DNA from: a virus
Virus record (IMG/VR): IMGVR_UViG_3300025012_000046
Coordinates: 1 to 64,000 of that record
Length of the DNA stretch: 64,000 nucleotides
Direction: 5' to 3' (one strand)
The position numbers and the translations under genes were made by a program. Positions 1 through 64,000 of this stretch are shown here, one piece after another (the first letter of the stretch is position 1; each line of letters begins with the position of its first letter). The notes below the pieces were generated by a model. That model did no database searches. It saw only the letters and a list, made by a program, of their open reading frames with translations, and was not told the DNA's origin.

Positions 1-85
1 ACGACTTAGTACTGGCTGAAGTTGCATCTATGCTGACAGAACTTAGAGTTACTGTAAACGAACACGGCAACTTTATTGTGAGGGA

Positions 86-322
86 GTGAATATGTTACTG
101 GGATACAAACCGCTCAACAAAAATAAAAGATGGCCCTTCCCTACACTCCACATTTTCTTTGAAGGGTCAAGCCGTAGCTCATGTAGCAGAGTTTCTAAGG
201 ACGATCCTAAGCTAATCTTAGTAACACAAGATGAGGCAGCTGACCACTTAGATGTTTGCTGCGAACATTGCTTTTATGGCAGACAAAACTTAAAGGAAAC
301 CATTTATGGAAAAGGAGGTTAA
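86..322 (+). CDS. hypothetical protein
   Basis: ORF on the coding strand after GGGAG; no recognisable motif. Confidence 0.5.
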   Translation: MNMLLGYKPLNKNKRWPFPTLHIFFEGSSRSSCSRVSKDDPKLILVTQDEAADHLDVCCEHCFYGRQNLKETIYGKGG

Positions 323-1036
323 ACTGTGAGATGGTCAAAATGCACAGCTTGTCACCACGAATGTTATAGAGAAACTTGTGACTGGTGCGGGGCAAAGACC
401 AAACCTATTGAAGAGGATAATTCTGAAGATAACATTAAGATAATTGTTGAGACTTTAAGGAGGTTGAATGATAGAAATTAGATCAGAGTACATTGGCTTG
501 TTAGGTAAACCAAGGCCGATAGTTCTAACAAAAGAAGAATATAAAACGCTGATAGACGCTACACGCTTTGCTTCTGGCCAACACCCACAGATGGAGTTTA
601 GGTGTAAAGTAGGAAAGATTATAAGTAAACTAATAAAATTACCATAGGAGAAAATATATGCCAAATAACATACTCTCAAGGTTCAACTTCCTGTTCAACG
701 CTGTCAGAGACGGCAGGCTTGACGTTACTTACGTGGTTGATAGCTCTAAGTATTATTTAGTTGACTGGAGCTTTTTCAGATCAATGTCATTAGGAGAAAT
801 ATTGTTAGCTCTTGACAATAACTGTTTTATTTACGATGGGGAGGCAATATGAGTCTTTACGACGACATAATGGACGTTAACTCGGCGCTAAAAAAGAAGC
901 CAATAGAATTACAAATGTTTAAAGAAATCATAGAGCGCCTGAACTATTACGAAGAAGAGGCTGAAGTGTGGAAGGTTAAAGCTGTTACGTTAGCCTCTGC
1001 TATAAAAATAGTTAAAGAACTAGAGGAGGATTAATT

Positions 1037-1276
1037 ATGCAAGTGTCGCTTCCAGGCGTAGGTGGAAGTTTAGGAGAATGTGTTATTTGTGGTAAATCGT
1101 TTCTTTACGAAATACTTAGTGGCAAAAAAGTAAGATATATTGACGTAAATGGTTCAGAATTACCCTGTCACCAAGGCTGTATCAAACATATTAAAAAAGC
1201 GCAACGTAGTAAAAAATGGGAAGATTTACCAGAAGGACCGCTTCGCAAAGAATTTGAAAAACAGGAGGCGATATGA
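1037..1276 (+). CDS. small Zn-binding hypothetical protein
   Basis: GAGGAGG RBS; CVIC and CHQGC motifs. Confidence 0.6.
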   Translation: MQVSLPGVGGSLGECVICGKSFLYEILSGKKVRYIDVNGSELPCHQGCIKHIKKAQRSKKWEDLPEGPLRKEFEKQEAI

Positions 1277-1497
1277 GAACAATCAACATTCACCTTGAAG
1301 AAATCAAGCCACACTTCCACCTAGCCTTTGATTACTTTTCTACATGGGCTTATCTGGCTTTTGACACGGTTAATATTTATGGTGGGAGCTTTGGTACTGA
1401 GCTTGAGGCAGTGTTTAGTAGCAGTAAAGATAAAAGCAAGTACACCATAGGCGCAGTTTGGGATGAAAAGGAAGGGAAATTTAGTTATCATAGCTAA
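1273..1497 (+). CDS. hypothetical protein
   Basis: AGGAGG RBS; ATGA overlap with the upstream gene. Confidence 0.65.
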   Translation: MRTINIHLEEIKPHFHLAFDYFSTWAYLAFDTVNIYGGSFGTELEAVFSSSKDKSKYTIGAVWDEKEGKFSYHS

Positions 1498-1500
1498 AGT

Positions 1501-1516
1501 AGCTAAGTAATTAGCT
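1501..1516. promoter_or_regulatory. 16-bp palindromic site AGCTAAGTAATTAGCT
   Basis: intergenic, just before RBS GGAAAGGAG; exact reverse complement of the copies at 4863 and 11106. Confidence 0.7.
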
Positions 1517-1530
1517 GGAAAGGAGATAAC

Positions 1531-1814
1531 ATGAACCCATACGCTGTTAAATCAGAACAAGGCAGGCTTATGTAATAGACCCTAGACGTGTCCCACTCAA
1601 GCTTGAAAGAGATTGGGAGGCTACAACAGACAATATCCTGATAGGCAATGTAACGGGACGTGTGATGAAAAGGCAAGTAAACAGAGTACAGGTTTACGGC
1701 GGAAAATCCATACGAACTACACAACTAGCTATCAACTACTGCCCAATAAATAGCCAGTGGCCTGTTATGTACGAGGTAAGAGAAGACTGGAACGCACCGC
1801 TTTGGGAAGAGTGA
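1531..1814 (+). pseudogene. frameshifted hypothetical gene (or sequencing error)
   Basis: strong RBS and ATG at 1531; one extra A in AAA at 1549-1551 gives a continuous ORF MNPYAVKIRTRQ...NAPLWEE ending at TGA 1812-1814. Confidence 0.55.
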
Positions 1815-1992
1815 AAGGAGAAATCAAATGACAGTCGCTAAGTTAATAGAAATGTTACAAAAAGAAGACCCGCAAGCCAAGCTTTATGTCTGGGACTCAG
1901 AGTTGGATATTGTTAGTTATGTTGACGGTGTTGTGGAAGACAGCTTTGGGTTTGTATCGAAACTATCTCTAGGGAAGAATAGGAGAACAAAA

Positions 1993-2268
1993 ATGCCAAG
2001 ACTAGCTATACTCCTTACAAGAGAAGACCTTACAAACCTACAGTACCCAATTGTGGTTGAAATGTGGGACAAAGTAAAAGGAAGCTACTCTAAACGCAGG
2101 AAATACTTAGCAGAATTCACTGAGTATGAGCGTAAGAAGGTAAAAGAGCTTTACTTGCTGTTCTACAGGTGGTATTTAGTAAAAGGCACACCTGATGAAT
2201 ACATGGTAAGAAACTGGGGATCGTACCTATTCATGGAACGAGTTGTTCACTTTTTCGCTACTGTATAG
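1993..2268 (+). CDS. hypothetical protein (second half of track ORF 1828..2268)
   Basis: internal AGGAG RBS and ATG at 1993. Confidence 0.55.
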   Translation: MPRLAILLTREDLTNLQYPIVVEMWDKVKGSYSKRRKYLAEFTEYERKKVKELYLLFYRWYLVKGTPDEYMVRNWGSYLFMERVVHFFATV

Positions 2269-2443
2269 GAGGACACAATGTTAGAACAATTTGAAAACAT
2301 ATTTCAAGACGTTATGCGTAAAGTGGAGTATAGGCCACACAATACAGAAGGGCAACCAGACGGTAACTGGAATTACATTCACCAGGAGCATGTGGCCAAC
2401 GCTTTTATTAAGGTCAGGCGGCTTATATTAGAGGGGGCAAGCA

Positions 2444-2788
2444 ATGCAAATAAATCTAACACATGACACTAAAAAGGACGGTATATTGTCCAGTATAATT
2501 CTAATCGGCATGTCAGAGGCTCTAGTAGAATTAGTCAAAACAAAAAGAACGCCTGACGGGTTGGTATGTGACGTTAAATTACTGGTAGAGGGTGACGAGG
2601 TTGATTTGCAACCTTTCCTTGACCACTGGCAAAGCCAAGTTAAACGGCTGATAACAAAACAGGCCAGAGAACTGGCGTATGAACAGTTTTACGGGAAGTT
2701 TAACGACGTAATAGATATGCTTGAAGACTTACAAGGCCGAGTAAGTAAAGAGGTAGATAAAAGGCTTGAAGATTGGGAAAGGAGATAA
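2444..2788 (+). CDS. hypothetical protein
   Basis: GAGGGGG RBS; overlaps the upstream gene. Confidence 0.65.
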   Translation: MQINLTHDTKKDGILSSIILIGMSEALVELVKTKRTPDGLVCDVKLLVEGDEVDLQPFLDHWQSQVKRLITKQARELAYEQFYGKFNDVIDMLEDLQGRVSKEVDKRLEDWERR

Positions 2789-2963
2789 CATGACACCAAC
2801 ATGTCCAGCCTGCAAGCGATATATAGGCCTTCACAATAAGCAAGGAGAGCTAGTCGGCACAGAACTACACTACGTTAGGAAGGAGGATCAAGCTAAGCAC
2901 TTAGCTGATTTAATGTGGAGGATTGAAACTGGGTATAGCTGCAATAAAACTAGGAGGGGAAAT

Positions 2964-3176
2964 ATGAAAGTTAAAGTCAAAACAGCAGAAGAGGCGTTTA
3001 AACCATTCACAGTTGAGATTACTTTTGAAACAGAAAAAGACCTTAGCGAATACATTAAGATGCACAACTCTTACCACGATAACGCACACTACGATTGTAT
3101 ATACCATGACGATAAGCTGAAATTTTCTAACAACATACTAGCCCAAGCCATAAAATTCAGAAAGGACGCTAACTAA
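2964..3176 (+). CDS. hypothetical protein, F-x-P-F paralogue 1
   Basis: AGGAGGGG RBS and ATG 2964; N-terminus MKVKVKTAEEAFKPFTVEITFET resembles ORFs 3176 and 3931. Confidence 0.6.
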   Translation: MKVKVKTAEEAFKPFTVEITFETEKDLSEYIKMHNSYHDNAHYDCIYHDDKLKFSNNILAQAIKFRKDAN

Positions 3177-3400
3177 TGGAAATCACAGTAAGGAAAATCG
3201 AAGAGAAAACTTTTACTCCGTTTGAGGTTGTGCTTAGGTTCACCACGCAGGAAGAGGTAAAAGATTTTTTAAGGGATCATGACGATCAAGTAACAAACCA
3301 TAATGATTTACTACTTAGTAGCAACATAGAAGAGTATTCTGAACTAGATGCACCACACAACCAAATAGCACAAGCTGTCAAATTCGGAGGCAACTCATGA
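3176..3400 (+). CDS. hypothetical protein, F-x-P-F paralogue 2
   Basis: MEITVRKIEEKTFTPFEVVLRFTT; C-terminal IAQAVKF versus LAQAIKF in paralogue 1. Confidence 0.65.
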   Translation: MEITVRKIEEKTFTPFEVVLRFTTQEEVKDFLRDHDDQVTNHNDLLLSSNIEEYSELDAPHNQIAQAVKFGGNS

Positions 3401-3565
3401 AAAAATTTAAAGTACCATGCACATGGATGATGGGCGCTGATATTATTGTAGATGCTGAAGACGTTGACGAAGCCTGTAGTAAAGCAGAAGAGGCTCCGCT
3501 TCCAGACGATGCCTACTACATTGACGGCAGTTTTGATGTATACATTGACGAAATAGAGGAGGTAG

Positions 3566-3928
3566 ATGATGCCAGTTGAAAAAACATACTTAGAAAAAAT
3601 ATGGGACGCTAAAGATGCTATACACACCACCATCTTCAAGATCAGACAGATAGCGCCACATTTTCAAAAAACAGAAATGCCACAAATGGAGTCTGAGCTT
3701 AACTATTGGGCTGATACCTTAAGCTCTGCCTTGACCGAGATAACTGAGGGAGTGGTGGAGCTGGAGAACAATCGGGCTGCGCTGGAGGTTAAGCCTAAAA
3801 AGGTTAATAAAAAGAAACCCGAAAAGGAAATGGAGGATAGGCTTAAGGTAGAAATTAAGGCTGAACTTAGGGCTATCAGCAATTTGTTGTCGAAATCAAT
3901 TCAGAAATTGGAAAACAAAGGAGAATAA
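3566..3928 (+). CDS. hypothetical helical/coiled-coil protein
   Basis: GAGGAGG RBS; heptad-like composition. Confidence 0.6.
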   Translation: MMPVEKTYLEKIWDAKDAIHTTIFKIRQIAPHFQKTEMPQMESELNYWADTLSSALTEITEGVVELENNRAALEVKPKKVNKKKPEKEMEDRLKVEIKAELRAISNLLSKSIQKLENKGE

Positions 3929-3930
3929 AA

Positions 3931-4182
3931 ATGAAAGTCAAAAAGGAATCTGTAGAGGAATTTACACCGTTTAATTTGGTTCTCACCATAGAGACAAAGG
4001 CAGAGGCATCTGCTCTGTATAACATTTTCAACTACACATTTAATACCGATCTTTTGCCTTCTACGTGGTACAACGAAATACAAGAGGCGATAGGCTCTGA
4101 AAACCAATACACGGATCGTGAGAACAGAATTATAGCTGGAACAACAGCTTACAGCGATTTTTACAAGCCTAAAGTGGAATGA
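3931..4182 (+). CDS. hypothetical protein, F-x-P-F paralogue 3
   Basis: AAGGAG RBS; MKVKKESVEEFTPFNLVLTIET. Confidence 0.65.
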   Translation: MKVKKESVEEFTPFNLVLTIETKAEASALYNIFNYTFNTDLLPSTWYNEIQEAIGSENQYTDRENRIIAGTTAYSDFYKPKVE

Positions 4183-4192
4183 AAGAATTGTC

Positions 4193-4221
4193 TTGACATT
4201 TTCTACGGAATATGATATAAT
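4193..4221 (+). promoter_or_regulatory. sigma70-type promoter
   Basis: TTGACA-17 bp-TATAAT with extended -10 TG. Confidence 0.85.
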
Positions 4222-4227
4222 CAAATC

Positions 4228-4524
4228 TCTTTTCAGGATTAACTGAAAATTACTTGAGGTTCTACCTCATATTAACTCTTAAGGGTTAGCTTTAAGGGAA
4301 GAACTTTACCTCTCTTATCTCCTCTGCTTCATTTCCGAACCTATGCTTCCTTCAACTCCTACCTATCTCACATTTTGTGCGACCGAAGGAGCATAGGTTT
4401 TGCAAAAGGCGACAGCCATATCCCCCGAATAAACGGGCATGGCTTTTCGCTACACCTTTCAATTTCATGTCTCACTTGAGGTCATATCTTAAATCTTGTA
4501 GCATGGTTTTAACGTAGTGGCGGT
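4228..4524 (+). ncRNA. putative structured ncRNA or long leader (~300 nt)
   Basis: no credible ORF; pyrimidine-rich unlike its flanks; about seven consecutive hairpins, including a 15-bp stem 4338-4353/4385-4399; directly downstream of a consensus promoter. Confidence 0.6.
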
Positions 4525-4540
4525 AGCTAATTACTTAACT
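4525..4540. promoter_or_regulatory. palindromic site AGCTAATTACTTAACT (1 mismatch)
   Basis: intergenic, just before RBS AAGGAGG. Confidence 0.65.
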
Positions 4541-4862
4541 GAAGAAGGAGGCACAGCATATGAAAGATTTTGCTGTAGATATGCTTATACAAAGCCTAGA
4601 CAAGCTGGATACTTTGGCAGATAAACTTCGAATGATCTACATGTGGATTAAGCAGGGAACGGTAAATAAACGCAGGTTCATCCTGTTGGTAACTCATATT
4701 ACGAAAGGAACTACACCATGAACGACAAAGAATGTGAACTGTGGATCATGAACGACGAAGGGCTTTACAACTGGTGGAAATCTTCTAGGCAAGGTATTAG
4801 AGTGTTTATCAAGGAGAACCGGGCAGAGATAACCCAGTGTATTAATAGAGCGCTTGGCAAAT

Positions 4863-4878
4863 AGCTAATTACTTAGCT
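4863..4878. promoter_or_regulatory. palindromic site AGCTAATTACTTAGCT
   Basis: overlaps the upstream stop codon and precedes RBS GAAAGGA. Confidence 0.7.
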
Positions 4879-4895
4879 GAGAAAGGAAAACAAAA

Positions 4896-5087
4896 ATGAC
4901 TAACGTATGGCGGAATCTCCGATTTTCGTAGGCATGAAGTTGTGACCAGAGAACGCATCTGTTCTGACTCAGAATACACACAAGCAAAAGAGAATATGAT
5001 AGTAAAAGGCTACCTTGACAAGAGGGTGCGATAACGCCTAGGGGAAGAAATGCGGCAGGTAATTTAGGGCTGAATTCACTTAAATAG
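4896..5087 (+). pseudogene. disrupted small gene with two frameshifts (or sequencing errors)
   Basis: RBS and ATG 4896; protein-like segments YGGISDFRRHE...KGYLDKR and GAITPRGRNAAGNL lie in different frames, joined at GGG 5024-5026. Confidence 0.45.
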
Positions 5088-5981
5088 AGATGGAGGGTTA
5101 ACATGAGCATTTCAGTAATCTACCACGTATCTGTTAAGATGCCGGATGATACACCGTATAAATCTGCAAAATACGAACAGGCTGTTGGAGAGATAGTAAA
5201 AGATGCGCTATCATCTGGACAAAACAGCTACTCAGAAATAGAAGAGTGGGCTGAGTTTCATTCTAGGCGTGAGGCTGAAGTGTGTGAGTACCAGCTTAAG
5301 AAACTGGCTGAAGCGATAGAAAGGGGTGAATTCGATGAGCATGATTACTGATCCTAATTTGATCCAACTGTTCCGTTACAAAACCTTGCTGAAAGGCCTC
5401 AGCCTGGAGATGAAAGGACTCCAACTGAGCCGTGGGCGGTCATGCTACGCTATTATCAAGAGTGAATTTGGCCTGAAAGGTAATAAAGAGAACGTGTATA
5501 AACAGTTTGAGCAATTTATACAGGAGATAGAGAATGGCACACGATGACAAATTTGGCTATCACGAAGTTTTACACACGGCGCACGTCCTAATGGATACTT
5601 GGGAGAGGCATATAGCTGGACATGGGTTAATGGAAAGTGAGCCTGAATTAAAAGCACAAGCAGAATTTATAGGCAGTATGATGGCTGACTTTTACCAATT
5701 GGTTTGTAGTGCCTCTGACTCTATGTTCGGGGAGGACTAAAATGAGGTTTGAGCATCTACTATTGGCCTTCGGTGTGTTTGTGGTGCTGTATTGTGTTTA
5801 TAGGTGGAATAAATAGGAGTGCATATGGACGAAGAACGTATGATTTACTGTGCAGGCTTAGATTATAAACAGCACTTATGTTTACCTGAGAGCGATTTAA
5901 CTAAGTGTGGTGTAGTGGTAAGGCGTAAGAAATTATTAAAAGAAGATAACTTATTGTTTAGTTGTTACGAGTGTACATACT

Positions 5982-5997
5982 AACTAAGCGCTTAGCT
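5982..5997. promoter_or_regulatory. palindromic site variant AACTAAGCGCTTAGCT
   Basis: at a stop codon, before RBS GGAGGAG. Confidence 0.55.
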
Positions 5998-6474
5998 GGG
6001 GAGGAGAACGTATGAACGGAAAAATAATCTTTGAAGACATGGAAACGTTGGTTGAATTCCTTAAGCTATTTGAAGGTAGCACCTGTGTATTTGAGGTTAA
6101 AGCTACTACATACGGACAGTGGGTTTTGCAGTTTACTGGAGGTTTATAGATGTACACTTTTGAAATGAAGCACGAAGTAACTGTGAAGGTGACTGTAACC
6201 TCACAAGACGGTATTAGCTGGAAGCTGAATGAGGAGGGGCGGAGGCAGTTTCAGGATCAAATTAGAGTGCAAATAAGAGAGATGTATAAGAAAGGAGCTA
6301 AGAAATGACAAGGCACGAAAAGATAGAAGCTATATTGGGTACTATCTCCGATTGGGACTTAGAAACTTTAGTAGAATACGTAGTAGAAAATGAGCGTAGG
6401 GCTTTGTTAGAAATGTCCGACGAAGAGTTAGAGGCAATATACACTTCAGCTGTGTAACTTATTGGAGGTATAAA

Positions 6475-7026
6475 ATGGAAAAATCAGAAATTAAACATGT
6501 ACTTGAAGAGCTTAAGCTTAGCGTAAAATTCACTTTCGTTCCTTACTCACAGACGGAAGGAGCAGTAAAAAAGCCTGCCGTTTCTGATCTTAGCATCAAC
6601 TACAAGGCTGGCGTGTACTGTGGCGAGAAGCTTATATTCTCTACGCCATACCGCATGGGTGTAGCTCATTGTCCTAGTTATGTACAGAAGTGGGGTAAAG
6701 GTGCGACTGTTAATGAGCATAAAGCAATAACATATGAATGTGAAAAAGGATTTACGGCAACAGACTTTAATATGAACTATGGAGGCAATCCTACTGGCAA
6801 GGCTATACTCCCAGACACAATTGATTTCTTCTACTGTATCTCCTCAGACACGGACGTTTTCTATCGCAGCGGGTTTGAAGATTGGGCTGAGAACTACGGT
6901 TATGACACAGACAGCCGAAAAGCAGAGAAGATTTATAATGAATGTCTGAAGCAAGCGCTGGCTTTGAGGGCTTGTATTGGTGAATCTGGTATGGGTATGT
7001 TAAGGGGAGCTTATGAGGACTACTGA
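6475..7026 (+). CDS. conserved phage hypothetical protein
   Basis: GGAGG RBS; FEDWAENYGYDTDSRKAEKIY motif familiar from phage early proteins. Confidence 0.7.
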   Translation: MEKSEIKHVLEELKLSVKFTFVPYSQTEGAVKKPAVSDLSINYKAGVYCGEKLIFSTPYRMGVAHCPSYVQKWGKGATVNEHKAITYECEKGFTATDFNMNYGGNPTGKAILPDTIDFFYCISSDTDVFYRSGFEDWAENYGYDTDSRKAEKIYNECLKQALALRACIGESGMGMLRGAYEDY

Positions 7027-7402
7027 GAGCTTCTATAGCAGGAACAAATACTGGAGCACACCTTTTGATAGTGTGTTACTATATTTGATATTTGTTATGC
7101 TGATACCGTTTTATATTTATGAGGCAACTAAGGGATTAGCTAGGAAAGGAAATGTTTATGAAAACACACCTAAAGGTAACTGAAGCTATTGAGGCTGCGT
7201 CAGCTAAGTTATTAGCTATGAGCGATGAAGAGTTTAATAAACTAATGGAGCCATATGACTCTACTAGCGCAAGGTGTACGCCTAACGAATGCCACGGAGA
7301 ATGTCAAGGCATGGGCTGGTGCTACACTTGCGAGGATTTTAGGGGCGAACTGCCAGATGATCATATGGAAGACCTACTCAGCTGAGAGAAAGGAGAAATA
7401 AA

Positions 7403-8005
7403 ATGCCTACAGGATACACAGCAGAGATAGCAAAAGGAATTACTTTTGAGGAATTTGTATGTCAATGCGCCAGAGCATTCGGAGCGCTAATTCATCTTAG
7501 GGATGAACCTCTTAGCTCAGACATACCAGATGAGGTTATTCCTAGTGATTATCACGCTAAGGCTTTAGTTGGCGCTGAAATCAAATACAAAGAAGCTTTG
7601 GAGATTAAAGAGGAACAAGCTAAGCACTTAGCTAAGGAAGAGTTTGACGCAGAAATGCTTAGTTATCAAGATAGACTATATGAGAAACACGAACTTAAAA
7701 GAAAATACGAAGATATGCTTGCTAAGGTAAGAGCTTGGAATCCTCCTACGACAGAGCATGAAGGGCTTAAAAAGTTTATGATAGAGCAACTTACAAGCTC
7801 AATTGACTTTGACTGTAGCACTGACTACATTGAAGTACCTAAACTGAAGTCGCCTAAAGAGTGGTGTGAGAAAAACATATCTAATAAATTGTGGAACTAC
7901 AACTACCATAAAGAGGAAAATGAAAAAGAGATTCAACGTTGTAAAGAAAGAACTGAGTGGGTAAAAGCGTTGAAAGAATCTTTGAAAGGAGAAATAAAAT
8001 GCTAA
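7403..8005 (+). CDS. conserved phage hypothetical coiled-coil protein
   Basis: MPTGYTA...CARAFGA N-terminus; GAAAGGAGAAATAAAATG start. Confidence 0.75.
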   Translation: MPTGYTAEIAKGITFEEFVCQCARAFGALIHLRDEPLSSDIPDEVIPSDYHAKALVGAEIKYKEALEIKEEQAKHLAKEEFDAEMLSYQDRLYEKHELKRKYEDMLAKVRAWNPPTTEHEGLKKFMIEQLTSSIDFDCSTDYIEVPKLKSPKEWCEKNISNKLWNYNYHKEENEKEIQRCKERTEWVKALKESLKGEIKC

Positions 8006-8715
8006 CATACCAAGAATGCTTAGACCTTACCAAAAAGAAACCCACTAAGAAACTTGAGAACAACACCTACCTTGACACTCTTGAGGCAGGCAACTTTGGT
8101 GTTAAGCTCCACAACACGTATATTGTTATAGTCTCTCCAGACGAGACGTATGAGCTTAATTCTGGAGGCTACAGAACAGTAACAACTAAAGATCGTATCA
8201 ACAAGTACGCTCCGGTTAGAATTTGGCAGGAAAGGGGAATTTGGTATTTGTATGACAGAGAGCTTTTCTACGACGGAATCTTAGTAGACAGAGAAGGGAA
8301 TATCCTGTCTGAGAAGCTGGACGTTACAAGGGAAGAGAAAGGTAAAAAGCTGATAGATAAAATGGTGTCTAAGTATATCAAAGGCTTCATAGCACATATA
8401 AAGGACGGTAAGCTTGAAGACCCAAACAACGGTGACTGTTGGGGCTGTTGTATGGAAGCTAAAACTGTGGAGGGAGTTGTAAGCACTGAGCCTTTTGGGT
8501 ATGACCACTACTTGAGTCACTTTGAAGAGGAATACTATGTGCCCAGTTTGTTGTGGAAAGCTATCAGAGGTAACAAGGCATTTGTTTGGTCGTGGGTTAA
8601 GAGCAACCCCGAGCAAAACGCGCACCTGATCGAACAAGACCTATACTACTTCTTCCGCAACATAAAAAATAAACTAGTGGAGTGCTATTATGAACGAGAA
8701 ACAAGCAGCGTGTAA
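7999..8715 (+). CDS. conserved phage hypothetical protein
   Basis: start moved to the ATG after GAAAGGAGAAATAAA; LNSGGYRTVTTKDRIN motif. Confidence 0.7.
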   Translation: MLTYQECLDLTKKKPTKKLENNTYLDTLEAGNFGVKLHNTYIVIVSPDETYELNSGGYRTVTTKDRINKYAPVRIWQERGIWYLYDRELFYDGILVDREGNILSEKLDVTREEKGKKLIDKMVSKYIKGFIAHIKDGKLEDPNNGDCWGCCMEAKTVEGVVSTEPFGYDHYLSHFEEEYYVPSLLWKAIRGNKAFVWSWVKSNPEQNAHLIEQDLYYFFRNIKNKLVECYYERETSSV

Positions 8716-8880
8716 GAAGTGCTTAAAGGTGATAGAGTCTTGTCAGACGGTGGAGCAGGCCATAGTAGCAAGTCATATGGTTGATAACTACGTGAAATAC
8801 TTCAACTATCCTAGAAACTGGCTTGAACTAAATAGTACAGCTACTAGTAAAATATTTAGCTTGATGAAAGGAGAAACGAA

Positions 8881-9255
8881 ATGAGAGACTACCTAACACT
8901 AGGGACAACGCCGTATGAAGAGGATTGTGTTCAGGTTATCACCGGAGAGGCGTATCATGAGATGATGAAAAAAGAGGCAGCGGTATATCGTGACTATTTG
9001 ATGCGGTTGTTCCCTGAGCCGCCTAAAGATACATATTTTAGTTTCATGATGTTTTCACATGACTTTGGTACGTATTGGGAAGTGGTGTGTTGGTATGACG
9101 CTGAAGATGAAACAGCGCTGGACTTCTCTTTTGAAGTAGAGAACACCCTTCCGGCTAAGTGGGACGAAGAGGCTAGGAAGGAGCTTGACGAGATTGATGG
9201 GTATTGGAGTTATCTTAATATACAACACAGCTACAGAAGTCCACAATACAAGTAG
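8881..9255 (+). CDS. acidic phage hypothetical protein
   Basis: GAAAGGAG RBS; TPYEEDCVQV and HDFGTYWEV motifs. Confidence 0.7.
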   Translation: MRDYLTLGTTPYEEDCVQVITGEAYHEMMKKEAAVYRDYLMRLFPEPPKDTYFSFMMFSHDFGTYWEVVCWYDAEDETALDFSFEVENTLPAKWDEEARKELDEIDGYWSYLNIQHSYRSPQYK

Positions 9256-9261
9256 TAATTT

Positions 9262-9277
9262 ACCTAAGTAATTAGCT
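9262..9277. promoter_or_regulatory. palindromic site ACCTAAGTAATTAGCT (1 mismatch)
   Basis: intergenic after a stop; same orientation as the 1501 copy. Confidence 0.65.
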
Positions 9278-9320
9278 AACATTTAATTTCATTTCTATTC
9301 CTATTATCGGAGGTCCAACT

Positions 9321-9545
9321 ATGTGTGCAAAAACGCTTCGTAAGCAATTTCCTTCTCTGCAAGTCTTCCCTGCTAGCCGTTTCAAGTCTAACATCTGTGA
9401 TAGTATGAGGATCAGTGGCTTTAAGGCTTACCGTCAACGTGAAAAGGTAGTGGAAGCGTTTAGGGTTGTGTTGAGGAATAAATATTATGTGTATGTTGTG
9501 CCTGAAAATGAGTTTAATATGAGGATGAAAGCTACCATAGCATAG
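9321..9545 (+). CDS. basic hypothetical protein
   Basis: GGAGGT RBS. Confidence 0.6.
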   Translation: MCAKTLRKQFPSLQVFPASRFKSNICDSMRISGFKAYRQREKVVEAFRVVLRNKYYVYVVPENEFNMRMKATIA

Positions 9546-10102
9546 TATTAATTTTGACAAGTTTTAGGTTGTTATTCTAAACTAATTATTATATTGTGGA
9601 GGTAAAAATTATGATAATCGCAGTGATTGATTCCTTAAAATTTATACCAGATGTGCATAAGCATACTGTGTATTACCACGAAAACGCACAAAAGTTCGCC
9701 TTCGAAGATTGGAGGTCCAAACTAGGAACGTTTAAGGCGGTACTAGCTAAAGACGAATATGAAGCTGTGGGTAAACTATCTGAACAACTGAGAAATTATG
9801 TGAGTAATTCTTGGTTAGGTGGAGATGTGGAGGACTTTAGGTTTTTCATTCGGTATACTGAAGTAGAAGATGGACAATTTTGGCTTGAGCCTAGTATATT
9901 TATATGTAAAGAATTTAAATTATAGGAGGCGAAGCTATGAACGTACATGAGCTAGAACTTCACCAAGAGCATAAATTTACAACTAAGGGGTGTGGACACG
10001 CGTATTGGGTTATGCGCGTACCTGGAGGTTGGATTTATTCTGACAGAACAGGTAGCATGTGCTTTGTACCTTTGAGCGGAGAATATAGAGAGGAGAAATA
10101 AA

Positions 10103-10381
10103 ATGTACATCTACTCTAACGGAGTTTACAGAGAAGTAAACGAGAAAGGAGAGATAGAAGTTACTCAAGGTAAAAAGAACTTTTCAAGCCAATGGCGTAT
10201 TGTGGGTGCTGTAGAGCGTAATAATTTTGGTCATGTTGTTAAACGGTATTCACTGAGCGAATTAAGACAGTCCAGTATTGAGTGGAGCTACAAAAATGGT
10301 AAGCAGAAAGTCTTTATAATTGACTACGACCACGGAAGTAATAGAGAGTGGCGATCACCTAACCATTATATTTGTAGGTAG
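10103..10381 (+). CDS. hypothetical protein
   Basis: GAGAGGAGAAATAAAATG start. Confidence 0.7.
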   Translation: MYIYSNGVYREVNEKGEIEVTQGKKNFSSQWRIVGAVERNNFGHVVKRYSLSELRQSSIEWSYKNGKQKVFIIDYDHGSNREWRSPNHYICR

Positions 10382-10580
10382 AAAGGAGAAATAAAATGAC
10401 ACAAATCGAGTTTGCAGAGAAAGTTAACAAGATAGCGCCAGGGCATGAAGAAGAGGTAGATCAACTGTGTTTGTTGTGGCTAAAGCAGTATGCCAAAGAG
10501 GGTGGTAGCGATGGAAAAATAGCCATTAAATTACTAACTATTGTAGAAGAACTATTGAGTATTTAGAAAGGAGAAATAAA

Positions 10581-11111
10581 ATGAGAGGCGATACCGAAAT
10601 CAACAGCAGCGAACAGATTATTGATTCAAGAGACGTTATAGAGCGGATTGCTTACCTTGAGGATGAGCTTCAGTCTGGTTATGAAGACTTCAAAGAAGAG
10701 TTTAGGGATGACTACGACGATTATGTTGATGCGTATACTGGTGACATGGAAGATATGTTGGACTTTGAAGACTGGGCTGAGAAGTCTCCTAAGATAAAGT
10801 CTTTCGATGACTGGAAAAGTGACCAAGAAGAGCTTTCAGGCCAGTATTCTGACGAAGTAGAAGAGCTTAATAAGCTGCAAGCGCTTGAGGATGAGTGCAA
10901 TTGGGGAGACTGGAAGTACGGCACTCCGTTGATCAGAGACGATTACTTTGAGGATTATGCACAGGAGCTTGCTGAAGACTGTGGAGATTACGACTCTAGG
11001 AACGTAAGATGGCCATATACCTGTATCGACTGGAAAATGGCCGCTGATGAGCTAAAAATGGATTATACATCCGTTGAATTTGATGGGGAGACGTTCTGGC
11101 TGCGTAGCTAA
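10581..11111 (+). CDS. ArdA-like acidic antirestriction (DNA-mimic) protein
   Basis: very D/E-rich; C-terminal FEDYAQELAED...IDWKMAADELKMDY resembles the ArdA C-terminal domain. Confidence 0.6.
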   Translation: MRGDTEINSSEQIIDSRDVIERIAYLEDELQSGYEDFKEEFRDDYDDYVDAYTGDMEDMLDFEDWAEKSPKIKSFDDWKSDQEELSGQYSDEVEELNKLQALEDECNWGDWKYGTPLIRDDYFEDYAQELAEDCGDYDSRNVRWPYTCIDWKMAADELKMDYTSVEFDGETFWLRS

Positions 11112-11121
11112 TTACTTAGCT
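11106..11121. promoter_or_regulatory. palindromic site AGCTAATTACTTAGCT
   Basis: exact copy of 4863; contains the TAA stop of the ArdA-like gene. Confidence 0.7.
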
Positions 11122-11162
11122 GCTTCGCTTCGCTCAGACAGCCGTACAGACAGGAGGATAAA

Positions 11163-11690
11163 ATGCCAACAAAAAGAGTGATTGAACAGATGGTCTACAC
11201 TTACGAAGAGCTTTCCGATAAAGCTAAAGAGAAGGTCTTGGATAAGCATTACTACCATAATGTTGACTACGACTGGTGGGACGCTGTTTACGACGATGCT
11301 GAGATGGTTGGTATTAAGATCGAAGGTTTTGACACTGATCGTGGTGCTTACTGCAAAATCAGGTTTATGGGTGGCGCAGAAGAGACAGCTCATAAGATAG
11401 TGGATGAACACGGCGATATGTGCGAAACCTACAAAACAGCTAAGGCTTATCTTGAAGCTAGAGATAAACTGGTAGATGAGTGGCCGAGGGATGAAGACGG
11501 TGAGCTTGAGGATGAGTATGGGCTGGATGATAAGCTGGACGATCTTGACGGCGAGTTTAAGCATGATATTTCAGAAGACTACAGGATAAACTTGCAAAAA
11601 GAGTATGAATATTTGACTAGCAGAGAGGCTATTGAGGAAAGCATTTTGAATGGAGATTTCGAGTTTGATGAGGAGGGTAATGAGATATGA
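11163..11690 (+). CDS. highly acidic phage protein, possible DNA mimic
   Basis: AGGAGG RBS; VYTYEELSDKAKEK and EYEYLTSREAIEESI...FEFDEEG motifs. Confidence 0.65.
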   Translation: MPTKRVIEQMVYTYEELSDKAKEKVLDKHYYHNVDYDWWDAVYDDAEMVGIKIEGFDTDRGAYCKIRFMGGAEETAHKIVDEHGDMCETYKTAKAYLEARDKLVDEWPRDEDGELEDEYGLDDKLDDLDGEFKHDISEDYRINLQKEYEYLTSREAIEESILNGDFEFDEEGNEI

Positions 11691-11833
11691 GAGTAAGATG
11701 CTGGAAATGCAACCAAGTCTTCAAGGCAAAAGTGCCAGAGAACAGAGTATTTGACTGTGTTAGAAATAACGGCTTCAGTGTAGACTGTACTCACTGTGGG
11801 ATTGACAACGGAATAGTTATTTGCGTGAGCTAG
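11687..11833 (+). CDS. Zn-ribbon microprotein (48 aa, below the track cut-off)
   Basis: ATGA overlap; CWKC...CTHC. Confidence 0.55.
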   Translation: MRVRCWKCNQVFKAKVPENRVFDCVRNNGFSVDCTHCGIDNGIVICVS

Positions 11834-12132
11834 AAAGGAAAACTATGATAAACTCTTACGATGATTTAAAAGACATAACACAAGAGTTTTACGTAATTAC
11901 TTACCGGGCAGAGTTGGAAGGAATTACCCGGCTTTGTTACCTAATGCACCGTAATAAACCTTTGTTCTTTTTCAAACATGAAGACGCTAAGAGTTATTTT
12001 GAGACATATGAAGTAGACACAGTAAACGATGGTTGGTTCCCGTGGAAGAAAGGTAAGTTGTTTTACCCAGATGCCAAAATTGTTAGAGCTACTTTATCAA
12101 ACTTTGAAGTAGTAGAGTGAAAGGAAACTAAA

Positions 12133-12348
12133 ATGAAAATTAAAGTAATACACTCACAACACAGAAGAGATTTTGATGCAACCTACGTCTGCGAACACTG
12201 CGGATATGAAGAAAAGGGATACGGGTACGATGATGACTATTTTCACAATTCAGTTATTCCTAACATGGAATGTAAGAATTGTGGTAAGAAAGGCTCTGAG
12301 GATTATAGACCATTGTCAACTAAATATCCAGAAGGGATGGTGGTCTAG
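12133..12348 (+). CDS. Zn-ribbon protein
   Basis: CEHC...CKNC; GAAAGGA RBS. Confidence 0.7.
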   Translation: MKIKVIHSQHRRDFDATYVCEHCGYEEKGYGYDDDYFHNSVIPNMECKNCGKKGSEDYRPLSTKYPEGMVV

Positions 12349-12725
12349 TGAGTAAATATATGGAAAGAGATAAGTTTTTGACTGAGCAGTTGGGGGAGTG
12401 TTGGCATAAAGCAATAAAAAAACTACCAGCAGCAGGATACACTCACCTTGGAGTTTGTAAATGTGGAGCATGGAGTGAGCTAAAAGGTAGAGACTACGCA
12501 CACATACCATTTACGTTTCTGCAACAAAATGATTTCTCCACATGGGACGGCTTCGGCAAGCTTTGGGAGTGGAGCAAGAAGCAGCGGTGGTTTACTAAGG
12601 TAATACTTTTTAGGCGCTATGGAGACGAAGAACAGTTAGTACTGTATCCTACGATGGTTGACCCAGATAACTTCGCAAATGCAGTCTACAAATTCTTAAG
12701 AGAGAAAGGAGAATCAGATGTGTGA
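12348..12725 (+). CDS. hypothetical protein
   Basis: GECWH...CKCG; FSTWDGFGKLWEW. Confidence 0.6.
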   Translation: MSKYMERDKFLTEQLGECWHKAIKKLPAAGYTHLGVCKCGAWSELKGRDYAHIPFTFLQQNDFSTWDGFGKLWEWSKKQRWFTKVILFRRYGDEEQLVLYPTMVDPDNFANAVYKFLREKGESDV

Positions 12726-13261
12726 CCAATGTAACAAAAATGTTCCAACCAATAACTACAGGATAGGCGGAATGGTGTTCAAATTCTGTAGCGAAAGATG
12801 TAAGTACGACTTTAAAGCCACGCTTGATATTATGATAGGCAAACTAACTGATGAAGTCAAATCATGGAAAGTGAGGGCTGCGTGATGGAATGTCCAAAAT
12901 GTAAACATAAAATAGAAATCTATCCTATAGAGCTATACTTAGCAAGTGACGATTCTTTTATCTCTTGCTCTAAAGACTGCCCTAACTGTAAAGCTGAGCT
13001 TACTTTTTACTGGGATTTTAACGGTACTTTCGTGGAGGAAAATTAAAATGAAAATTAAACGCATTATCGACACTAGGCCTTACTCAGACCATCCAGGCGA
13101 CAACTATCTATCTTACGTACTGTGTGAGATAGAAAACAAAGCTACACCTTACGTAGTGTGGCTGCACAACTCTGAGGATGGTGGTTATTACGAAGGCAGG
13201 TACTACTTTAGGGAAGACTATGAAGCAGCTATAACTGATTTCTTAAACAGAGGCAACTAGT

Positions 13262-13543
13262 ATGCTGCCTAAAAAACTGGCAGAACGCAAACACGCTAAG
13301 AGAAGGTTCAGTGAAAGGTACGGAGAGACTATAAACCGGAAGCAGTACAAAGAGTTTATATCTTACATACAAGGCACAGTTCCAGATCACGTTAGCGTTG
13401 AGTTTTTGAAGAAGAGTAGCAATCGCACTAGCCTATTTCGGATAATAAAGAGCGACGTAGAATACATCGTAGTTTACGACAGGGAGCGGAAGGAAATTGT
13501 GACCTTTCTGTTGCCTGAATATTTGGAGGGGAAAGATGGCTAA
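13262..13543 (+). CDS. hypothetical protein, possible RelE/BrnT-like RNase fold
   Basis: HAKRRFSER and C-terminal YIVVYDRERKEIVTFL pattern. Confidence 0.4.
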   Translation: MLPKKLAERKHAKRRFSERYGETINRKQYKEFISYIQGTVPDHVSVEFLKKSSNRTSLFRIIKSDVEYIVVYDRERKEIVTFLLPEYLEGKDG

Positions 13544-13823
13544 CTGGAAATACACGCTGGATATTAAAGACATTTGGGCAAAGCTGGAAAATGATGAGCT
13601 TACACCACATGAAGGCGCAAAGCTGATCAGCGCGAAGCTTAACGAGTTGTATAGTGAGATGGAAGGTAACGTTGAGTCTTATATAACCGATGCTTTATCA
13701 GACATAGCGTGTGATTTTGAGTACATGGATGAATATGCTACTGTGGATGATTTTGATTGGCTTATGGACGACCTTTATACTTGGGCCGACCCTGGCCATC
13801 TGTGTTGGGTAATGACGCGTTAG
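13536..13823 (+). CDS. acidic hypothetical protein
   Basis: GGAGGGG RBS; FDWLMDDLYTWAD. Confidence 0.65.
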   Translation: MANWKYTLDIKDIWAKLENDELTPHEGAKLISAKLNELYSEMEGNVESYITDALSDIACDFEYMDEYATVDDFDWLMDDLYTWADPGHLCWVMTR

Positions 13824-14021
13824 AGGAGCATTTATGAAAATTATATCGTGCGGAAACTGCGGAGTCCTGTTAGATACAGATAGGATACCAAAACCAGATA
13901 TTGAAAACGAAGATGGCAGTATAAATAATGAAGTAGCGGAGTGGAATAGTGGTGATTTTTACCCGACTATATCTTGCCCGTGTTGTAAAGATAGAATATT
14001 TTACAACGACGGAGACATGTG

Positions 14022-14050
14022 TTGACAAATTAATGTATGAATAGTAAGCT
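14022..14050 (+). promoter_or_regulatory. sigma70-type promoter
   Basis: TTGACA-17 bp-TAAGCT. Confidence 0.65.
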
Positions 14051-14060
14051 ATATCCAACT

Positions 14061-14077
14061 TAGGCAACCAAACCCAA
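14061..14077. repeat. left arm of a 17-bp perfect inverted repeat (TAGGCAACCAAACCCAA)
   Basis: exact reverse complement of 14475-14491. Confidence 0.9.
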
Positions 14078-14107
14078 ACTAACCCAAAACTAAAAAGGAG
14101 AAACAAA

Positions 14108-14467
14108 ATGAACGCACAAACGACTACCGTTAAAAGAACTGCCCGTAAAGCTGTCGAAGAAGCTGGTATTATGAATGCTGGACCGGCTAAGCGCAAGATA
14201 AACATGACCCCTGAGCAGATTCTGGCTAGGAACAAGAAGATTTCTGAAACCCGTTCGCGCAACTCTCAGGCTAAGCGGTCAATCGCTATGGCTGCTAAAG
14301 TACACACGGCTACTGGAGAACTTTCTGTGTTCGAAGCAGCTAAGCAAATAGCTGAGCAACTGCGCTCCTTTTCGTGGAATGCTAGGCCGCATAAAGATGA
14401 GCTTTCTGCTGTTAGCGAACTTAGGAACGTGGCTGAGGACTTTGTTAAATTCTTCGGTAAGAAGTGA
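14108..14467 (+). CDS. basic 119-aa protein, possibly nucleic-acid binding
   Basis: AAAAGGAG RBS; K/R/A-rich; own promoter; flanked by the inverted repeat. Confidence 0.75.
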   Translation: MNAQTTTVKRTARKAVEEAGIMNAGPAKRKINMTPEQILARNKKISETRSRNSQAKRSIAMAAKVHTATGELSVFEAAKQIAEQLRSFSWNARPHKDELSAVSELRNVAEDFVKFFGKK

Positions 14468-14474
14468 AACCAAA

Positions 14475-14491
14475 TTGGGTTTGGTTGCCTA
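14475..14491. repeat. right arm of the 17-bp inverted repeat (TTGGGTTTGGTTGCCTA)
   Basis: 7 nt after the stop of 14108..14467; followed by GATTATTTTT. Confidence 0.9.
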
Positions 14492-14657
14492 GATTATTTT
14501 TGGAGGATTTTGTGATGGAGTTACGCTGTATGAAGTGTGGGTTTTTGTCGCATAATTCATGGATGACGGTAGTGTACGACCCTAAGCGCCCTAAAGGTGC
14601 GCCTAAGAAGAATTATGTGATAGGCTATTTATGTGAGACTTGCGAGAGGAGTTAACG

Positions 14658-14791
14658 ATGCCCATAACAAATAAGTTCTACGGATGGAATATTTACTGTA
14701 AACGTTGCCATACTGAGAGAACAGTTATAGACGACATTGAGGGAATGGTGAGAATCCTGTGTATTGTCCTCAGTGTGGGGAGATGTTATGA
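14658..14791 (+). pseudogene. frameshifted Zn-ribbon microprotein (or sequencing error)
   Basis: CKRC and CPQC halves in different frames; one extra base near GAGGGAAT (~14741) restores an ORF ending in an ATGA overlap with the next gene. Confidence 0.45.
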
Positions 14792-15108
14792 TAGGATATA
14801 AACTATTCAGAAAGCTGAAAGATGGGCAGATCGCGCCACTATTTATCAACAAGAAGCTGCGGATACCTGAAGGTGTATGGATGCCAGCTGAGAATCATCC
14901 TACCAAGGGCTATGCTGTGCGTCCCGGTTGGCATGTACTGGCAAGACCACATGCACCACACCTGAGCACTAAAGGTAGAGTGTGGCGGAAAGTTGAGGTT
15001 GAGGACTTTCAGGAATTCGTTAGGCCTGAGTCACAGGGAGGTAAATGGTACTTGGCGAAAAAGATGCGAGTTTTGTGTGGTGAAATTTGCCTTGACAAAA
15101 ATTTTTGA
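14788..15108 (+). CDS. conserved phage hypothetical protein
   Basis: YKLFRK...PLFIN...HPTKGYAVRPGWH motif; ATGA-overlap start. Confidence 0.7.
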   Translation: MIGYKLFRKLKDGQIAPLFINKKLRIPEGVWMPAENHPTKGYAVRPGWHVLARPHAPHLSTKGRVWRKVEVEDFQEFVRPESQGGKWYLAKKMRVLCGEICLDKNF

Positions 15109-15120
15109 AAATGGTATAAT
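15092..15120 (+). promoter_or_regulatory. sigma70-type promoter
   Basis: TTGACA-17-TATAAT, TG extended -10, followed by GCGCCA. Confidence 0.85.
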
Positions 15121-15566
15121 GCGCCATATTTTAATGAAATGAGGTCTAAAAATGTCCAGACAAATTATTAAGCAGCCTAACGGATTGTACGCAGTTTTTA
15201 GTTCTATAGTGGATGGTTTTATTTTAACTAACGCATATCCTTCGGAAATAATAGAGGAATTTGTAGAAGAACATCGTGAAAAAATTACTGAGGATGTAAC
15301 CAACATATGTACCAAGCTTGACAGAAATGAAAAGCCGTATTATCAGTTTACTATGTCATGGGAAGAAGCGCTGGAAGAACATAAAATACATTTTGGTGAT
15401 TTGGAGGAAGAGGTATGATAACTATTTGCGGAAATGATGTAACAATGTCGGTAGAAGATTACGAGGAACTTGCAGAAGACTGTAAGATTCTCAATGCTTT
15501 GAGACGTGCTGGTGTTGATAATTGGGAATTTTGGGACGATGCTATGGAACTTTTGGAGGATTAAAT

Positions 15567-16178
15567 TTGACAGCACAAAGAACTAAACCAAAACACAAGC
15601 TTAAGTGGTACAAATCGAAACAGTTTTACCAAGTACTTGTTTTCATGTTGTTTGTTATGTTTATTGGGTCCGTTGCTTACTTCCAGTCCGTTGTAACTGA
15701 AGATAAAGCTCAACTATCACAGCTGAAACAGTCTAACAGAAATACTTTAAAACTGGCCGCATACATACAGTATAAGAACCCTAAAGTGTGGCCTAGCCTT
15801 GCAACTGAGATAGCAACAGGGATTGTAACAGCAGCTTCACAGCATAAAGTACCTTTAGATATTCTTGTAGGGCTTGTAGAGCATGAGAGCGGGTTCAACG
15901 TCTTTGCTGTCAGTAAAACAAATGCTGCTGGGCTGGCACAGGTTGACTTCGATGCCTGGAAGGAAGAGTTTAAGGTGTCGAATAAGTACGAGCCGTCTGT
16001 GAACGTTCAGTGTGGTGCGTGGATTCTTGCTAAACATATCCATGAGGTAAAGCTTAAGAAAGGGTTACAGATTTATAACTCTGGAATAGGCAACTATCGA
16101 AAGGGTGTTATTAGCAAAGACTACGTGAGCAAAGTGTATGAGTACGCTAGTGAGTATAGATACTATCAGGCGATATAG
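15567..16178 (+). CDS. lytic transglycosylase (SLT domain) with an N-terminal membrane anchor
   Basis: HESGFN catalytic Glu, AAGLAQV, NVQCGAWIL and YNSG motifs; hydrophobic segment VLVFMLFVMFIGSVAYF; TTG start after GGAGGA. Confidence 0.85.
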   Translation: MTAQRTKPKHKLKWYKSKQFYQVLVFMLFVMFIGSVAYFQSVVTEDKAQLSQLKQSNRNTLKLAAYIQYKNPKVWPSLATEIATGIVTAASQHKVPLDILVGLVEHESGFNVFAVSKTNAAGLAQVDFDAWKEEFKVSNKYEPSVNVQCGAWILAKHIHEVKLKKGLQIYNSGIGNYRKGVISKDYVSKVYEYASEYRYYQAI

Positions 16179-17052
16179 GAGCTTTTGTGAAAACACCTAA
16201 AGAAAAGTATATGAACGATCCTGAGTATCATCATCTGGTATCTATGCTTGAGAGCTTAATTGAGCAGGCTAGGTTCACTCCGTCCGAGCTTAGAGAAGCT
16301 TGTGTCTTGGCCAGTATTAACTACGAGATGAGGCACATAAGAAGCGCCCAGATTGACCCAAGATTATGTGATGCTATAGAGACGTTAGACCGTTGGGCAA
16401 GTAAAAACGCAAGTATAAGGAGATAAATATGTATAATACGGATGAGGTAGATGTGATTAGTTTAGTTCAGAAGGAAATTGATAAGCTAAGTATTAAGGTT
16501 GACGCGTATAATAGCAACTACATAGAAGTAAGTTTATGGTACGGCGGATACTGTATAGACTACTGCACAAAAGATTTTACTGGAGATAAACATGACATTT
16601 AATGAGGCTAGAGAGAAGCTTAGGGAGTTTGCTGCGGGTAAAAATGAGAACTACATAGCTTTATCTTATGAGCTAACAGAGTCACACGGAGAAATATACG
16701 AGACAAAATGTAGCATGTATTTCAACACTGGCGGCTTGTTTATAGCACCTACTTGGGAAAAAGCTTATGAAAAGATGGTGGAACACTTCACCCCAAAGGA
16801 ACCTTTAACACCTGACGGAGCGCCTGAAGAGGAGGATGTATGACATTCGATGAAGTAAAAATAGAGGTTAATAATTTACTTAATAAGATGATGGAACAGG
16901 ACTCTAAAGTACTGATGGTAGTTGGGCTGTGTAGTCCAGAGCAGATAGATACTGTTGTAGGTGGCTACGGATCAGACAAAGATATTTTTGACACTGTTGT
17001 ATCTCTTATGGCTAGGTTTGACGAGGAAACAGGCACACAAACCTTCTTGTCT

Positions 17053-17073
17053 GGTGGTGGTGGTGGTGGTGGT
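17053..17073 (+). repeat. (GGT)7 microsatellite encoding poly-Gly
   Basis: seen directly, inside ORF 16840..17112. Confidence 0.9.
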
Positions 17074-17333
17074 GGGGCTGTGGATGGGGAAAATGGAGGG
17101 TATTTAAATTGAAAGAGTATAGTTTTGAGCACGCTAAGGCACTCTTAAGGGATAGGAAATGTAAAGGCATTAAACATAAGACTTGGGGCAAGGCTGACGA
17201 CGTGTTGGTATTTAGAGCTGACGGTGAATTATACTGGTTAGGCGCAGAATGGTATAATACTGATTACTTTGTTGATTGGAGAGAGTTCGGTTGGATTCTA
17301 ATAGAACCTAATTTTAACGAGGAGGAAGAGCAA

Positions 17334-17708
17334 GTGGTTAAAGCTGAATGTACGTACCCGCTAACGGTAATCACCCAGTATATCTACAGGAACAGAAATG
17401 GTAATCGCGCTAAGGCTGGGTTGTTGGTGGCATTCAATAACGGGAACAAAGACACAGTTAAGTTTGGGTATTCGGTTTGCGCTAAGTCTGATAAGTTTGA
17501 CAAGGATAAAGCTTGGTCTATCGCTATGGGTAGGGCTGAAAAAGGCTCTGGCAACGCTTACCCACCTTCTATAGCGAAGGATGTACGGGCTTTTAAGGGC
17601 AGGGTTGAGAAGTATTTTAAAGGATGTAGTAATGATATTTCTGAAACTCCTGTTAAAGAGCTTAAGCTGTCCGAGATATTTAACAGGGTAGAAGGGTGGT
17701 ACTATTAA
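17334..17708 (+). CDS. conserved phage hypothetical protein (second half of track ORF 17109..17708)
   Basis: internal GAGGAGG RBS and GTG; GYSVCAKSDKFDK...IAMGRA motif. Confidence 0.55.
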   Translation: MVKAECTYPLTVITQYIYRNRNGNRAKAGLLVAFNNGNKDTVKFGYSVCAKSDKFDKDKAWSIAMGRAEKGSGNAYPPSIAKDVRAFKGRVEKYFKGCSNDISETPVKELKLSEIFNRVEGWYY

Positions 17709-17709
17709 T

Positions 17710-17901
17710 ATGTGGCTAGCTAGAGATAAGTGTGGGGAACTTTGTTTATACCTTGATAAACCTGATAAGGACGACACATGTTGGATTAACTTTGACGCCG
17801 ATTTTGTGAGCCTTGGGTTTACCTACGCATTTCCAGAAGTGAAGTGGGAAGACTTTGAACCAACTGAAGTTGAAATAACAATCAAAAGGAGACAGCCATG
17901 A
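17710..17901 (+). CDS. MWLARD-family small protein, paralogue of 28091..28303
   Basis: shared MWLARD...G.L.L and FPE(V/I)KWE motifs. Confidence 0.7.
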   Translation: MWLARDKCGELCLYLDKPDKDDTCWINFDADFVSLGFTYAFPEVKWEDFEPTEVEITIKRRQP

Positions 17902-18284
17902 GCACAAAAACTATCGAACAGGTTTTGACGATCAACGTAGACCAAGACATGAAGGTTTTCCTTCAGGAGTTTTTGGATCAGGCTTTGGCTCAGCACAAGG
18001 CTAGTACTGCTGTAGCTAAGTGTAGCAAAGATTTGGCCGATCTTCAGGCCGAACTTAAACAGACCAAAGCCAGCGTTGGGGTAGCCTTCAGGAAAGCTGC
18101 TACGGATAAAGTGACAGATAAATCTGTAGAACAGCATGTAGATGATCATGAAGACGTTGTTAGGCTTAAGTCTGCCATTATCGAAAAAGACTTTGAACTT
18201 GACATGCTGAAGGCAGATGCTGAGGCGCTTAGGCAGAAGTGTGAGATGCTTCGTTGTATCGTGGATTCTACCAAAAAGAGGTGA
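17898..18284 (+). CDS. coiled-coil protein, UvsY-like recombination mediator (tentative)
   Basis: KVTDKSVEQHVDDHEDV...ALRQKCEMLR pattern. Confidence 0.4.
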   Translation: MSTKTIEQVLTINVDQDMKVFLQEFLDQALAQHKASTAVAKCSKDLADLQAELKQTKASVGVAFRKAATDKVTDKSVEQHVDDHEDVVRLKSAIIEKDFELDMLKADAEALRQKCEMLRCIVDSTKKR

Positions 18285-19950
18285 ATATGCGACTAGAATC
18301 ACCAGAGTATGGGTGGGAAGAGCAAACCTATTATAGAGTTCAAGTTTCAAATTTTGAAGGAAACCCTTACCATGACTCTATACTGTACATTGGGTTTTTA
18401 CAAAACGACGGCTCTCCTGGTGGGTATTCGGGGTTAATGTCTACATGTGAAGATTACCACTGGAGAGACTTGAGCAGACTAGGTAGAAACTGTATTATTC
18501 GTAAGCCTATTAAATTGTTTACAAGTAAAAGCTATTATTAGGAGACAACTATGTATGAAGCTATGATGTTACGAAAGGTTGCCACTCTTGCGGGTGTGGT
18601 AACTCCCGAGTCAGAAGAGGCGTTGATATTTAATTCTGGAAGCATTCTGAGCAAAGTTTCGTTGGTGCTTGAGAAACTTTTTGAAAATAACCAACAACTT
18701 AGAGCCACGCTGAAAGAAGTTTCTGGTTGCTGCGTAGAACACAATACACCAAAGCTTTGTGAAGGCTGTCTTATATCTATAAACAGAGCGTTAACGGGGA
18801 TTGAGTAAATGAGTACAGCGCACTTAGCCGTTAAACTACTTTTCTATGGTACTGCGACAGTTAGTGCGCTGTATCTAATCTATATTATGTATAGGAAATG
18901 GTGATATTATGAAAGTAGAACTGAACGAAGGTGATATTCAGCGCGTAGCTGATATAGTGACAGAAAAAATACGTGAAGTTATCATTAAGGCCGCTGTCAG
19001 TGACTCACATTTTGAGGCTATGGTAGAAAAGGGCAAAGAACAAGCTATTAGGATGTATGGAGATTTAAATTCTAACAATGGTGTGCATGAAGTTTTAGAG
19101 CGTAAAGTTGCGGATATATGTAGAGAGGACTTGCGCTATGTAATTAGGACTGAACTGGAAGAACTTATTGGTGACAACGATAAACTACAAAGACTCTTAT
19201 TTAAGTATCTACTTGAAGGCGTAATAGACAAAGCTAAAGGTTTAGCATACAAAGTTAATTGTGGTGACGACGACGACTAAACTTAAACAGGAAATGGTGA
19301 TGGACAATCCATGTGTAGGTTGTAGAGATTCTTGGTCAGCTGGGAGGAAAACTAGCTGCCATGATTTTTGTGACAAATTTATCAAGTGGCAAAGTGACAA
19401 TAACTTGAAATGATCTGGAGGTCAGCGTGGTAGCAGAATTTGTGGCTCAATTCAAAGGAGATAATCAGTACTGGCGTATGTTGCTTAAAGACTATCCTAA
19501 GATGATAAAGGAAAGTGACCGATTCGCAAAACGAATGTTGAGCCATGATTACGGTGATGTAATCGCTAAGCAGTTTAGGAATTATGTGAGAGAGAAGATT
19601 GGGTTTGACGAGAATGGTGAACTAAGAGGAGATAAAGGTGAAACGATTTCCAGAGCGGCATAAAAGTTACGACATGTGTCCTGATTGTGGTAAGCGCTCA
19701 GTACGTGCTAAGGAAATGTGGGAAGGTGGCGGAATTGTTTGTATGACTCCAGGCTGCGGTTACTGGTTTTGTTACTAAAGGAGAAATTAATGTTCGGTAG
19801 TGTAGATTTTTGGATAGCTTATAACTTTATTTTTATCTATTGGAACGCTTTTACTTTCAGCCTGTCACAGAGCCTATTTAATATGTTCTGTGCTGTACTA
19901 CATACGGTTATATTTTGCTTTTTTGTGAATGAACTGGAGAAAAAGAGTAA

Positions 19951-21273
19951 ATGAGTATAGTTCTTAGGAATATGGCAGAGATAGAGAATGTGCCGAAAGA
20001 GCACTTGCTTGAAATTTGCCAAATGTATTCTTACACTTCAAAAGATGGGTCAACTGTCCTTACCAACTTTCAGTACAAAGGAGGTAAACTTTTACTTCCA
20101 CCTAACACAGTCAAGCTTCAAAAAGTAGCTGATATTCTAGGCACTGATATAGTTGATAAGCGAACCAAAGGAAAACCTTTAAAAGAACCTTTTACTTTAA
20201 AAGACACTTTCAACCTCAGAGATTATCAAGTTGTACCGGCGCACGAATTTGTAGAATATCTTAAAGAGAATCAATACGGAATGTTGCAGGGAGAAACTGG
20301 AAGTGGAAAGACCAGCGTAACGACTTATGTCGCAGGGCATTTCGGCTGTAAAGTTTTGGTGCTATGCGATATGGGAAGTTTGCAGGGACAGTGGGAAGCA
20401 GCGTTCAACGGAGTTTGGGGCAAAAAAGTTCAGATAGTATCTTCTAAGGATACTGAATTTGCTGACGTATGTTGTGCTACATTTCAACTGCTGAATAAAA
20501 ATGCAACGCTGTTAGAAAAAATATCTGAGGAATTTGGACTAGTTATCACCGATGAGACTCACATTTCAGCCGCTGAGTCGTGGAAAAAGGTACTGCTTTC
20601 TATTAACTCCTATTATCGCTGTGGTATATCTGCAACTATATTTAGGAAGAACTATGAGCGTGACCTTCTAGTAGATTTAATAGGCCCGATTGCGGTTGAA
20701 ATGTACGATGAGAATAAGCTGATACCAAAGATAAACTTTGTACAAACTGGGGTTAATTTTTGCAGTTCATCACCAGACGACTACACTACCATCCTTACTG
20801 ACCTAGCTTTTAACGAACAGAGAAATGCCCTGATTATTTCTATAATTAAGAAGGGCACTGAACTTAACCGTAAAATTTTGGTCATAGCTCCAAGGGTAGA
20901 GCAGCTTAAAGTGTTGTGTGAAGAAAGTAAGGACTTCTGTAAACCTTTTGTTTACGCTGGAAGTACAACTTTAAAGCAAGACTTGGAGTTGAAGGAACGT
21001 CTTGCTGCTGGTGAAATTGATGTTATCATAAGCGCAAATAAGTGTTCGAAGGGGGTTGATCTACCTTCACTAGATGTTTTGGTGATTGCAACACCTACCA
21101 ACAATGAAACTAACGTTGTACAGTGGGTGGGGCGCGTACTGCGGAAGTGCGAAGGTAAGCCTAAACCTATAGTGTTTGACCTCGTTGATGGTGGGAGTTT
21201 GGCAGCAGCGTTTAAGTATAATCGGACTAAGTGGTATAAGAAAATGGGATTTGAAATTGGGACTGGAGGTTAA
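19951..21273 (+). CDS. superfamily 2 DNA helicase (UvsW / T5 D10-like)
   Basis: LRDYQ, GETGSGKT, DETH, SAT, GVDLP and QWVGRVLR motifs. Confidence 0.92.
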   Translation: MSIVLRNMAEIENVPKEHLLEICQMYSYTSKDGSTVLTNFQYKGGKLLLPPNTVKLQKVADILGTDIVDKRTKGKPLKEPFTLKDTFNLRDYQVVPAHEFVEYLKENQYGMLQGETGSGKTSVTTYVAGHFGCKVLVLCDMGSLQGQWEAAFNGVWGKKVQIVSSKDTEFADVCCATFQLLNKNATLLEKISEEFGLVITDETHISAAESWKKVLLSINSYYRCGISATIFRKNYERDLLVDLIGPIAVEMYDENKLIPKINFVQTGVNFCSSSPDDYTTILTDLAFNEQRNALIISIIKKGTELNRKILVIAPRVEQLKVLCEESKDFCKPFVYAGSTTLKQDLELKERLAAGEIDVIISANKCSKGVDLPSLDVLVIATPTNNETNVVQWVGRVLRKCEGKPKPIVFDLVDGGSLAAAFKYNRTKWYKKMGFEIGTGG

Positions 21274-21757
21274 ATGGCTGCTACGTTACCAGACTGTATG
21301 ATCCCAGATGGAAACAACGGCGCGTGTAAGTCTTACCTTGAGTTAGAAGCTGAGTTAAAGCTCTATAAGCAAGCTTTAACAAAGGCTGTAAGTTTGCCTA
21401 AAGGTAAGCTTCCCGTAACAGACCAATATTATTCTTGTAGTATTAACGGGAATGTTAACGTATTTAGAAGACCTAACGAGTTAGTGGAGGACTAAATGAA
21501 GGTTATCGGTAACATAAGCTACGACAAGTACATCTGTGAAGTAGAACACGCTGAGATTGAAAAGTTTCTAAATCTATACTATAGCAAGATGGACAAGCTT
21601 AAGTCTGGAGACATTGTTGATCTTGGTAAAGGTTACAACTTCGCCAGAGAAACAAAAGATGCAATGCTGTCAACTAAGAAGCTAATAGAAGACAATCAGA
21701 ACGTGGTAAGTGCTATTCTACAGGGGTTCAATATAATAAGTTTGATGGAGGAAGACC

Positions 21758-22453
21758 ATGAAAAGGACTGAAGAGCCTACGCGTGAGTACAAAACAGTTA
21801 CCGGGAGTAGCGGGTACACTGAAAGTCATCCTGCTTACGGTCTTGTTGGGTTGTGTCGTACCACTTGTAGTCCAGGGATGAACCTTTTTGGTTCGTCGGT
21901 AAAGCATGGCAACTACATATCTCTGACGATAAAGAGGGCGAAAAAAGAACATAGCCTTTCAAGGGATTGGTACTTTGGCGGGGATGAACTTATAAAAATT
22001 AGTATCTCAGGTGTTCAGCTTGGGGAACTTCTTACATCTATGAATGTTGGTGACGGAGTACCTTGTACCATAGAGCGATTTAACGGGGAAGGAGTGCCTG
22101 ATATTCCAGCTGGAACTACTGTTACGGAAGAGTATCACGAAGAGTTTGTACAACAGGTAAGGGCTACTAATGAACGAAGCAAAAAGCTCATAGCAAAGGC
22201 TGAAGAGATACTTAAGACTGGCGGAACTATCAAGAAGGATGAAAGATCACAGTTGCTTGGGCATCTGCACCACCTTAACATGGAAATTGGGTCTAGCCTT
22301 GAGTTTATGGCAAAGTCTTTTGATGAGAAGATGGAGAAGACTGTAGGACAAGCTAAGGGTGAAGTAGAGGCATTTATAAGTAATAAAATACATAGTGCTG
22401 GGCTTAAGGCTTTGGGCGCTCCTGTGGTGGAGCTTGAGTACAAGGAGGATTAA
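21758..22453 (+). CDS. conserved phage hypothetical protein
   Basis: HPAYG...LFGS...GDGVPCTI motif followed by coiled coil. Confidence 0.75.
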   Translation: MKRTEEPTREYKTVTGSSGYTESHPAYGLVGLCRTTCSPGMNLFGSSVKHGNYISLTIKRAKKEHSLSRDWYFGGDELIKISISGVQLGELLTSMNVGDGVPCTIERFNGEGVPDIPAGTTVTEEYHEEFVQQVRATNERSKKLIAKAEEILKTGGTIKKDERSQLLGHLHHLNMEIGSSLEFMAKSFDEKMEKTVGQAKGEVEAFISNKIHSAGLKALGAPVVELEYKED

Positions 22454-22640
22454 CTATGAGTATCCTTAACGATGGACATTGGGTATTTGAGGAGTATACC
22501 CAAAGAGTCACCACTAAGGAATGGAAACAAATACTACTTAGTGGCGGCGATAAAATAATATTTAGAGGGCATCTTGTACAACTTAAAGGTAAAAATTTGG
22601 GTGCTGGGGTTGTAGAAATCTATAAAGCGGCAGAAAAAGA

Positions 22641-22669
22641 TTGACAAAAACAAATGGCTGTGGTATAAT
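22641..22669 (+). promoter_or_regulatory. sigma70-type promoter
   Basis: TTGACA-17-TATAAT, TG extended -10, followed by TCGCCA. Confidence 0.85.
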
Positions 22670-23376
22670 TCGCCACACTTTAATGAGATGAGGTCTTAGA
22701 TGCCAGATATAAGCATGTGCGCCAACGGAGTCAACTGTGAAAGGAAAAGTAAGTGCTACCGCTTCACAGCCTTTCCTTCAGGATTACAGTCTTACGCCAC
22801 GTTTTACGAAGAAGGTAAGTATTGTGAATACTTTATTTTAGATTGGAGCAACCTGCCGTGAGGACTGGTGTTTATGCCTAGAAATCCGTATAAATCAATA
22901 AGCAAGTGTAAACAAAGGATTAACGCAAGAAAAATAAAAAGAAACCGCCGCGCAGCCAGTAAAAGAAAAGAACCATATATTGTTGAAATTACTATGCAAT
23001 ACTTAAAAGCTAAAGCACTTTTAGAAGATAAAACATGGGAGCCTTAAATGATAAGAAAATTTAAAGTAGCAACAACAATCACAACTGAGCATGAAATAGA
23101 AATAGATACAGATAAATTTGATGGTGAATTTATGGCTGATTATGAGAGGTATATTCATAAAGTTTATCAACACGACGATGATCTAATTAAAGGTCATGTG
23201 TTAAATATTGCTGAGTACATGGCTCACAATCCTTACGATAGTTTTATAGAAGGTTACGGTCATATTAGACTAAATGGGTACGCAAATAGTAGTGTTGATG
23301 AGAATGAAATAATGATTTCTGTTAGAGAGACTGACGTATACGTTGATGACCAAGAATTAGATGAGGTAACAGCGAT

Positions 23377-23697
23377 ATGATTTTTATAGAAGCTGTTTGT
23401 GATAGTTGTGGGGAAGAGCTTGAGATAACAAATAGAAGTGACTGTTTCGGTATTAAATTTGGTGTTATGCCTTGTTCTAACTGTGTTGATTATGAGTTTG
23501 ATCGCGGCAGGGAAAGCGCGAATGAAGAGGCGTATAACGACGGGTATAACCAGGGTATGCACGATAACGAAAACTCTGGGTATGATGATGGTTATGATGG
23601 AGGGTATATGGACGGCAAATACGAAGGATATAACGAAGGCTTTGACGCTGGGTATGAGAAAGCTTGTAGAGAATGCGAAAGGGACAATGATCTATGA
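23377..23697 (+). CDS. Zn-finger protein with G-(Y/F)-x-x repeats
   Basis: CDSC/CSNC followed by YNDGYNQG...YDDGYDGGYMDGKYEGYNEGFDAG. Confidence 0.65.
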   Translation: MIFIEAVCDSCGEELEITNRSDCFGIKFGVMPCSNCVDYEFDRGRESANEEAYNDGYNQGMHDNENSGYDDGYDGGYMDGKYEGYNEGFDAGYEKACRECERDNDL

Positions 23698-23841
23698 CAA
23701 TTGTTAAGTGTTCACTAATAGAGTGCAGCAATAATGATTGTGGTGTCTGCACTAGGCATATAATTGAATTGTATGAGCAGTTAAATTATAACGAAGAAAC
23801 TGAGTTTATATGTTATCATTACAAAAGATAGTTTAACATCT

Positions 23842-23936
23842 GGCGGTGTGGCCGGATAATCGGCGCTCTACCGTAATACATATCGGTGTACAGATTAGGG
23901 AGGACAATGTAGGTGAAAGCCCTGCCGCCGCCACCA
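23842..23936 (+). ncRNA. tRNA-like RNA with encoded CCA and a 25-nt insert replacing the anticodon loop
   Basis: 7-bp acceptor stem GGCGGTG/CGCCGCC plus ACCA; D arm GCCG/CGGC; T arm GTAGG-TGAAAGC-CCTGC; GC-rich island in an AT-rich intergenic gap. Confidence 0.75.
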
Positions 23937-23955
23937 AAAATTTTCAGGAGTCGCT

Positions 23956-25311
23956 TTGAATAATCCGCAATGTGAGATGAACATACTGGCCAAGCTTGTG
24001 TCTGATAAAGACGCTGAAGCTTTGTCCAATATTGACCCAATTAAATTTGGTAATGGTGATCTGCAAAAGCTATTCATCATAGTAAGAAACCACTACATAG
24101 ACAAAGATCAATGGATAGGTTTTGACTACCTTAAACAAGTGGTAGTTTCTCTCTGTAAGACCGCAGATAAAGCTGAGTTTATGTCTGGGATGATAGACCA
24201 ACTTAAGACAAGGGATATTGGTGAGGTAAGCTTTAGTGATCTTTTGACTGAGCTTGATAATTTCTATAAGTTCAGGCTGATAACTAGTAAGGCAGATAAG
24301 CTTATCAGCGCTGTGCAGAGCAAAGATATTAATGGCGCTTTGGGTGAAGTTAGGGGGATGTATGAGGATGTTTTTGTAAACACTACACATAAACTTGAGG
24401 ATAGCGATTCAGTTAACCTCATGGGGCAAAAGGTTAAATACGTATTTAGAAAAGTAGGTATCCCAGAGCTTGACGAAAGAGGGCCACTTATCGAAGGTGG
24501 TTTGACAATTTTGGGGGCCGGAAGTGGTAAGGGAAAGAGCAATCTTGCCTTACAATTTGATATTTACCACTATTTAAACTACGAAGGGTCTGTGGCGTAT
24601 TTCTCTTTTGAGTTGAGTAGAGAAGAAATTTATGCGCGAATAATTTCTAACTTAGCAGAAATAGACGTTGGCAATATAATCTCAGATGCACTTAAACCTG
24701 AAGAAGTGCTTAGGAAACGTGAAGCTGAGCTGTACTTTCATTATGATATTACTAGGGAAGAGGCTAATAAATTTACGCTAGCCTCACACTTAGAATCTGA
24801 TGAAAGTTTTAACGAAATAGCTACTAACACGTATACCAGAAGGAAAAATACTTTTTATATTTTTGATGAGAGTTGCAACTTTGATGAGTTAATGATAAAG
24901 ATGCGGCTTTTGCGAGATACTAAAAATGTTAGAAAGTTTACAGTGGATTATCTCACGCTAATCCCTAGAGGTTTTGTTGATAAAAATACTCCAGACTGGA
25001 AAGTGCCAATTTTGTACAGTGAACGTCTAAAACTGTTTGCTAAGGAACAAGGAAAGAAGTGTTATGTAGTGACCCCAGTACAATTTAATGATAAAAACGA
25101 AGAGCTTAAGTTCTCGAAATCATTAGAAAATGCGGTGGATTTGTATATGAATTTCAAACAAGACGAAGACGATAAAACATTAGGTACAGTTACAGTTAAT
25201 TTCGGTAAGTTCAGAACGTACCTAACTGTACCAAATAAACCACTTAAATCTTTTAAATTGTTGACTGAATTTCAGTATAGCAGGTTTAAAAGCTTTAGTT
25301 TTGGGAGTTAA
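23956..25311 (+). CDS. DnaB-like replicative helicase
   Basis: Walker A GAGSGKGKS; FSFELS; VDYLTLI; PVQFN. Confidence 0.85.
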   Translation: MNNPQCEMNILAKLVSDKDAEALSNIDPIKFGNGDLQKLFIIVRNHYIDKDQWIGFDYLKQVVVSLCKTADKAEFMSGMIDQLKTRDIGEVSFSDLLTELDNFYKFRLITSKADKLISAVQSKDINGALGEVRGMYEDVFVNTTHKLEDSDSVNLMGQKVKYVFRKVGIPELDERGPLIEGGLTILGAGSGKGKSNLALQFDIYHYLNYEGSVAYFSFELSREEIYARIISNLAEIDVGNIISDALKPEEVLRKREAELYFHYDITREEANKFTLASHLESDESFNEIATNTYTRRKNTFYIFDESCNFDELMIKMRLLRDTKNVRKFTVDYLTLIPRGFVDKNTPDWKVPILYSERLKLFAKEQGKKCYVVTPVQFNDKNEELKFSKSLENAVDLYMNFKQDEDDKTLGTVTVNFGKFRTYLTVPNKPLKSFKLLTEFQYSRFKSFSFGS

Positions 25312-25865
25312 CATGAGCCTAGCCATGTTCTGTCCAAAGAAACTCGCTCAGCGCAGCTTTTTGGTATGCCTTTATCTTTGCCCAAAAAATACCAAGAAGA
25401 ACTGTATTGAGTACAAGAAGCATTTCAACGCAATACGCGCTGAAAAGGTAGAGCCTTTATATGTAGAGAAATACGGAGCGCCGGAATACATTGAACCCTT
25501 AGTACCTAAAAAAAGGGAGGTTAGAGATGTACAAAAGTCCCCCAAAAGTGGGAACAAAAAAGTACAAAGAAATACTGGAAAGAGGCTGCGGCGGATATAG
25601 AGATTACTGGGGAGAGTTTGACTGTGATCACCCATACGAATGGGCTTGTGATGATTGTCCAATTGTCAACGAGAAATATTTAAGGGAGGAAGAACAATGC
25701 GAGGTTCTTTCGTTGGACCTACCGTAAACGATTTATACGCACTGTTAGGTACGCTGCGTGAACATGGGCTTGGTGATAACGTAGTGTTAATATTTGAACC
25801 TGCAGTAGATAACTGGGTTGAAGTTGGTTATGTGATTTACGGAGCAGGGGAGGTGAAACTCTACA

Positions 25866-26390
25866 ATGAGTAACATTTTATTCACAGCAGACGAGCACTA
25901 CTTTCACGGTCACGTTATTAGATACAATGACCGCCCGTTCTTTTCCCCGGAAGACATGACTGAAACGCTGATAGCTAACCACAACAATGAAGTAAAGTGT
26001 GGCGATAAAGTCTACCACATTGGAGACTTTGCCTGGAAACACCCTGAGCTAGTATTGCCAAGGCTGAACGGGCAGCACTATCTTATCAAAGGAAACCACG
26101 ACCAGTCTAAATGGGTAGAGAAGGCTGGGTTTATTTGGGTCAAAGATGTTTTCGGCCTTAAAGTAAATGACCTGTACTTCTGGCTTAGTCATTTTGCACA
26201 CAGGTATTGGAACAAAAGTCACTACGGTTCATACCACCTCTACGGGCATTCCCACGGCGCTGCGCCTGATTGGGGAAGGTCAACTGACGTTGGTGTAGAT
26301 GCGTGGAACTATCGGCCAGTTCATATTGATGAGATTTTGGAGAAACTTAAGGATCGGGAATGGAAGGATCATCATGACGTACACCATTAA
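25866..26390 (+). CDS. calcineurin-like metallophosphoesterase
   Basis: DEH, GDF, GNHD, SH and GHSH motifs. Confidence 0.9.
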   Translation: MSNILFTADEHYFHGHVIRYNDRPFFSPEDMTETLIANHNNEVKCGDKVYHIGDFAWKHPELVLPRLNGQHYLIKGNHDQSKWVEKAGFIWVKDVFGLKVNDLYFWLSHFAHRYWNKSHYGSYHLYGHSHGAAPDWGRSTDVGVDAWNYRPVHIDEILEKLKDREWKDHHDVHH

Positions 26391-26562
26391 ATTAGCAACT
26401 ATAGTAAAGTATATCGGTTATCTTGTCTTAGGGGTTTTACTTGCTAACACAGGCGTAATTTGGAACAATCCTAACTGGTGGTCAATATTAGTAATTGTGC
26501 TGGTTATAGATACTGCTTCTCATTATGAGACAGCTTAAAATTACAGCCAAATGAAATTTTGC

Positions 26563-26591
26563 TTGACATTTTATAATCTACGTGGTATAAT
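26563..26591 (+). promoter_or_regulatory. sigma70-type promoter
   Basis: TTGACA-17-TATAAT, TG extended -10, followed by GCGCCATCTTT. Confidence 0.85.
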
Positions 26592-26621
26592 GCGCCATCT
26601 TTTAAATGTTATTGAGGTCTT

Positions 26622-26933
26622 ATGAAAACACATGTTACGTTGCTGAAAGAAGTAGAGGAAAATTGGCCGTTACGTAAAGGTAAAAATGAACTACTAGACT
26701 TTCTAAAAGGCAAAGAGATAACCAGAGCAGAAGCAATGCTGGCCATGTGCTATCAATGCTGCGGTGGTTACGAGGGTAGTGAGGGTGGATACGATTGTCA
26801 AGGAAAATATTGCCCCCTTTACCTATATATGCCCTTTAAGAAAACCAAGAAAGCTAAGACGAGGGTCATGTCAGAGGAACACAAGGCTAAGCTTATGGCC
26901 GGGAAGAAAGCTAAGGCAAAGGATAAGAAATGA
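26622..26933 (+). CDS. Cys-rich Zn-binding protein with a basic tail
   Basis: CYQCCGG...C...CPLY; MSEEHKAKL. Confidence 0.65.
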   Translation: MKTHVTLLKEVEENWPLRKGKNELLDFLKGKEITRAEAMLAMCYQCCGGYEGSEGGYDCQGKYCPLYLYMPFKKTKKAKTRVMSEEHKAKLMAGKKAKAKDKK

Positions 26934-27161
26934 AAAATTGGCTGATGAAAAAGCTGGGCATTAAAATTTGTGAAAGATGTGGGGTAGTTTTTGAACGTAG
27001 ACTGTATTACTGCTTTGAAGACCCTTGGCGCAAAGCTGACTACAAGTATAAAGATTATTGCTTATCTTGTGTCAAGATAAAAGACGCTGAACAAAAAGAG
27101 GAAGACGAACTCATGTTGTTTTATCGACGCAATAAAGACTCAGTTAAAGAAATGATGGAAA

Positions 27162-27938
27162 ATGAGAGTAAATCCGTTAGCGATAGTTGACCCAAAATAC
27201 ACAATTGAAGATTGGTACAGGTTCAGGTCACACCTGTTGTTGCCGCCGCAGTGGATGCTGATAATACTCAAAAACTTTTCTGATTTTGGACTAGCAACAG
27301 CACAGTTGGCAGAGATTAACAGGCAGTACAATGATCACTTGTGGAATAGGATGAAAATGGATTCAGAGGTTACTTTACTACAGAAGATGTATCGAATAGC
27401 CGGTGTGCCTGTTAAGTATATGTCAGAGAGCATACCTATAGGAAAACTGGAGTCTCAGAAAACTTACAACTATGTTCAACAGAATGTCGAAGGGTTTATA
27501 GGAGGTGGCGATACACTCTATTTCTACTCAGGTATTGAAGAAAATGCTTTGATCGCAGCAACTGAAGTGGTAAAAAAAGCTGTAAGAGAAAACTTTAAAT
27601 GTTATATGCTGGACATGCCAGCATTCATGGAAGAGGTCACAACCTTTGAGCGCAGTGAGAAACTAAATAAATTGGAAACAGTAGACTTAGCCGTACTTTA
27701 CTTTGTAGGAAGTGAATACGCACGTAAGGAGACAGGATTCGTGAGTTCCCACCTAAACGCATTTGTTCAAAAAAGATCGGTGAACGGTAAGAGTACTATC
27801 CTTTCCAGTAGTATGACTCCAGAAAAGTTTAGGAAAAGGTATGACATGCCACTAACGGCAACTGTGTTGGAGTTTATGGACAGCAACATAAGTAAGACTA
27901 TGAAAGAGCTTAGAGATAAACTGGCTAAAGGTAAATAG
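27162..27938 (+). CDS. DnaC/IstB-like AAA+ fold protein with degenerate ATPase motifs
   Basis: AGVPVKY; TLYFYSG at the Walker A strand; DLAVLYFVGSE at Walker B; RSVNGKSTILSS. Confidence 0.6.
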   Translation: MRVNPLAIVDPKYTIEDWYRFRSHLLLPPQWMLIILKNFSDFGLATAQLAEINRQYNDHLWNRMKMDSEVTLLQKMYRIAGVPVKYMSESIPIGKLESQKTYNYVQQNVEGFIGGGDTLYFYSGIEENALIAATEVVKKAVRENFKCYMLDMPAFMEEVTTFERSEKLNKLETVDLAVLYFVGSEYARKETGFVSSHLNAFVQKRSVNGKSTILSSSMTPEKFRKRYDMPLTATVLEFMDSNISKTMKELRDKLAKGK

Positions 27939-28089
27939 ATGGTAACTATAACTGAGGAGCATGACGTAGGTATGGACGAGGCATGGTGTAAGTGGTTTCG
28001 TTGTCCTGGTTGTGAAGACGAATATATATATAATGCAGCGGTTTAATTACTGTCCTAATTGCGGTGAAGAAATTGATTGGGAGGTTTAA
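27939..28089 (+). pseudogene. Zn-ribbon microprotein frameshifted at a (TA)5 tract (or assembly error)
   Basis: CPGC and YCPNCG halves are out of frame across TATATATATA at 28023-28032. Confidence 0.5.
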
Positions 28090-28090
28090 A

Positions 28091-28303
28091 ATGTGGCTAG
28101 CAAGAGACGAAGACGGTACGTTGGTGTTGGCTACCGAAAAGCTTATCAAAGCAAAGAACGAATGGGTCTTACCAGAAGAAATGATTTATGACAGCAATAC
28201 TGATTATTTTATAGAGCTGCCAACTTATTTCAGAGAATTGTTCCCAGAAATCAAATGGGAAAATGAAGAAGCAACACCAGTTAAGATTGTTTTGGAGCTT
28301 TAA
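28091..28303 (+). CDS. MWLARD-family small protein
   Basis: GGAGG RBS and ATG; paralogue of 17710..17901. Confidence 0.7.
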   Translation: MWLARDEDGTLVLATEKLIKAKNEWVLPEEMIYDSNTDYFIELPTYFRELFPEIKWENEEATPVKIVLEL

Positions 28304-29101
28304 TGACTGAAAGAGATATTGCACTGCAACTTGCCATGCGACAGCTTGGTTTCCTTAACTACGGCGAATACTATAACATCCTAGCTAAGTGCTCAGACAC
28401 TACTAAAAAGAGCGCTGAGTTTAAAGAGTGGGAATGTTTCGACGGAACTAGAAATTCGTTGGTAGATTTGCTTGAAGAGAAACAAAACATAAGAATATGC
28501 AGCAGCTACTGCTGTGATTTTAACAACAACATGAGCTGTACTAACCCGACATTTAATACAGAGCACAATATACCATGTTTTTCTGACATTAATTAGGAGG
28601 TTTTACCAGATGATCTGCCCCTTGTGCCAAACAGAAATGTGCTACACTGAGCGTGATGTGTTTTTTGTTGATACTGAGATGGGAGAAGAAATAGAACTGT
28701 TGGTGAAGGCGTCGTGGTGTACTGGGTGTGGTGAGGTATCTTGGGTGAAAAGGGTTGGTGACTGATGAATATACGCGAAGAAGCTATAAAAAGAGCCATA
28801 CGGTATGGGTATATAGACGACGGTGACATTTTAGAGTTTACCTGCGATACATGTTTTGATATGCCCACATGTATATGTGCTTACGATCTTTATAATACAC
28901 ATGGCGATTGCCTGATGGAGAAATAGATGACGACTAGAATAAATGTGATGCACGATGACTCAAATGATAAAGACATTGAGATACTGACGTACAACAGCGA
29001 CGTGTTAGTTAGTACTGACGTGCTGGTTTGTGGAGATGACAAAGACTTTTGGCTGCATAGCAACCAATTTATTATGGTAGTTTAGAAACAAGAAGTATAA
29101 G

Positions 29102-29635
29102 ATGGGTAGCAACTTACACCATATAGAAGGTGACGTAGCATTTATAAAACTTGTCAGGAAAAAGCATATTATTAGATACGCTAAAGTTGACATTGAAGAC
29201 CTAGACAAAGTAGTAAGTCACCGTTACACTGGGCATCTTAATATGCAAAATACAGTGTTAAATAAGCAGGACGAGTATAATGCTAAATATTATGCTAGAG
29301 CAACTTTAGGGGTAGAGAACGGCAGCAAAATTGGTATATTAATGCACAGATTCGTACTGGGAGCTAATAAAGACTGGGACTGCGCGGTGGTTGACCATAT
29401 AAACGGGGATACACTAGACAACCGCAAGTCTAACCTTAGAATAACTAACCAGTCGATAAATTCATTAAATAGAAGCAGGATAAACTATAACAATAAAGTA
29501 AAAATACCTGGTGTGTATTGGGTTGAGCGTGAAAAGTGCTACTATATTTACTCAAGCGGAACCGTGAGGAAATATTTAGGCAGAGCTAAGACACTTGAAG
29601 AGGCCGCGTTAATTAGGAACGCTTGGGATGCTTGA
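29102..29635 (+). CDS. HNH homing endonuclease
   Basis: MHRFVL...VDHINGDTLDNRKSNLR; AP2-like C-terminus. Confidence 0.9.
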   Translation: MGSNLHHIEGDVAFIKLVRKKHIIRYAKVDIEDLDKVVSHRYTGHLNMQNTVLNKQDEYNAKYYARATLGVENGSKIGILMHRFVLGANKDWDCAVVDHINGDTLDNRKSNLRITNQSINSLNRSRINYNNKVKIPGVYWVEREKCYYIYSSGTVRKYLGRAKTLEEAALIRNAWDA

Positions 29636-30626
29636 TGTTACTGGGCTGCTAGAAAGTAAAAACATAGATTATGTAGTGAGGGGCGGCGGAGAAATTAGTA
29701 TCCGCTGCCCAAATGCTATAAACCACCAAGACGGTTCTGATAGTATTGAAAGCTTTAACATAAACATAGATAATTTAGAGAGCCATTGCTTTTCTTGTGG
29801 CCTGTCTATGAACACTGCCAAGTTGACCAAATGGCTGCTTGGGGAAGACCTGGATGAACTGGAATATAAATGTCTTGAGTTGAGAGGTAAACTAAAAAAA
29901 CTACAAAGTTATGACTTCAACATCGTAACTCCTGTCAGTAAAAGCGTGATCATACCGTTTGGTAAACCAGTAACAGAGCCTTTCAGGAACATCAGCGTAG
30001 AAACATACAAAAAGCTTAACGCAGTTATCGTGGAGAGGGGTAGATACGCTGGTAGACTGTGCTTTCCTATAATACTAGACGGAAAAATAATAGGTATAGA
30101 CGGTAGGCTGTTAAACAACGCTGATGTAACAAAAGAAAACCCAAAGTATAAGCGTAATTTTAACTCTAGCTGTCAGCATGATTGGCTTTGGCCATTCGAC
30201 GTTACTAAAAACTTGATAAAAGAAAAAGGTTTTAATTATGTAATACTTGGCGAAGGAGCATTTCACGCTGCAAATGGAATTAACCACGGCTTTCCTACTT
30301 TAACTTATTTCGGAGCTAATAATTTCAGTCAGCATAAAGCGCTAATGCTAATGTCTTTAGGTATAACTGAGGTAGTTGTCTTCCCCGACAAGGATAAAGC
30401 TGGAGAGCTAGTTTTGTACGGTAATCCAACAGCTAATAGCGAAATATTAAAGATGGGTATATGTAGATTCTTAAGTGATTGGTTTGAGGTTTCAGTAGCA
30501 AACACAGACAGGTTGCAGCTTGACCCTTTGGCTACTTTGGCTAAGCAGAAAGCTGTGTACCAAGACTTAGGCGATTTAAATAGAGAAGAAATTCAATGGG
30601 CGATAGATAATAGGAGGAAGTTTTGA
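29628..30626 (+). CDS. DNA primase (Zn-binding plus TOPRIM domains)
   Basis: CP...H...CFSC; GEG; PDKDKAG (DxD). Confidence 0.88.
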   Translation: MLDVTGLLESKNIDYVVRGGGEISIRCPNAINHQDGSDSIESFNINIDNLESHCFSCGLSMNTAKLTKWLLGEDLDELEYKCLELRGKLKKLQSYDFNIVTPVSKSVIIPFGKPVTEPFRNISVETYKKLNAVIVERGRYAGRLCFPIILDGKIIGIDGRLLNNADVTKENPKYKRNFNSSCQHDWLWPFDVTKNLIKEKGFNYVILGEGAFHAANGINHGFPTLTYFGANNFSQHKALMLMSLGITEVVVFPDKDKAGELVLYGNPTANSEILKMGICRFLSDWFEVSVANTDRLQLDPLATLAKQKAVYQDLGDLNREEIQWAIDNRRKF

Positions 30627-31525
30627 TAGGAGCATTTCCTAAGATTTTTGCAATAGGCACCACGTACATCAAAGATATTTTTAAGAATGACGTTGAGGTT
30701 ACTGAAAAGGTAGACGGCTCACAATTTGGTTTCGGCAAAGTTAATGGAGAACTTATAGTAAGAAGTAAGGGCCAGCAGCTTAACTTACTAAGCCCAGAAA
30801 AAATGTTTTCTGCTGGGGTTGACTACGTTAAATCAATTGAGCACAAACTACCAGATAACAAGTTCTTTTACGCTGAGTACTTGCAAAGACCAAAGCATAA
30901 CGTGTTAACCTATAGTCGCGTCCCTAAAAATCATCTTATACTGTTTGGCATTATGAATTTGGACGCATCGTTTGAAGACAACTTAGAGTATTGGGCAGAC
31001 AAATTTGATATTGAATCTGTTCCAGTTATTTACAGAGGAAATATATCTTCACCTGACTTCTTAAAAGGACTTCTGGAGAGAGATAGTATACTAGGTGGTG
31101 CTAAAATAGAAGGTGTGGTAGTTAAAAACTACTCACAGCAATTTCTCCTTGGAGGTCAGCCAATACCTATTATGGCTGGTAAGTTTGTGTCAGAGGCATT
31201 CAAAGAAGTACACAGAAATAACTGGGGCAAAGAAAACACCACCAAAGGTAAGTTTGAAACCTTCAAAGAAAGCTTTTGTACAGAAGCTAGGTGGCAAAAA
31301 GCGATACAACACCTGAAAGAAGTTGGAGATATAGAAAGTTCTCCTAAAGATATTGGCAAGCTTATAGTAGAGATACACCGGGATATTGAGCATGAGGAGA
31401 AAGAAAATATAAAGGAATTTTTGTACAACGAATTTAAGCGGGAGATAGTGGGAACTGCGACAAAAGGTTTTCCTGAGTGGTATAAAGAACAGTTACTTAA
31501 AAGTAACTTTGAGGACGCTGCATGA
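30623..31525 (+). CDS. ATP-dependent RNA ligase (Rnl2-like)
   Basis: motif I TEKVDGSQF, III FFYAEY, IIIa LFGI, IV EGVVVK, V GKFVSEAFKE; no OB domain. Confidence 0.8.
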   Translation: MIGAFPKIFAIGTTYIKDIFKNDVEVTEKVDGSQFGFGKVNGELIVRSKGQQLNLLSPEKMFSAGVDYVKSIEHKLPDNKFFYAEYLQRPKHNVLTYSRVPKNHLILFGIMNLDASFEDNLEYWADKFDIESVPVIYRGNISSPDFLKGLLERDSILGGAKIEGVVVKNYSQQFLLGGQPIPIMAGKFVSEAFKEVHRNNWGKENTTKGKFETFKESFCTEARWQKAIQHLKEVGDIESSPKDIGKLIVEIHRDIEHEEKENIKEFLYNEFKREIVGTATKGFPEWYKEQLLKSNFEDAA

Positions 31526-32070
31526 CTTGTATAATAGGATTATTGGATAAAAGTTCAGTTTACATCGGCGGTGACACTTTCGGCTCTAACGGCCATTATG
31601 GTCATCCTACAGATCACTCTAAAGTGTTTAGAGTTGGCAAGTTTGTTATAGGAGGTACTACTAGCTTCAGGATGCTTGACATTCTTGAATTCTCTTTTGA
31701 TCCACCTAAGCCATATTATAATGACGATATGGATAGGTACATGCGTACTACCTTTATTAACAAAGTTAGACAAGCGTTGAAAGACGGCGGCTTTAATAAA
31801 ACAAAAGATACTTGGTGTGAAATTGGTGGTAATTTTCTAGTTGGGTATGGAGATAGGCTGTGGGAGGTACAGAGCGATTACAGTGTACTAAATAGAGAGC
31901 CATACGCTGCGGTAGGCTCAGGATATGAAGTAGCTTTGGGCAGCTTATTCACCACACAAGATATAGCACTAAGCCCTGAAGAAAGAATAGAAAAGGCTTT
32001 AGATGCTGCAAGCCACTTTATAGTTAGTGTTAGAGGCCCATATAACATTTTGAAAACGGAGCAAATATGA
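31522..32070 (+). CDS. HslV / proteasome-beta-like Ntn-hydrolase peptidase
   Basis: N-terminal (M)TCIIG nucleophile; GGD; SKVF; AVGSG...ALGSL. Confidence 0.8.
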   Translation: MTCIIGLLDKSSVYIGGDTFGSNGHYGHPTDHSKVFRVGKFVIGGTTSFRMLDILEFSFDPPKPYYNDDMDRYMRTTFINKVRQALKDGGFNKTKDTWCEIGGNFLVGYGDRLWEVQSDYSVLNREPYAAVGSGYEVALGSLFTTQDIALSPEERIEKALDAASHFIVSVRGPYNILKTEQI

Positions 32071-32370
32071 TACCATTCCAACAATTCGAAAAATGTATCA
32101 ACGCACTGAAAGCACAGCTAGAGAAAGACGATGGAATTAACAAGGCGCTTGGTATTAGCCGAGATTACATAGAGTTTAGTGAGCCAGTATTTTCTGAATT
32201 TTTAAATTTCCTTGAATATGTGTGTAAAGACACCGAATGTAGCTGGATTTCGTACTGGATGTTTGACCTTGATTTTGGGACTAAGTATAAAGAGGGAAGT
32301 GTAAAGATTGGTGAAGAGAATGTGAAGCTTGAGAGTATTGTAGACCTTTATAATCTTGTCAAGGCTAACT

Positions 32371-32585
32371 ATGAAAATTAAGGATAAGCTTCAGATATAT
32401 GAGGGTTCTTTCACCAAATCTAACTAAACGCTGAAGTTGTGCTTAACCATGAAAAAGTATCTGAAGCTATAAGAATAATTTGTGACTGGAGTTATGCACA
32501 TAGAATAAGCAACGGCATCTACAGCGATAGAGAACAGAATAAGATTGTGGAGAGACATGTGGTTAGGATGAAGGAGTATATATGA
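32371..32585 (+). pseudogene. disrupted small gene (frameshift plus in-frame TAA)
   Basis: MKIKDKLQIYE continues in another frame as FFHQI*LNAEVV...CDWSYAHRISNG...MKEYI* with an ATGA overlap to the next gene. Confidence 0.45.
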
Positions 32586-32860
32586 AATTCAAAGCTAAAG
32601 AACTTAAAGAACTGGTGCGGGAAGAAGAAACAGATAACCTTAGAATAGTAGAAGATGGAGACTATATTTCTGACGGCAAGTACGAAAGGAGTACTGTTAT
32701 TTTTACTAACGGATACTCACACTTCAGGCTAGATTTGCATAGAAGCGGTAGCCCTTTTACAGATTGGTACTACAGTTGGGAAGATTGGGGTGAAGAAGTA
32801 GAATGCCCTGAAGTAGAAAAGCAAGAAGTAGTTAAGGTTGTGTGGAAGGTTAAGAAATGA
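32582..32860 (+). CDS. conserved phage hypothetical protein
   Basis: RSGSPFTDWYY...EVEKQEVVKVVW motif. Confidence 0.7.
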   Translation: MKFKAKELKELVREEETDNLRIVEDGDYISDGKYERSTVIFTNGYSHFRLDLHRSGSPFTDWYYSWEDWGEEVECPEVEKQEVVKVVWKVKK

Positions 32861-33517
32861 AACTTATTCATAAAGATAAAATAGAAACAACAATATGTCC
32901 TTCGGGTGGATTTTGTCGTGGTGAGAAGTGTTCAGCGTTCAATTGGTGGTTTAAGTATGAAACCATTTCTGTTGAGTATAAGTGGCCTAATAAGAAGTGG
33001 TGGCACACGTTTAGGTGGATAAAAGCTATGGATACTAAGTTTACAGACTTCATGCACAGCGCTCCACCAGAAGTAGAAGGTTGGGATTTTTCTCACCATA
33101 GTAGTAACTTTAATGGTGATCTTTGTTACGAATACAGAAGGCTTAACGAAAACGCTAAGTGGTACTGTGGGCTGAATGTGGAGAACGGATAATGATAAAA
33201 ATAAATATTGAATTATGGCCTTACGGTGATGAAGAGCATAAGTCAACTATAGGTGAAATGGCAATATGTAACGACGGTACAGGCAACCACCGTGTAGGTA
33301 ATTACAAGTTTGAATATTTTGATGAAAAGACGCAGTTTGGTGAAGAGCATACGGGGGAAGTAAAAGGCTTTAAGCGGTTAGAAAACAACGTATTTGATTT
33401 GCTTAGGGAATGCTTAAACTCTGAGGAAGTTCCTATTCGGTGTAAAGTTTGCGGTAGAGATGACGCTATGGTGAGTGGTGTTTGTCACCACACACATGTT
33501 ATATAGGAAATAATTTA

Positions 33518-36145
33518 ATGCCTGTACTTGCCAGAATAGCACCATCAAATAAAATATGTATAATTTTTGATTCAGCGCAGACTAATAACTGGCTTTATGA
33601 GGGTAAGGTTACGTTTGAAGGTTTAGGCCTTACGCTTAAGTATTTCCTTGAGGCTGGGTTTAATATGAACGACATATCAGTGCTCAACCTTGCTGATATG
33701 TACGGAAAACCTAAAGCTTCACAGTTTAAAGAAAAAGCTGATTATGTACATGAAGTTATAACTACTTGCTGCTTTAATGTGTTGGTTCCAGTAGGAGCAG
33801 AAGCTTTTAATAAAGTGGTAGGCTGGAAAGGTATACAGAAATATGTCGGCAAAGCACTTTACAGTGACGTTTATCCCAAACAGAAGGTTGTGCCTATACA
33901 AAACCCAATACAGGTTAAGTACGACCCGGTTGTAGGTGATAATATTGCGTCAACCATGAAGCTGCTTGCTGAGGAGTGCGAATACCCTGAACTGCGCGAT
34001 AAAGTAAAACTTCCTACTAAGTACACAGTAGTAGATACAATGCAGAAGTTTGAGCAGTGGTATGACTATTACTTATCAAAAGTAAAAGCTTTTGCATATG
34101 ACACAGAGACAAAAGGATTCGCTTTCAACCACCCTAGCGGTAGGTTGCTATGCCTCTCTTTCAGTCACAAGCCGGGGTTTGCATACTTAATACCAACAAA
34201 CTTCTATCAAGGTTTCTGGACAGAGGAAGAATATTTCAAGATTAAGTGCTGCCTTAGAAGATTGTTTGGTGATGAGTCTAAGCTTCTTATTGGGCACAAC
34301 ATCAAGTATGATAACAAGTGGATTTATCACCATTTAGGGATACCTGTACGAAGGAAAAACTTCTTCGATACAATGGTTGCAGCTTTCCTATGCAATGAAA
34401 ATACGCCTAACGACCTTAAATATTGTGCTATGTGCTTTACTGACATGGGAGATTATGAGTTTGAGTTACAGAGGTGGATTGATAGGTACTGCGCTGAAAA
34501 TAAGATAAAGAAAACAGAGTTCACCTATGACCTGATACCGTTTAAAATACTTACAGATTACGCTCTTTGTGACGCTGACGCTACCTTTAGGCTCTATCTA
34601 CACTTTAAAGAAGAGCTTGTAAAGGAAGAGCAAGTTAAAGTATTTGAGATGGTAAATGATAAATTTGTTTACCTTCTTACAAAAATGGAGCTTAATGGTT
34701 GGCCTATAGACGTAGAGTATGGTGAACAGCTTAGAAAACAATTGGAAGAAGAAATAGCAAAAGTAGATGCTAAACTCAGAGAGTTTACTGAAGTAAAGGC
34801 TGCTACTAAGATAGCTTATCAGAGAGCATTAGATAAAGAAAATGCTGTACGTAAAAAGCCTATAGATATCCTTCCAAAGTCAAAGTGGAAGGGGTTTTTA
34901 TTTAGTTCTAATCACCATAAACGAATTTTATTTTATGAAGTTATGGGACTGCCTGTTGTAAAATATACTAAGGCAAAGAATGAAGAGGGTAAAAAGGTAA
35001 CACCTGCTGTTGATCGTGAGTGTTTGGAAGATTGGTTTTATAATTTTCCAAAAAAGGGTGAATTTCTTGAAACACTACAGTACCATGGAGAGCTTAACAA
35101 AATAAAATCTACTTATGTAGATAGTACTCTTAAAAAGGTAGTTAATGGTAGAGTTCATCCTACGTATAATCCCATTGGATGCAAGACCGGACGTTTAAGC
35201 TGCAAAGACCCCAATTACCAGCAGCTTCCAGCTAGACCCAGAGAACCACATTTTATTGAGAAGTTGCCTTTAGTTAAATTAGTAAAGAAGATGGTAAAAG
35301 CTCCAGATGGCAGGTTTTTAATTGGGGCCGATCTTTCTGCTATAGAGATGCGGTATGCGTGTATAGTTTCTGGAGATAAAAGACTAGAAGATATATTTAA
35401 TAGTTTAATGGATGTTCACGGTTGTATTACAAAAGAATTATTCCCATACATAAAGTGTGAGCCTAACGATGTAAAGAAACTGTTTAAGTTTGAAAGGGAC
35501 AGCATTGGGAAGCGCGTACAATTTTTAAGTTTATTTGGCGGAGGTGCTGAAACGCTTGCTAAAGGCGTTAATATCGAAAACAGAAACCGTGTAGACGAGA
35601 ATGGTAACAAGCTTAATGACGACCTGACCGAAGAACAAGCGCAGCAGATTCTTGATAACTACTTTGAAAAGTATAGTGGTGTAAAACAATGTATAGATGA
35701 TACCACAAAGTTTATTGAAAAGAACGGTTACTCTGTATCTATCTTTGGTAGAAAAAGGAGAATACCAGAAGTAAATGCTGAAGATAAAGGAGCTAAAGCT
35801 AGAGCAATTAGACAGGGAGTGAATAGCATTTTTCAGTCTCCAGCAAGTGACAGCTTACTTTTAGCTTTGTATGATTTTCAAATATGGATAGAGGAAAATG
35901 AATATGACTTTAAACAGCTAGGTCCGTGCCACGATGCGGGTTATGGCGAAACCACTGAAGAACTTAAAGTAGAGGCTAGTGAACTACTTTTAAAGTATTT
36001 ACAAACGCCACCAATACCAGTTAATATTCCTATAATAGCAGAATGTGAAGGTGGAATTTCTTGGGCCGATTTTAGTGATGATTTTGGTAATGAACTTTTA
36101 AAGGAAGAAGAGGACGAAGACGAATTAGATGATGAAGCAGCATAA
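33518..36145 (+). CDS. family A DNA polymerase with an N-terminal UDG-like domain and 3'-5' exonuclease
   Basis: Exo I DTET, Exo II HNIKYD, Exo III YALCD; TGRLSCKDPNYQQLP; motif A ADLSAIEMR, B KRVQFLSLFG, C CHDA. Confidence 0.95.
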   Translation: MPVLARIAPSNKICIIFDSAQTNNWLYEGKVTFEGLGLTLKYFLEAGFNMNDISVLNLADMYGKPKASQFKEKADYVHEVITTCCFNVLVPVGAEAFNKVVGWKGIQKYVGKALYSDVYPKQKVVPIQNPIQVKYDPVVGDNIASTMKLLAEECEYPELRDKVKLPTKYTVVDTMQKFEQWYDYYLSKVKAFAYDTETKGFAFNHPSGRLLCLSFSHKPGFAYLIPTNFYQGFWTEEEYFKIKCCLRRLFGDESKLLIGHNIKYDNKWIYHHLGIPVRRKNFFDTMVAAFLCNENTPNDLKYCAMCFTDMGDYEFELQRWIDRYCAENKIKKTEFTYDLIPFKILTDYALCDADATFRLYLHFKEELVKEEQVKVFEMVNDKFVYLLTKMELNGWPIDVEYGEQLRKQLEEEIAKVDAKLREFTEVKAATKIAYQRALDKENAVRKKPIDILPKSKWKGFLFSSNHHKRILFYEVMGLPVVKYTKAKNEEGKKVTPAVDRECLEDWFYNFPKKGEFLETLQYHGELNKIKSTYVDSTLKKVVNGRVHPTYNPIGCKTGRLSCKDPNYQQLPARPREPHFIEKLPLVKLVKKMVKAPDGRFLIGADLSAIEMRYACIVSGDKRLEDIFNSLMDVHGCITKELFPYIKCEPNDVKKLFKFERDSIGKRVQFLSLFGGGAETLAKGVNIENRNRVDENGNKLNDDLTEEQAQQILDNYFEKYSGVKQCIDDTTKFIEKNGYSVSIFGRKRRIPEVNAEDKGAKARAIRQGVNSIFQSPASDSLLLALYDFQIWIEENEYDFKQLGPCHDAGYGETTEELKVEASELLLKYLQTPPIPVNIPIIAECEGGISWADFSDDFGNELLKEEEDEDELDDEAA

Positions 36146-36677
36146 AGATGGTTATTTTAATTGGATAGAGTATGAAGACCACGCCGAATTTGTAGTGTAC
36201 AAAAACGAAGTTAAGTATTTTATTATAGTGGACCTTGAAGATGTGCCTAAAATAATTAACAACATAAACTCTTGGTATTTGTGTAAGCAAATAGGAGAGG
36301 TTCCTAGAGTAGCAGTTAGATATGGAGAGCACGGCAAGGTTAAGCGGGATTATCTGCATAGGTTTTTAATTAAGGCACCTAAAGAGCTTATAGTGGACCA
36401 CAAAGATAATAACCCACTAAATAATCGTAAACTTAATTTGAGATTAGCTGACATGTCTAATAATATGTTAAACAGGCGCGGGGCTGCTAGACAAAGCAAA
36501 ACCCAGGTGAGAGGTGTATATTATGATAAGTGTAGAGATAAGTATGTGGCTGCTTTACAGGTAAATGGTGAGGTAGTATTTAGGAAACGTTTTGACACAA
36601 TATCTGAAGCAATAGAAGCAGTTAAACAAGCTAGAGCTAAGTACGCGCCTTTCAGTAAAGAAGCTAGTGAGGACTAG
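36129..36677 (+). CDS. HNH-AP2 homing endonuclease
   Basis: LHRFLI...VDHKDNNPLNNRKLNLR; RGVYYDK...KYVA...FDTISEA. Confidence 0.9.
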   Translation: MMKQHKDGYFNWIEYEDHAEFVVYKNEVKYFIIVDLEDVPKIINNINSWYLCKQIGEVPRVAVRYGEHGKVKRDYLHRFLIKAPKELIVDHKDNNPLNNRKLNLRLADMSNNMLNRRGAARQSKTQVRGVYYDKCRDKYVAALQVNGEVVFRKRFDTISEAIEAVKQARAKYAPFSKEASED

Positions 36678-37213
36678 GCAGCATGATAACAAATAAAGAA
36701 AACATCAACACCATCTTCGACGAAAAGTTCCGCCCAACCAAATTTGAAGCAAACCAAGACGGAGACTGCTGTACACTAGACGCATTAAATTCAATCCACC
36801 TATCAGTAGAATCAGGAGGAGCCGGTGACGTTCTTATTGCTGCTTTGCTAGGGATTCTAGGCCCACTAAGTTTTATCTTAGGTTGGTCACTACATAGTGA
36901 TAAAGCAAAACAACCGCTAATAAAACGCAGAAAATAAATGTCAACAATACTCTGCAAAGAAAATCAAAATCTAGCTATCACCACCTCTCTACTGATCATA
37001 TCACTTACGAATATGAATGTAGACCCCGCATCATTTATGCTTGAGGTGGGAGAAGAGTTGAATGCTGAAGAGTTACTAGAGTATACTAACAGTATAAGTA
37101 AGGTACTGCTTAAGGTGTACAATAAAGATAGTGACTCGTATAAGTACTTGTGGTTAGTGAATAAAACTTTAAGAGGATGGGCCGAAAGAGGCTATTCAGT
37201 GAGGATAGTATAA

Positions 37214-37489
37214 ATGAAACCTGTAGTTTTTGAAGGGCACAACATTGTGTTAGGTGAAAGCCAACCTGAGTATTTAGATTTACCTGCTCTTAGGTGTGAT
37301 GATGATTGTGATACTGTGTGGTCGTGTTGGGAACTAGATAAAAACGATATTGAAGACCTAATTAAAACTAGAAAGCTTTGGGTTGGGCAATTAACGTTTG
37401 GCTACCCGTTTCATCCTCAAATGGTAACAACGGTAATGCCAGCAGAAGTATCAGTGGCTGTTTATAAATCACGTAATGGAGGTATGTAA
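37214..37489 (+). CDS. conserved phage hypothetical protein
   Basis: QPEYLDLPA...SCWEL...LTFGYPFHP motif. Confidence 0.7.
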   Translation: MKPVVFEGHNIVLGESQPEYLDLPALRCDDDCDTVWSCWELDKNDIEDLIKTRKLWVGQLTFGYPFHPQMVTTVMPAEVSVAVYKSRNGGM

Positions 37490-37649
37490 TGTCTGATTTG
37501 GTAAAAGTAAGCGCCACTTTGACTGCACTAGCTATGTGGTTAGTTACTAGTGCATTTTTAGTTTGCACCTTAATTGGTGCTCTTATTGTGATTGACGATT
37601 CTTGGTTAGAAATTGGAAGTAAATTGGCGCAGGATTTAAGGGGCTAAAA

Positions 37650-38975
37650 TTGAAGGAATTCAAAACGCTAGAGCTTATAGCAGCAACCCCAAGTAAAAAT
37701 GACAAAATAAGATTGTTGAAAGAGAATGAGACACCTGATCTTAAGAAGCTGCTCAACTACACGTATGACCGATACAAAACTTATCGTGTAAACAAGGTAG
37801 ACAAGCCTGAAACATACAATATTATCCAGCCTGAGATGGGAAATGAACTTTTCAATCTGCTAGACCTTTTGAGAGAACATAAGACAGGCTCTAATGATGC
37901 CAAGAAGCTTATCAAAAGCACAATGTCTAAGTGTACCGAAGCTGGAGCTAAATGGATTGAAAGAGTATTCAAGCGCAACCTAGACATAGGAATGGATGAG
38001 AAGTCTATAAACAAGGCTTTCCCTGATCTTATCCCTGTGTTTGACGTTCAGCTGGCCTTTCCTATTGACGAGCATTGGGATAGCATCGTATATCCAGTTA
38101 TCCTTGATCCTAAGCTTGATGGTATGCGGGTTATCACCATAGTTAAGGATGATAAAGTTTCCTTCTTATCAAGAGAAGGTATGGAATTTATTAACATGCA
38201 GGCGTTTGCCGAAGAGGTTAAGTCTATACGTCCCGGTACAAACTTCGTGTTAGACGGCGAGATTTACGGTGGCAAACTAAACCCTAACTGCAAGAAAGCT
38301 GTAGAAAAAGTTAAGGCAAATAAGCCCTACAAGTTTACTCAAGCTTCGTCTATGGTAAAGGATAGTAAAACTACGCCGCAAGAGATGCGCAAGTACCTTG
38401 AGTACATCGTGTGGGATATTATAGAGCTTGACTACTTTGAATCACAAGGTAAACGCGGAACAAACGAAGAGTGTGGTGAGCGGAGACTTAAGCTTGCTGC
38501 TCTGTTTGAACGTATCGGTGAGCGTGAGTTCAAGAATGTGAAGTACCTTGAGAATGTTGTAGCTTTCTCTAGGGAAGAAATAATAACGTATCGTGACAAG
38601 TGTATTGCTGAAGGCTTTGAAGGCTGTATGATCAAAGCTGTTGCTGGTAGTTATGATTTCAAGCGAAGTAAATCTGTGCTTAAGTTTAAGGAATTCCATA
38701 CAGGTGACTTTAGGATTAAAGTCGCTATTGAAGGTACAGGTAAGTATGAAGGTATGCTTGGTGCAGTTAAGGTGGAAGCTCCAGGTGTTGACTCTGAGAT
38801 TGGTACTGGCTTCACAGATGACGAGAGGGCTGATCTTTGGGTAGAGTGGTTGGCTGGGAGGCTTACCGGGCAGATTATTGAAGCTCTGTATCAGGAAATT
38901 ACTAGTGAAGGTGCTTTGCGTTTTAGTAGCTTCTTACGTATGCGTCCTGATAAGAGCGAACCTAGTCTTTACTAA
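37650..38975 (+). CDS. ATP-dependent DNA ligase
   Basis: PKLDGMR, LDGEI, WDII, EGCMIK and LKFK motifs; OB domain GTGFTD...LRF...RPDK. Confidence 0.95.
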   Translation: MKEFKTLELIAATPSKNDKIRLLKENETPDLKKLLNYTYDRYKTYRVNKVDKPETYNIIQPEMGNELFNLLDLLREHKTGSNDAKKLIKSTMSKCTEAGAKWIERVFKRNLDIGMDEKSINKAFPDLIPVFDVQLAFPIDEHWDSIVYPVILDPKLDGMRVITIVKDDKVSFLSREGMEFINMQAFAEEVKSIRPGTNFVLDGEIYGGKLNPNCKKAVEKVKANKPYKFTQASSMVKDSKTTPQEMRKYLEYIVWDIIELDYFESQGKRGTNEECGERRLKLAALFERIGEREFKNVKYLENVVAFSREEIITYRDKCIAEGFEGCMIKAVAGSYDFKRSKSVLKFKEFHTGDFRIKVAIEGTGKYEGMLGAVKVEAPGVDSEIGTGFTDDERADLWVEWLAGRLTGQIIEALYQEITSEGALRFSSFLRMRPDKSEPSLY

Positions 38976-39034
38976 CACACTAATTGAACACTAACATTAG
39001 TTATGTTAATTTGCAAACTCATGTTAAAATTTGC

Positions 39035-39063
39035 TTGACAAAAGGTATGGCTTGTGTTATAAT
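39035..39063 (+). promoter_or_regulatory. sigma70-type promoter
   Basis: TTGACA-17-TATAAT, TG extended -10, followed by GCGGCATCTTT. Confidence 0.85.
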
Positions 39064-39246
39064 GCGGCATCTTTTGAAATTGAAATGTTAATTAGAGGTC
39101 TAACAAATGATCGACTTTGAAAAAGAAGCAAGGGATTTCTGTAACAAAGGCCCAATTAGTGTTGAAACACTAGCTGAGTTGTTAGCTGCTACTTGGGACA
39201 AAGGGTATAACTACGCTGTACGATACTTTTACGAGAGGGACTAAAT

Positions 39247-39726
39247 TTGGCAAAGTTTAAAGTTGGAGATAAAGTGGTATTGGCTAGAATTCTAACAGGA
39301 GACGGTACTAGTTATAATATTGGCGACTCTGCATACATAACAGATGAATTTATTAATTATAACGGCGAACATACGTATATGATTAACGATGACGAAGAGT
39401 GGAGTGAAGACGAACTAGACCTCTACGTAGAAGAAAAAGAGCCAGAAGCAGTTAAAGTAGTAGACAGTAATTCTAAAGAAATTGAGGTAGGATTTGTGCC
39501 TAAAACAAAATTTGACGAAGTAAACAAGGCTGAGCACTACAATCAAGGCAAGTATGAAGTTATCGACGTGCTTAAGGACTGGCTCACTAAAGAGGAATTT
39601 ATAGGCTTCTGTCGTGGTAATACGTTGAAGTATGTTGCTAGGTATCAGAAAAAGGGTGGAGTTAAAGACCTACAGAAAGCTGAGTACTATAACAATAAGT
39701 TGATGGAAGCTTTGGGCGAGAAATAA
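39247..39726 (+). CDS. DUF3310 (T7 gp1.7-like) domain protein with an N-terminal SH3-like module
   Basis: VNKAEHY...EVID...GFCRGNTLKYVARYQKKGGVKDLQKAEYY. Confidence 0.8.
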   Translation: MAKFKVGDKVVLARILTGDGTSYNIGDSAYITDEFINYNGEHTYMINDDEEWSEDELDLYVEEKEPEAVKVVDSNSKEIEVGFVPKTKFDEVNKAEHYNQGKYEVIDVLKDWLTKEEFIGFCRGNTLKYVARYQKKGGVKDLQKAEYYNNKLMEALGEK

Positions 39727-39729
39727 CCT

Positions 39730-40386
39730 ATGGAAATAAACCTGCTACACGTAACACCTATGTCTGTGTTGGTAAAAGCAATACGCACCTGTTATGACTC
39801 ACATGAAAGAAGTGATAGCGTTTGGTATACTGCTGACACTTTTGATCTTGGTCCTAAAGACAAAGCACTAATACAGCAAATTATAGACTCAGGTCACTTG
39901 TCAACCCTTGAGCACGTCAACTTCACCTTCTATCTAAAGGGATTCTCAAGGGCAGTTCTTCAGCAACTTAGCAGGCATCGGATAACTACCCCTAGTGTTA
40001 AGTCAAGCCGGTACACGCTAAAAGAGCTTAAGAATGAGCCTCCGTTTTTGGATAAGTTTTTAAATCCTCTGACTGAAAGAGCTAGCAAATACTTGGTCTT
40101 CACAGGAGTAGAGGAAGTAGACATTTATTCGGTATGGGCGTTGGAGCACGTTAGACGCTGCGTTTCAAAAGGTATTCAGAATGATAAAGCAAAATACTGT
40201 ATGCCAGATGCTTATAAAACTGACGCTACTTTAACACTGAACGTTAGGTCATTCCGAAACTTGCTTCAACTTAGAACGTCTGAAAAAGCTTTATGGGAAT
40301 TTCAGGATTTGGCTCACGGTATGTTTAGTGTAGTACCTGAAGAATACAAATTTTTGATGGAAGATTGTGTGCATGGAAAACTTTAA
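39730..40386 (+). CDS. thyX: flavin-dependent thymidylate synthase
   Basis: GHLSTLEH, QLSRHR...SVKSSRY, NVRSFRNLLQLR...ALWE. Confidence 0.95.
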   Translation: MEINLLHVTPMSVLVKAIRTCYDSHERSDSVWYTADTFDLGPKDKALIQQIIDSGHLSTLEHVNFTFYLKGFSRAVLQQLSRHRITTPSVKSSRYTLKELKNEPPFLDKFLNPLTERASKYLVFTGVEEVDIYSVWALEHVRRCVSKGIQNDKAKYCMPDAYKTDATLTLNVRSFRNLLQLRTSEKALWEFQDLAHGMFSVVPEEYKFLMEDCVHGKL

Positions 40387-40760
40387 CTGGTGTGGTGGTA
40401 AAATAATAGTGTCAGACTTAGTTCCTAAAAAGTTAGTTCAAACTAAATTTCCACGCTCTAAGAAAAGGCGCATACGTGAAAAGTGGGCTAAGAGGTATAC
40501 TAAAGAAGTGCCACAGGCTTTAGTTTTAAATTACGGTGATTGTATATTGCCACGCAGCATTTATAACGAGATGCAGCGTTATTGGGATAATAGGTATAAA
40601 GATTGCCTTGAGGTAGGCAACACAGTAACTGTTAGCGCAAATGAAAAGTACAGTGACACTGTTACAACAGACACGATTAAAAATGTAATGGAAATGATGA
40701 AATCTATTGAGGTTAAAACGCCAGATACTTTGTTTAGTTGGCGTAGAATGGACGATATAA

Positions 40761-41732
40761 TTGGCTAGAATACTTTTAATAGATACACTCAACTCAATGT
40801 ACTGCCTTTATCACAGAAAAGAAGTTAAGCCTGCTTACAACTTTATCTGTGCTGTTAGGAAGATGATAGAGGACTATTCAGTTGACAAGGTAGTTCTAAG
40901 TACAGACTGGGGTAAGTCTGTTTATCGTGCTAAACTTCATCCTGAGTATAAAGCACCTAGAGAAGAAAAACGTAAGCAATTAACTACAACAGAAAAGGCT
41001 CAGCTTGCCAAGTTCTACAAAGAAGTAGAAAGATTAATGGAACTTGGGCCTCTGTTTGGGATGGAAACAATAAAAGGCTTTGGTGTAGAGAGCGACGATT
41101 TCATAAGTGCCATCGTAAATAACGCTGACCTATCCCAACATGAAATTATGGTTCTGTCTACTGACACAGACCTTCATCAGCTTATCAGGAAAGGTGTGAT
41201 TCAAAGGTCTTACGCTAGCAAGATGAAGTTTGGAAATGACTATCTTCCAACTAATGTTTGGGTCAATAGAAAGCGCTACGTAGACATGTACGGAATTGAG
41301 CCATGGCAATATGCTCATGTTAAAAGTCTGACTGGCGATACTTCTGATAACGTTCACGGTGTGCCTGGACTTGGTAATGTTAACGCCTTGAAATTGATAC
41401 AGAAGTATGGGACGTTAGAAGGAGTGCAGCAGAACATAGGCAATATACTTGACGAGATTCCTAAGTTCCCAAAGAAAGTAATACCTGAGCTAGAATCTAA
41501 TTTTGCTGTGGTTGAAAAAGCATTTAAACTGATCAATCTGAATCATGAATCAGAAGCTTATCACGAAATATTTTCTATTGAGGATCAGAATAATATAACT
41601 AGAGTGTTAAACTCGTTTGACAAGTCAAACCAAGTTGATGAAGAAAAAGTAAAAGACTTCTTGTACGAAGTTGGTGCTGTAAATCGCGTAGTGGAATTTG
41701 AGAGCTTTATTAGACCGTTTTGGGGCAACTAA
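40761..41732 (+). CDS. 5'-3' exonuclease / flap endonuclease (T5 D15-like)
   Basis: LLID, YRAKLHPEYKA, ESDD, STDTDL and GDTSDNVHGVPGLG motifs. Confidence 0.92.
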   Translation: MARILLIDTLNSMYCLYHRKEVKPAYNFICAVRKMIEDYSVDKVVLSTDWGKSVYRAKLHPEYKAPREEKRKQLTTTEKAQLAKFYKEVERLMELGPLFGMETIKGFGVESDDFISAIVNNADLSQHEIMVLSTDTDLHQLIRKGVIQRSYASKMKFGNDYLPTNVWVNRKRYVDMYGIEPWQYAHVKSLTGDTSDNVHGVPGLGNVNALKLIQKYGTLEGVQQNIGNILDEIPKFPKKVIPELESNFAVVEKAFKLINLNHESEAYHEIFSIEDQNNITRVLNSFDKSNQVDEEKVKDFLYEVGAVNRVVEFESFIRPFWGN

Positions 41733-41762
41733 ATTTTAAATAACAAGTAAGTTATATTTTGC

Positions 41763-41791
41763 TTGACAAACTATAATCTTTGTGTTATAAT
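41763..41791 (+). promoter_or_regulatory. sigma70-type promoter
   Basis: TTGACA-17-TATAAT, TG extended -10, followed by GCGCCATCTTT. Confidence 0.85.
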
Positions 41792-42092
41792 GCGCCATCT
41801 TTAATTGAATTGAGGTCACAAAAATGAATGAAGAAGTAACAGGTAGACTTGAAAATTGGTATGTAGCTAACGGGGTGGTGTGGGGCAACTTGCACGACGA
41901 TGTTCGTAAGCGGTGGGACGACGGAGAACACATACGCACATCAACGGTACAAGGCTCTACCACAAATCTGAAAGAAGGTGAGGTGGTTAAAACTCGTAAT
42001 TCACTTTATTTGTTGGGCAAGAAAGCAGGACTAAAATCTAAAGAAGTATAATTTAACTGTAATCAAACTTAATCTTAGGAGACAATTTTACT

Positions 42093-42926
42093 ATGGCAAA
42101 AGAAACACTTACACCTGAACAAGAATTTGAGAAACTGCTTGAAGGACTTACCGAAGAACAGAAGGCTGAGCTTAGAAGGATTTCAGGTGTAAACAACGTT
42201 GGCAATTTTGACAAAATCCCAGTGTTTAAAGTTAACACTCAGGAAGACGAAGATAAGAAGGGCAAGTCTATTAAGAAAGGCAACTTCGTTATTGGGCAGT
42301 CTATGAATAACGACGAGCTTGAGGATGCAGGTACGGACTTGGGGAGCACTTGTGAAGGCGTAATTTTTGCTGCGCCCAAGCAATACTCTTACTACCACAA
42401 AGACGCTAAGAAGCGTTGTATCAGTAATCTGATCTTCGATAGCAACGACGTGGCTATCGGTAGTACTCTTGGCTTCAAATGTGCCGACAAAACTTGTCCT
42501 CGCCGCCAAGAAGGTATTGCTAAAGAAGAAAAATGTGGTCAACAGTTTGTGGTTTATTCTCAGGTTAACGGTGAGAAGGTGGTTTCTTATCACAAGAAAT
42601 CAAACTACATGCCGATGAACGACCACCTTAAGGCTCTCGGCAGTTACCCATACATGTACACAACCAAGTTCAAGACTGCCAAAGAAAAGAACGGAAACGT
42701 TACGTACTACGTTATTGTTCCCGAAAAAGGTAATCCGGTTCCTAGTATCGAAATGAAACAGAACCTTGACCTTGCTATGGAAACATGTAAGGGCATCAAA
42801 GCTTTTGAGCAGCAGAGAGAAACAAAGAACAAACAGCTTGCACACAAGCCTTCACAATCTACTGAAGGTCTTGGTTTTGAAGAAACTAAAACGCAAACCA
42901 AAGAAGGCGAACTGGTTTTTGAGTAA
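42093..42926 (+). CDS. putative single-stranded DNA-binding protein (T5 D11-like)
   Basis: lies just before the SbcD/SbcC genes; acidic tail ending LVFE; followed by a terminator. Confidence 0.5.
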   Translation: MAKETLTPEQEFEKLLEGLTEEQKAELRRISGVNNVGNFDKIPVFKVNTQEDEDKKGKSIKKGNFVIGQSMNNDELEDAGTDLGSTCEGVIFAAPKQYSYYHKDAKKRCISNLIFDSNDVAIGSTLGFKCADKTCPRRQEGIAKEEKCGQQFVVYSQVNGEKVVSYHKKSNYMPMNDHLKALGSYPYMYTTKFKTAKEKNGNVTYYVIVPEKGNPVPSIEMKQNLDLAMETCKGIKAFEQQRETKNKQLAHKPSQSTEGLGFEETKTQTKEGELVFE

Positions 42927-42932
42927 ATAATC

Positions 42933-42962
42933 AGGGAGGGTGTAAAAGCCCTCCCTTCTTTA
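42933..42962 (+). terminator. rho-independent terminator
   Basis: AGGGAGGGT-GTAAAA-GCCCTCCCT stem followed by TCTTTA. Confidence 0.8.
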
Positions 42963-43177
42963 TCTGGAGGTAAAAATTGAACATACTAGAAGTTATATTT
43001 GTAGGCAGTATTTTATCTGCACTTCTGTCTACACTTAGTTATTTCAAACTAGTGGCTTTGCCAGCTTGGTTTATATGGTCGCCAACCTTTATTATAACAC
43101 TGCTAGGTATTTCATTATATTTGTTAGGAATAACCGTAGATATTAACTTAATACATACAAAATAAGCAGGAGATTAA

Positions 43178-43372
43178 ATGTCAAAATCAACCAATAGCAG
43201 TGGTATAGGTTTTACCGGGCTTCTCACTATAGTATTCATTACACTTAAACTGCTAGGCTATATTAGTTGGTCATGGTGGTGGGTACTAAGTCCAATTTGG
43301 ATTCCAGCAATTGTAGGTATTGTCCTGCTTGCGTTAGCTGGCGTAATATTTTATTACGCGGAGAAGAAATGA
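43178..43372 (+). CDS. small membrane protein (common phage family)
   Basis: GIGFTGLLTIVFITLKLLGYISWSWWWVLSPIW; similar ORF at 42977..43165. Confidence 0.75.
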   Translation: MSKSTNSSGIGFTGLLTIVFITLKLLGYISWSWWWVLSPIWIPAIVGIVLLALAGVIFYYAEKK

Positions 43373-43713
43373 ACCTTTACAGAGAAGCAAAGAAACTAAA
43401 CCCACTGCACACTCTCACTTCTGGTGACATTAAGAACTCAGATAGTGCGCTGCTTACAGAAGAAGTTGAAATGGAGCTTATTGGGCACTTCAAGCAGCCT
43501 AAAGGTTGGCAGAAGGTAAATAGTAAGTGGACTAAAAAAGAAAAGACAGATAAACGCGCAGATGTACTTTATAGTGAAACAGTAAAGACACTTAGCCAGC
43601 CTGATATTAACTGTCCTGTTTGTGGTGGTAGAGGGCACAAAGGTTATCTGACACGAAGCAACAAAGGGCAAGACACTAGCGGGTTTATCCTTTGTAAATG
43701 TGTGCTTAAATAA

Positions 43714-44739
43714 ATGCAAAAATTTGTTACTTTCGGTGACGTTCACCTAAAGATCAATCGTGACGCGCCTGTTGAGTGGTCTTTTAAGCGATACAGAGCT
43801 TTATTTAAAGAGATAATTGATCGGTGCCTTAAAGAAGAAGCTACGCTTATAATCACAGGTGACTTATGTGACTCTGCTAGGCCCACTTTATCTGAATTGA
43901 AGTTGTTATTTGAGTTCTTCCATGCTTTAAAAGACAACAAAATAAACACAATACTCATATCAGGAAATCATGAAGAAGTTAACGACAAGCTAACGCTTTA
44001 TAATTACCTGCACCTGGAGAAGTTTGGTAATAAAGATGGGGCTTCTTATATACACTACCAAGACTGGAACAGCGGGTGGGTATTTGAAGACGCTAACGGA
44101 AAGCCTGAATGCTCTATATACCCAGTGTCTCACCATGAAGTACATAATTACGATTACACTAGGGGCATAAAAGGAACAAGGCCTAGCATCCTAGTCTCAC
44201 ACATAAGAGCGGAAATACCTCCGTTCATTTCAGAAGAAGCTCCTATAAATGAGATAGCAAAGAACTTTGATGTTTGTATTTTTGGTGACATTCACGACGA
44301 GCTTGAGTTTGATAACGTATACTACACTAATAATCCTTTAAATTGTTGTTATGAGGTCACACCTAACTGCGGTTACACAATACTTACCGTGGATAAAGGC
44401 AAATTTAACATTCAGCGTGTTAAAACTGATCTACCTAATCTGGTTAAAATCAACACGCAAGCAGAAGCATTCGAAAATGAAGTACTTAAGCTTGACCCCA
44501 AACACTTCTATAAAATCGAAGTAGAGGGCTTAGCCGCTGAATTAAAAGCGATACCTAAGTCTGGTATCAATTTCAAAACTGAAAAACAAATCATAGAAGA
44601 GATTCAGACTGAAGAGGCGTACCACATACCAGTAAGCGACATTAAGCACGAAACTCTTGAAGAAGAGCTTATTTGGTATATGCAGCAACTAGAAATGAAC
44701 GACAAAGACATACAAGGAATGATGGATGAATTTGTTTAA
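43714..44739 (+). CDS. SbcD/Mre11-like recombination nuclease
   Basis: GDVH, GDLCD, GNHE, SH and GDIH motifs; adjacent to the SbcC-like gene. Confidence 0.9.
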   Translation: MQKFVTFGDVHLKINRDAPVEWSFKRYRALFKEIIDRCLKEEATLIITGDLCDSARPTLSELKLLFEFFHALKDNKINTILISGNHEEVNDKLTLYNYLHLEKFGNKDGASYIHYQDWNSGWVFEDANGKPECSIYPVSHHEVHNYDYTRGIKGTRPSILVSHIRAEIPPFISEEAPINEIAKNFDVCIFGDIHDELEFDNVYYTNNPLNCCYEVTPNCGYTILTVDKGKFNIQRVKTDLPNLVKINTQAEAFENEVLKLDPKHFYKIEVEGLAAELKAIPKSGINFKTEKQIIEEIQTEEAYHIPVSDIKHETLEEELIWYMQQLEMNDKDIQGMMDEFV

Positions 44740-44942
44740 ATTTAGAGCAATAAACGACGCAAAAGATCGCACGTATGGTGTAGCCGTAAGGATATTGGGG
44801 TTAGACTTCGCAGTTATATTTAACGGGTTCCTTGATATGTGGTATTTGTTTTATGTAAAAGCATTTGGCCAAGGCATCAGTGGGCTGTACCTACAAGTAC
44901 TTGGGCTTGTGATAGTTATCGGCGCGAAAGCTGACATTCTGT

Positions 44943-46847
44943 ATGAATAAAATACTAAAGGTAGTTGCTGACGATACTTTTGCTTTTGAGCACGTTGAGT
45001 TCTCTTTTAGTAACGGTATCTGGGCTATTAACGGAGAAAACGGAAAAGGTAAATCAAGTTTGTTCTTTCTTTTGGCTCAGGGGTTCTTTAATAAGAACCC
45101 CAAGTCAACTGACATTGACGACATTAACAATTGCATCACAGGAAGACCTTCTGTTATAGAGATAGAATGGTTTAACACTGACTCTAGTGTGACGTACAAA
45201 GTGGTAAACTCTAGGAAGGCCGGGAAGATAGAAGTATGGGCAGACGAAACTAACATCTCCGGTAAGACTATCCCACAGAGCCTGAAGATTATAGAAGAGA
45301 AGCTAGGCTGTAACTACGAGAACTTCATAACACAGTGCTTTGTTGATAGCACAACCACACTTGATCTTGTAGAAAGCAGCAATGACGCACCACGTAAAGC
45401 TTTCATCAATAAACTGCTCAAGTTTGAAGAGCTAGACGCCAAGCTGGAAGTATTTAAGCAGCGCAAGAAAAGCCTTGACTCTAGCATCGAAGCTGACAAC
45501 AGGCAACTGGCTACACTAACGTCATCTGTAGGAGAATTGCAAGAAGAGACTGAAGAAGACCTTAAGCTGGAAGAGGAGCTTAAGGCTAAGGTAACGGCTG
45601 CTGAAACCAAATTGTCTAGTCTCAGGGAAGCTAGAGCAGTATTGCACAGTAAATTCCAAGCTACTAAAGATGAAATAGAAGCTTGGACGCAATGCAAAAC
45701 TGCTAGAGATGAGATAAGCAAACTTGAGGCAGAGCTTTCTGAACTAGAGACAGTAATTACTGAAGTAGATCAGCTTGATGACTTGAAAGAAAGCAGAAAG
45801 AATTACTACTCAGAGTTAAACCTACTAAAGATAAACGAGTCTGAGTACGTCAATAAAATTAGGGACTGTAACAACGCTATAAAAAATAAGACGTGCCCCA
45901 CATGTGGGCATGATATTAACATTAAGCCTTTTGTTAAAGACTTGGTTGTTTACCAAACAACGCTTAACGACATACTCAAGTCAAAGGGCGCAGTTGAGGA
46001 GTCTCTTAATAGCATTAACGTTGACCTTAAGCTGTACGAAAAGCAGCAGGAATTATCTAATAAGCTAGATAAGCTTAAGGTACAAAGCAGTTCGCTGACT
46101 GTAGACATTAAAGCAATTACCAAGAAAAAGGAAAAGCTACAAGAAGAGGGCAACACTTTAAACGCTGAGGTGTCAGCAAAGGAAACAGAGTTAAATGAGT
46201 ACCGCAACGCTCATAGAAGAGTATTGGAGAGTAACCAGCAAGCTAAGACAATTAGAGAAGTCAATGCAAGAGTCACAGCAAACAATGAAAAGCTTAACAG
46301 AAACATTGGAGAGCTTCAAACAAACATTGGACAGAATGAGCGACGACTGGAAGTAGTAAAAAAGTGGATAACTATACTTGGACCTAAAGGTTTCCGTGTC
46401 CACAAAATGAACAAGTTTCTTTCACAGCTTAACAAAGCTATGAAGAAGTACTCAGATATTTTGTCTAACGGTAGGATCGTCAGTAAGTTTTACGTTGACG
46501 AAGATGGCAAGATACAGTTTAAGGTGCGAGATATTGACAAGGCCTTGCCGTTCGCATGTTGGTCTTCTGGGGAGAAGGCTAGGGTTAAGCTTAGTTGTTT
46601 ATTTGCCGTACTGGAGTTGTTGGAAGATATTGGTGGCAGTTGTTTTAACATCCTATACTTGGACGAGATAGGCGTAACACTAGACCAAGAAGGTAAAGAT
46701 AATTTGTTCGAAGTGTTGGCTTACCTTAAGAGCAAAGCAAAGTGTATCTACTGTATTAGCCACACACCTTTGGTAAACCCAGTTGTGTTTGACGGCAATT
46801 TCAACATGGAAAAAACTGACGGAATATCTAGCATTTTAGGAGCTTAG
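44943..46847 (+). CDS. SbcC/Rad50-like ABC ATPase
   Basis: GENGKGKSS, CPTC zinc hook, SSGEK signature, YLDE, ISH. Confidence 0.95.
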   Translation: MNKILKVVADDTFAFEHVEFSFSNGIWAINGENGKGKSSLFFLLAQGFFNKNPKSTDIDDINNCITGRPSVIEIEWFNTDSSVTYKVVNSRKAGKIEVWADETNISGKTIPQSLKIIEEKLGCNYENFITQCFVDSTTTLDLVESSNDAPRKAFINKLLKFEELDAKLEVFKQRKKSLDSSIEADNRQLATLTSSVGELQEETEEDLKLEEELKAKVTAAETKLSSLREARAVLHSKFQATKDEIEAWTQCKTARDEISKLEAELSELETVITEVDQLDDLKESRKNYYSELNLLKINESEYVNKIRDCNNAIKNKTCPTCGHDINIKPFVKDLVVYQTTLNDILKSKGAVEESLNSINVDLKLYEKQQELSNKLDKLKVQSSSLTVDIKAITKKKEKLQEEGNTLNAEVSAKETELNEYRNAHRRVLESNQQAKTIREVNARVTANNEKLNRNIGELQTNIGQNERRLEVVKKWITILGPKGFRVHKMNKFLSQLNKAMKKYSDILSNGRIVSKFYVDEDGKIQFKVRDIDKALPFACWSSGEKARVKLSCLFAVLELLEDIGGSCFNILYLDEIGVTLDQEGKDNLFEVLAYLKSKAKCIYCISHTPLVNPVVFDGNFNMEKTDGISSILGA

Positions 46848-47033
46848 TATGTGTTTTATCTTTCATAATTGGTCTAAGTGGTGTGCGCCGGTAGACACAG
46901 GCACACACTTTTATAAGGCACAGTATTCTGAGTGTTTAGATTGTGGTAAAATTAAGGTTAGACGCATTACTTTGTGGAAGGGTGGCAACGCATGTGCAGT
47001 GCCTGCTGAACAAATTAAAAAGGCGTTAGGTAA

Positions 47034-48692
47034 ATGAAGTGGTGGGAAGTTCAACCTGAAGACGTTGCAGAGCTACTTGCGGTTACAAATTCCATTAAGG
47101 CTATTAAGTCTCACAAGGAGAAAAAGGAATTTGTAACCGTAACTGTACCTAACCTTAGACCTGAAGTTAGTTACCTGTTTTCGGTGTTTCTGTATCACTC
47201 TTTGTTTAATTCTAGGTGGGCTGTAATTGATATATCTAACTACTTCACAGTGCGCAAGAAGAATGCAAATGAGTCTACAGCTGAAGACTTTATTAAACTG
47301 CTTAGAGCGTATGATAGAAAAAAGCCTAGACTACGCAAAGACTCAAAGCTGTTCAAGTTTTTGCAGCTGTGTGATAAGCCATACTTTGATTTCTACGCTT
47401 CTCTATTAGAAAAGAAGTTCCATGAGGGGTTGCCACTTACTGAATGCCAAGAGCTTCTAAACCTGGAAGAAGTTTCACTATCTGACATTTATGACCCAGA
47501 GGAAAAGGTAAGGGAGAACCTAGAAGCCCTTACCTTCCCAGTGGCTATTACTAGGGTTGACCACATTGAAGCTGAGTTTGTGATATTTGTCAAGCGCACA
47601 GACGCAGTATATTGCTATAAAATTGTGAATGGGCAACTTAAAACCACATGGGGAGCATTATACAACATCCGGTCCACCAGTACTATATTTGATCAGCCTG
47701 TTTATGCTGTAGCTGGTATTAGGGTTAAGATAGATGACCCTAATTTTGCGGGAAGAAGGAAAGCTACTACAGCTATTAGAAACAAAAAGAGAAACACAAC
47801 GTACTACAAGTTCATTCCGATGGATTTGTTCAAAGACAGGACAGAGATAGAGGCTTACATTAACGGCGAAGAGGTAACTCCATTTATTGAGCGTTATAAA
47901 AATCTACAGGAGTTCCTAGACTATAGCTTTGTATTCGGCAGCTCAGACGATTATGTTGGATTTGCGAATAGCGAACAAGACTTACAAGAAGAGGTCACTA
48001 AGCTTCTAGGCAAAAATAAACAAGGATACTTGGTATTTTACGACGAGAATTCTGTAAGAACCATGACCGTATCTGCTAAGAAGTGTGCCACAGTAGAAAC
48101 CGTTATTGACAGCTTATGGGTAGAGGGTGAAGAAGTAAAAGGCTTTATTGTTTGGCACAACGCAGAAATGCACAAGGTAGCTTTGGACTTGCCTAGTAAA
48201 CACAAAGGATTGCTTAAAAATCCGCAGGCGCTTAAAACTAGAGTTTTAGACTGTATATACTTTAGAGTTAACGATAAGTGCTTTTATTTCCCGGTGCAGT
48301 TCAACTTTAACTCAAAATTTTGGGGGAGTACTAGAGCAGGCGTGTATTTAACTTGTTGCTGTGTTTGTGGTGGAACTGAATATAAACATGATGGAAACGG
48401 TATCTGTACCTCTTGTCTGATGAATATGTATAACATTTTTAGGAGGGTTGGTCCTAACAATTGGCACAATGAAACAAGGAATCAACAAAAGAAAAGGTCA
48501 AAAGTAGGCTGGCACCACAGTATTCTGGATAACGCTAAGGTTAGGTTTCAGGGATACAGGCTTAAGGGTAGGGTAGACGGGGCTATAATGTACGTGCCAG
48601 ATGAAGAGGCTCAAGCTAAGTACGAGCATGAAATATCAAAGCAGGGTTGGAATAAAAACTTAAAGAAGAGCAAAATGAAAGGTAAAATATGA
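47034..48692 (+). CDS. degenerate DNA-ligase-fold protein with a C-terminal Zn finger
   Basis: collinear motif remnants versus ligase 37650..38975, but KxDG is replaced by RVDH; CCVCGG...HDGNGICTSC. Confidence 0.6.
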   Translation: MKWWEVQPEDVAELLAVTNSIKAIKSHKEKKEFVTVTVPNLRPEVSYLFSVFLYHSLFNSRWAVIDISNYFTVRKKNANESTAEDFIKLLRAYDRKKPRLRKDSKLFKFLQLCDKPYFDFYASLLEKKFHEGLPLTECQELLNLEEVSLSDIYDPEEKVRENLEALTFPVAITRVDHIEAEFVIFVKRTDAVYCYKIVNGQLKTTWGALYNIRSTSTIFDQPVYAVAGIRVKIDDPNFAGRRKATTAIRNKKRNTTYYKFIPMDLFKDRTEIEAYINGEEVTPFIERYKNLQEFLDYSFVFGSSDDYVGFANSEQDLQEEVTKLLGKNKQGYLVFYDENSVRTMTVSAKKCATVETVIDSLWVEGEEVKGFIVWHNAEMHKVALDLPSKHKGLLKNPQALKTRVLDCIYFRVNDKCFYFPVQFNFNSKFWGSTRAGVYLTCCCVCGGTEYKHDGNGICTSCLMNMYNIFRRVGPNNWHNETRNQQKKRSKVGWHHSILDNAKVRFQGYRLKGRVDGAIMYVPDEEAQAKYEHEISKQGWNKNLKKSKMKGKI

Positions 48693-48891
48693 ATGTTGGT
48701 GATACAGTACGCCTAACAAAAGATATTTGGGACGATGGGTGTGATAATCATCACCCTCCAGGGTATCTAGCTCGTAAAGGGGAGATACTTGTAGTTAGAA
48801 GTATAGAACAAGGCCGTACTTGGGTTGGAGTATCACACGCTAACAGACCGGACGGGTGGTTTAATGTATACAATGGAGAATACGAAATAGT

Positions 48892-49452
48892 ATGATTATA
48901 AGCATAGACCTATCTAAACGCTCAACAGGTGTGTGTGCGTTAGACATGAATGGGAACCTGATTGATTTTTTGCTAGTACATAATGAGCACCTACACGAAG
49001 AAGAATTATTCATCTATAACATAAGTCAGATCGTAGATTTCAGCAGAGGCCTCGCTGCTAGGTACGTATTGGAAGGTTTTGTTACTGAAGCACTTGCGCT
49101 GCATGCTCCTAGTAAAGATAAAGATCAGTTGTTCGGGCAGTTCTGGATTCTGCAATACGAGCTAGCTAAGGAGTTTGCTACCGTACCTAGGGGTAAGATC
49201 ACTGTTGCTGAGTGGAGAAGTAGTGTGCTGACTAAAGCAGAGCAGCGAGAGCTAAAGGCTGAAGATAGCAAGAATGGTTTGAAAATTGGGTGTGTACGTA
49301 AGCTGCCGGAAGATGTTAGGGAAAGGTTTGAGCACTACCTGGCTGTTAATAAAGTAAAGAGAATTGCTAGTAAAGAGCCTTTGTATGATTTATCTGACGC
49401 ATATCACATTGGCAAATATAGGTTATCTTATGGAAGAGAAAATAAAATATGA
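48892..49452 (+). CDS. RuvC-like Holliday junction resolvase
   Basis: SIDLSKRSTG, VTE and DLSDAY catalytic pattern. Confidence 0.75.
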   Translation: MIISIDLSKRSTGVCALDMNGNLIDFLLVHNEHLHEEELFIYNISQIVDFSRGLAARYVLEGFVTEALALHAPSKDKDQLFGQFWILQYELAKEFATVPRGKITVAEWRSSVLTKAEQRELKAEDSKNGLKIGCVRKLPEDVRERFEHYLAVNKVKRIASKEPLYDLSDAYHIGKYRLSYGRENKI

Positions 49453-49621
49453 ATACGAGGCGCACAAACCGATAAAGCATAAGCGTATACCTTGGCCTAT
49501 TTGCGCTCATTGTGGTTTGGTATACCTTAATAATGATGTTACTAGGTGGTGCGTAAGGATGGGCTGCAACGCTTCTTACCATCCTCAGTATAAGAATCAG
49601 TTCAAATATTAGGAGTTAGTT

Positions 49622-49953
49622 TTGGAAAAGTTACCTAGAGTAAAAGAAGAAGACATAAATATTGGATGCTATACTTGCTCAACTGTATCTTCTAAGGCCA
49701 ATTTGCATATGCCAATTTGTGTAGGTTTTGGAGAGGCATATGTAACTAAAGACGGTGTTAGATATTACGACGGAGAGTTAGATTGTAACAAGGGCAACCA
49801 ACCTAAGACCCTGTATGAGATAGAATTGGAAGCTAAAAATTATCCTGATGCAGACTGGCAGCTAGTAATGTATAGTCCTTGCACGGAGAAGTATATCAAC
49901 GGCAAGGAGAAGGTGAGTGGTTTATGGTTGAAAGTAACAAAGGCTTTGCTTAG
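49622..49953 (+). pseudogene. hypothetical gene frameshifted near 49879 (or sequencing error)
   Basis: one extra T gives ...YSPLHGEVYQRQGEGEWFMVESNKGFA*. Confidence 0.5.
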
Positions 49954-49974
49954 AGCAATTTAATAAAGTTTATC

Positions 49975-50003
49975 TTGACAAACCATTACGAATGTGTTAT
50001 AAT
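49975..50003 (+). promoter_or_regulatory. sigma70-type promoter
   Basis: TTGACA-17-TATAAT, TG extended -10. Confidence 0.85.
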
Positions 50004-50040
50004 GCTGTTACTTTAATAGATTGATATGTGGAGGTTTTAA

Positions 50041-50430
50041 ATGACAATCGTATCTACCACCAAACCAAACCAAGCATATCACAAATTCGTCGGCTTTTTA
50101 ACTAAAAAATTTCCTATCAATCGGCCTAATAACATAGAAATTCGTCTAGAGGATTACAAATACATTCCTTACAAAGTCAACGGAGAGCTTACAAGAGCTT
50201 ACGCCACAATCAACGCTGTAAGGAATTCAGACAAACTTGTTATTAGGCTGGCTGTAGGAAAGAACGGACACACAATCAAAGAAAAGTTAAATTCAATTGC
50301 GCACGAATACTGTCACTGTATGCAGCACTACAGAGGGGAGGTGTTTAACACAGACTGGGACGCTAGGTTGGAACTAGAAGCAATAGAGTTTGCAAATTCA
50401 GTTGTGAGTAGTTACTATAAAATGATATGA
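50041..50430 (+). CDS. putative Zn metallopeptidase (HExxH)
   Basis: IAHEYCHCMQ...ELEA. Confidence 0.65.
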   Translation: MTIVSTTKPNQAYHKFVGFLTKKFPINRPNNIEIRLEDYKYIPYKVNGELTRAYATINAVRNSDKLVIRLAVGKNGHTIKEKLNSIAHEYCHCMQHYRGEVFNTDWDARLELEAIEFANSVVSSYYKMI

Positions 50431-50443
50431 GGTCTAAACCAAA

Positions 50444-51241
50444 TTGGAAATATTTTCAGAGTTCACCACTAGCTTGGTGATACCAGATGCTCATATTGAG
50501 CCTGGGCAAGATTTAAGTAGATTTGAAAAGCTAGGAAAGCTGATAGTAGAAAGAAAGCCTAACAGGATAATATCTCTTGGTGATTTTGTAACGCTAAGTG
50601 CTTTAAGTAACTGGGATTTATCCAAGGCCGGCGTCATGGAAAACCGAAGGTACTCCTTGGATATGGAGGCAGGTAAGACTGCTATTAACCTAATGTTGTC
50701 ACCACTAAGGGAAGTGCAAGAGAAGCAGAGAAAAGCTAAGGAAAAGATTTATAAACCACGACTAGTATTCATAAAAGGGAACCATTGCAGTCGTTTACCT
50801 AGGTACTTAGAGACTAAACCTGAGCTTAAAGACCACCTAGATATTGACAAAGATTTGCAGTTAGTTGAAAACGGATTCACTGATATAGTTGAATACAGAG
50901 ACTACATTGAATTTGATGGTGTAAACTTCACACACGCACCACAAAACGCAGCTAATCAGCCTGTAAGCGGAAAGTACGCTATACATCGTGCAGCAGAAAT
51001 GACGGCCAAGAGCTTAGTATTTGCCCACAGTCACCGTAGAGAAGCGGTAAATTACTACCGACACGGCTCTCATAACTTGACTCAAATTTATATGGCAGGG
51101 GCATTTTTTGAGCATACTGAAAGTTACGCTTATGGTGGACTTAACGCTTACTGTAGGTCATGTGCAATACTGACACACTTTGCTGAAGGTAGATTCGACG
51201 TAGAGGAAATAAGCTTAGAAAGATTGCACAGGATGTTTTAA
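50444..51241 (+). CDS. metallophosphoesterase
   Basis: PDAH, GDF, GNH, TH and AHSH motifs. Confidence 0.85.
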   Translation: MEIFSEFTTSLVIPDAHIEPGQDLSRFEKLGKLIVERKPNRIISLGDFVTLSALSNWDLSKAGVMENRRYSLDMEAGKTAINLMLSPLREVQEKQRKAKEKIYKPRLVFIKGNHCSRLPRYLETKPELKDHLDIDKDLQLVENGFTDIVEYRDYIEFDGVNFTHAPQNAANQPVSGKYAIHRAAEMTAKSLVFAHSHRREAVNYYRHGSHNLTQIYMAGAFFEHTESYAYGGLNAYCRSCAILTHFAEGRFDVEEISLERLHRMF

Positions 51242-51655
51242 AGTATAATAGAGGCTAACAAATGAAACACATATTTTTGATATTATGCTGTACCGGTTTG
51301 TTAACATCGTGCACAGTACAAATACCAGTTAAAAGATGTGGCGAATGTACTTGGTATCGGGTGGTGTGTGTTGAAGATTGCCGGTAGATAAAGGTAAAAA
51401 CAATGGAACACGCAATGAGAGAGGCTGCTGAAGCCAAGCCTAAGAAAACAAAAACCAAAAAGAAGTCATTCATTGAAAATTTAATAGGTCAGAAAATAAT
51501 CATCCTTGATGACTATGGTGATCAGCTATACGCAAAAGCTGGAAAAGATATTGTACTAGTTGAGATAGATGATGTGCGTAGAGTTTACGTTATCGCTATT
51601 GGAGAAAAACAATTTGCTGTACATTACGACAACATAGGAGGAATAGGCACGCTTA

Positions 51656-52216
51656 GTGAGTGAGATATTTGAAGAAGAACTAAAACAGATACAGGATAAT
51701 GAGATACGAGAGTTTACTAGGTATATACTTAGTAAAAGGCCTTCTTATTTCGACCACGTAGCAGCCTCATCTACAGGTAAATACCATAACCCAAATGAAA
51801 ACGGTGTTGGAGGTTTGATTAGACACACCAAAGGGGTATGCTATATGGCTAAGGAATTTGCCAGTGTGTACAACTTCGCACCAATTGATGTTGACATTGT
51901 AATGTCTGCTGCCATTTTGCACGATATTTGTAAATATGGTATTGGTATAAAGCAGGCTCACACAACACGCGACCATGATGAACAAGGTGCAAAATATATA
52001 CAGATAATGGCAAAAACTGCCCCGCCTTGCCGTTATTTAGATGAAATATGTCGAGCAGTAGCAGCACACATGGGCAGATGGAAAGTAGGAAAAACGGTTG
52101 TATTTCCCAAAGACCTAAACGAAATACAACAGTGTCTCCACTTGGCTGATGTAGCTGCTAGTCGAAAGAAAGTAAACATAGAACTGTTTGACGAAGACAC
52201 ACCACTAATAGGATAA
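51656..52216 (+). CDS. HD-domain phosphohydrolase
   Basis: SSTGKYH...GGLIRHT...LHDICK...H...HMG...LAD. Confidence 0.88.
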   Translation: MSEIFEEELKQIQDNEIREFTRYILSKRPSYFDHVAASSTGKYHNPNENGVGGLIRHTKGVCYMAKEFASVYNFAPIDVDIVMSAAILHDICKYGIGIKQAHTTRDHDEQGAKYIQIMAKTAPPCRYLDEICRAVAAHMGRWKVGKTVVFPKDLNEIQQCLHLADVAASRKKVNIELFDEDTPLIG

Positions 52217-53052
52217 CAAATGGAAAAAGAATATTTCTGTCCCAACTGTAACGAAAACAAAACAGCATCTGTATTTGAGGGTGTAGATGGTACGCTGATT
52301 ATTTGCAACACATGTGGTTCATTCGTAGAGTGTACCGCGTATCAAGACTTTGACGAGTTCTCTGTGCGAGAGATAAAGCTTCTCATAGAGCAACTTCAAA
52401 CAAAAGTCACAAACATGCTTGACGAAGCTAACCAACTTCTTTTCAGAAAAGAAGCACTAAAAGATTTGATTAAGGATTATATTTAATGGAACATGAGTGT
52501 GAAGATAATGTTTGTTGTGAGTGTGAACGTGTAGAAGAGTTGGTAGAGGCATTGGGCGATTTCTTTGAAGATACTGGATTTTCAGCGTATGACGTGCTTT
52601 TTGGTATATCTATTATCGCACATGATTTGAAAATTGAGGCTGAAGAAGAGAGTGACTTTAACTTGGCTGAGTCACTTGCGGCTGACATAGACGCCTTTGA
52701 GACGTGCTTGGATAAACTTGAGCAGAACGCTGAGTTCTTTGGAAACTGTAAGGGTTCGGGAGTGACTAACTAATGGGTGTTGATTTTTATACTTGTGAGT
52801 ACTGCGGAGAGGCATTTCCTGACTGCGGAGAGTACGTACACTGTGACGAGTGCTGGAGGCATTGGTGTTGTGAGGAGTGTGCAGAAAAAGACGGCGCTGT
52901 TTATAAAGAAGATGGTGATGTAGAAAGCTGCAAGTACTGTCGCTGCGAAGACGTTGATGACTATGTGTTGGTAGCGTTTATGCTACGTTACTTCAACACA
53001 ACCAGAGAAGATATGGTTAAACAATATTTTAATACTAAGGGGAATAAATAAA

Positions 53053-53301
53053 TTGGAAAAAGCAGCTTTCGTAGATTTTGCTACTAGAATTATCCAGCTT
53101 GAGAAGGACAAGAAAGAAATCAGCGACGAGATTAAAGACTCCATTGCTGCGTTCGCTGAGAACAATGGACTTGAAACAGACTCAGTAAAAGATAGTCTAT
53201 CGGCGTACAAAAAATACCTAAAGGACAGTGAGAAATTCTGTCTCGTAGATTCAGAACTCGCGGCTATTATAAATGCAGTCATTTATTCTGAAATCAACTA
53301 A
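53053..53301 (+). CDS. GapR/DUF2312-like small dsDNA-binding protein
   Basis: RIIQLEKDKKEISDEIKD...NGLE pattern resembles GapR and T4 DsbA. Confidence 0.55.
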   Translation: MEKAAFVDFATRIIQLEKDKKEISDEIKDSIAAFAENNGLETDSVKDSLSAYKKYLKDSEKFCLVDSELAAIINAVIYSEIN

Positions 53302-53306
53302 AGAAT

Positions 53307-53478
53307 AAGCCCTCACGCCTCTTCTCAGAAAGCGCAACACGAGGATCAGGTGAATTCTAGGTAGTAGCCTGACGGTGTTTGTAGGAGTTCACTAGGCTAA
53401 TAAAACCTGCGGTGCTAAGGAGTTTGGCGGTTTGTACTTAGCATCAGTTATAACAACCGCTATAATTTAGAGGCTTTT
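53307..53478 (+). ncRNA. structured intergenic RNA with an H-type pseudoknot (cis-regulatory element or sRNA)
   Basis: stems 53349-53357/53385-53393 and 53411-53419/53437-53445; loop GGCGGTT pairs with AACCGCT at 53455-53461. Confidence 0.6.
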
Positions 53479-53874
53479 ATGGAAGAAAAATTCAACTACG
53501 AGTATTTCAGAAGCAGCCAGTTTTACCAAGAGCTTCAGGCTGACATGGACAAGCTACTTGAAAAAGCATTCAACCGTGGCTTTAAATACGCATGTGCCAA
53601 GCTGGATAAAACTTTGAAGGAAATGAAAGAAGTACAACAAATACTAGATAAGATGGAGCAATAATGGAACCTAATGTGTGGGAGAGCCGTAAGAATTTTG
53701 TTTTCGGTATAATAGAAGACGATAAAGAACTTAGGGCTATTAAGGAGAAAGAGCTTCGTATTGCTTTTACTTGTGGTTATGACTACGCTATGCGAAGCTT
53801 AAATAAAGCGTTGGAAAATATCACAGAACTTAAAGATCACATAGAACAGTCTATTAAGGAGCAAGAAACCAAAG

Positions 53875-54315
53875 ATGACGCTGCCGAAAATAATTAAAAT
53901 CAAATACTTTGACCCAGACATGCCGCGCATAGAAAAGATTGATAAAGGTGATTGGATAGACCTTAGAAGTGCTATTAATGTAAGCCTTAAGGCTGGAGAA
54001 TTTAAGCTTATACCTCTAGGCGTAGCTATGCAATTGCCTAGTGGATTTGAAGCGCATATAGCACCAAGAGGCTCCTCATTCAAGAATTTCAGTATAACGC
54101 AAACTAATAGTGTAGGTGTAGTTGATGAAACTTTTTGTGGTGACAACGATCAGTGGTTTATGCCAGTACTTGCCAACAAAGACACCGAAATAAACAAGTA
54201 TGACAGAATATGTCAATTTAGGGTAGTAGAGAAGATGCCTGCCTTAGTTTTTGAAGAGGTAGATATTTTAAATAATAATGACCGTGGAAGTCATGGCTCA
54301 ACTGGAATTAACTGA
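53875..54315 (+). CDS. dut: trimeric dUTPase
   Basis: IDL, PRGS, GVVDETF, RICQ and RGSHGSTG motifs. Confidence 0.92.
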
Positions 54316-54329
54316 AATGAGGATATTGA

Positions 54330-56552
54330 ATGTCATATGAATTAAATGGGATGGCCGCTGATATTTGGGCTAAAAAATATAAAGCAGATTCCGACACAAC
54401 TATAGAAGATATGTGGAGAAGAACCGCCAAAGCAATGTCTTCAGTAGAGCAAGACAAAGAGTATTGGGAAAACGAATTTTACCAATTACAGTATGACTTC
54501 AAGTTCATTCCTGGCGGTAGGATAAACGCGGGAGCAGGCACACTAAATAATTATTTGTTAAATTGTGCCGTCCTGCCGGTAGAGGACTCTATAGATGGTA
54601 TCTACGAAGCTATTAAACGATCTGCGGTTATGGCCAAGTGTAACTACGGAATTGGCTTTGACTTCTCCTCGCTCAGACCTAAAGGAGATATTGTGTCAAA
54701 GGGCGGCGTGTCTAGCGGCCCTGTTAGCTTCATGCGTGTTTTTGACACAAGCGGGGCTATTATTGAAACCGGAGGTGGAAGACGCGCTGCGGCAATCGGG
54801 ATACTCAGAGTCGATCATCCAGACATTCTTGAGTTTATTGATGCAAAAAGACAAGAAGGTGTACTGACTCAGTTTAACATAAGTGTAGGTATTACTGACG
54901 AGTTTATTAACGCTGTTAAGAACAATGAAGACTTTGATCTAAGCTTTAAAGGAAAAGTATATAAGACCGTTAAGGCCAAAGAAATTTGGGATAAGCTGGT
55001 TAAGTCTGGGTATAATTATAATGACCCTGGAATTTTTTATATAGATCAAGTTAACAAGTGTAACAACGGCTATTACTTGTACGACATTGCTGCGTCCAAC
55101 CCCTGTGGTGAAATTCCACTACCACCCTACGGTGTTTGTGATCTTGGTAACATAAATCTGACTAAATTTGTAGTAGACCCCTTCACTCCAGTCTTGCGAG
55201 GGACAAGCTATAAAGATGAGTGGAGTTACAATTTTAACTGGGCATCTTACGAAGATACTATTAAGACGGCTGTTAGATTTCTAGACAATGTTCTGGATGT
55301 TTCTGATTATCCGTATAAAGAAATAGCAGACAGAGCAAAAGGGGATCGTAGAATAGGACTTAACGGAGTAGCAGGGTTAGGCTCGTTTTTGGCTATGCTA
55401 AGAGTGCCTTACGACTCAGCAGAAGCTATTGAGATAGCAAAAATTCTACAAGAATTCACAATGCGCACTGCATATAACGCGTCAGTAGAGTTGGCCAAAG
55501 AAAAAGGAGCATTTGCTAATTTTGACGCTGAAAAGTATACTAAAGCTGTGTTTATACTAAAGCACTTTACCGACTATGAACTTCTAGACGAAATTTATGA
55601 TTACGGTATTCGCAACATAGCGCTGCTTACGATTCCACCTGTGGGTACTGGAAGTTTAATTGCTGGTAACATTTCAAACGGGCTAGAGCCTATATTTGCT
55701 CTTGAATATAATCGTAACGTAAGGCAACTTGATGGCACTACTAAACAGGAGCCAGTTGAAGATTACGCGTGGAAATTATACAAACAAGCTAACAATACTG
55801 GAGATACTACTTTACCAACTAGTTTCTTTAAAACGTCAAGAGAAATTTCACCTAAAGCTCACGTAGATATGCAGGCTGCTTTGCAGGAATTTATTGATGG
55901 GTCTATAAGTAAAACCGCTAACATACCAGAAAGTTTTACTATAAAAGAGTACGAAGAGTTACTTTGGTATGCCCTTGACAAAGGGTGTAAGGGCTTCACT
56001 ACTTTTAGAGAAGGAACCAGAGAAGGTGTATTGGAGACTAAAAAAGAAAAGCCTAAAGTTCAACAGGAAGAGAAAATAAAGTCAGTTGAGCCAAAAAAGA
56101 AACGACCTAGAGCACTTGACGGTAAGACCTATAAACTGAAAGATGACTTAGGCAACTTATACGTTACTATTAACGACATAGAAGAAAGAGGCAAGACTAA
56201 GCCTTTTGAAATATTTATTAATAGTAATGGCGAGAACTCTCAGTACGCTCCTTGGTACAGAGCTATGGGTAAGTTAATGTCTGCTGTTATGAGGAGAACA
56301 GACGATTGTAGCTTCATGGTAAAGGATTTACAGTCAATATACGGGCAGCATGGCTTCTTTTCAGACGGGACTTATGTGCAATCCCAACCACAGATGGTGG
56401 GAAATGTACTACGAGAGCATTTAGATAGCCTTAACCCTGACGTTAAAAAGGAAGTTAAGCACCTTAAATGCCCTGAATGTGGAGAGATGAGTTACGTTAA
56501 GGAGGGTGGTTGTAGTAAGTGTCTTAGTTGCTCTTACTCTACTTGTGGTTAG
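54330..56552 (+). CDS. nrdJ: class II (adenosylcobalamin-dependent) ribonucleotide reductase
   Basis: PGGRI...NCAV, NPCGE, CDLG, PPVGTGS, SISKT; C-terminal TSCPD-like domain and Zn ribbon; no small-subunit gene adjacent. Confidence 0.9.
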   Translation: MSYELNGMAADIWAKKYKADSDTTIEDMWRRTAKAMSSVEQDKEYWENEFYQLQYDFKFIPGGRINAGAGTLNNYLLNCAVLPVEDSIDGIYEAIKRSAVMAKCNYGIGFDFSSLRPKGDIVSKGGVSSGPVSFMRVFDTSGAIIETGGGRRAAAIGILRVDHPDILEFIDAKRQEGVLTQFNISVGITDEFINAVKNNEDFDLSFKGKVYKTVKAKEIWDKLVKSGYNYNDPGIFYIDQVNKCNNGYYLYDIAASNPCGEIPLPPYGVCDLGNINLTKFVVDPFTPVLRGTSYKDEWSYNFNWASYEDTIKTAVRFLDNVLDVSDYPYKEIADRAKGDRRIGLNGVAGLGSFLAMLRVPYDSAEAIEIAKILQEFTMRTAYNASVELAKEKGAFANFDAEKYTKAVFILKHFTDYELLDEIYDYGIRNIALLTIPPVGTGSLIAGNISNGLEPIFALEYNRNVRQLDGTTKQEPVEDYAWKLYKQANNTGDTTLPTSFFKTSREISPKAHVDMQAALQEFIDGSISKTANIPESFTIKEYEELLWYALDKGCKGFTTFREGTREGVLETKKEKPKVQQEEKIKSVEPKKKRPRALDGKTYKLKDDLGNLYVTINDIEERGKTKPFEIFINSNGENSQYAPWYRAMGKLMSAVMRRTDDCSFMVKDLQSIYGQHGFFSDGTYVQSQPQMVGNVLREHLDSLNPDVKKEVKHLKCPECGEMSYVKEGGCSKCLSCSYSTCG

Positions 56553-56557
56553 CAAAT

Positions 56558-57130
56558 ATGTCTAAGTGGAAGTGGGATGAAAGTTTAACAGATTTTTTGC
56601 CTGGAGCCAATTTTAAAGATAGAACAGGTATAGTATATAGTCAACTAACTTGCTTATATCCTACAGGAAGAAAACCAAAACATACCTATTGGATGTGCAT
56701 ATGTTCATGTGGTAATTTTATAGAAGTTTCATCCAATAATTTACATACATATACAACTACGTCGTGTGGTTGCAGGAGAATAGGTGAAACAAATCCAAGG
56801 TGGAGTGGTTACAAAGAAATACCAGGAAGCTATCTTAAAAACTTAAAGAGCAGCGCAGAAACTCGTAATATAAAAGTTGAAATAACCATAGAAGACCTGT
56901 GGAATAAATTAGTTGGGCAAGATTTTAAGTGTGCTTTATCTGGACTAACTATAGGATTTAAAGGTAAGCGCGGAAGCGAAAATACCGCATCGTTGGACAG
57001 AATAGACTCCAATAAAGACTATGTTTTGAGCAACGTACAATGGCTACATAAAAACATTAATAAAATGAAATGGGATTTAGACCAAGACTTGTTTATACAA
57101 TACTGTAAGCTTATAGCAAACAACAAATAA
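56558..57130 (+). CDS. putative homing endonuclease (His-Me finger)
   Basis: WMCICSCG...SCGC N-terminal domain; CALSG...SLDRIDSNKDY...NVQWLHKNINKMK. Confidence 0.8.
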   Translation: MSKWKWDESLTDFLPGANFKDRTGIVYSQLTCLYPTGRKPKHTYWMCICSCGNFIEVSSNNLHTYTTTSCGCRRIGETNPRWSGYKEIPGSYLKNLKSSAETRNIKVEITIEDLWNKLVGQDFKCALSGLTIGFKGKRGSENTASLDRIDSNKDYVLSNVQWLHKNINKMKWDLDQDLFIQYCKLIANNK

Positions 57131-57172
57131 AAAGAGCCGCTATAGACTGGAGGTAGGTCTATAGCGGCTTAT
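57124..57172. terminator. terminator at the convergence of the two transcription blocks
   Basis: 13-bp perfect stem AGCCGCTATAGAC/GTCTATAGCGGCT (57135-57169); T-rich tail on the - strand. Confidence 0.85.
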
Positions 57173-57207
57173 CTGTTCAGAGCACCCGAACAGAGCATAG
57201 TAAATTT

Positions 57208-57871
57208 TTAAGCTGCACCGTACCCAGATTCTTCATACCAAAATAGGTTTAGGTTAACAGCCGCAGCTGCCGTTCCGTTATTTATTATTCTAAAAACATA
57301 ATTAGTAGAAGGCTTAAGTACCCACTCGTTGTCGTTGGAAACAGCCCCCACCAGTCCTGACTGTCCCGCCAGTACCAGTTCCACCACCAATATAATCGGC
57401 AGGAAGTATTTTACCAGCACCTAAGCTTATACCTACGTCACGCTTTACAACTACCTGACTAGCATCTGGAAAATTTCTATTTCTATTCAGCGGAGTAATT
57501 AGTGTACCGTTTGAAACTGCGTCTGGTCCCTCTAGTATGTCTGTTACTATCTTTGGTCCATCAGTCTGTATCGAAGACGGTTTAAGATGAATGTATGGAG
57601 ACCCAGCTGGAGTAGTAAACTGAGTATATGACGTAGCTCCGTTACTTATAGTATATAAGTATTGTGCGCTGTATGCTATGCCGCTATGTACATACTTATG
57701 TGCCACGTCAATGCCACTTACAGCTTGCGTAACTAGCTCTAGCGGAAGTATAACTCCAAGCTCTCCGTTACTGTTTATTTTTACGAAGTGATATTCTCCA
57801 TCTAAATTACCAGATAGAACTGAGAATGGTCTTCCATTTCTATCGTTAGGCATTACAGTATTTTTATTCAT
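57208..57871 (-). pseudogene. single hypothetical (possibly virion) gene split by a 1-nt insertion near 57366
   Basis: track ORFs 57314..57871 and 57208..57420 join as ...GGGTGTGGQSGLVGAVSNDNEWVLKP... Confidence 0.55.
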
Positions 57872-57880
57872 AGATTTTCC

Positions 57881-58186
57881 TTAACTAATTACCTTAGATA
57901 TAAGCGCTAGAAACTCTCTAGCGTCCTTAAACTCAATCTCTCTTTCAACCGCATCTGCTAGCCAACCATTTAAAACCTTCCACTGCTTATTATCTATCTT
58001 TTTATGTGTAGATATTTTATCTTTAAGAGATTCATACCTCTTATACTTCAATAAACCGCTATCTTCTAAACAAACAGCCCACTTCTCGTTTAACCTGACT
58101 GCTACGCCTTGGTATCTTGTTATTCTAAGTAAATTCCAAAACGAAGATAGTTTATACGTTATTATTTCTAGGTTTACAGTTTTCAT
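57881..58186 (-). CDS. hypothetical protein
   Basis: ATGA overlap with the upstream gene. Confidence 0.55.
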   Translation of the reverse strand: MKTVNLEIITYKLSSFWNLLRITRYQGVAVRLNEKWAVCLEDSGLLKYKRYESLKDKISTHKKIDNKQWKVLNGWLADAVEREIEFKDAREFLALISKVIS

Positions 58187-58555
58187 GGTTGTGGATTAAC
58201 TATATTGTTAACTATTTTGCTAACTTCAGCGTAAGCTTCTACCTTCTTCTTGCCGTCCTCTGCTTCTTTCTTCATAACAGCAACTTGGTCTACTACGTTA
58301 ACTACATTAATAGCCTTTTGGGTCACAGCCTCTACTTTTGAGGTATCAGAACCTATAGCATGTATCCCACTAGTAGCCATAGCACCAGTAAACATTATTG
58401 TGGCTTCGTTTACAGGCACAGTTCCGGTTGCCATCCCGTAAACAGCTACACCAGCGGAAGCTAGTTGCACAACTCCCTTACCAGTTGACATTGGATCGCT
58501 TTTAGCATTTTTTAAAAAGTTTTTTATAAACTGTCCTATTTTTTTTTTTAAACAT
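58183..58555 (-). CDS. small membrane protein (holin-like); likely start 58555 is out of frame across an A11 run
   Basis: AGGAG RBS and ATG 58555; A10 would give MFKKKIGQFIKNFLKNAKSDPMSTGKG...; two hydrophobic segments. Confidence 0.5.
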
Positions 58556-58563
58556 ACATACTC

Positions 58564-59142
58564 CTATGCAGCTATCTTATAGTTGTTAGTGTAAGCGTAA
58601 ACTCTATTTTTATATACATTTATATTGTGGTCTTTAATATCTATCCCGCCGTCATTATCGTGTAAAATTAAGCTAGGAGCCTCTAGATGTTTATACAGCA
58701 GTTTAGGTATCATTGGTACAGGGTCATCGTCACAAATAACCCTATAGTGATTTAAAGAAGGCCCTTTGAAGAACTTAAAATACACTCTAGGACAGCCAAA
58801 GCTCACTACAGGCTTATCAAAAGCTTCACCTAGAAGAACAGCAATTGCACCGCCAAGTGAATGTCCAGTAAAAACTACATTATCACCTAAATCTTTAAAG
58901 TGGTCTTGCAGCACTTTAAACGCGCTGATAAATCCTTTATGCCCTAAAAATCCTTTTGGAGTTTTACTTGGAAATACTCTTAAGTCTCTAGCTACGTTTT
59001 TATTGTTGTCTGTGCCTCTAATAGCAATGTAAGTAGTTCCGTTTCGTGTTGTTTTGGTGTAATAAAGGTCATCTACTTTAACGCAATTCTGGTCAAAATA
59101 GCTTTCGTAGCAAAGATCAATACACGTTATAAGATGTTCCAT
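58564..59142 (-). CDS. class 3 lipase (alpha/beta hydrolase)
   Basis: IAIRGT, HKGF, GHSLGG, FGCPR, DPVP and C-terminal DH. Confidence 0.9.
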   Translation of the reverse strand: MEHLITCIDLCYESYFDQNCVKVDDLYYTKTTRNGTTYIAIRGTDNNKNVARDLRVFPSKTPKGFLGHKGFISAFKVLQDHFKDLGDNVVFTGHSLGGAIAVLLGEAFDKPVVSFGCPRVYFKFFKGPSLNHYRVICDDDPVPMIPKLLYKHLEAPSLILHDNDGGIDIKDHNINVYKNRVYAYTNNYKIAA

Positions 59143-59150
59143 ATTGGCCT

Positions 59151-59432
59151 CTATTTAATGACAGCACTGTTAACGCTGTTGTTTAGTAAACTGCTCCCAA
59201 CTCCAGCTATCCCTGTAGGCACTGCTTCGGTTAGATTGTCGAAGAGCGAACGGTTGCCTCTGTTGTCAACTGATATTTTTACCTTGTAGTCTTGAAACTC
59301 AAACTTAGCGTCGTGCTGAGAGTTAATAACATAAGTTTCACCGGAAGGTAGCGTTATGTTAGACTGACGAGAGCCTAGCGTGGAACATCCAGTTAATGTT
59401 AGGCATATGATTAGTATGGGTAGTGGTTTCAT
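59151..59432 (-). CDS. lipoprotein
   Basis: signal peptide with lipobox LTGC. Confidence 0.75.
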   Translation of the reverse strand: MKPLPILIICLTLTGCSTLGSRQSNITLPSGETYVINSQHDAKFEFQDYKVKISVDNRGNRSLFDNLTEAVPTGIAGVGSSLLNNSVNSAVIK

Positions 59433-59447
59433 ATTTATTTTACTAGT

Positions 59448-59546
59448 TCACGACTCTATATTAGAGTGGCTGTAAATTCCAAGCGTCCAGAGGCAGATAA
59501 TACGCGAATACAGTGTATGGTTCTTCTTGCGGAAAGCGACTTTCAT
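59448..59546 (-). pseudogene. truncated remnant, possibly the N-terminus of a permuted papain-like (NlpC/P60) protein
   Basis: GGAGG RBS; MKVAFRKK...SRIICLWTLGIYSH then a stop after 32 aa. Confidence 0.4.
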
Positions 59547-59588
59547 GCTACCTCCACAGTTATGATCTTAGTTCGTACCGGCAGGGCC

Positions 59589-62500
59589 TTACCCACCATC
59601 TGTGCCTAACGTTACATCCTTCCAAGCAAAGGTAGTACCTCCGTCAGTAGATACACATATCTGTAACTGGTCGGTGCCGCTGGTCTGTTTGTGCGCCCAC
59701 AACGTCAACCGTGTTGCCGCCGCGCATGTGGGGCGGGCAAAGTTAGGAGCGGTGCCCCCTTCTGTGCTGCCGGTCAATTGCATCCCGCTATCGTTGCGGA
59801 GGGTCAGGTTAATCGCCCCAGTGCTGCCTACGCTGCCCATAAGTAAGTCGGTGGGGATAGTGTCACCCGATACTGTTCCGTTGATTTTGGCGTAAAGTTG
59901 CGCTCTCATCTGATAATCAGGACTTGCCCCACCATAGGCATACCATCGGAAGCCACCTAAGATATGAGTATCAGCCATAGCGGAGGGGGAAGCCCAACTG
60001 CCTTGTGATGCTGACATGACTATCCAGGGTCCACGCGGATTAGTGGAGCTGGAACGGCCAAACCAAGGGCCGCGCGTGTTGGTTGTGCCTTCGTCAACTG
60101 TTAAGAAAGGGTGTGCATTGGTGCCAGCGGCGGTGCTTCCTGGTGCTGCCGTGCCTATGGACAGCCTGCCGCCTGATAGGCGCATTTGTTCGGTATTGTC
60201 CTCAGTGAAAGAAAGGTATCCATCTGAGGTATCAGTGGCAGTTATGGAGGTGTCGCCAGCGCCTACAGATGTTGCCGCACCTGACACGACACTTTCAACC
60301 TGATAAACCCCCGTTGTTGAATCCAAGGGGGCAATAACAGCGCCCTTATACGCGCCCAATGTCCAAGCTGCGTTACTTCTGGCACCGTTAATATTGAAGT
60401 AATCACCAGCAGAAGCACTATCAATGGTCATGTCTGAAGATGTATTATTGACCAGCAGCGTTCGTGCTGGCTTTGTCGTATAAGTTGACCCGGTGCTAAT
60501 AATCTGTGGCACTGTGTGCGCCGTCCCTCCCGTAAAAATAACCACCTTTCCAAAGTCACTTACACTAGGATTCTGACCATCGCCATAGGATACTATGGCG
60601 CTGTATTGCATCCCCCCAGCGCCGGTAAGCTGTGACCCATCCCCAATAAACGCCGTTGCTTTGACATTGCCGCCAACTTCCAACGCTTCCGTAGGGTCAG
60701 AGGTAAATTGACTTGGATTGCCAGAACGAGCTAAATTGATACCTACATAGCCATCCTTAGTTATTCGTAGCCCTTCGGTTTCGATTGTAGAATCTGTAGG
60801 AATGGTGTAAAGAGAAGTCCGAAATGGATTGGACGTTGCGGACCATGCACCTTGAGATACAGAGTCTTGAGTGATTTTACCTACTGTAAATTTAGAATTA
60901 TCAGCATTGGTTCCTGAAGCAGTAGCCCCCTTTACCTGGAATACTCCCAACCTCATACCATCGGTAATCGCAGTGAAACTTTCTTTTGTCCCACCTGCAC
61001 GTTGAAAAACATGTCTTGCGGCTCCGGCTGCGGTATCCTGAAATGAAGCTATGGCGAAGCCGGTAGAACCATTCGATGAGCCGTGTACATCATAAATAGC
61101 TTCGGTAGTGGACATATTACCAAAGGCCACCCTCCCATTACTTGCATTCACCTTCAAAGTGGAGTGGGTAAAGCCACCAGCCCCATCGGTTATCTGCACC
61201 GCTCCGGTCTGCCCACTGGACACCGCCCCGCCTGCCCCTGCCTGCCACGAACCGTCATCGCGTAAAAACTTGGTGCCAGTGCGTGTTCCAGACCCTAACC
61301 ATGCAGGATTCGCGTAGGTCACATTTGCAGGGTTAGACATAAGAACCATTGAGGTCGAGCTGTTGATTATATTGGTTCCTGATATTGTTCTAAACTCGTT
61401 GAATCCAACTGTGCCAGTACAACCAGTCCCTATATTGATTCCATCGGTAAGATTAAACAGTATGTTACCTGTGATGGATGCAGAAAGAGTGTCAGTTATT
61501 TTAATGCCTGTTGCCGCCGTACTCGCTGCACCCATGATTTCGTTGCCGGTAATAACAACATCATAAGCGTTATCTATATCAATTCCGTCAACGCCAGCGT
61601 TCCATGCTCCTAATTCGTTGCCAGTTATCCAGATTCTACCCATACCATCACCAGCGGCATCTGATCTGATCTTGATAACAGCCCCAGACGTTCCTATGTA
61701 ATTTTCAAAGGAACAGCCAGTAACCTGTAGAATGGTCAGAGCACCAACCGGGCCTTTGGTGGTTACGTTGTATTCAATAGCGGCAGTAAGGCCGTTGAAC
61801 AGCTTGGAGTTTTCAATACTCAATCCACTGCCAGAAACAACATAGATAAGTTTATCCATGTTGTTGCCGCTGAACTGGCACTGTGTTATTCGATGATCGC
61901 CGCCGTCAGTGTCAGGATGGTCTATGTATAAACCGATAGCGCCAGTAGAGTTTGAGTGTATGCGACATAGGTGGAGTTTGGCAAAGTTTGCCTCATAAAG
62001 AGCTATACCTATTTTATTATCAAGTACGTCCACTCGCACAATATCGGTATAACGAATATAAAGAGATGGATCGCCGGAATACGTCTTAGGCCCAACCGCA
62101 ATTCCTGTCTGCCCTGTTCCTGGTGTACCTAATGGTGAAATAGTGAAGTCTTGTAAGGTACAGTTGAAAGATTTTATCCAAAGTATCTCACCTGCAAAAT
62201 CACCTTTTATAATAGTCTTGTTGCGCCCCTGCCCTTCGATCTTGGTATTAACATCTAGGGTTTCATTGAGAACATACGTCTTCGGACCTAATACTACTTT
62301 CTTGGTAGTCCCGGCTGCAACAGATGCCTCCTTGAGTGCTGCGTAATCCACATACTGAGTGTTTACGTTAGTAATTCCGGCATTGGGCCATTTGGCTTGT
62401 GCCGTCCCTAATGTATAACCAGCAGATGCGAGGGTATGTGCTGAACCATCGCCTATGGGGTCATAGACATCTGCATAGACAATCAGCCCTACAGCGTTGA

Positions 62501-62858
62501 GGAGTTTGTACCAAAGGGGTTTTAGTAGCCCCGCACTGGTGGCTGTTGCATCTGGTATCCGGTCATCCCCACTAGATGTGTAGTGCTGTAGCGCGTGGGC
62601 TTTGGTAGCATACCCCTCCGCCACCCCATCATTCGTAGCCCTGCCCCCACCTGCGGAGGTATACGCCCCAAACCCCGCCTGCGTCTGGTAGGTGGCGGCG
62701 GCTTCCGTTTTGGGTAAGCGGTCAACGGTCGTGTAGTTTTTAAGAGCAGTATTGTCCTTAACCGGGACCCACGCTCCATCCTTACGCACATGGAGAGTAG
62801 GCGCAGCTATTGCTGCGGTACATATTAATGCTAGTGCGAGTGTGAGTAACTTTTTCAT
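59589..62858 (-). CDS. tail fibre / tailspike with a right-handed beta-helix (pectin-lyase-like) domain
   Basis: IEGQGRNKTII start of the beta-helix; repeated I-T-G-N rungs; GxVGI fibre motifs; signal-peptide-like N-terminus; higher GC. Confidence 0.75.
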   Translation of the reverse strand: MKKLLTLALALICTAAIAAPTLHVRKDGAWVPVKDNTALKNYTTVDRLPKTEAAATYQTQAGFGAYTSAGGGRATNDGVAEGYATKAHALQHYTSSGDDRIPDATATSAGLLKPLWYKLLNAVGLIVYADVYDPIGDGSAHTLASAGYTLGTAQAKWPNAGITNVNTQYVDYAALKEASVAAGTTKKVVLGPKTYVLNETLDVNTKIEGQGRNKTIIKGDFAGEILWIKSFNCTLQDFTISPLGTPGTGQTGIAVGPKTYSGDPSLYIRYTDIVRVDVLDNKIGIALYEANFAKLHLCRIHSNSTGAIGLYIDHPDTDGGDHRITQCQFSGNNMDKLIYVVSGSGLSIENSKLFNGLTAAIEYNVTTKGPVGALTILQVTGCSFENYIGTSGAVIKIRSDAAGDGMGRIWITGNELGAWNAGVDGIDIDNAYDVVITGNEIMGAASTAATGIKITDTLSASITGNILFNLTDGINIGTGCTGTVGFNEFRTISGTNIINSSTSMVLMSNPANVTYANPAWLGSGTRTGTKFLRDDGSWQAGAGGAVSSGQTGAVQITDGAGGFTHSTLKVNASNGRVAFGNMSTTEAIYDVHGSSNGSTGFAIASFQDTAAGAARHVFQRAGGTKESFTAITDGMRLGVFQVKGATASGTNADNSKFTVGKITQDSVSQGAWSATSNPFRTSLYTIPTDSTIETEGLRITKDGYVGINLARSGNPSQFTSDPTEALEVGGNVKATAFIGDGSQLTGAGGMQYSAIVSYGDGQNPSVSDFGKVVIFTGGTAHTVPQIISTGSTYTTKPARTLLVNNTSSDMTIDSASAGDYFNINGARSNAAWTLGAYKGAVIAPLDSTTGVYQVESVVSGAATSVGAGDTSITATDTSDGYLSFTEDNTEQMRLSGGRLSIGTAAPGSTAAGTNAHPFLTVDEGTTNTRGPWFGRSSSTNPRGPWIVMSASQGSWASPSAMADTHILGGFRWYAYGGASPDYQMRAQLYAKINGTVSGDTIPTDLLMGSVGSTGAINLTLRNDSGMQLTGSTEGGTAPNFARPTCAAATRLTLWAHKQTSGTDQLQICVSTDGGTTFAWKDVTLGTDGG

Positions 62859-62872
62859 TTATATCCTCCGGC

Positions 62873-64000
62873 TTATTCTATTACGAAAGGCTGCCCTGCT
62901 GTCCAACTCCCTGTCTGTGTTCCACCTTCGGTCTTATTCTCTATTACACGTACTTTAGGTGTATATGTTCCAGTGCTTAGTTTAGAGATTGATACGTTAT
63001 ACCCAGCACCTTGGAACGCTGATACATCTGAAGTCTCAGTTAGCGATACTGTTCTGCTATCAGCTATGGCAGCATCTTCATCAGCGTCAGTACCACTTAA
63101 TTGCCAGATGATCTGGATAGTGTTTATTGTGTCACCGGTGCCTATGCCTGATACTGTGCCTGTAATTGTGAATGTGGTGTTACTTAGTGGTTGTACCGCG
63201 CCGATATAAGTGTTGGTAAGCGAAGGATCGCCTGATGCCATAAAAGACGCTGTTGGTTTTAGCGCCGTCCTGACGTTGGATAGAACAGCCGTCAATGTGT
63301 ACTCCGACGGAGTGACCCTTTGTGCGGGGCTACTATGATCCCATCCATTTATGGACACGATCCGTTGAGCACACACAGCGGTTGTGGCCGCATTACCACA
63401 GGCAGATAAAACTGTAATGCCCCTGTTGGCGAACAGTGGGTCGCCGTAGCGGTCATGTGTGGCGTAGTCAGCACCAAAAGTTTGACCACTGATCCAAGCT
63501 ACCCCGCCTCCTTCCGCGCCCATGTAGCTGTTTTGACTTGCTGCGTGAGTATGCCCTACCGGATAATCCAGATTCCCTGCGGTAGTGTTAAGATATGACG
63601 CGTTATAGTCTAGTACCAGTTGGGTCTGTGCTTGATTGGCCTGTCGGTGAATACCGGCAGTTGCGGGAGACTCACCCGAATCCCATCCCATAAAGTTGTT
63701 TTTTACTGTTTTGAGCATCGTTACTGGCGCTAAAGTTTCGCCGGTCTGAATTAAACTGGACTTTGCACCAACGACAGTATTGTTGATAACGTCTATATCC
63801 GTGTCCGCAGCCTGAGTACCGCCGACCAACGCCCCTATACCTGCCAGCCCAATGTTGTTTTTGACCGTTGCATAGCCATTAATGACTCCTTCACCATAAT
63901 CACCGGCAGGCGTATTTATACCAGTGAAAATATTTCCATCAGCAACTAACCCGTTTCCAGCTCCGTCAATTATTGCGCTTCTATCTGCTGCAATGTAATG
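62873..64000 (-). CDS. beta-helix virion/tail protein, partial (runs off the window)
   Basis: frame is open from 64000 (HYIAADRSAII...) to the stop at 62873; VKNNI/VINNT rungs; GDPLF. Confidence 0.65.
   Translation of the reverse strand, partial: HYIAADRSAIIDGAGNGLVADGNIFTGINTPAGDYGEGVINGYATVKNNIGLAGIGALVGGTQAADTDIDVINNTVVGAKSSLIQTGETLAPVTMLKTVKNNFMGWDSGESPATAGIHRQANQAQTQLVLDYNASYLNTTAGNLDYPVGHTHAASQNSYMGAEGGGVAWISGQTFGADYATHDRYGDPLFANRGITVLSACGNAATTAVCAQRIVSINGWDHSSPAQRVTPSEYTLTAVLSNVRTALKPTASFMASGDPSLTNTYIGAVQPLSNTTFTITGTVSGIGTGDTINTIQIIWQLSGTDADEDAAIADSRTVSLTETSDVSAFQGAGYNVSISKLSTGTYTPKVRVIENKTEGGTQTGSWTAGQPFVIE

Follow-up and report, generated by a model that had tools for sequence, protein, structure and literature searches.

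A structured non-coding stretch behind a consensus promoter of an uncultured phage: probably an RNA element, and perhaps the leader of an early operon

The early leader of phage T7, which is cut at R0.3, and the leader of lambda N are points of comparison for leader RNAs and their processing. In six virulent Pseudomonas phages, premature termination within the 5′-UTR gives rise to RNAs shorter than 250 nt, for which 29 candidates were reported; these 5′-UTR-derived RNAs (of phiKZ, PAK_P3, YuA, and others) were detected experimentally, by ONT-cappable-seq and Northern blotting, and they are conserved in closely related phages (bioRxiv 10.1101/2023.10.13.562163). The C-rich regions of RoxS pair with G-rich target sequences (PMC5419742), and untranslated RNA with a bias of C over G is what Rho uses (PMC13650167). 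The locus described here lies in a linear phage record of 99,505 bp (IMG/VR; estimated to be 88% complete), the first 64 kb of which are the window, that is, the whole stretch of DNA that was analyzed. At the sequence level, the feature is real. It is probably an RNA element, because a consensus promoter, the lack of an ORF, and a strong, localized folding excess coincide, and it is probably an orphan of a known category (phage 5′ leader or 5′-UTR-derived ncRNA) rather than the founder of a new one.

The ORF upstream of the locus ends at 4182. Positions 4225-4559 (335 nt) constitute the longest stretch without an ORF of at least 50 aa on either strand, and this holds not only for the window, for which the original prediction had claimed it, but for the whole 99.5-kb genome. 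Coding potential was considered and rejected: six-frame translation yielded no short ORF with a usable SD inside the stretch, and no protein-like remnant was found in any frame of either strand. The stretch was further said to be pyrimidine-rich on a strand otherwise rich in purines. Indeed, C+T makes up 75% of the 80-nt windows that begin at 4301 and 4306 (C28/G6 and C29/G7, respectively), whereas plus-strand windows between 1 and 57 kb contain 43% (sd 6%). In this 57-kb block, 4301-4380 is the only window that is so rich in pyrimidines; comparable ones are all found past 57 kb, in the part whose genes no longer run along the plus strand but along the other one. The GC content of the element is 38-41%.

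The predicted consensus promoter is present upstream of the stretch (Table 1), and transcription from it would start near 4228. It is the only 12/12 site in the first 12 kb and one of seven perfect sites in the genome (4193, 15092, 22641, 26563, 39035, 41763, and 49975). The other six share extended flanks ("tttgcTTGACAaa...tgtgGTATAATgcgccatcttttaa"), which are absent at 4193, so that the promoter at 4193 belongs to a separate class. Furthermore, the other six are followed by conserved leaders of 24-37 nt (gcgccatcttttaa...GAGGTC...ATG), as opposed to a leader of 332 nt at 4193, which is unique in the genome. Since the six other leaders are this short, a leader of 332 nt is exceptional rather than customary for this phage. 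No plus-strand promoter scoring above 9/12 was found between 4222 and ∼9550, which means that the genes from 4560 onward depend either on the promoter at 4193 or on read-through. That these genes lack a promoter of their own suggests that termination within the leader is partial at most.

As for the six remaining promoters, all on the plus strand, the complete cassette (tttgcTTGACAaa...tgtgGTATAATgcgccatcttttaa...GAGGTC...ATG) looks like a phage-specific promoter-leader unit and is possibly the target of a phage regulator; this class-II promoter-leader pattern had no exact match in IMG/VR.

Table 1. Features in and around the non-coding stretch (positions of the window).
Feature	Position	Strand	Evidence
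Sigma-70-type promoter, TTGACA-17-TATAAT with TG extended -10	4193-4221	+	12/12 score
H1, 5′-terminal hairpin UUUUCAG/CUGAAAA, -6.7 kcal/mol	4229-4250	+	Pair probability 0.95-0.98 in four contexts
H2, hairpin UGAGGU-UCU-ACCUCA, -6.5 kcal/mol	4253-4271	+	Pair probability 0.84-0.90 in three longer contexts
Small context-dependent hairpins, 4272-78/4283-89 and 4293-99/4311-17	4272-4317	+	Complementarity; predicted in some contexts only
Single-stranded CU-rich, G-poor tract, 37 nt	4300-4336	+	Composition; unpaired in MFE and centroid
H5, 15-bp interrupted hairpin, -23.5 kcal/mol	4337-4400	+	P 0.95-0.99; inverted repeat I7, 10/10
H6, GC-rich interrupted hairpin, -19.3 kcal/mol	4408-4451	+	Pairs 4408-27/4434-51; inner stem followed by UUUU (4444-4447)
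Spacer without folding excess, ∼70 nt	4453-4523	+	z +1.0 for 4453-4559
Palindrome AGCTAA-N4-TTAGCT, one-mismatch copy directly 5′ of SD	4524-4542	+	Palindrome scan
SD (GAAGGAGG) and first cistron, ATG 4560, 53 aa	4543-4721	+	Strong SD 4546-4551
Second cistron, 48 aa	4718-4864	+	Overlaps stop of 53-aa cistron

When 4229-4545 was folded, its MFE was -83.7 kcal/mol (z -3.68), and none of 100 shuffles was as stable; a second shuffle set gave a z of -4.7 for the element. For comparison, random windows of the genome (n = 26) had a mean z of -0.29 (sd 1.0), with a minimum of -2.9. The folding excess is genuine, but all of it lies in the 5′ 225 nt (4228-4452), for which z was -4.63 and none of 200 shuffles was as stable; the 107 nt up to the first cistron show none. 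The minus strand of the element also folds well (z -2.95), and all pairs of the robust helices are Watson-Crick pairs, the only exception being a terminal G-U that closes the base of H5. Structure alone hence proves neither which strand is transcribed nor a role as RNA, and the strand was assigned from the promoter because structure does not discriminate between the two.

Of the stems drawn manually in the original prediction, 4230-36/4243-49, 4255-60/4264-69, 4338-53/4385-99, and 4409-27/4434-50 were recovered with pair probabilities of ∼0.8-0.99 in each of the contexts tried in which both arms are present. The two small ones between H2 and H5 reflect true complementarity but depend on the context, and 4449-54/4497-4502, although complementary, is not favored, owing to competition with the base of the 4408-4451 hairpin. 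Whichever of the four sequence contexts was used, H1, H5, and H6 remained stable, and H2 did so in three; in the context of 4228-4452, the MFE structure prefers a larger alternative fold and the centroid retains H2. The pairs of H1 that survive irrespective of where the boundaries are set are 4231-36/4243-48, and those of H5 are 4337-46 and 4349-53 with 4385-89 and 4391-4400.

A non-coding stretch might also be devoid of function, a spacer or decayed sequence (such as what is left of a gene that was inverted or lost) behind a promoter that serves the downstream genes only. Several observations would fit: the composition of the element is that of the antisense strand of the genes of this phage, the searches described below found no homologue, and in a GC-corrected distribution of MFE values the region is only 1.5-2.1 sd away from the genome mean, which makes it unusual, yet not the most stable place of the genome. 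In addition, the neighboring gap (4865-5102) is likewise ORF-poor and unstructured, so that gene decay may occur in this part of the genome. However, a shuffle z of -4.6 over 225 nt with a sharp 3′ boundary is unexpected for decayed coding sequence, no frame on either strand retains a trace of protein, and in a genome that is otherwise tightly packed, 335 nt of junk would be exceptional. A functionless spacer or decayed sequence is a distinctly unlikely explanation.

The structured module comprises a rut-like tract (4300-4336) and, at its 3′ edge, H6, which resembles a terminator or attenuator. H6 and its U4 rank fifth among the hairpin-plus-T4 sites in 57 kb of plus strand. The hairpin is non-canonical (its stem is interrupted, and only four U follow), and the consensus terminator scan did not report it; a canonical strong terminator was not found anywhere before the RBS at 4546-4551. 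An SD-like GAAGGAG is buried in the 3′ arm of H5, the apical loop of which is rich in C and U (AACUCCUACCUAUCU). The anti-SD-like runs on which the original prediction had remarked are present in the sequence, and the SD region of the first cistron (UGAAG-A-AGGAGG, 4540-4551) is a possible pairing partner of residues 4318-4331. With the full leader, the probability that the SD (4546-4551) is unpaired was 0.23, with 4318-4323 as its partner (P ∼0.6), compared with 0.5-0.7 without the leader, although masking of this kind is an almost automatic prediction for any CU-rich tract and was weaker in the longest context.

Three options had originally been put forward, an ncRNA, a regulatory leader, and a DNA-level signal. 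An element acting as RNA fits, and the regulatory leader is best supported, because no canonical strong terminator precedes the RBS, no other promoter lies ahead of the downstream genes, and masking of the SD is predicted. We, therefore, favor a structured leader or attenuator that acts in cis on an early operon and may also release an RNA of ∼220 nt, and rate the chance that this is correct as about even. The early unit would be transcribed by the host RNA polymerase from the promoter at 4193, with the element as its untranslated 5′ leader. Positions 4228-4452 would form a compact module, consisting of two 5′ hairpins, the CU-rich tract, the 15-bp hairpin, and the GC-rich hairpin with its U4, to be followed by an unstructured spacer of ∼70 nt and a standard cistron-start unit (palindrome, SD, and ATG 4560). 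Such a module could gate the small early genes downstream in cis in two ways. Part of the transcripts may be stopped at the 4408-4451 hairpin, either by intrinsic attenuation or by loading of Rho on the C-rich tract, and pairing of 4318-4331 with 4540-4551 may mask the first SD. Transcripts ended prematurely would accumulate as a stable RNA of ∼220 nt, as has been documented for the 5′-UTR-derived ncRNA candidates of virulent phages. We infer transcription, the 3′ end, attenuation, and SD masking from the letters of the DNA only, and the use of Rho in the host is speculative.

The same architecture could be that of a stand-alone phage sRNA of ∼220 nt (4228 to ∼4450) that acts in trans and is ended by the 4408-4451 hairpin. 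Its CU-rich seeds would pair with the purine-rich SD of host or phage mRNAs, or it would titrate an RNA-binding factor of the host. A promoter of its own, 5′ hairpins, an unpaired CU-rich tract, and the CU-rich apical loop of H5 are what such an RNA may look like, the 3′ hairpin with its U-run coincides with the end of the folding excess, and pairing of C-rich regions with G-rich targets has a precedent in RoxS (PMC5419742). On the other hand, complementarity to the rest of the phage genome did not extend beyond chance, the terminator is weak, and read-through must occur because no separate promoter serves the downstream genes. Moreover, the motifs of the element are CUCC and CCUC instead of the CCC(C) runs of RoxS and RsaE, and the Rfam model of RsaE gave no match. 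Taken together, a separate trans-acting sRNA appears unlikely.

Two specific variants of action in trans were tried and rejected. For an antisense target within the phage genome, the best matches were 13-mers at an E of 0.4; for a CsrA sponge, only a single GGA, in a hairpin loop, can be read from the sequence. A further idea is that the phage uses its one "unregulated" consensus promoter, that at 4193, to make an abundant CU-rich RNA that either imitates the anti-SD terminus of 16S rRNA or serves as a super-rut site, and that this RNA titrates SD regions, ribosomal protein S1, or Rho of the host in trans while the phage takes over the cell. We consider this quite improbable; if it were true, a CU-rich, host-titrating RNA would amount to an RNA-based device for host shut-off, which is not described for lytic phages.

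In the put RNA of HK022, promoter-proximal hairpins act on RNA polymerase in cis. A leader that promotes processive antitermination in a put-like manner, or one that serves as a site of RNA processing and stability of the RNase III type, at which the leader would be freed from the early mRNA as in T7 or lambda N, would suit the position of the element, directly behind the only promoter of its class and at the head of a long array of co-oriented plus-strand genes with few good terminators, and H5 is a long, interrupted helix. Yet a pair of boxA and boxB is not evident, the only boxA-like sequence being a 7-mer, CUCUUAA, that is expected by chance, and with no more than 15 roughly contiguous pairs, H5 is short for RNase III. 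Antitermination or processing is improbable on these grounds.

The remaining option is a signal at the level of the DNA, such as an injection stop like that of T5, an origin of replication, or a packaging site. The injection-stop region of T5 is located in the long terminal repeat, next to the pre-early genes dmp/A1/A2. It is a non-coding region of 1,662 bp with repeat arrays, 131-bp inverted repeats, and eight paired DnaA boxes (bioRxiv 10.1101/866236). The present locus resembles it in that the early arm of this phage, whose replication genes are distantly T5-like, likewise contains a non-coding stretch with hairpins and palindromes; one end of the record is ∼4 kb away, and several palindromes cluster nearby. 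However, no DnaA box (TT(A/T)TNCACA) was found between 4183 and 4560, and the eight in 64 kb compare with 9.1 expected. Repeats within the element are short (8-22 nt at 68-100% identity); iterons, direct-repeat arrays, and long inverted repeats, including any of 131 bp, are lacking, as is an AT-rich unwinding region. At ∼335 bp, the element is five times shorter than its T5 counterpart, and here a consensus promoter reads into it. The end of the record is, moreover, the end of an assembly and not a mapped terminus, and end repeats were not detected in this linear, 88%-complete record. The analogy to the T5 injection stop, which was part of the original prediction, was consequently abandoned, and a DNA-level role of any of these kinds is highly improbable.

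The element was also said to end at a palindrome, and a one-mismatch copy does adjoin it (Table 1). The palindrome is, however, a feature of cistron starts and lies outside the structured module. It has eight matches in the window, compared with 0.07 expected, and copies with no or one mismatch cluster at 1.5-11.1 kb. Those at 1501, 4525, 4863, 5982, and 7126 are situated 1-5 nt before an SD and ATG, the one at 8846 being a weaker case. This placement suggests an RNA hairpin, or an operator tied to translation starts, rather than a transcriptional operator. Within 4863-5102, a perfect palindrome-SD-ATG unit (ATG 4897) opens an ORF of only 11 codons, after which an ORF-poor gap of 238 nt without folding excess (z +0.33) extends up to the gene at 5103; 4863-5102 may be a broken small gene. 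An 18-nt stretch (CAAGCTAAGCACTTAGCT) that contains the palindrome is identical at 2889-2906 and 7616-7633, where it belongs to two different ORFs, both reading QAKHLA.

The element matches no described RNA family, in agreement with the original claim that it is undescribed. With Rfam 15, whose families include riboswitches, 6S RNA, tmRNA, known phage RNAs, ribozymes, and RsaE, nothing in the whole window reached the gathering thresholds, and a permissive scan of the element returned chance-level matches only, to eukaryotic families (E ∼1 or worse); ARAGORN found no tRNA or tmRNA. Searches for kin of the element likewise gave no result. Blastn against cultured phages, E. coli genomes, and plasmids detected no DNA homologue, and neither did nhmmer and blastn against 160 loci. 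IMG/VR was scanned with both flanking small proteins, the polymerase, and protein P0002, which led to no homologue of the element, and the pattern of the H5 arms had no match there. A covariance model of 4300-4452, run on the window, the whole genome, and the relative described below (G001), recovered no further copy of the region, the best foreign match reaching 11.6 bits (E 1.1).

The phage itself belongs, according to protein searches, to a clade of phages of roughly 105-115 kb. Its PHROG matches include DNA polymerase, helicases, ligase, an SbcC-like protein, and RNR. The likeness of the replication genes to T5 is distant only, with a polymerase that is 28-29% identical to those of T5-group phages and at most 29% identical to that of any cultured phage. 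Within the clade, the polymerase is 66% identical in P0059, which is encoded on an ENA contig of 112,145 bp, and 44-49% identical in others. A contig of 114,660 bp carries the identical P0001, and these two contigs belong to the closest relatives at the protein level. A search of the RNR gene against GTDB genomes gave a hint neither of kin nor of the host. One relative, found via a polymerase alignment (A2) and compared (G001; IMGVR_UViG_3300024999_000057; loci L243-L248; 102,669 bp; polymerase 45% identical; GC 50% compared with ∼40% here, from the composition table), is syntenic with 12.8-57 kb of the window and retains the gene order of the replication and structural modules. In this one relative, the ORFs of window positions 1-12.8 kb have no homologues, and no leader comparable to 4225-4559 is present. 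Its early genes are entirely different and in the other orientation, with divergent promoters near 96.8-98.1 kb.

The small ORFs neighboring the element have no Pfam match. A 183-aa ORF farther downstream (6475-7026; alignment A1) belongs to a widespread family of phage proteins without a Pfam domain, relatives of which are encoded by more than 460 metagenomic stretches. Its invariant residues are F21, S25, Y59, P113, F134, D146, S147, R148, and A150, with the motif G-Y-D-x-D-S-R-K-A-E. When used as a route to kin of the phage, in IMG/VR and metagenomes, this family led to unrelated phages only. Homologues of the 48-aa ORF (4718-4864), 54% identical, occur in unrelated phage contigs (L104:220-351 and L024:8210-8347). 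In the first of these (L104), a member of the 183-aa family follows immediately downstream of the homologue, a hint that the two genes form a conserved pair.

If the leader is transcribed as predicted, it would provide a clear computational case of an early operon that opens with a long, discrete, structured RNA, in an uncultured lineage distant from T5, and the contrast with the six short, conserved leaders points to a separate layer of early-gene control, for instance by attenuation, Rho loading, or SD masking. Like the early leader of T7 (from A1-A3 to R0.3) and that of lambda N, it spans several hundred nucleotides from a strong, host-type early promoter to the first early cistron, with a hairpin near the first RBS; unlike these, to which it has no homology, the hairpin next to the RBS is a 6-bp palindrome common to several cistron starts and not a long RNase III site. 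With RoxS and RsaE of Firmicutes it has in common unpaired, pyrimidine-rich segments that could pair with G-rich SD regions, and the strong SD and the extended -10 used by the phage are compatible with such a host. It differs from them in that it gives no match to the Rfam model, contains motifs of mixed C and U instead of C runs, is twice as long, is encoded by a phage, and is continuous with an mRNA. Rho-dependent leader attenuators and rut sites of the lambda tR1 type share with the locus a stretch of ∼80 nt of untranslated RNA with C in excess of G, downstream of an early promoter, which is interrupted by a hairpin and followed by pause-type hairpins. Here, however, H5 is predicted to take up half of the C-rich stretch (4300-4336 is unpaired, but 4337-4353 is part of the hairpin), and nut-like boxA and boxB were not recognized. 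The 5′-UTR-derived ncRNAs of virulent phages differ from the element in that it is known from sequence alone, shares no sequence similarity with them, and has a putative terminator that is weak (H6 with U4, which has an interrupted stem and a short U tract and was missed by the consensus scan). The likeness lies in the arrangement: a promoter of its own, followed by a short, structured RNA (here a predicted one) of <250 nt without a translatable ORF, a terminator or, in the present case, a terminator-like hairpin inside the 5′-UTR, and read-through, here presumed, into the downstream mRNA. If transcribed as predicted, the element, for now a candidate, would join the few phage RNAs known to derive from a 5′-UTR.

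Follow-up and report, generated by a model that had tools for sequence, protein, structure and literature searches.

RNAs that look like tRNAs and are cut from longer transcripts have already been described in eukaryotes, in organelles and for a few phage RNAs. In plant mitochondria, t-elements serve as tRNA-like processing modules within longer transcripts. Phage T5 and its related phage groups carry many tRNA genes, and the T-even phages are said to produce stable 'tRNA-like' RNAs with tRNA-like ends, no decoding and an unknown function, as Moen, Seidman and McClain reportedly found in 1978. The YrlA RNAs, which also mimic tRNA, end in a long helix and have an acceptor-like stem that is closed by a loop. 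These Y RNA-like mimics occur in bacteria and phages with a Ro/TROVE partner (PMC7824862), and the mascRNA of MALAT1 is a tRNA-like processing module inside a longer transcript (PMC9777231). RNase P substrates other than tRNA include the phage M3 RNA, the C4 antisense RNA precursor of phages P1/P7 and polycistronic mRNAs, and both the base U at position -1 and the pairing of RCCA with RNase P RNA are among the determinants of RNase P substrates (PMC11143913).

Here, we analysed a 64,000-nt stretch of DNA, hereafter the window, which comprises positions 1-64,000 of a 99.5-kb IMG/VR virus record with an estimated completeness of 88%. Within it, a 95-nt element on the + strand (23842-23936; 57% GC, 3' end ACCA) constitutes a variant of the tRNA-like structure that is statistically solid, lacks decoding capacity and rests on one sequence. 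To our knowledge, a full four-arm tRNA body that lacks an anticodon loop and stands by itself in a replication operon, in a phage without detectable tRNA genes, is an undescribed class.

The element resembles each of the described systems in part. Like mascRNA and the t-elements, it has a tRNA-shaped fold without a working anticodon loop, predicted to sit inside a longer RNA, and if it is cleaved it would also share with them the freeing of a small RNA by RNase P and 3' processing, which sets the ends of the flanking message. The described modules are eukaryotic or organellar, whereas the element has an encoded CCA and lies in a bacteriophage operon, and its cleavage is only predicted. With the M3, C4 and intercistronic mRNA sites recognized by RNase P (PMC11143913), it has in common an acceptor-like helix plus RCCA in a phage or operon RNA. 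In place of a simple hairpin, it forms a full four-arm junction; it shows no similarity to any phage record and has no antisense target in the phage genome, in which only chance-level 9-12-mers were found. The tRNA-like domain of tmRNA likewise combines an acceptor stem and a T arm with CCA, while its D region is reduced and an anticodon arm is absent. We rejected tmRNA as an identity for the element, which carries C3:G70 rather than G3:U70, as the preliminary description had correctly noted, and has neither a tag reading frame nor pseudoknots; an ARAGORN tmRNA search and Rfam were also negative. A YrlA-type mimic was rejected as well. Both RNAs place a tRNA-like body on a long helix in the position of the anticodon stem, whereas the ends of the element lie at the acceptor stem with ACCA, the record contains no TROVE gene (PF05731) and Rfam gives no match. 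The T-even stable RNAs reportedly lie in a tRNA gene cluster, unlike the element, which has no detectable sequence similarity to them.

Canonical phage tRNAs, such as those of T4, T5 and their relatives, have the same 7/4/5/5 spacing, U8, G53:C61, U54, A58 and a discriminator followed by CCA, and they too are GC-rich, embedded in operons and on the sense strand. Unlike them, the element has no 7-nt anticodon loop, U33, G18 G19 or U55 C56, is passed over by ARAGORN and by the Rfam tRNA family RF00005, and stands singly in a record without detectable tRNA genes.

Parts and genomic setting of the element

The 5' acceptor strand GGCGGTG (23842-23848, +) is preceded by T at position -1 (23841, +) and pairs with 23926-23932 at probabilities of 0.94-1.0; the stem consists of six G-C pairs and one G.U pair, with C3:G70 at position 3:70. 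T23849 (+) corresponds to U8. The D arm (23851-23864, +) joins GCCG (23851-23854) to CGGC (23861-23864) at pair probabilities of 0.98-1.0 around the 6-nt loop GATAAT, and is followed by G26 (23865, +). The T arm (23909-23925, +) joins GTAGG (23909-23913) to CCTGC (23921-23925) at 0.84-0.97 around the 7-nt loop TGAAAGC. The 3' terminal part (23926-23936, +) comprises the acceptor strand CGCCGCC (23926-23932), A73 (23933) and the encoded CCA (23934-23936). The anticodon arm is replaced by a weak, AU-rich arm of about 40 nt (23866-23905, +), which has no 7-nt loop and no YU for U33. Direct reading confirmed all coordinates and bases of the preliminary description.

Among the marks of tRNA, the element keeps U8, G26, G53:C61, U54, A58, A73 and CCA, and has lost G18 G19, U55 C56, U33 and any 7-nt anticodon loop. 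Both partners of the elbow contact are gone together, as seen in the D loop GATAAT and the T loop TGAAAGC. No register of the element provides a 7-nt anticodon loop with U33, and the insert contains neither CT nor TT.

The phage has a GC content of 40%, with its early and replication genes on the + strand. The products of these genes include a ResIII/DEAD helicase, a DnaB-like helicase, a DnaC-like loader, a primase, an RNA ligase, a family A DNA polymerase, a DNA ligase, SbcCD, ThyX and ribonucleotide reductase. Downstream of the element lies the gene for the DnaB-like replicative helicase (23956-25311, +; Pfam DnaB_C, E = 2.6e-15), whose TTG start, 19 nt past the end of the element, and N-terminus are conserved in four homologues. 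The spacer in between (23937-23955, +) is made up of an A5T4 run followed by AGGAG, the Shine-Dalgarno sequence of the helicase gene. On the upstream side, the last gene is a 45-aa Cys-rich ORF (23694-23831, +), coupled to the preceding ORF through an ATGA overlap. The intervening gap of 124 nt is the only one longer than 7 nt in the operon, the other junctions being overlaps or at most 7 nt. A 37-aa ORF (23846-23959) with a GTG start and no Shine-Dalgarno sequence runs through most of the gap, and its TGA stop overlaps the helicase TTG (TTGA).

Seven near-identical promoters (TTGACA, 17 nt, TG-n-TATAAT, then GCGCCA) split the early and replication region of the + strand into operons; in the window, they are located at 15091-15131, 22640-22680, 26562-26602, 39034-39074, 39802-39842, 41762-41802 and 49974-50014. 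The nearest strong promoter upstream of the element is a consensus TTGACA-17-TATAAT with the TG extension (22641-22669, +), and the next is found at 26563. We found no terminator-like site on the + strand between the promoter at 22641 and the element, and no strong promoter of the element's own. A promoter-like match of 10/12, TTAACA-16-GATAAT (23833-23860), overlaps the D arm. The features conserved among the phage's own promoters are missing from it, and matches of this quality occur at chance level (10 found versus 12.3 expected). Because the element lies between the promoters at 22641 and 26563, with no terminator found ahead of it, tight gene junctions and a local promoter of chance quality, it is most likely transcribed in the same message as the helicase.

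Fold, statistics and tRNA identity

The minimum free energy (MFE) structure of the element is a cloverleaf, in which the acceptor, D and T helices reach pair probabilities of roughly 0.9 and above (0.84-0.97 in the T arm), whether the element is folded alone or with up to 150 nt of flanking sequence. The preliminary description had proposed a tRNA mimic with an anticodon stem of CTCTA (23866-23870) and TAGGG (23896-23900) that encloses 25 nt; in this register an 8-nt variable stretch follows. The acceptor, D and T arms, the CCA and the spacing of that proposal hold, but its anticodon stem has a pair probability of only 0.03, and the ensemble favours instead an irregular rod of 13 bp in a shifted register (element positions 26-63), with the loop AUCG and a canonical 4-nt variable loop. 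This predicted fourth arm is interrupted only by 1-nt bulges and one 4-nt internal loop; folded alone it reaches -7.4 kcal/mol (z -0.6 versus shuffles) and is thus not extra stable. The 11-mer TAATACATATC, which comes from the apical part of the weak arm, recurs at 92194-92204 (-) and 92373-92383 (+) of the same record, beyond the window, as an inverted pair 170 nt apart in a late gene, and chance may account for these copies (E about 0.6 each).

All designated positions can pair, 21 of 21 in the register of the preliminary description and 29 of 29 in the MFE register, with 15 G-C pairs. We compared this arrangement with chance by means of a cloverleaf scanner, whose 5' half comprises a 7-bp acceptor stem, 2 nt, a 4-bp D stem, 1 nt and a 5-bp stem with an insert of free length, and whose 3' half comprises a variable region of 4-21 nt, a 5-bp T stem around a 7-nt loop and, without a spacer, the 3' acceptor strand. 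On both strands of the 99.5-kb record, one site was recovered, which is the element. Across 250 genome shuffles, loose cloverleaves arose at 1.4 per genome, with 4-5 G-C pairs on average and 10 at most, in comparison to 15 of 21 in the element; those bearing NCCA arose at only 0.012 per genome. When the 124-nt gap was shuffled with its composition kept, a cloverleaf appeared in 2 of 20,000 trials, none of them with NCCA. Because shuffles of the gap almost never yield a cloverleaf and genome shuffles never one with more than 10 G-C pairs, the tRNA-like shape of the element is not a product of chance.

Further properties set the element apart within its genome. A GC island coincides with it exactly (57% versus 40% for the genome), ranking in the top 0.05% of 95-nt segments in the first 58 kb. 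The fold is also strand-specific, with -32.2 kcal/mol on the + strand versus -26.1 kcal/mol for the mirrored fold; four G.U pairs turn into A.C mismatches on the opposite strand, and the complement does not form the mirror-image fold. The acceptor/T minihelix, consisting of 7 + 5 bp without a spacer, is the sole strong one with NCCA in the record. Taken as a whole, the element has a folding energy that is ordinary for its composition (z -0.74).

Stems are present at the canonical tRNA spacing (7-bp acceptor, 3-4-bp D, 5-bp anticodon and 5-bp T), the anticodon stem being weak. ARAGORN, run on the window and on the whole record with or without introns, reported no tRNA in either. Rfam returned no match for the element at the gathering score, nor at E <= 10 on 271 nt, and RF00005 had no match at E <= 1 in the whole record and none in G001, a relative described below. 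We also passed 820 internal deletions of the element through ARAGORN, and none was accepted at the default or the 95% threshold, a result that runs against the intron-containing tRNA offered as one option in the preliminary description. At the 90% threshold, it is enough for a deletion to leave a 7-nt loop, and the accepted products have arbitrary anticodons, so that no splice product is favoured. This threshold is nevertheless stringent, with one other match in 199 kb, and the element passes it after virtual removal of 18 nt; its body is near-tRNA. The record's only other match at 90%, annotated as 'tRNA-Ile gat' (64372-64462, +; 91 nt), is located just past the window inside a large minus-strand ORF and is probably a false positive.

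Because the RNA has no anticodon loop and no canonical contacts between D loop and T loop at the elbow, it cannot decode, and the element is probably a tRNA look-alike without decoding. The central claim of the preliminary description, that of a non-decoding tRNA-like element, fits the significant tRNA geometry, the missing anticodon loop and the absent tRNA, tmRNA and Rfam matches.

Relatives of the phage

Relatives of this phage are few. The helicase has four homologues among 5.8 billion proteins, at 38-45% identity. In metagenome contigs it was found in only two, L002 and L003, and neither single-sequence nor alignment searches recovered it in viral contigs; tblastn of the helicase against cultured phages gave no match. 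A polymerase alignment searched against viral contigs identified one real relative (L128/G001), and a closer polymerase relative, P0006, is 66% identical and is encoded on a 112-kb ENA contig. The polymerase is only 28% identical to those of T5-like phages. A blastn search of the region and the element against 50,697 phage records produced no match up to E = 10.

In L002, the helicase is 42% identical and the downstream gene is conserved, and a different upstream gene abuts the helicase start without a gap. The contig also carries, at 196-471 and about 1 kb upstream of the helicase, a homologue of the window ORF at 52773-53051, indicating that the upstream gene order is rearranged. G001 (50% GC, 91% complete) has a polymerase of 45% and a helicase of 37% identity, and there a 319-aa ORF abuts the helicase. 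It contains no tRNA, no cloverleaf comparable to the element, no RNA ligase homologue and no match to R1, a covariance model that we built from the single sequence of the element. The preliminary description had stated that a normal tRNA at this place in relatives would count against it. None was found, as both relatives (helicase 37-42% identical) have no gap before the helicase and carry nothing in this place, and synteny upstream of this gene is broken in both at the module junction where the element lies.

Searches for the element itself in other sequences were similarly negative. A cloverleaf scan of G001, L002 and L003 revealed nothing comparable, and outside the element R1 matched nothing, whether in its own record, G001 or the 1.4 Mb of loci taken from polymerase relatives. 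In pattern scans, which covered virus and genome collections, the exact 3' half gave no match. The acceptor plus D stem pattern gave at least 124 matches in genome contigs, which among the matches listed were all chance occurrences in GC-rich genomes and none a tRNA, as well as four chance matches in viral contigs; a scan with the D-loop and T-loop pattern gave one chance match. No tRNA genes were detected in G001 or in the record of the phage, which is 88% complete, so that the missing 12% could hide some. The element thus appears, from the sequences compared, as an orphan at a module junction, known from one sequence and lacking in the two relatives examined. The window contains a second non-coding gap (53309-53475), whose hairpins reuse GTAGG/CCTGC; it has no R1 match and is not tRNA-like to ARAGORN.

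A possible processing module and its alternatives

We tentatively propose that the element is a non-decoding, tRNA-shaped module in a polycistronic replication operon, which host RNase P and 3' processing may excise, trimming the helicase mRNA; this reading seems quite possible to us. A tRNA-shaped punctuation module is favoured because the sequence determinants of RNase P and an A/U run after the CCA are present. These determinants are a 12-bp acceptor/T helix, A73-CCA, T at -1 and G1:C72. A processing signal had also been suggested in the preliminary description, and this suggestion is compatible with U at -1, G1:C72, ACCA and the A/U run. In the 3' maturation of E. coli tRNAs, RNase E enters at A/U-rich spacers behind the CCA, and by analogy the A/U run from 23937 onward may act as an RNase E-type site.

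According to this proposal, the operon message would extend from the promoter at 22641 through the small ORFs and the element into the helicase gene. The solid parts of the element, namely the coaxial acceptor/T minihelix, the D arm and the 3' ACCA, would present the features that host tRNA-maturation enzymes read. RNase P would cut between T23841 and G23842, an endonuclease would cut within the A/U run that follows the CCA, and exonucleases would then shorten the 3' end to the CCA. A stable RNA of about 95 nt would be released, and the message of the upstream small genes would be split from that of the helicase, which would gain a new start about 10-19 nt before its Shine-Dalgarno sequence. 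That the element is transcribed, that RNase P and 3' processing act on it, that the helicase mRNA is thereby affected and that the freed RNA has a role of any kind are inferences from sequence features. Counting against cleavage by RNase P, the elbow that aids binding of this enzyme (G18 G19 / U55 C56) is absent from the element; a folding energy no better than that of shuffles and the two relatives without the element also count against a processing module. If processed as predicted, the element would represent tRNA-style punctuation governing a phage helicase message and a simple RNase P substrate.

The same features may be read in other ways. The element could be a decayed tRNA pseudogene that took up an 18-nt insertion in its anticodon loop, lost its loop signatures and has no present function, an origin that would suit the non-canonical D and T loops, the disrupted anticodon loop, the absence of any detector match and the lack of a counterpart in both relatives. 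Its distant T5-like polymerase relatives, moreover, belong to tRNA-rich phage groups. This reading is weakened because the stem pairs are all intact while the loop signatures are gone, in a lineage without detectable tRNA genes; free decay of the loops and the anticodon is thus not matched in the stems, and neither the record nor G001 provides a source tRNA gene. A dead spacer of 124 nt would also be odd where the other operon junctions do not exceed 7 nt, and we consider a pseudogene rather unlikely. A signal for the helicase that acts in cis or at the DNA level, to which the likeness to tRNA would be incidental, could take the form of a translational operator, an mRNA stabiliser, a weak internal promoter (23833-23860) or a single-stranded DNA priming or origin structure. 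The position 19 nt before the helicase start, at the junction where synteny breaks in both relatives, and the 10/12 promoter-like match over the D arm point in this direction. However, such matches occur at chance frequency and this one lacks the features of the phage's own promoter family, the AT-rich repeats expected of an origin are not present, and the full tRNA geometry with ACCA would be left unexplained, all of which makes a signal of this kind doubtful. That the element has no function at all, being either a GC-rich patch folded by chance or a piece of the 37-aa ORF at 23846-23959, appears more doubtful still. Shuffled genomes do yield about 1.4 loose cloverleaves each, the folding energy is ordinary, and the open frame meets the helicase start in a TTGA overlap. 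Yet chance cloverleaves never come near 15 G-C pairs and almost never carry NCCA, the GTG of the ORF has no Shine-Dalgarno sequence, and 37 open codons are unremarkable in GC-rich sequence.

The remaining alternatives both involve the RNA ligase of the phage (30623-31525; PF09414, phrog_548), which is encoded in a record without detectable tRNA genes. A phage or host endonuclease might remove about 18 nt from an intron-containing tRNA and the phage ligase reseal it into a decoding tRNA, and the insert of 18-25 nt does resemble the introns of archaeal and eukaryotic tRNAs in length. Against this, the deletions described above restored no tRNA at the default or 95% threshold of ARAGORN, the insert has no CT or TT to supply Y32-U33, and the D and T loops would be non-canonical whatever the splicing. 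We therefore regard such a tRNA as highly improbable. Two specific intron types were rejected: the predicted arm contains no 3-4-3 bulge-helix-bulge, and the insert of 18-25 nt is far too short to hold a group I core.

Alternatively, the tRNA-shaped RNA, once released, may itself be what matters and sequester, as a decoy or sponge, some host factor with affinity for tRNA bodies; a decoy role had also been raised in the preliminary description. Candidates are an anticodon nuclease, a different defence aimed at tRNA, and an enzyme that modifies or senses tRNA. The ill-formed arm would present no anticodon loop to be cleaved. The acceptor, D and T body is intact with its CCA while the anticodon loop is missing, and the ligase belongs to a gene class tied to the repair of cleaved tRNAs in phages (PMC7824862). 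G001 lacks both the ligase and the element, a weak hint from a single data point, and the first 7 nt of the insert, CCGUAAU, bear a statistically meaningless resemblance to a GUA (Tyr) loop with C33. By contrast, the elbow used by many tRNA-binding proteins is missing, the element has no promoter of its own for a high copy number, the record encodes no Ro/TROVE (PF05731), CCA-adding enzyme or RtcB, and nothing separates a decoy from a pure processing signal. We consider a decoy unlikely, and the more specific version quite unlikely. In that version the elbow-less tRNA body, with its encoded CCA and a floppy arm in the anticodon position, would act in trans: resistant to cleavage, it would distract or inhibit a host immune nuclease directed at tRNA, or another host factor that binds tRNA, possibly together with the phage RNA ligase. 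Should the freed RNA act in trans, it would be relevant to the arms race over defences that target tRNA, and a decoy of this kind, if true, would amount to a so far undescribed type of RNA-based anti-defence device.

Two further features of the window were observed. HNH_3 homing-endonuclease-like ORFs (29102-29635 and 36129-36677) flank the primase/RNA-ligase and polymerase genes. Between 58000 and 64000, the GC content climbs from 40% to 49%, with genes switching strand at the start of the late tail-fibre genes.

Follow-up and report, generated by a model that had tools for sequence, protein, structure and literature searches.

Gene X, which lies in the window analyzed here (64 kb from the start of an IMG/VR viral contig of 99.5 kb, estimated to be 88% complete), very probably encodes a catalytically dead pseudoenzyme built on an ATP-dependent DNA ligase, a conclusion drawn from sequence and predicted structure. 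The protein (P0001) belongs to a family of ligase-derived pseudoenzymes that has no match in Pfam, in PHROGs, or among PDB sequences, and its likeliest role, inferred but not shown, is to bind nicks or ends, without catalysis, as a partner of the SbcCD nuclease of the phage. The open reading frame is as the initial annotation described it, on the plus strand and encoding 552 residues; its domains and the features of its surroundings are collected in Table 1.

Table 1. Gene X, its domains, and neighboring features (window coordinates)
Feature	Coordinates	Strand	Basis or remark
Canonical ATP-dependent DNA ligase of the window phage (P0002)	37650..38975	+	Motifs intact; PF01068, PF14743, phrog_114
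Terminator-like hairpin upstream of the SbcD-to-186-aa block	42933..42956	+	9 pairs, 6 of them G-C, T-rich tail; strong
SbcD/Mre11-like metallophosphoesterase	43714..44739	+	First conserved gene of the block; PF00149, E 4.8e-12; same position in L002, L007, and L021
SbcC/Rad50-like ATPase	44943..46847	+	Directly upstream of X; phrog_77, E 8.5e-61
62-aa Cys-rich ORF	46849..47037	+	Not conserved in relatives; stop overlaps the start of X (ATGA)
Gene X (P0001, ligase-like pseudoenzyme, 552 aa)	47034..48692	+	ORF call
X, N-terminal helical DNA-binding-domain homologue, compact T4-ligase type, aa ~8-153	47055..47492	+	
X, nucleotidyltransferase (adenylation) domain homologue, very probably catalytically dead, aa ~157-351	47502..48086	+	
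X, OB-fold domain homologue, aa ~352-428	48087..48317	+	Residues 352-428 match OB folds in a Foldseek-independent domain alignment
X, zinc finger (zinc binding inferred), aa 440-464	48351..48425	+	Conserved Cys/His ligands
X, C-terminal alpha/beta domain, aa 465-537	48426..48644	+	Near-invariant residues and a confident model
X, charged tail, lineage-specific	48645..48689	+	Basic in the window, acidic in L002; pLDDT <50
186-aa conserved protein downstream of X	48892..49452	+	Carries a D-E-D-D pattern; perhaps a RuvC/RNase-H-like nuclease, but not confirmed as one
Sigma-70-type promoter-like site downstream of the block	49975..50003	+	Perfect, 12/12 match with TG

The ligase of the window phage itself, P0002, is a genuine ATP-dependent enzyme that matches PF01068 (E 6e-18), PF14743 (E 1.4e-16), and phrog_114 (E 2e-95) as well as part of PF04675, and among solved structures it is closest to Pmar-Lig and T4 ligase. 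BLASTP of X against P0002 returned nothing in register, the best match (E 0.033) being out of register, and the hand alignment of the two proteins on which the initial annotation relied was therefore, by itself, not above chance. The relationship emerges when families are compared: hhalign of an alignment of 42 relatives of X (A2; 19-46% identity to X) with a 42-member alignment of relatives of P0002 (A3) gave a probability of 97.5% and an E value of 5.6e-12 over 354 colinear columns, which cover the N-terminal helical, adenylation, and OB domains. Other settings gave 96.9-98.7%, and an unrelated control, the SbcC profile, gave 0.8%. The ligase-like motif order and the match of the helical N-domains that had been proposed by eye are borne out, most of the hand-aligned segments being in register. 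The pairs (X/ligase) QLC...FYASLLEKKFHEGL/SKC...WIERVFKRNLDIGM in the N-domain and ALTFPVAITRVDH/SIVYPVILDPKLD are recovered as first aligned, as are YAVAGIR/FVLDGEI, ERYKNL/ERRLKL, and ANSEQDL/AFSREEI; FIPMDLF/YIVWDII is recovered by the Viterbi alignment and is 5 residues off after MAC realignment, and VIFVKRTDAV and QGYLVF of X are displaced by 1-2 residues from the hand register.

The predicted structure leads to the same class of enzymes. An AlphaFold2 model of X computed with A2 has a pLDDT of 86.7 and a pTM of 0.69 (with a 2-sequence alignment the pLDDT is 36 and the model useless) and contains the three-domain DBD-nucleotidyltransferase-OB architecture; an unrelated fold, which would have refuted the original proposal, did not appear. 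In a Foldseek search of the PDB, every one of the top 50 matches to this model is an ATP-dependent DNA ligase, with T4 ligase first (E 4.6e-10). Nearly all of the matches in BFVD are viral DNA ligases, including every named one in the top 21, at 10-14% identity, with a few capping-enzyme-type proteins further down the list. By language-model features, the ESM Atlas clusters nearest to X are all phage ATP-dependent ligases.

X and P0002 share their nearest solved structures, namely Pmar-Lig, T4 ligase, and the Rhizobium phage ligase, and it is plausible that X derives from a ligase of the T4/Pmar-Lig type and that the two proteins have a common origin within this class, which is described in a 2020 review of ligase diversity (PMC7470946) as having a pared-down, seven-helix DNA-binding domain. 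The description of X as a ligase paralogue is plausible for the same reason, that both proteins most resemble the T4/Pmar-Lig class; the duplication within a phage lineage that this term might imply cannot be demonstrated at an identity of ~11%, a value that excludes a recent duplication and leaves the origin unresolved. Members of the T4 ligase/Pmar-Lig class (PDB 6dt1, 5wfy, and 6ras) are ~11-12% identical to X and differ from it in that X has no KxDG lysine and no motif III and IV acids, its motif V is deleted, and the region of motif VI appears to be occupied instead by a zinc finger and a domain of ~90 residues. P0002, by comparison, is without a zinc finger and has its catalytic motifs all intact. 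Snurportin, like X in our reading, is without catalysis. The m3G-cap-binding domain of Snurportin-1 (PDB 1xk5), unlike X, is eukaryotic, comes from a capping enzyme and not from a ligase, binds an RNA cap, and has neither a DBD nor a zinc finger. The NAD-dependent ligase LigA also differs from X in being catalytically active and in having Ia, HhH, and BRCT domains but no N-terminal helical DBD, and no match between LigA and X was seen outside the NTase domain.

Within this framework, the residues that carry out ligase chemistry are absent. The motif I lysine (Lys155 of P0002) corresponds to Val175 of X in the MAC alignment or to Asp176 in the Viterbi alignment, and the family column holds Val, Ile, Leu, or Met, with Lys in 0/42 members; the column beside it has Lys in 3 of the 42, none of them in a KxDG context. 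In motif III, Asp and Glu are represented by Ala227 and Ile229 (Val/Ala/Leu and Tyr/Phe/Leu in the family), and the Gly is kept as Gly228 (41/42). The Glu and Lys of motif IV become Gly331 and Tyr336 (Ser/Gly/Thr and Thr/Ser/Cys, respectively), and motif V (KxK) falls in an alignment deletion, so that the pairing of an AKK of X with motif V (KFK) in the initial annotation does not stand. No DGE motif occurs across the 42 members, and in none of the columns of the 42-member family alignment does Lys reach at least 80%. It should be noted that the local alignment of A2 with A3 stops before motif VI, that a forced global alignment is unreliable there, and that the zinc finger comes after the OB strands. 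Asp264 (38/42) and Arg287 (40/42) of X pair with the near-invariant Asp256 and Arg278 of true ligases; judging from the alignments, these two residues and Gly228 are likely to be retained for structural reasons. The loss of the adenylated lysine and of the motif III and IV acids, claimed at first for X, thus holds for all 42 members, and as none of them retains motifs I, III, IV, and V, X should be unable to form lysyl-AMP or to bind nucleotide as ligases canonically do. Such retention of the scaffold with loss of the chemistry is characteristic of a pseudoenzyme.

The family is large and well hidden. A word-indexed homologue search, even with the family profile, found a single relative of X, and an exhaustive search of representatives was needed: HMMER against 1.84 billion cluster representatives yielded ~50 relatives at E ≤ 1e-10, mostly of 500-600 residues and matched over their full length or almost so, the representatives standing for ~50 clusters at 50% identity. 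The X sequence on its own has no match in Pfam, in PHROGs, or among PDB chains searched with phmmer, and hmmsearch of the PDB with the 42-sequence profile returned no ligase and only weak zinc-ribbon matches. At E ≤ 0.1, none of the 42 members matched PF01068, PF14743, PF04679, or any other ligase family, and no nuclease or other enzyme family matched any of them. In tblastn searches with three diverse members (X, P0006, and P0036), no match to the family was found in 50,697 GenBank phage records, T5-like phages included. The comparison of conservation and of substitution rates that the initial annotation had suggested gave, besides the 42 aligned relatives, dN/dS values of 0.11-0.13 at dS 0.19-0.44 for close X orthologues of a sister lineage. 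These values indicate clear purifying selection, and the dN/dS of ~0.12 marks X as a selected pseudoenzyme rather than a decaying gene.

In the window, X is part of a block that runs from SbcD to the gene for a 186-residue protein and in which start and stop codons of successive genes overlap or adjoin, in the order SbcD, a small ORF, SbcC, the 62-aa ORF, X, a 68-aa ORF, and the 186-aa gene, flanked by the terminator-like hairpin and the consensus promoter. The order SbcD-SbcC-X is found in the window and in three further lineages (L002, L007, and L021), in which X is only ~25-30% identical to P0001, and X lies just downstream of SbcC in 8/8 IMG/VR loci found with an SbcC profile. The start of X overlaps the SbcC stop in L002, a gap of 8 nt separates the two genes in L021, and a 143-aa ORF lies between them in L007; the small ORFs that flank X are not conserved in relatives. 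Since gene content varies in both intervals, SbcC to X and X to the 186-aa gene, strict translational coupling is not universal. Furthermore, the contexts examined, which do not include those of the most distant subgroup (P0030-P0050), all belong to a single broad clade of uncultured phages distantly like T5, so that shared ancestry of the gene order inflates the apparent linkage of X to SbcCD. The location of X between SbcC and a RuvC-like resolvase, as first annotated, is upheld for SbcC; the resolvase remains unconfirmed. The 186-residue protein is kept downstream of X in L021 and L007, has 30% identity (E 1e-25) to the protein encoded at L021:9899-10441, and has the invariant residues Asp6, Glu66, Asp166, and Asp169, although no match supporting a RuvC identity was found in Pfam, in PHROGs, or by a PDB profile search, and it shows no similarity to D14 of the T5 type.

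On these grounds a role for X can be outlined, although gene order is all that ties it to SbcCD, without DNA-binding or interaction data. X would keep the three domains with which ligases wrap a nick, namely the seven-helix DBD, the adenylation domain, and the OB domain, with the zinc finger and a small domain rich in aromatic residues and Arg apparently standing where the OB domain of a ligase ends in motif VI. It may thereby recognize discontinuities in DNA, such as nicks, gaps, or ends, without sealing them; binding to DNA is itself an inference. X might act with the presumably co-transcribed phage SbcD-SbcC (Mre11-Rad50), either recruiting the nuclease to breaks or serving as a bound protein block that licenses an endonucleolytic cut by SbcCD, in the setting of recombination-dependent replication or concatemer processing, whereas sealing would be left to the separate canonical ligase; a ligase of this kind, matching PF01068, is encoded in the window and in 4/4 related records searched, one of them a complete genome of 113 kb with terminal repeats. 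A protein block is known to license endonucleolytic cleavage by a Mre11-Rad50-type nuclease in the case of E. coli SbcCD (PMC6265447). The resemblance of X to accessory factors of Mre11-Rad50 (Nbs1/Xrs2, CtIP/Sae2, the Ku end block, and archaeal HerA-NurA) is a proposed functional analogy only, without any relationship in sequence or fold; HerA-NurA was first tied to rad50/mre11 by gene clustering (PMC3632103 ref. 49, PMC3326311). Taken as a whole, the reading of X as a dead, ligase-derived binder of nicks or ends that partners phage SbcCD may equally well prove right or wrong; DNA binding, substrate preference, zinc binding, and the partnership are all inferred. A role in regulating late transcription, also raised in the initial annotation, is supported by nothing in the present data.

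The evidence from the fold and the dead active site applies equally to a protein with no specific tie to SbcCD, that is, a non-catalytic scaffold of replication or Okazaki fragment processing, perhaps keeping nicks or flaps in place for PolA, FEN, or the canonical ligase, or a general protector of breaks against host nucleases. The synteny would then be no more than inherited gene order, as the origin of every context examined in one phage clade allows, and the wider neighborhood of X does hold PolA, FEN, and the canonical ligase. However, the adjacency of X to SbcC holds in four lineages despite insertions nearby of HNH genes or of variable small ORFs, whereas the real ligase and FEN are less constant in their position with respect to X. 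We consider this reading unlikely, without being able to set it aside.

A ligase clamp devoid of chemistry is also what a competitive binder of nicks would be expected to look like, and X could occupy nicks in the phage DNA and thereby block the host or phage ligase, or SbcCD. Phages of the T5 type carry site-specific nicks in their virion DNA, and the nearest cultured relatives of the window phage, as judged by PolA, are T5-like Demerecviridae (~28% identity). Nevertheless, the T5-like Vibrio phage VCPH, with the order SbcD-SbcC-D14-FEN, has no X, the GenBank phage records searched above contain no match to the family even among T5-like phages, and nothing shows that the DNA of the window phage is nicked; such a competitor is improbable.

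The portion of X that has no counterpart in ligases raises the question of whether the protein might still be an enzyme, with a new chemistry (for example, that of a nuclease or a nucleotide sensor) lodged in the zinc finger and C-terminal module or in a remodeled pocket. The CxxC...H...CxxC finger described initially is present and conserved, as (E/D)(K/R)-C442-x2-C445-G...H452...G456-x-C458-x2-C461...N464, with Cys442 and Cys458 in 42/42 members, Cys445 in 41/42, and Cys461 and His452 each in 30/42, the position of Cys461 being otherwise Thr or Ser. It is probably of the treble-clef or zinc-ribbon type, with zinc binding inferred in the absence of zinc data; there are weak PDB profile matches to the zinc modules of ribosomal S14/L32 (E ~0.2) and weak matches to DZR_2 in 7/42 members. 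The basic tail said to accompany it is not a feature of the family, as the tail is acidic in the L002 lineage. The C-terminal domain is modeled confidently over residues 465-537 (pLDDT ~94-96) and has near-invariant residues in A2 (Gly473, Trp477, Arg488, Trp493, Gly516, and Phe520), but a whole-model fold search, an ESM Atlas region search, and a PDB profile search gave no fold match for it, and this third of X, its fold unassigned, could carry the real function. An active site of the kind envisaged would draw on conserved residues such as Asp264, Asp337, Glu440, His452, Arg287, and Arg488, and several acidic, His, and Arg residues are indeed near-invariant. Asp264 and Arg287, however, have the conserved counterparts in true ligases noted above and are likely structural, and the absence of nuclease or other enzyme families among the matches extends to all 42 members. 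For the zinc module, a reading as an HNH nuclease was set aside on sequence evidence alone: no HNH-type Pfam match was found in the 42 members, and a mere 12 residues separate the two Cys pairs, a spacing judged too short for an HNH-type beta-beta-alpha-metal site. A new enzymatic activity in X accordingly has little to recommend it at present. That the resemblance to ligases is artefactual or that the gene is a decaying pseudogene, as the failure of pairwise BLAST, Pfam, PHROG, and PDB sequence searches might be taken to mean, can be dismissed almost entirely, in that four lines of evidence agree on a ligase (profile-profile comparison, Foldseek, domain alignment, and language-model features) and ~50 diverged full-length representatives exist, with a dN/dS of ~0.12.

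DNA ligases are among the best studied of nucleic-acid enzymes, and yet a conserved, selected, and in all likelihood dead full-length homologue appears, in the literature searched, to have gone undescribed. Full-text searches, not confined to phages, brought up no account of a DNA-ligase homologue that is dead, in agreement with the initial annotation, which knew of no described equivalent, and the keyword-matched passages of the 2020 review (PMC7470946) contain no such form. The combination of profile and fold methods has thus recovered a large hidden family, of ~50 clusters at 50% identity, whose members are labeled hypothetical by annotation pipelines. Were X to bind nicks or ends and leave them unsealed, it could be regarded as a natural sensor of nicks or breaks and might be useful as a reagent; it would also give insight into the targeting and control of phage Mre11-Rad50 nucleases, matters that are poorly understood outside T4. 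More tentatively, and with more doubt than conviction, X may be both the first DNA-ligase pseudoenzyme to be described and a dedicated third component of the viral SbcCD machine, one that senses nicks or ends and positions or licenses the nuclease. Should that prove true, X would be a phage counterpart of the factors that do the jobs of Nbs1, CtIP, or a Ku-type block for eukaryotic Mre11-Rad50.

The 186-residue protein encoded downstream of X, the ligase-like pseudoenzyme, is conserved in the related phage loci L021 and L007, and four acidic residues, Asp6, Glu66, Asp166, and Asp169, are invariant among the three sequences. This D/E/D/D arrangement resembles that of RNase-H/RuvC-like enzymes, but the putative nuclease identity rests on the pattern only; searches of Pfam, PHROG, and PDB sequences with this protein gave no match. 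Nor does it resemble the T5-type D14 protein. For the replication and recombination region of the window, the nearest annotated counterpart is the block in the T5-like Vibrio phage VCPH (AP014889.1 70319-86136), with the gene order PolA-helicase-D11-SbcD-SbcC-D14-FEN, from which an X homologue is absent.

Features around the SbcD-SbcC-X block
Feature	Coordinates	Strand	Location
Terminator-like hairpin, strong	42933-42956		one flank of block
Cys-rich ORF, 62 aa	46849-47037	+	between SbcC and X
Conserved protein, 186 aa	48892-49452	+	downstream of X
Counterparts of 186-aa protein	L021:9899-10441; L007:9759-10325		
Sigma-70 consensus promoter, perfect (12/12), TG extension	49975-50003		other flank of block
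IrrE/Peptidase_M78-like protein, 129 aa	50041-50430	+	adjoins metallophosphoesterase
Second metallophosphoesterase (phrog_221)	50444-51241	+	after block

The stop codon of the small Cys-rich ORF overlaps the start of X (ATGA); this ORF is not conserved among related lineages, in which the slot is empty or occupied by an unrelated 143-residue ORF. The phrog_221 metallophosphoesterase is also present in the related locus L002. In that lineage an HNH homing-type endonuclease gene is inserted directly after X (L002:9424-10092), and the downstream metallophosphoesterase (L002:10444-11448) carries a homing-endonuclease-associated repeat (PF18780) at its N terminus.

The end of the window (∼58000-64000) is a region of distinct composition, in which GC content rises from ∼0.40 to ∼0.49 and GC and AT skews both reverse sign; its genes are probably on the opposite strand. 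The hairpin and promoter on either side of SbcD-SbcC-X suggest, from sequence signals, that the block may be a discrete transcription unit, transcribed by the host polymerase.
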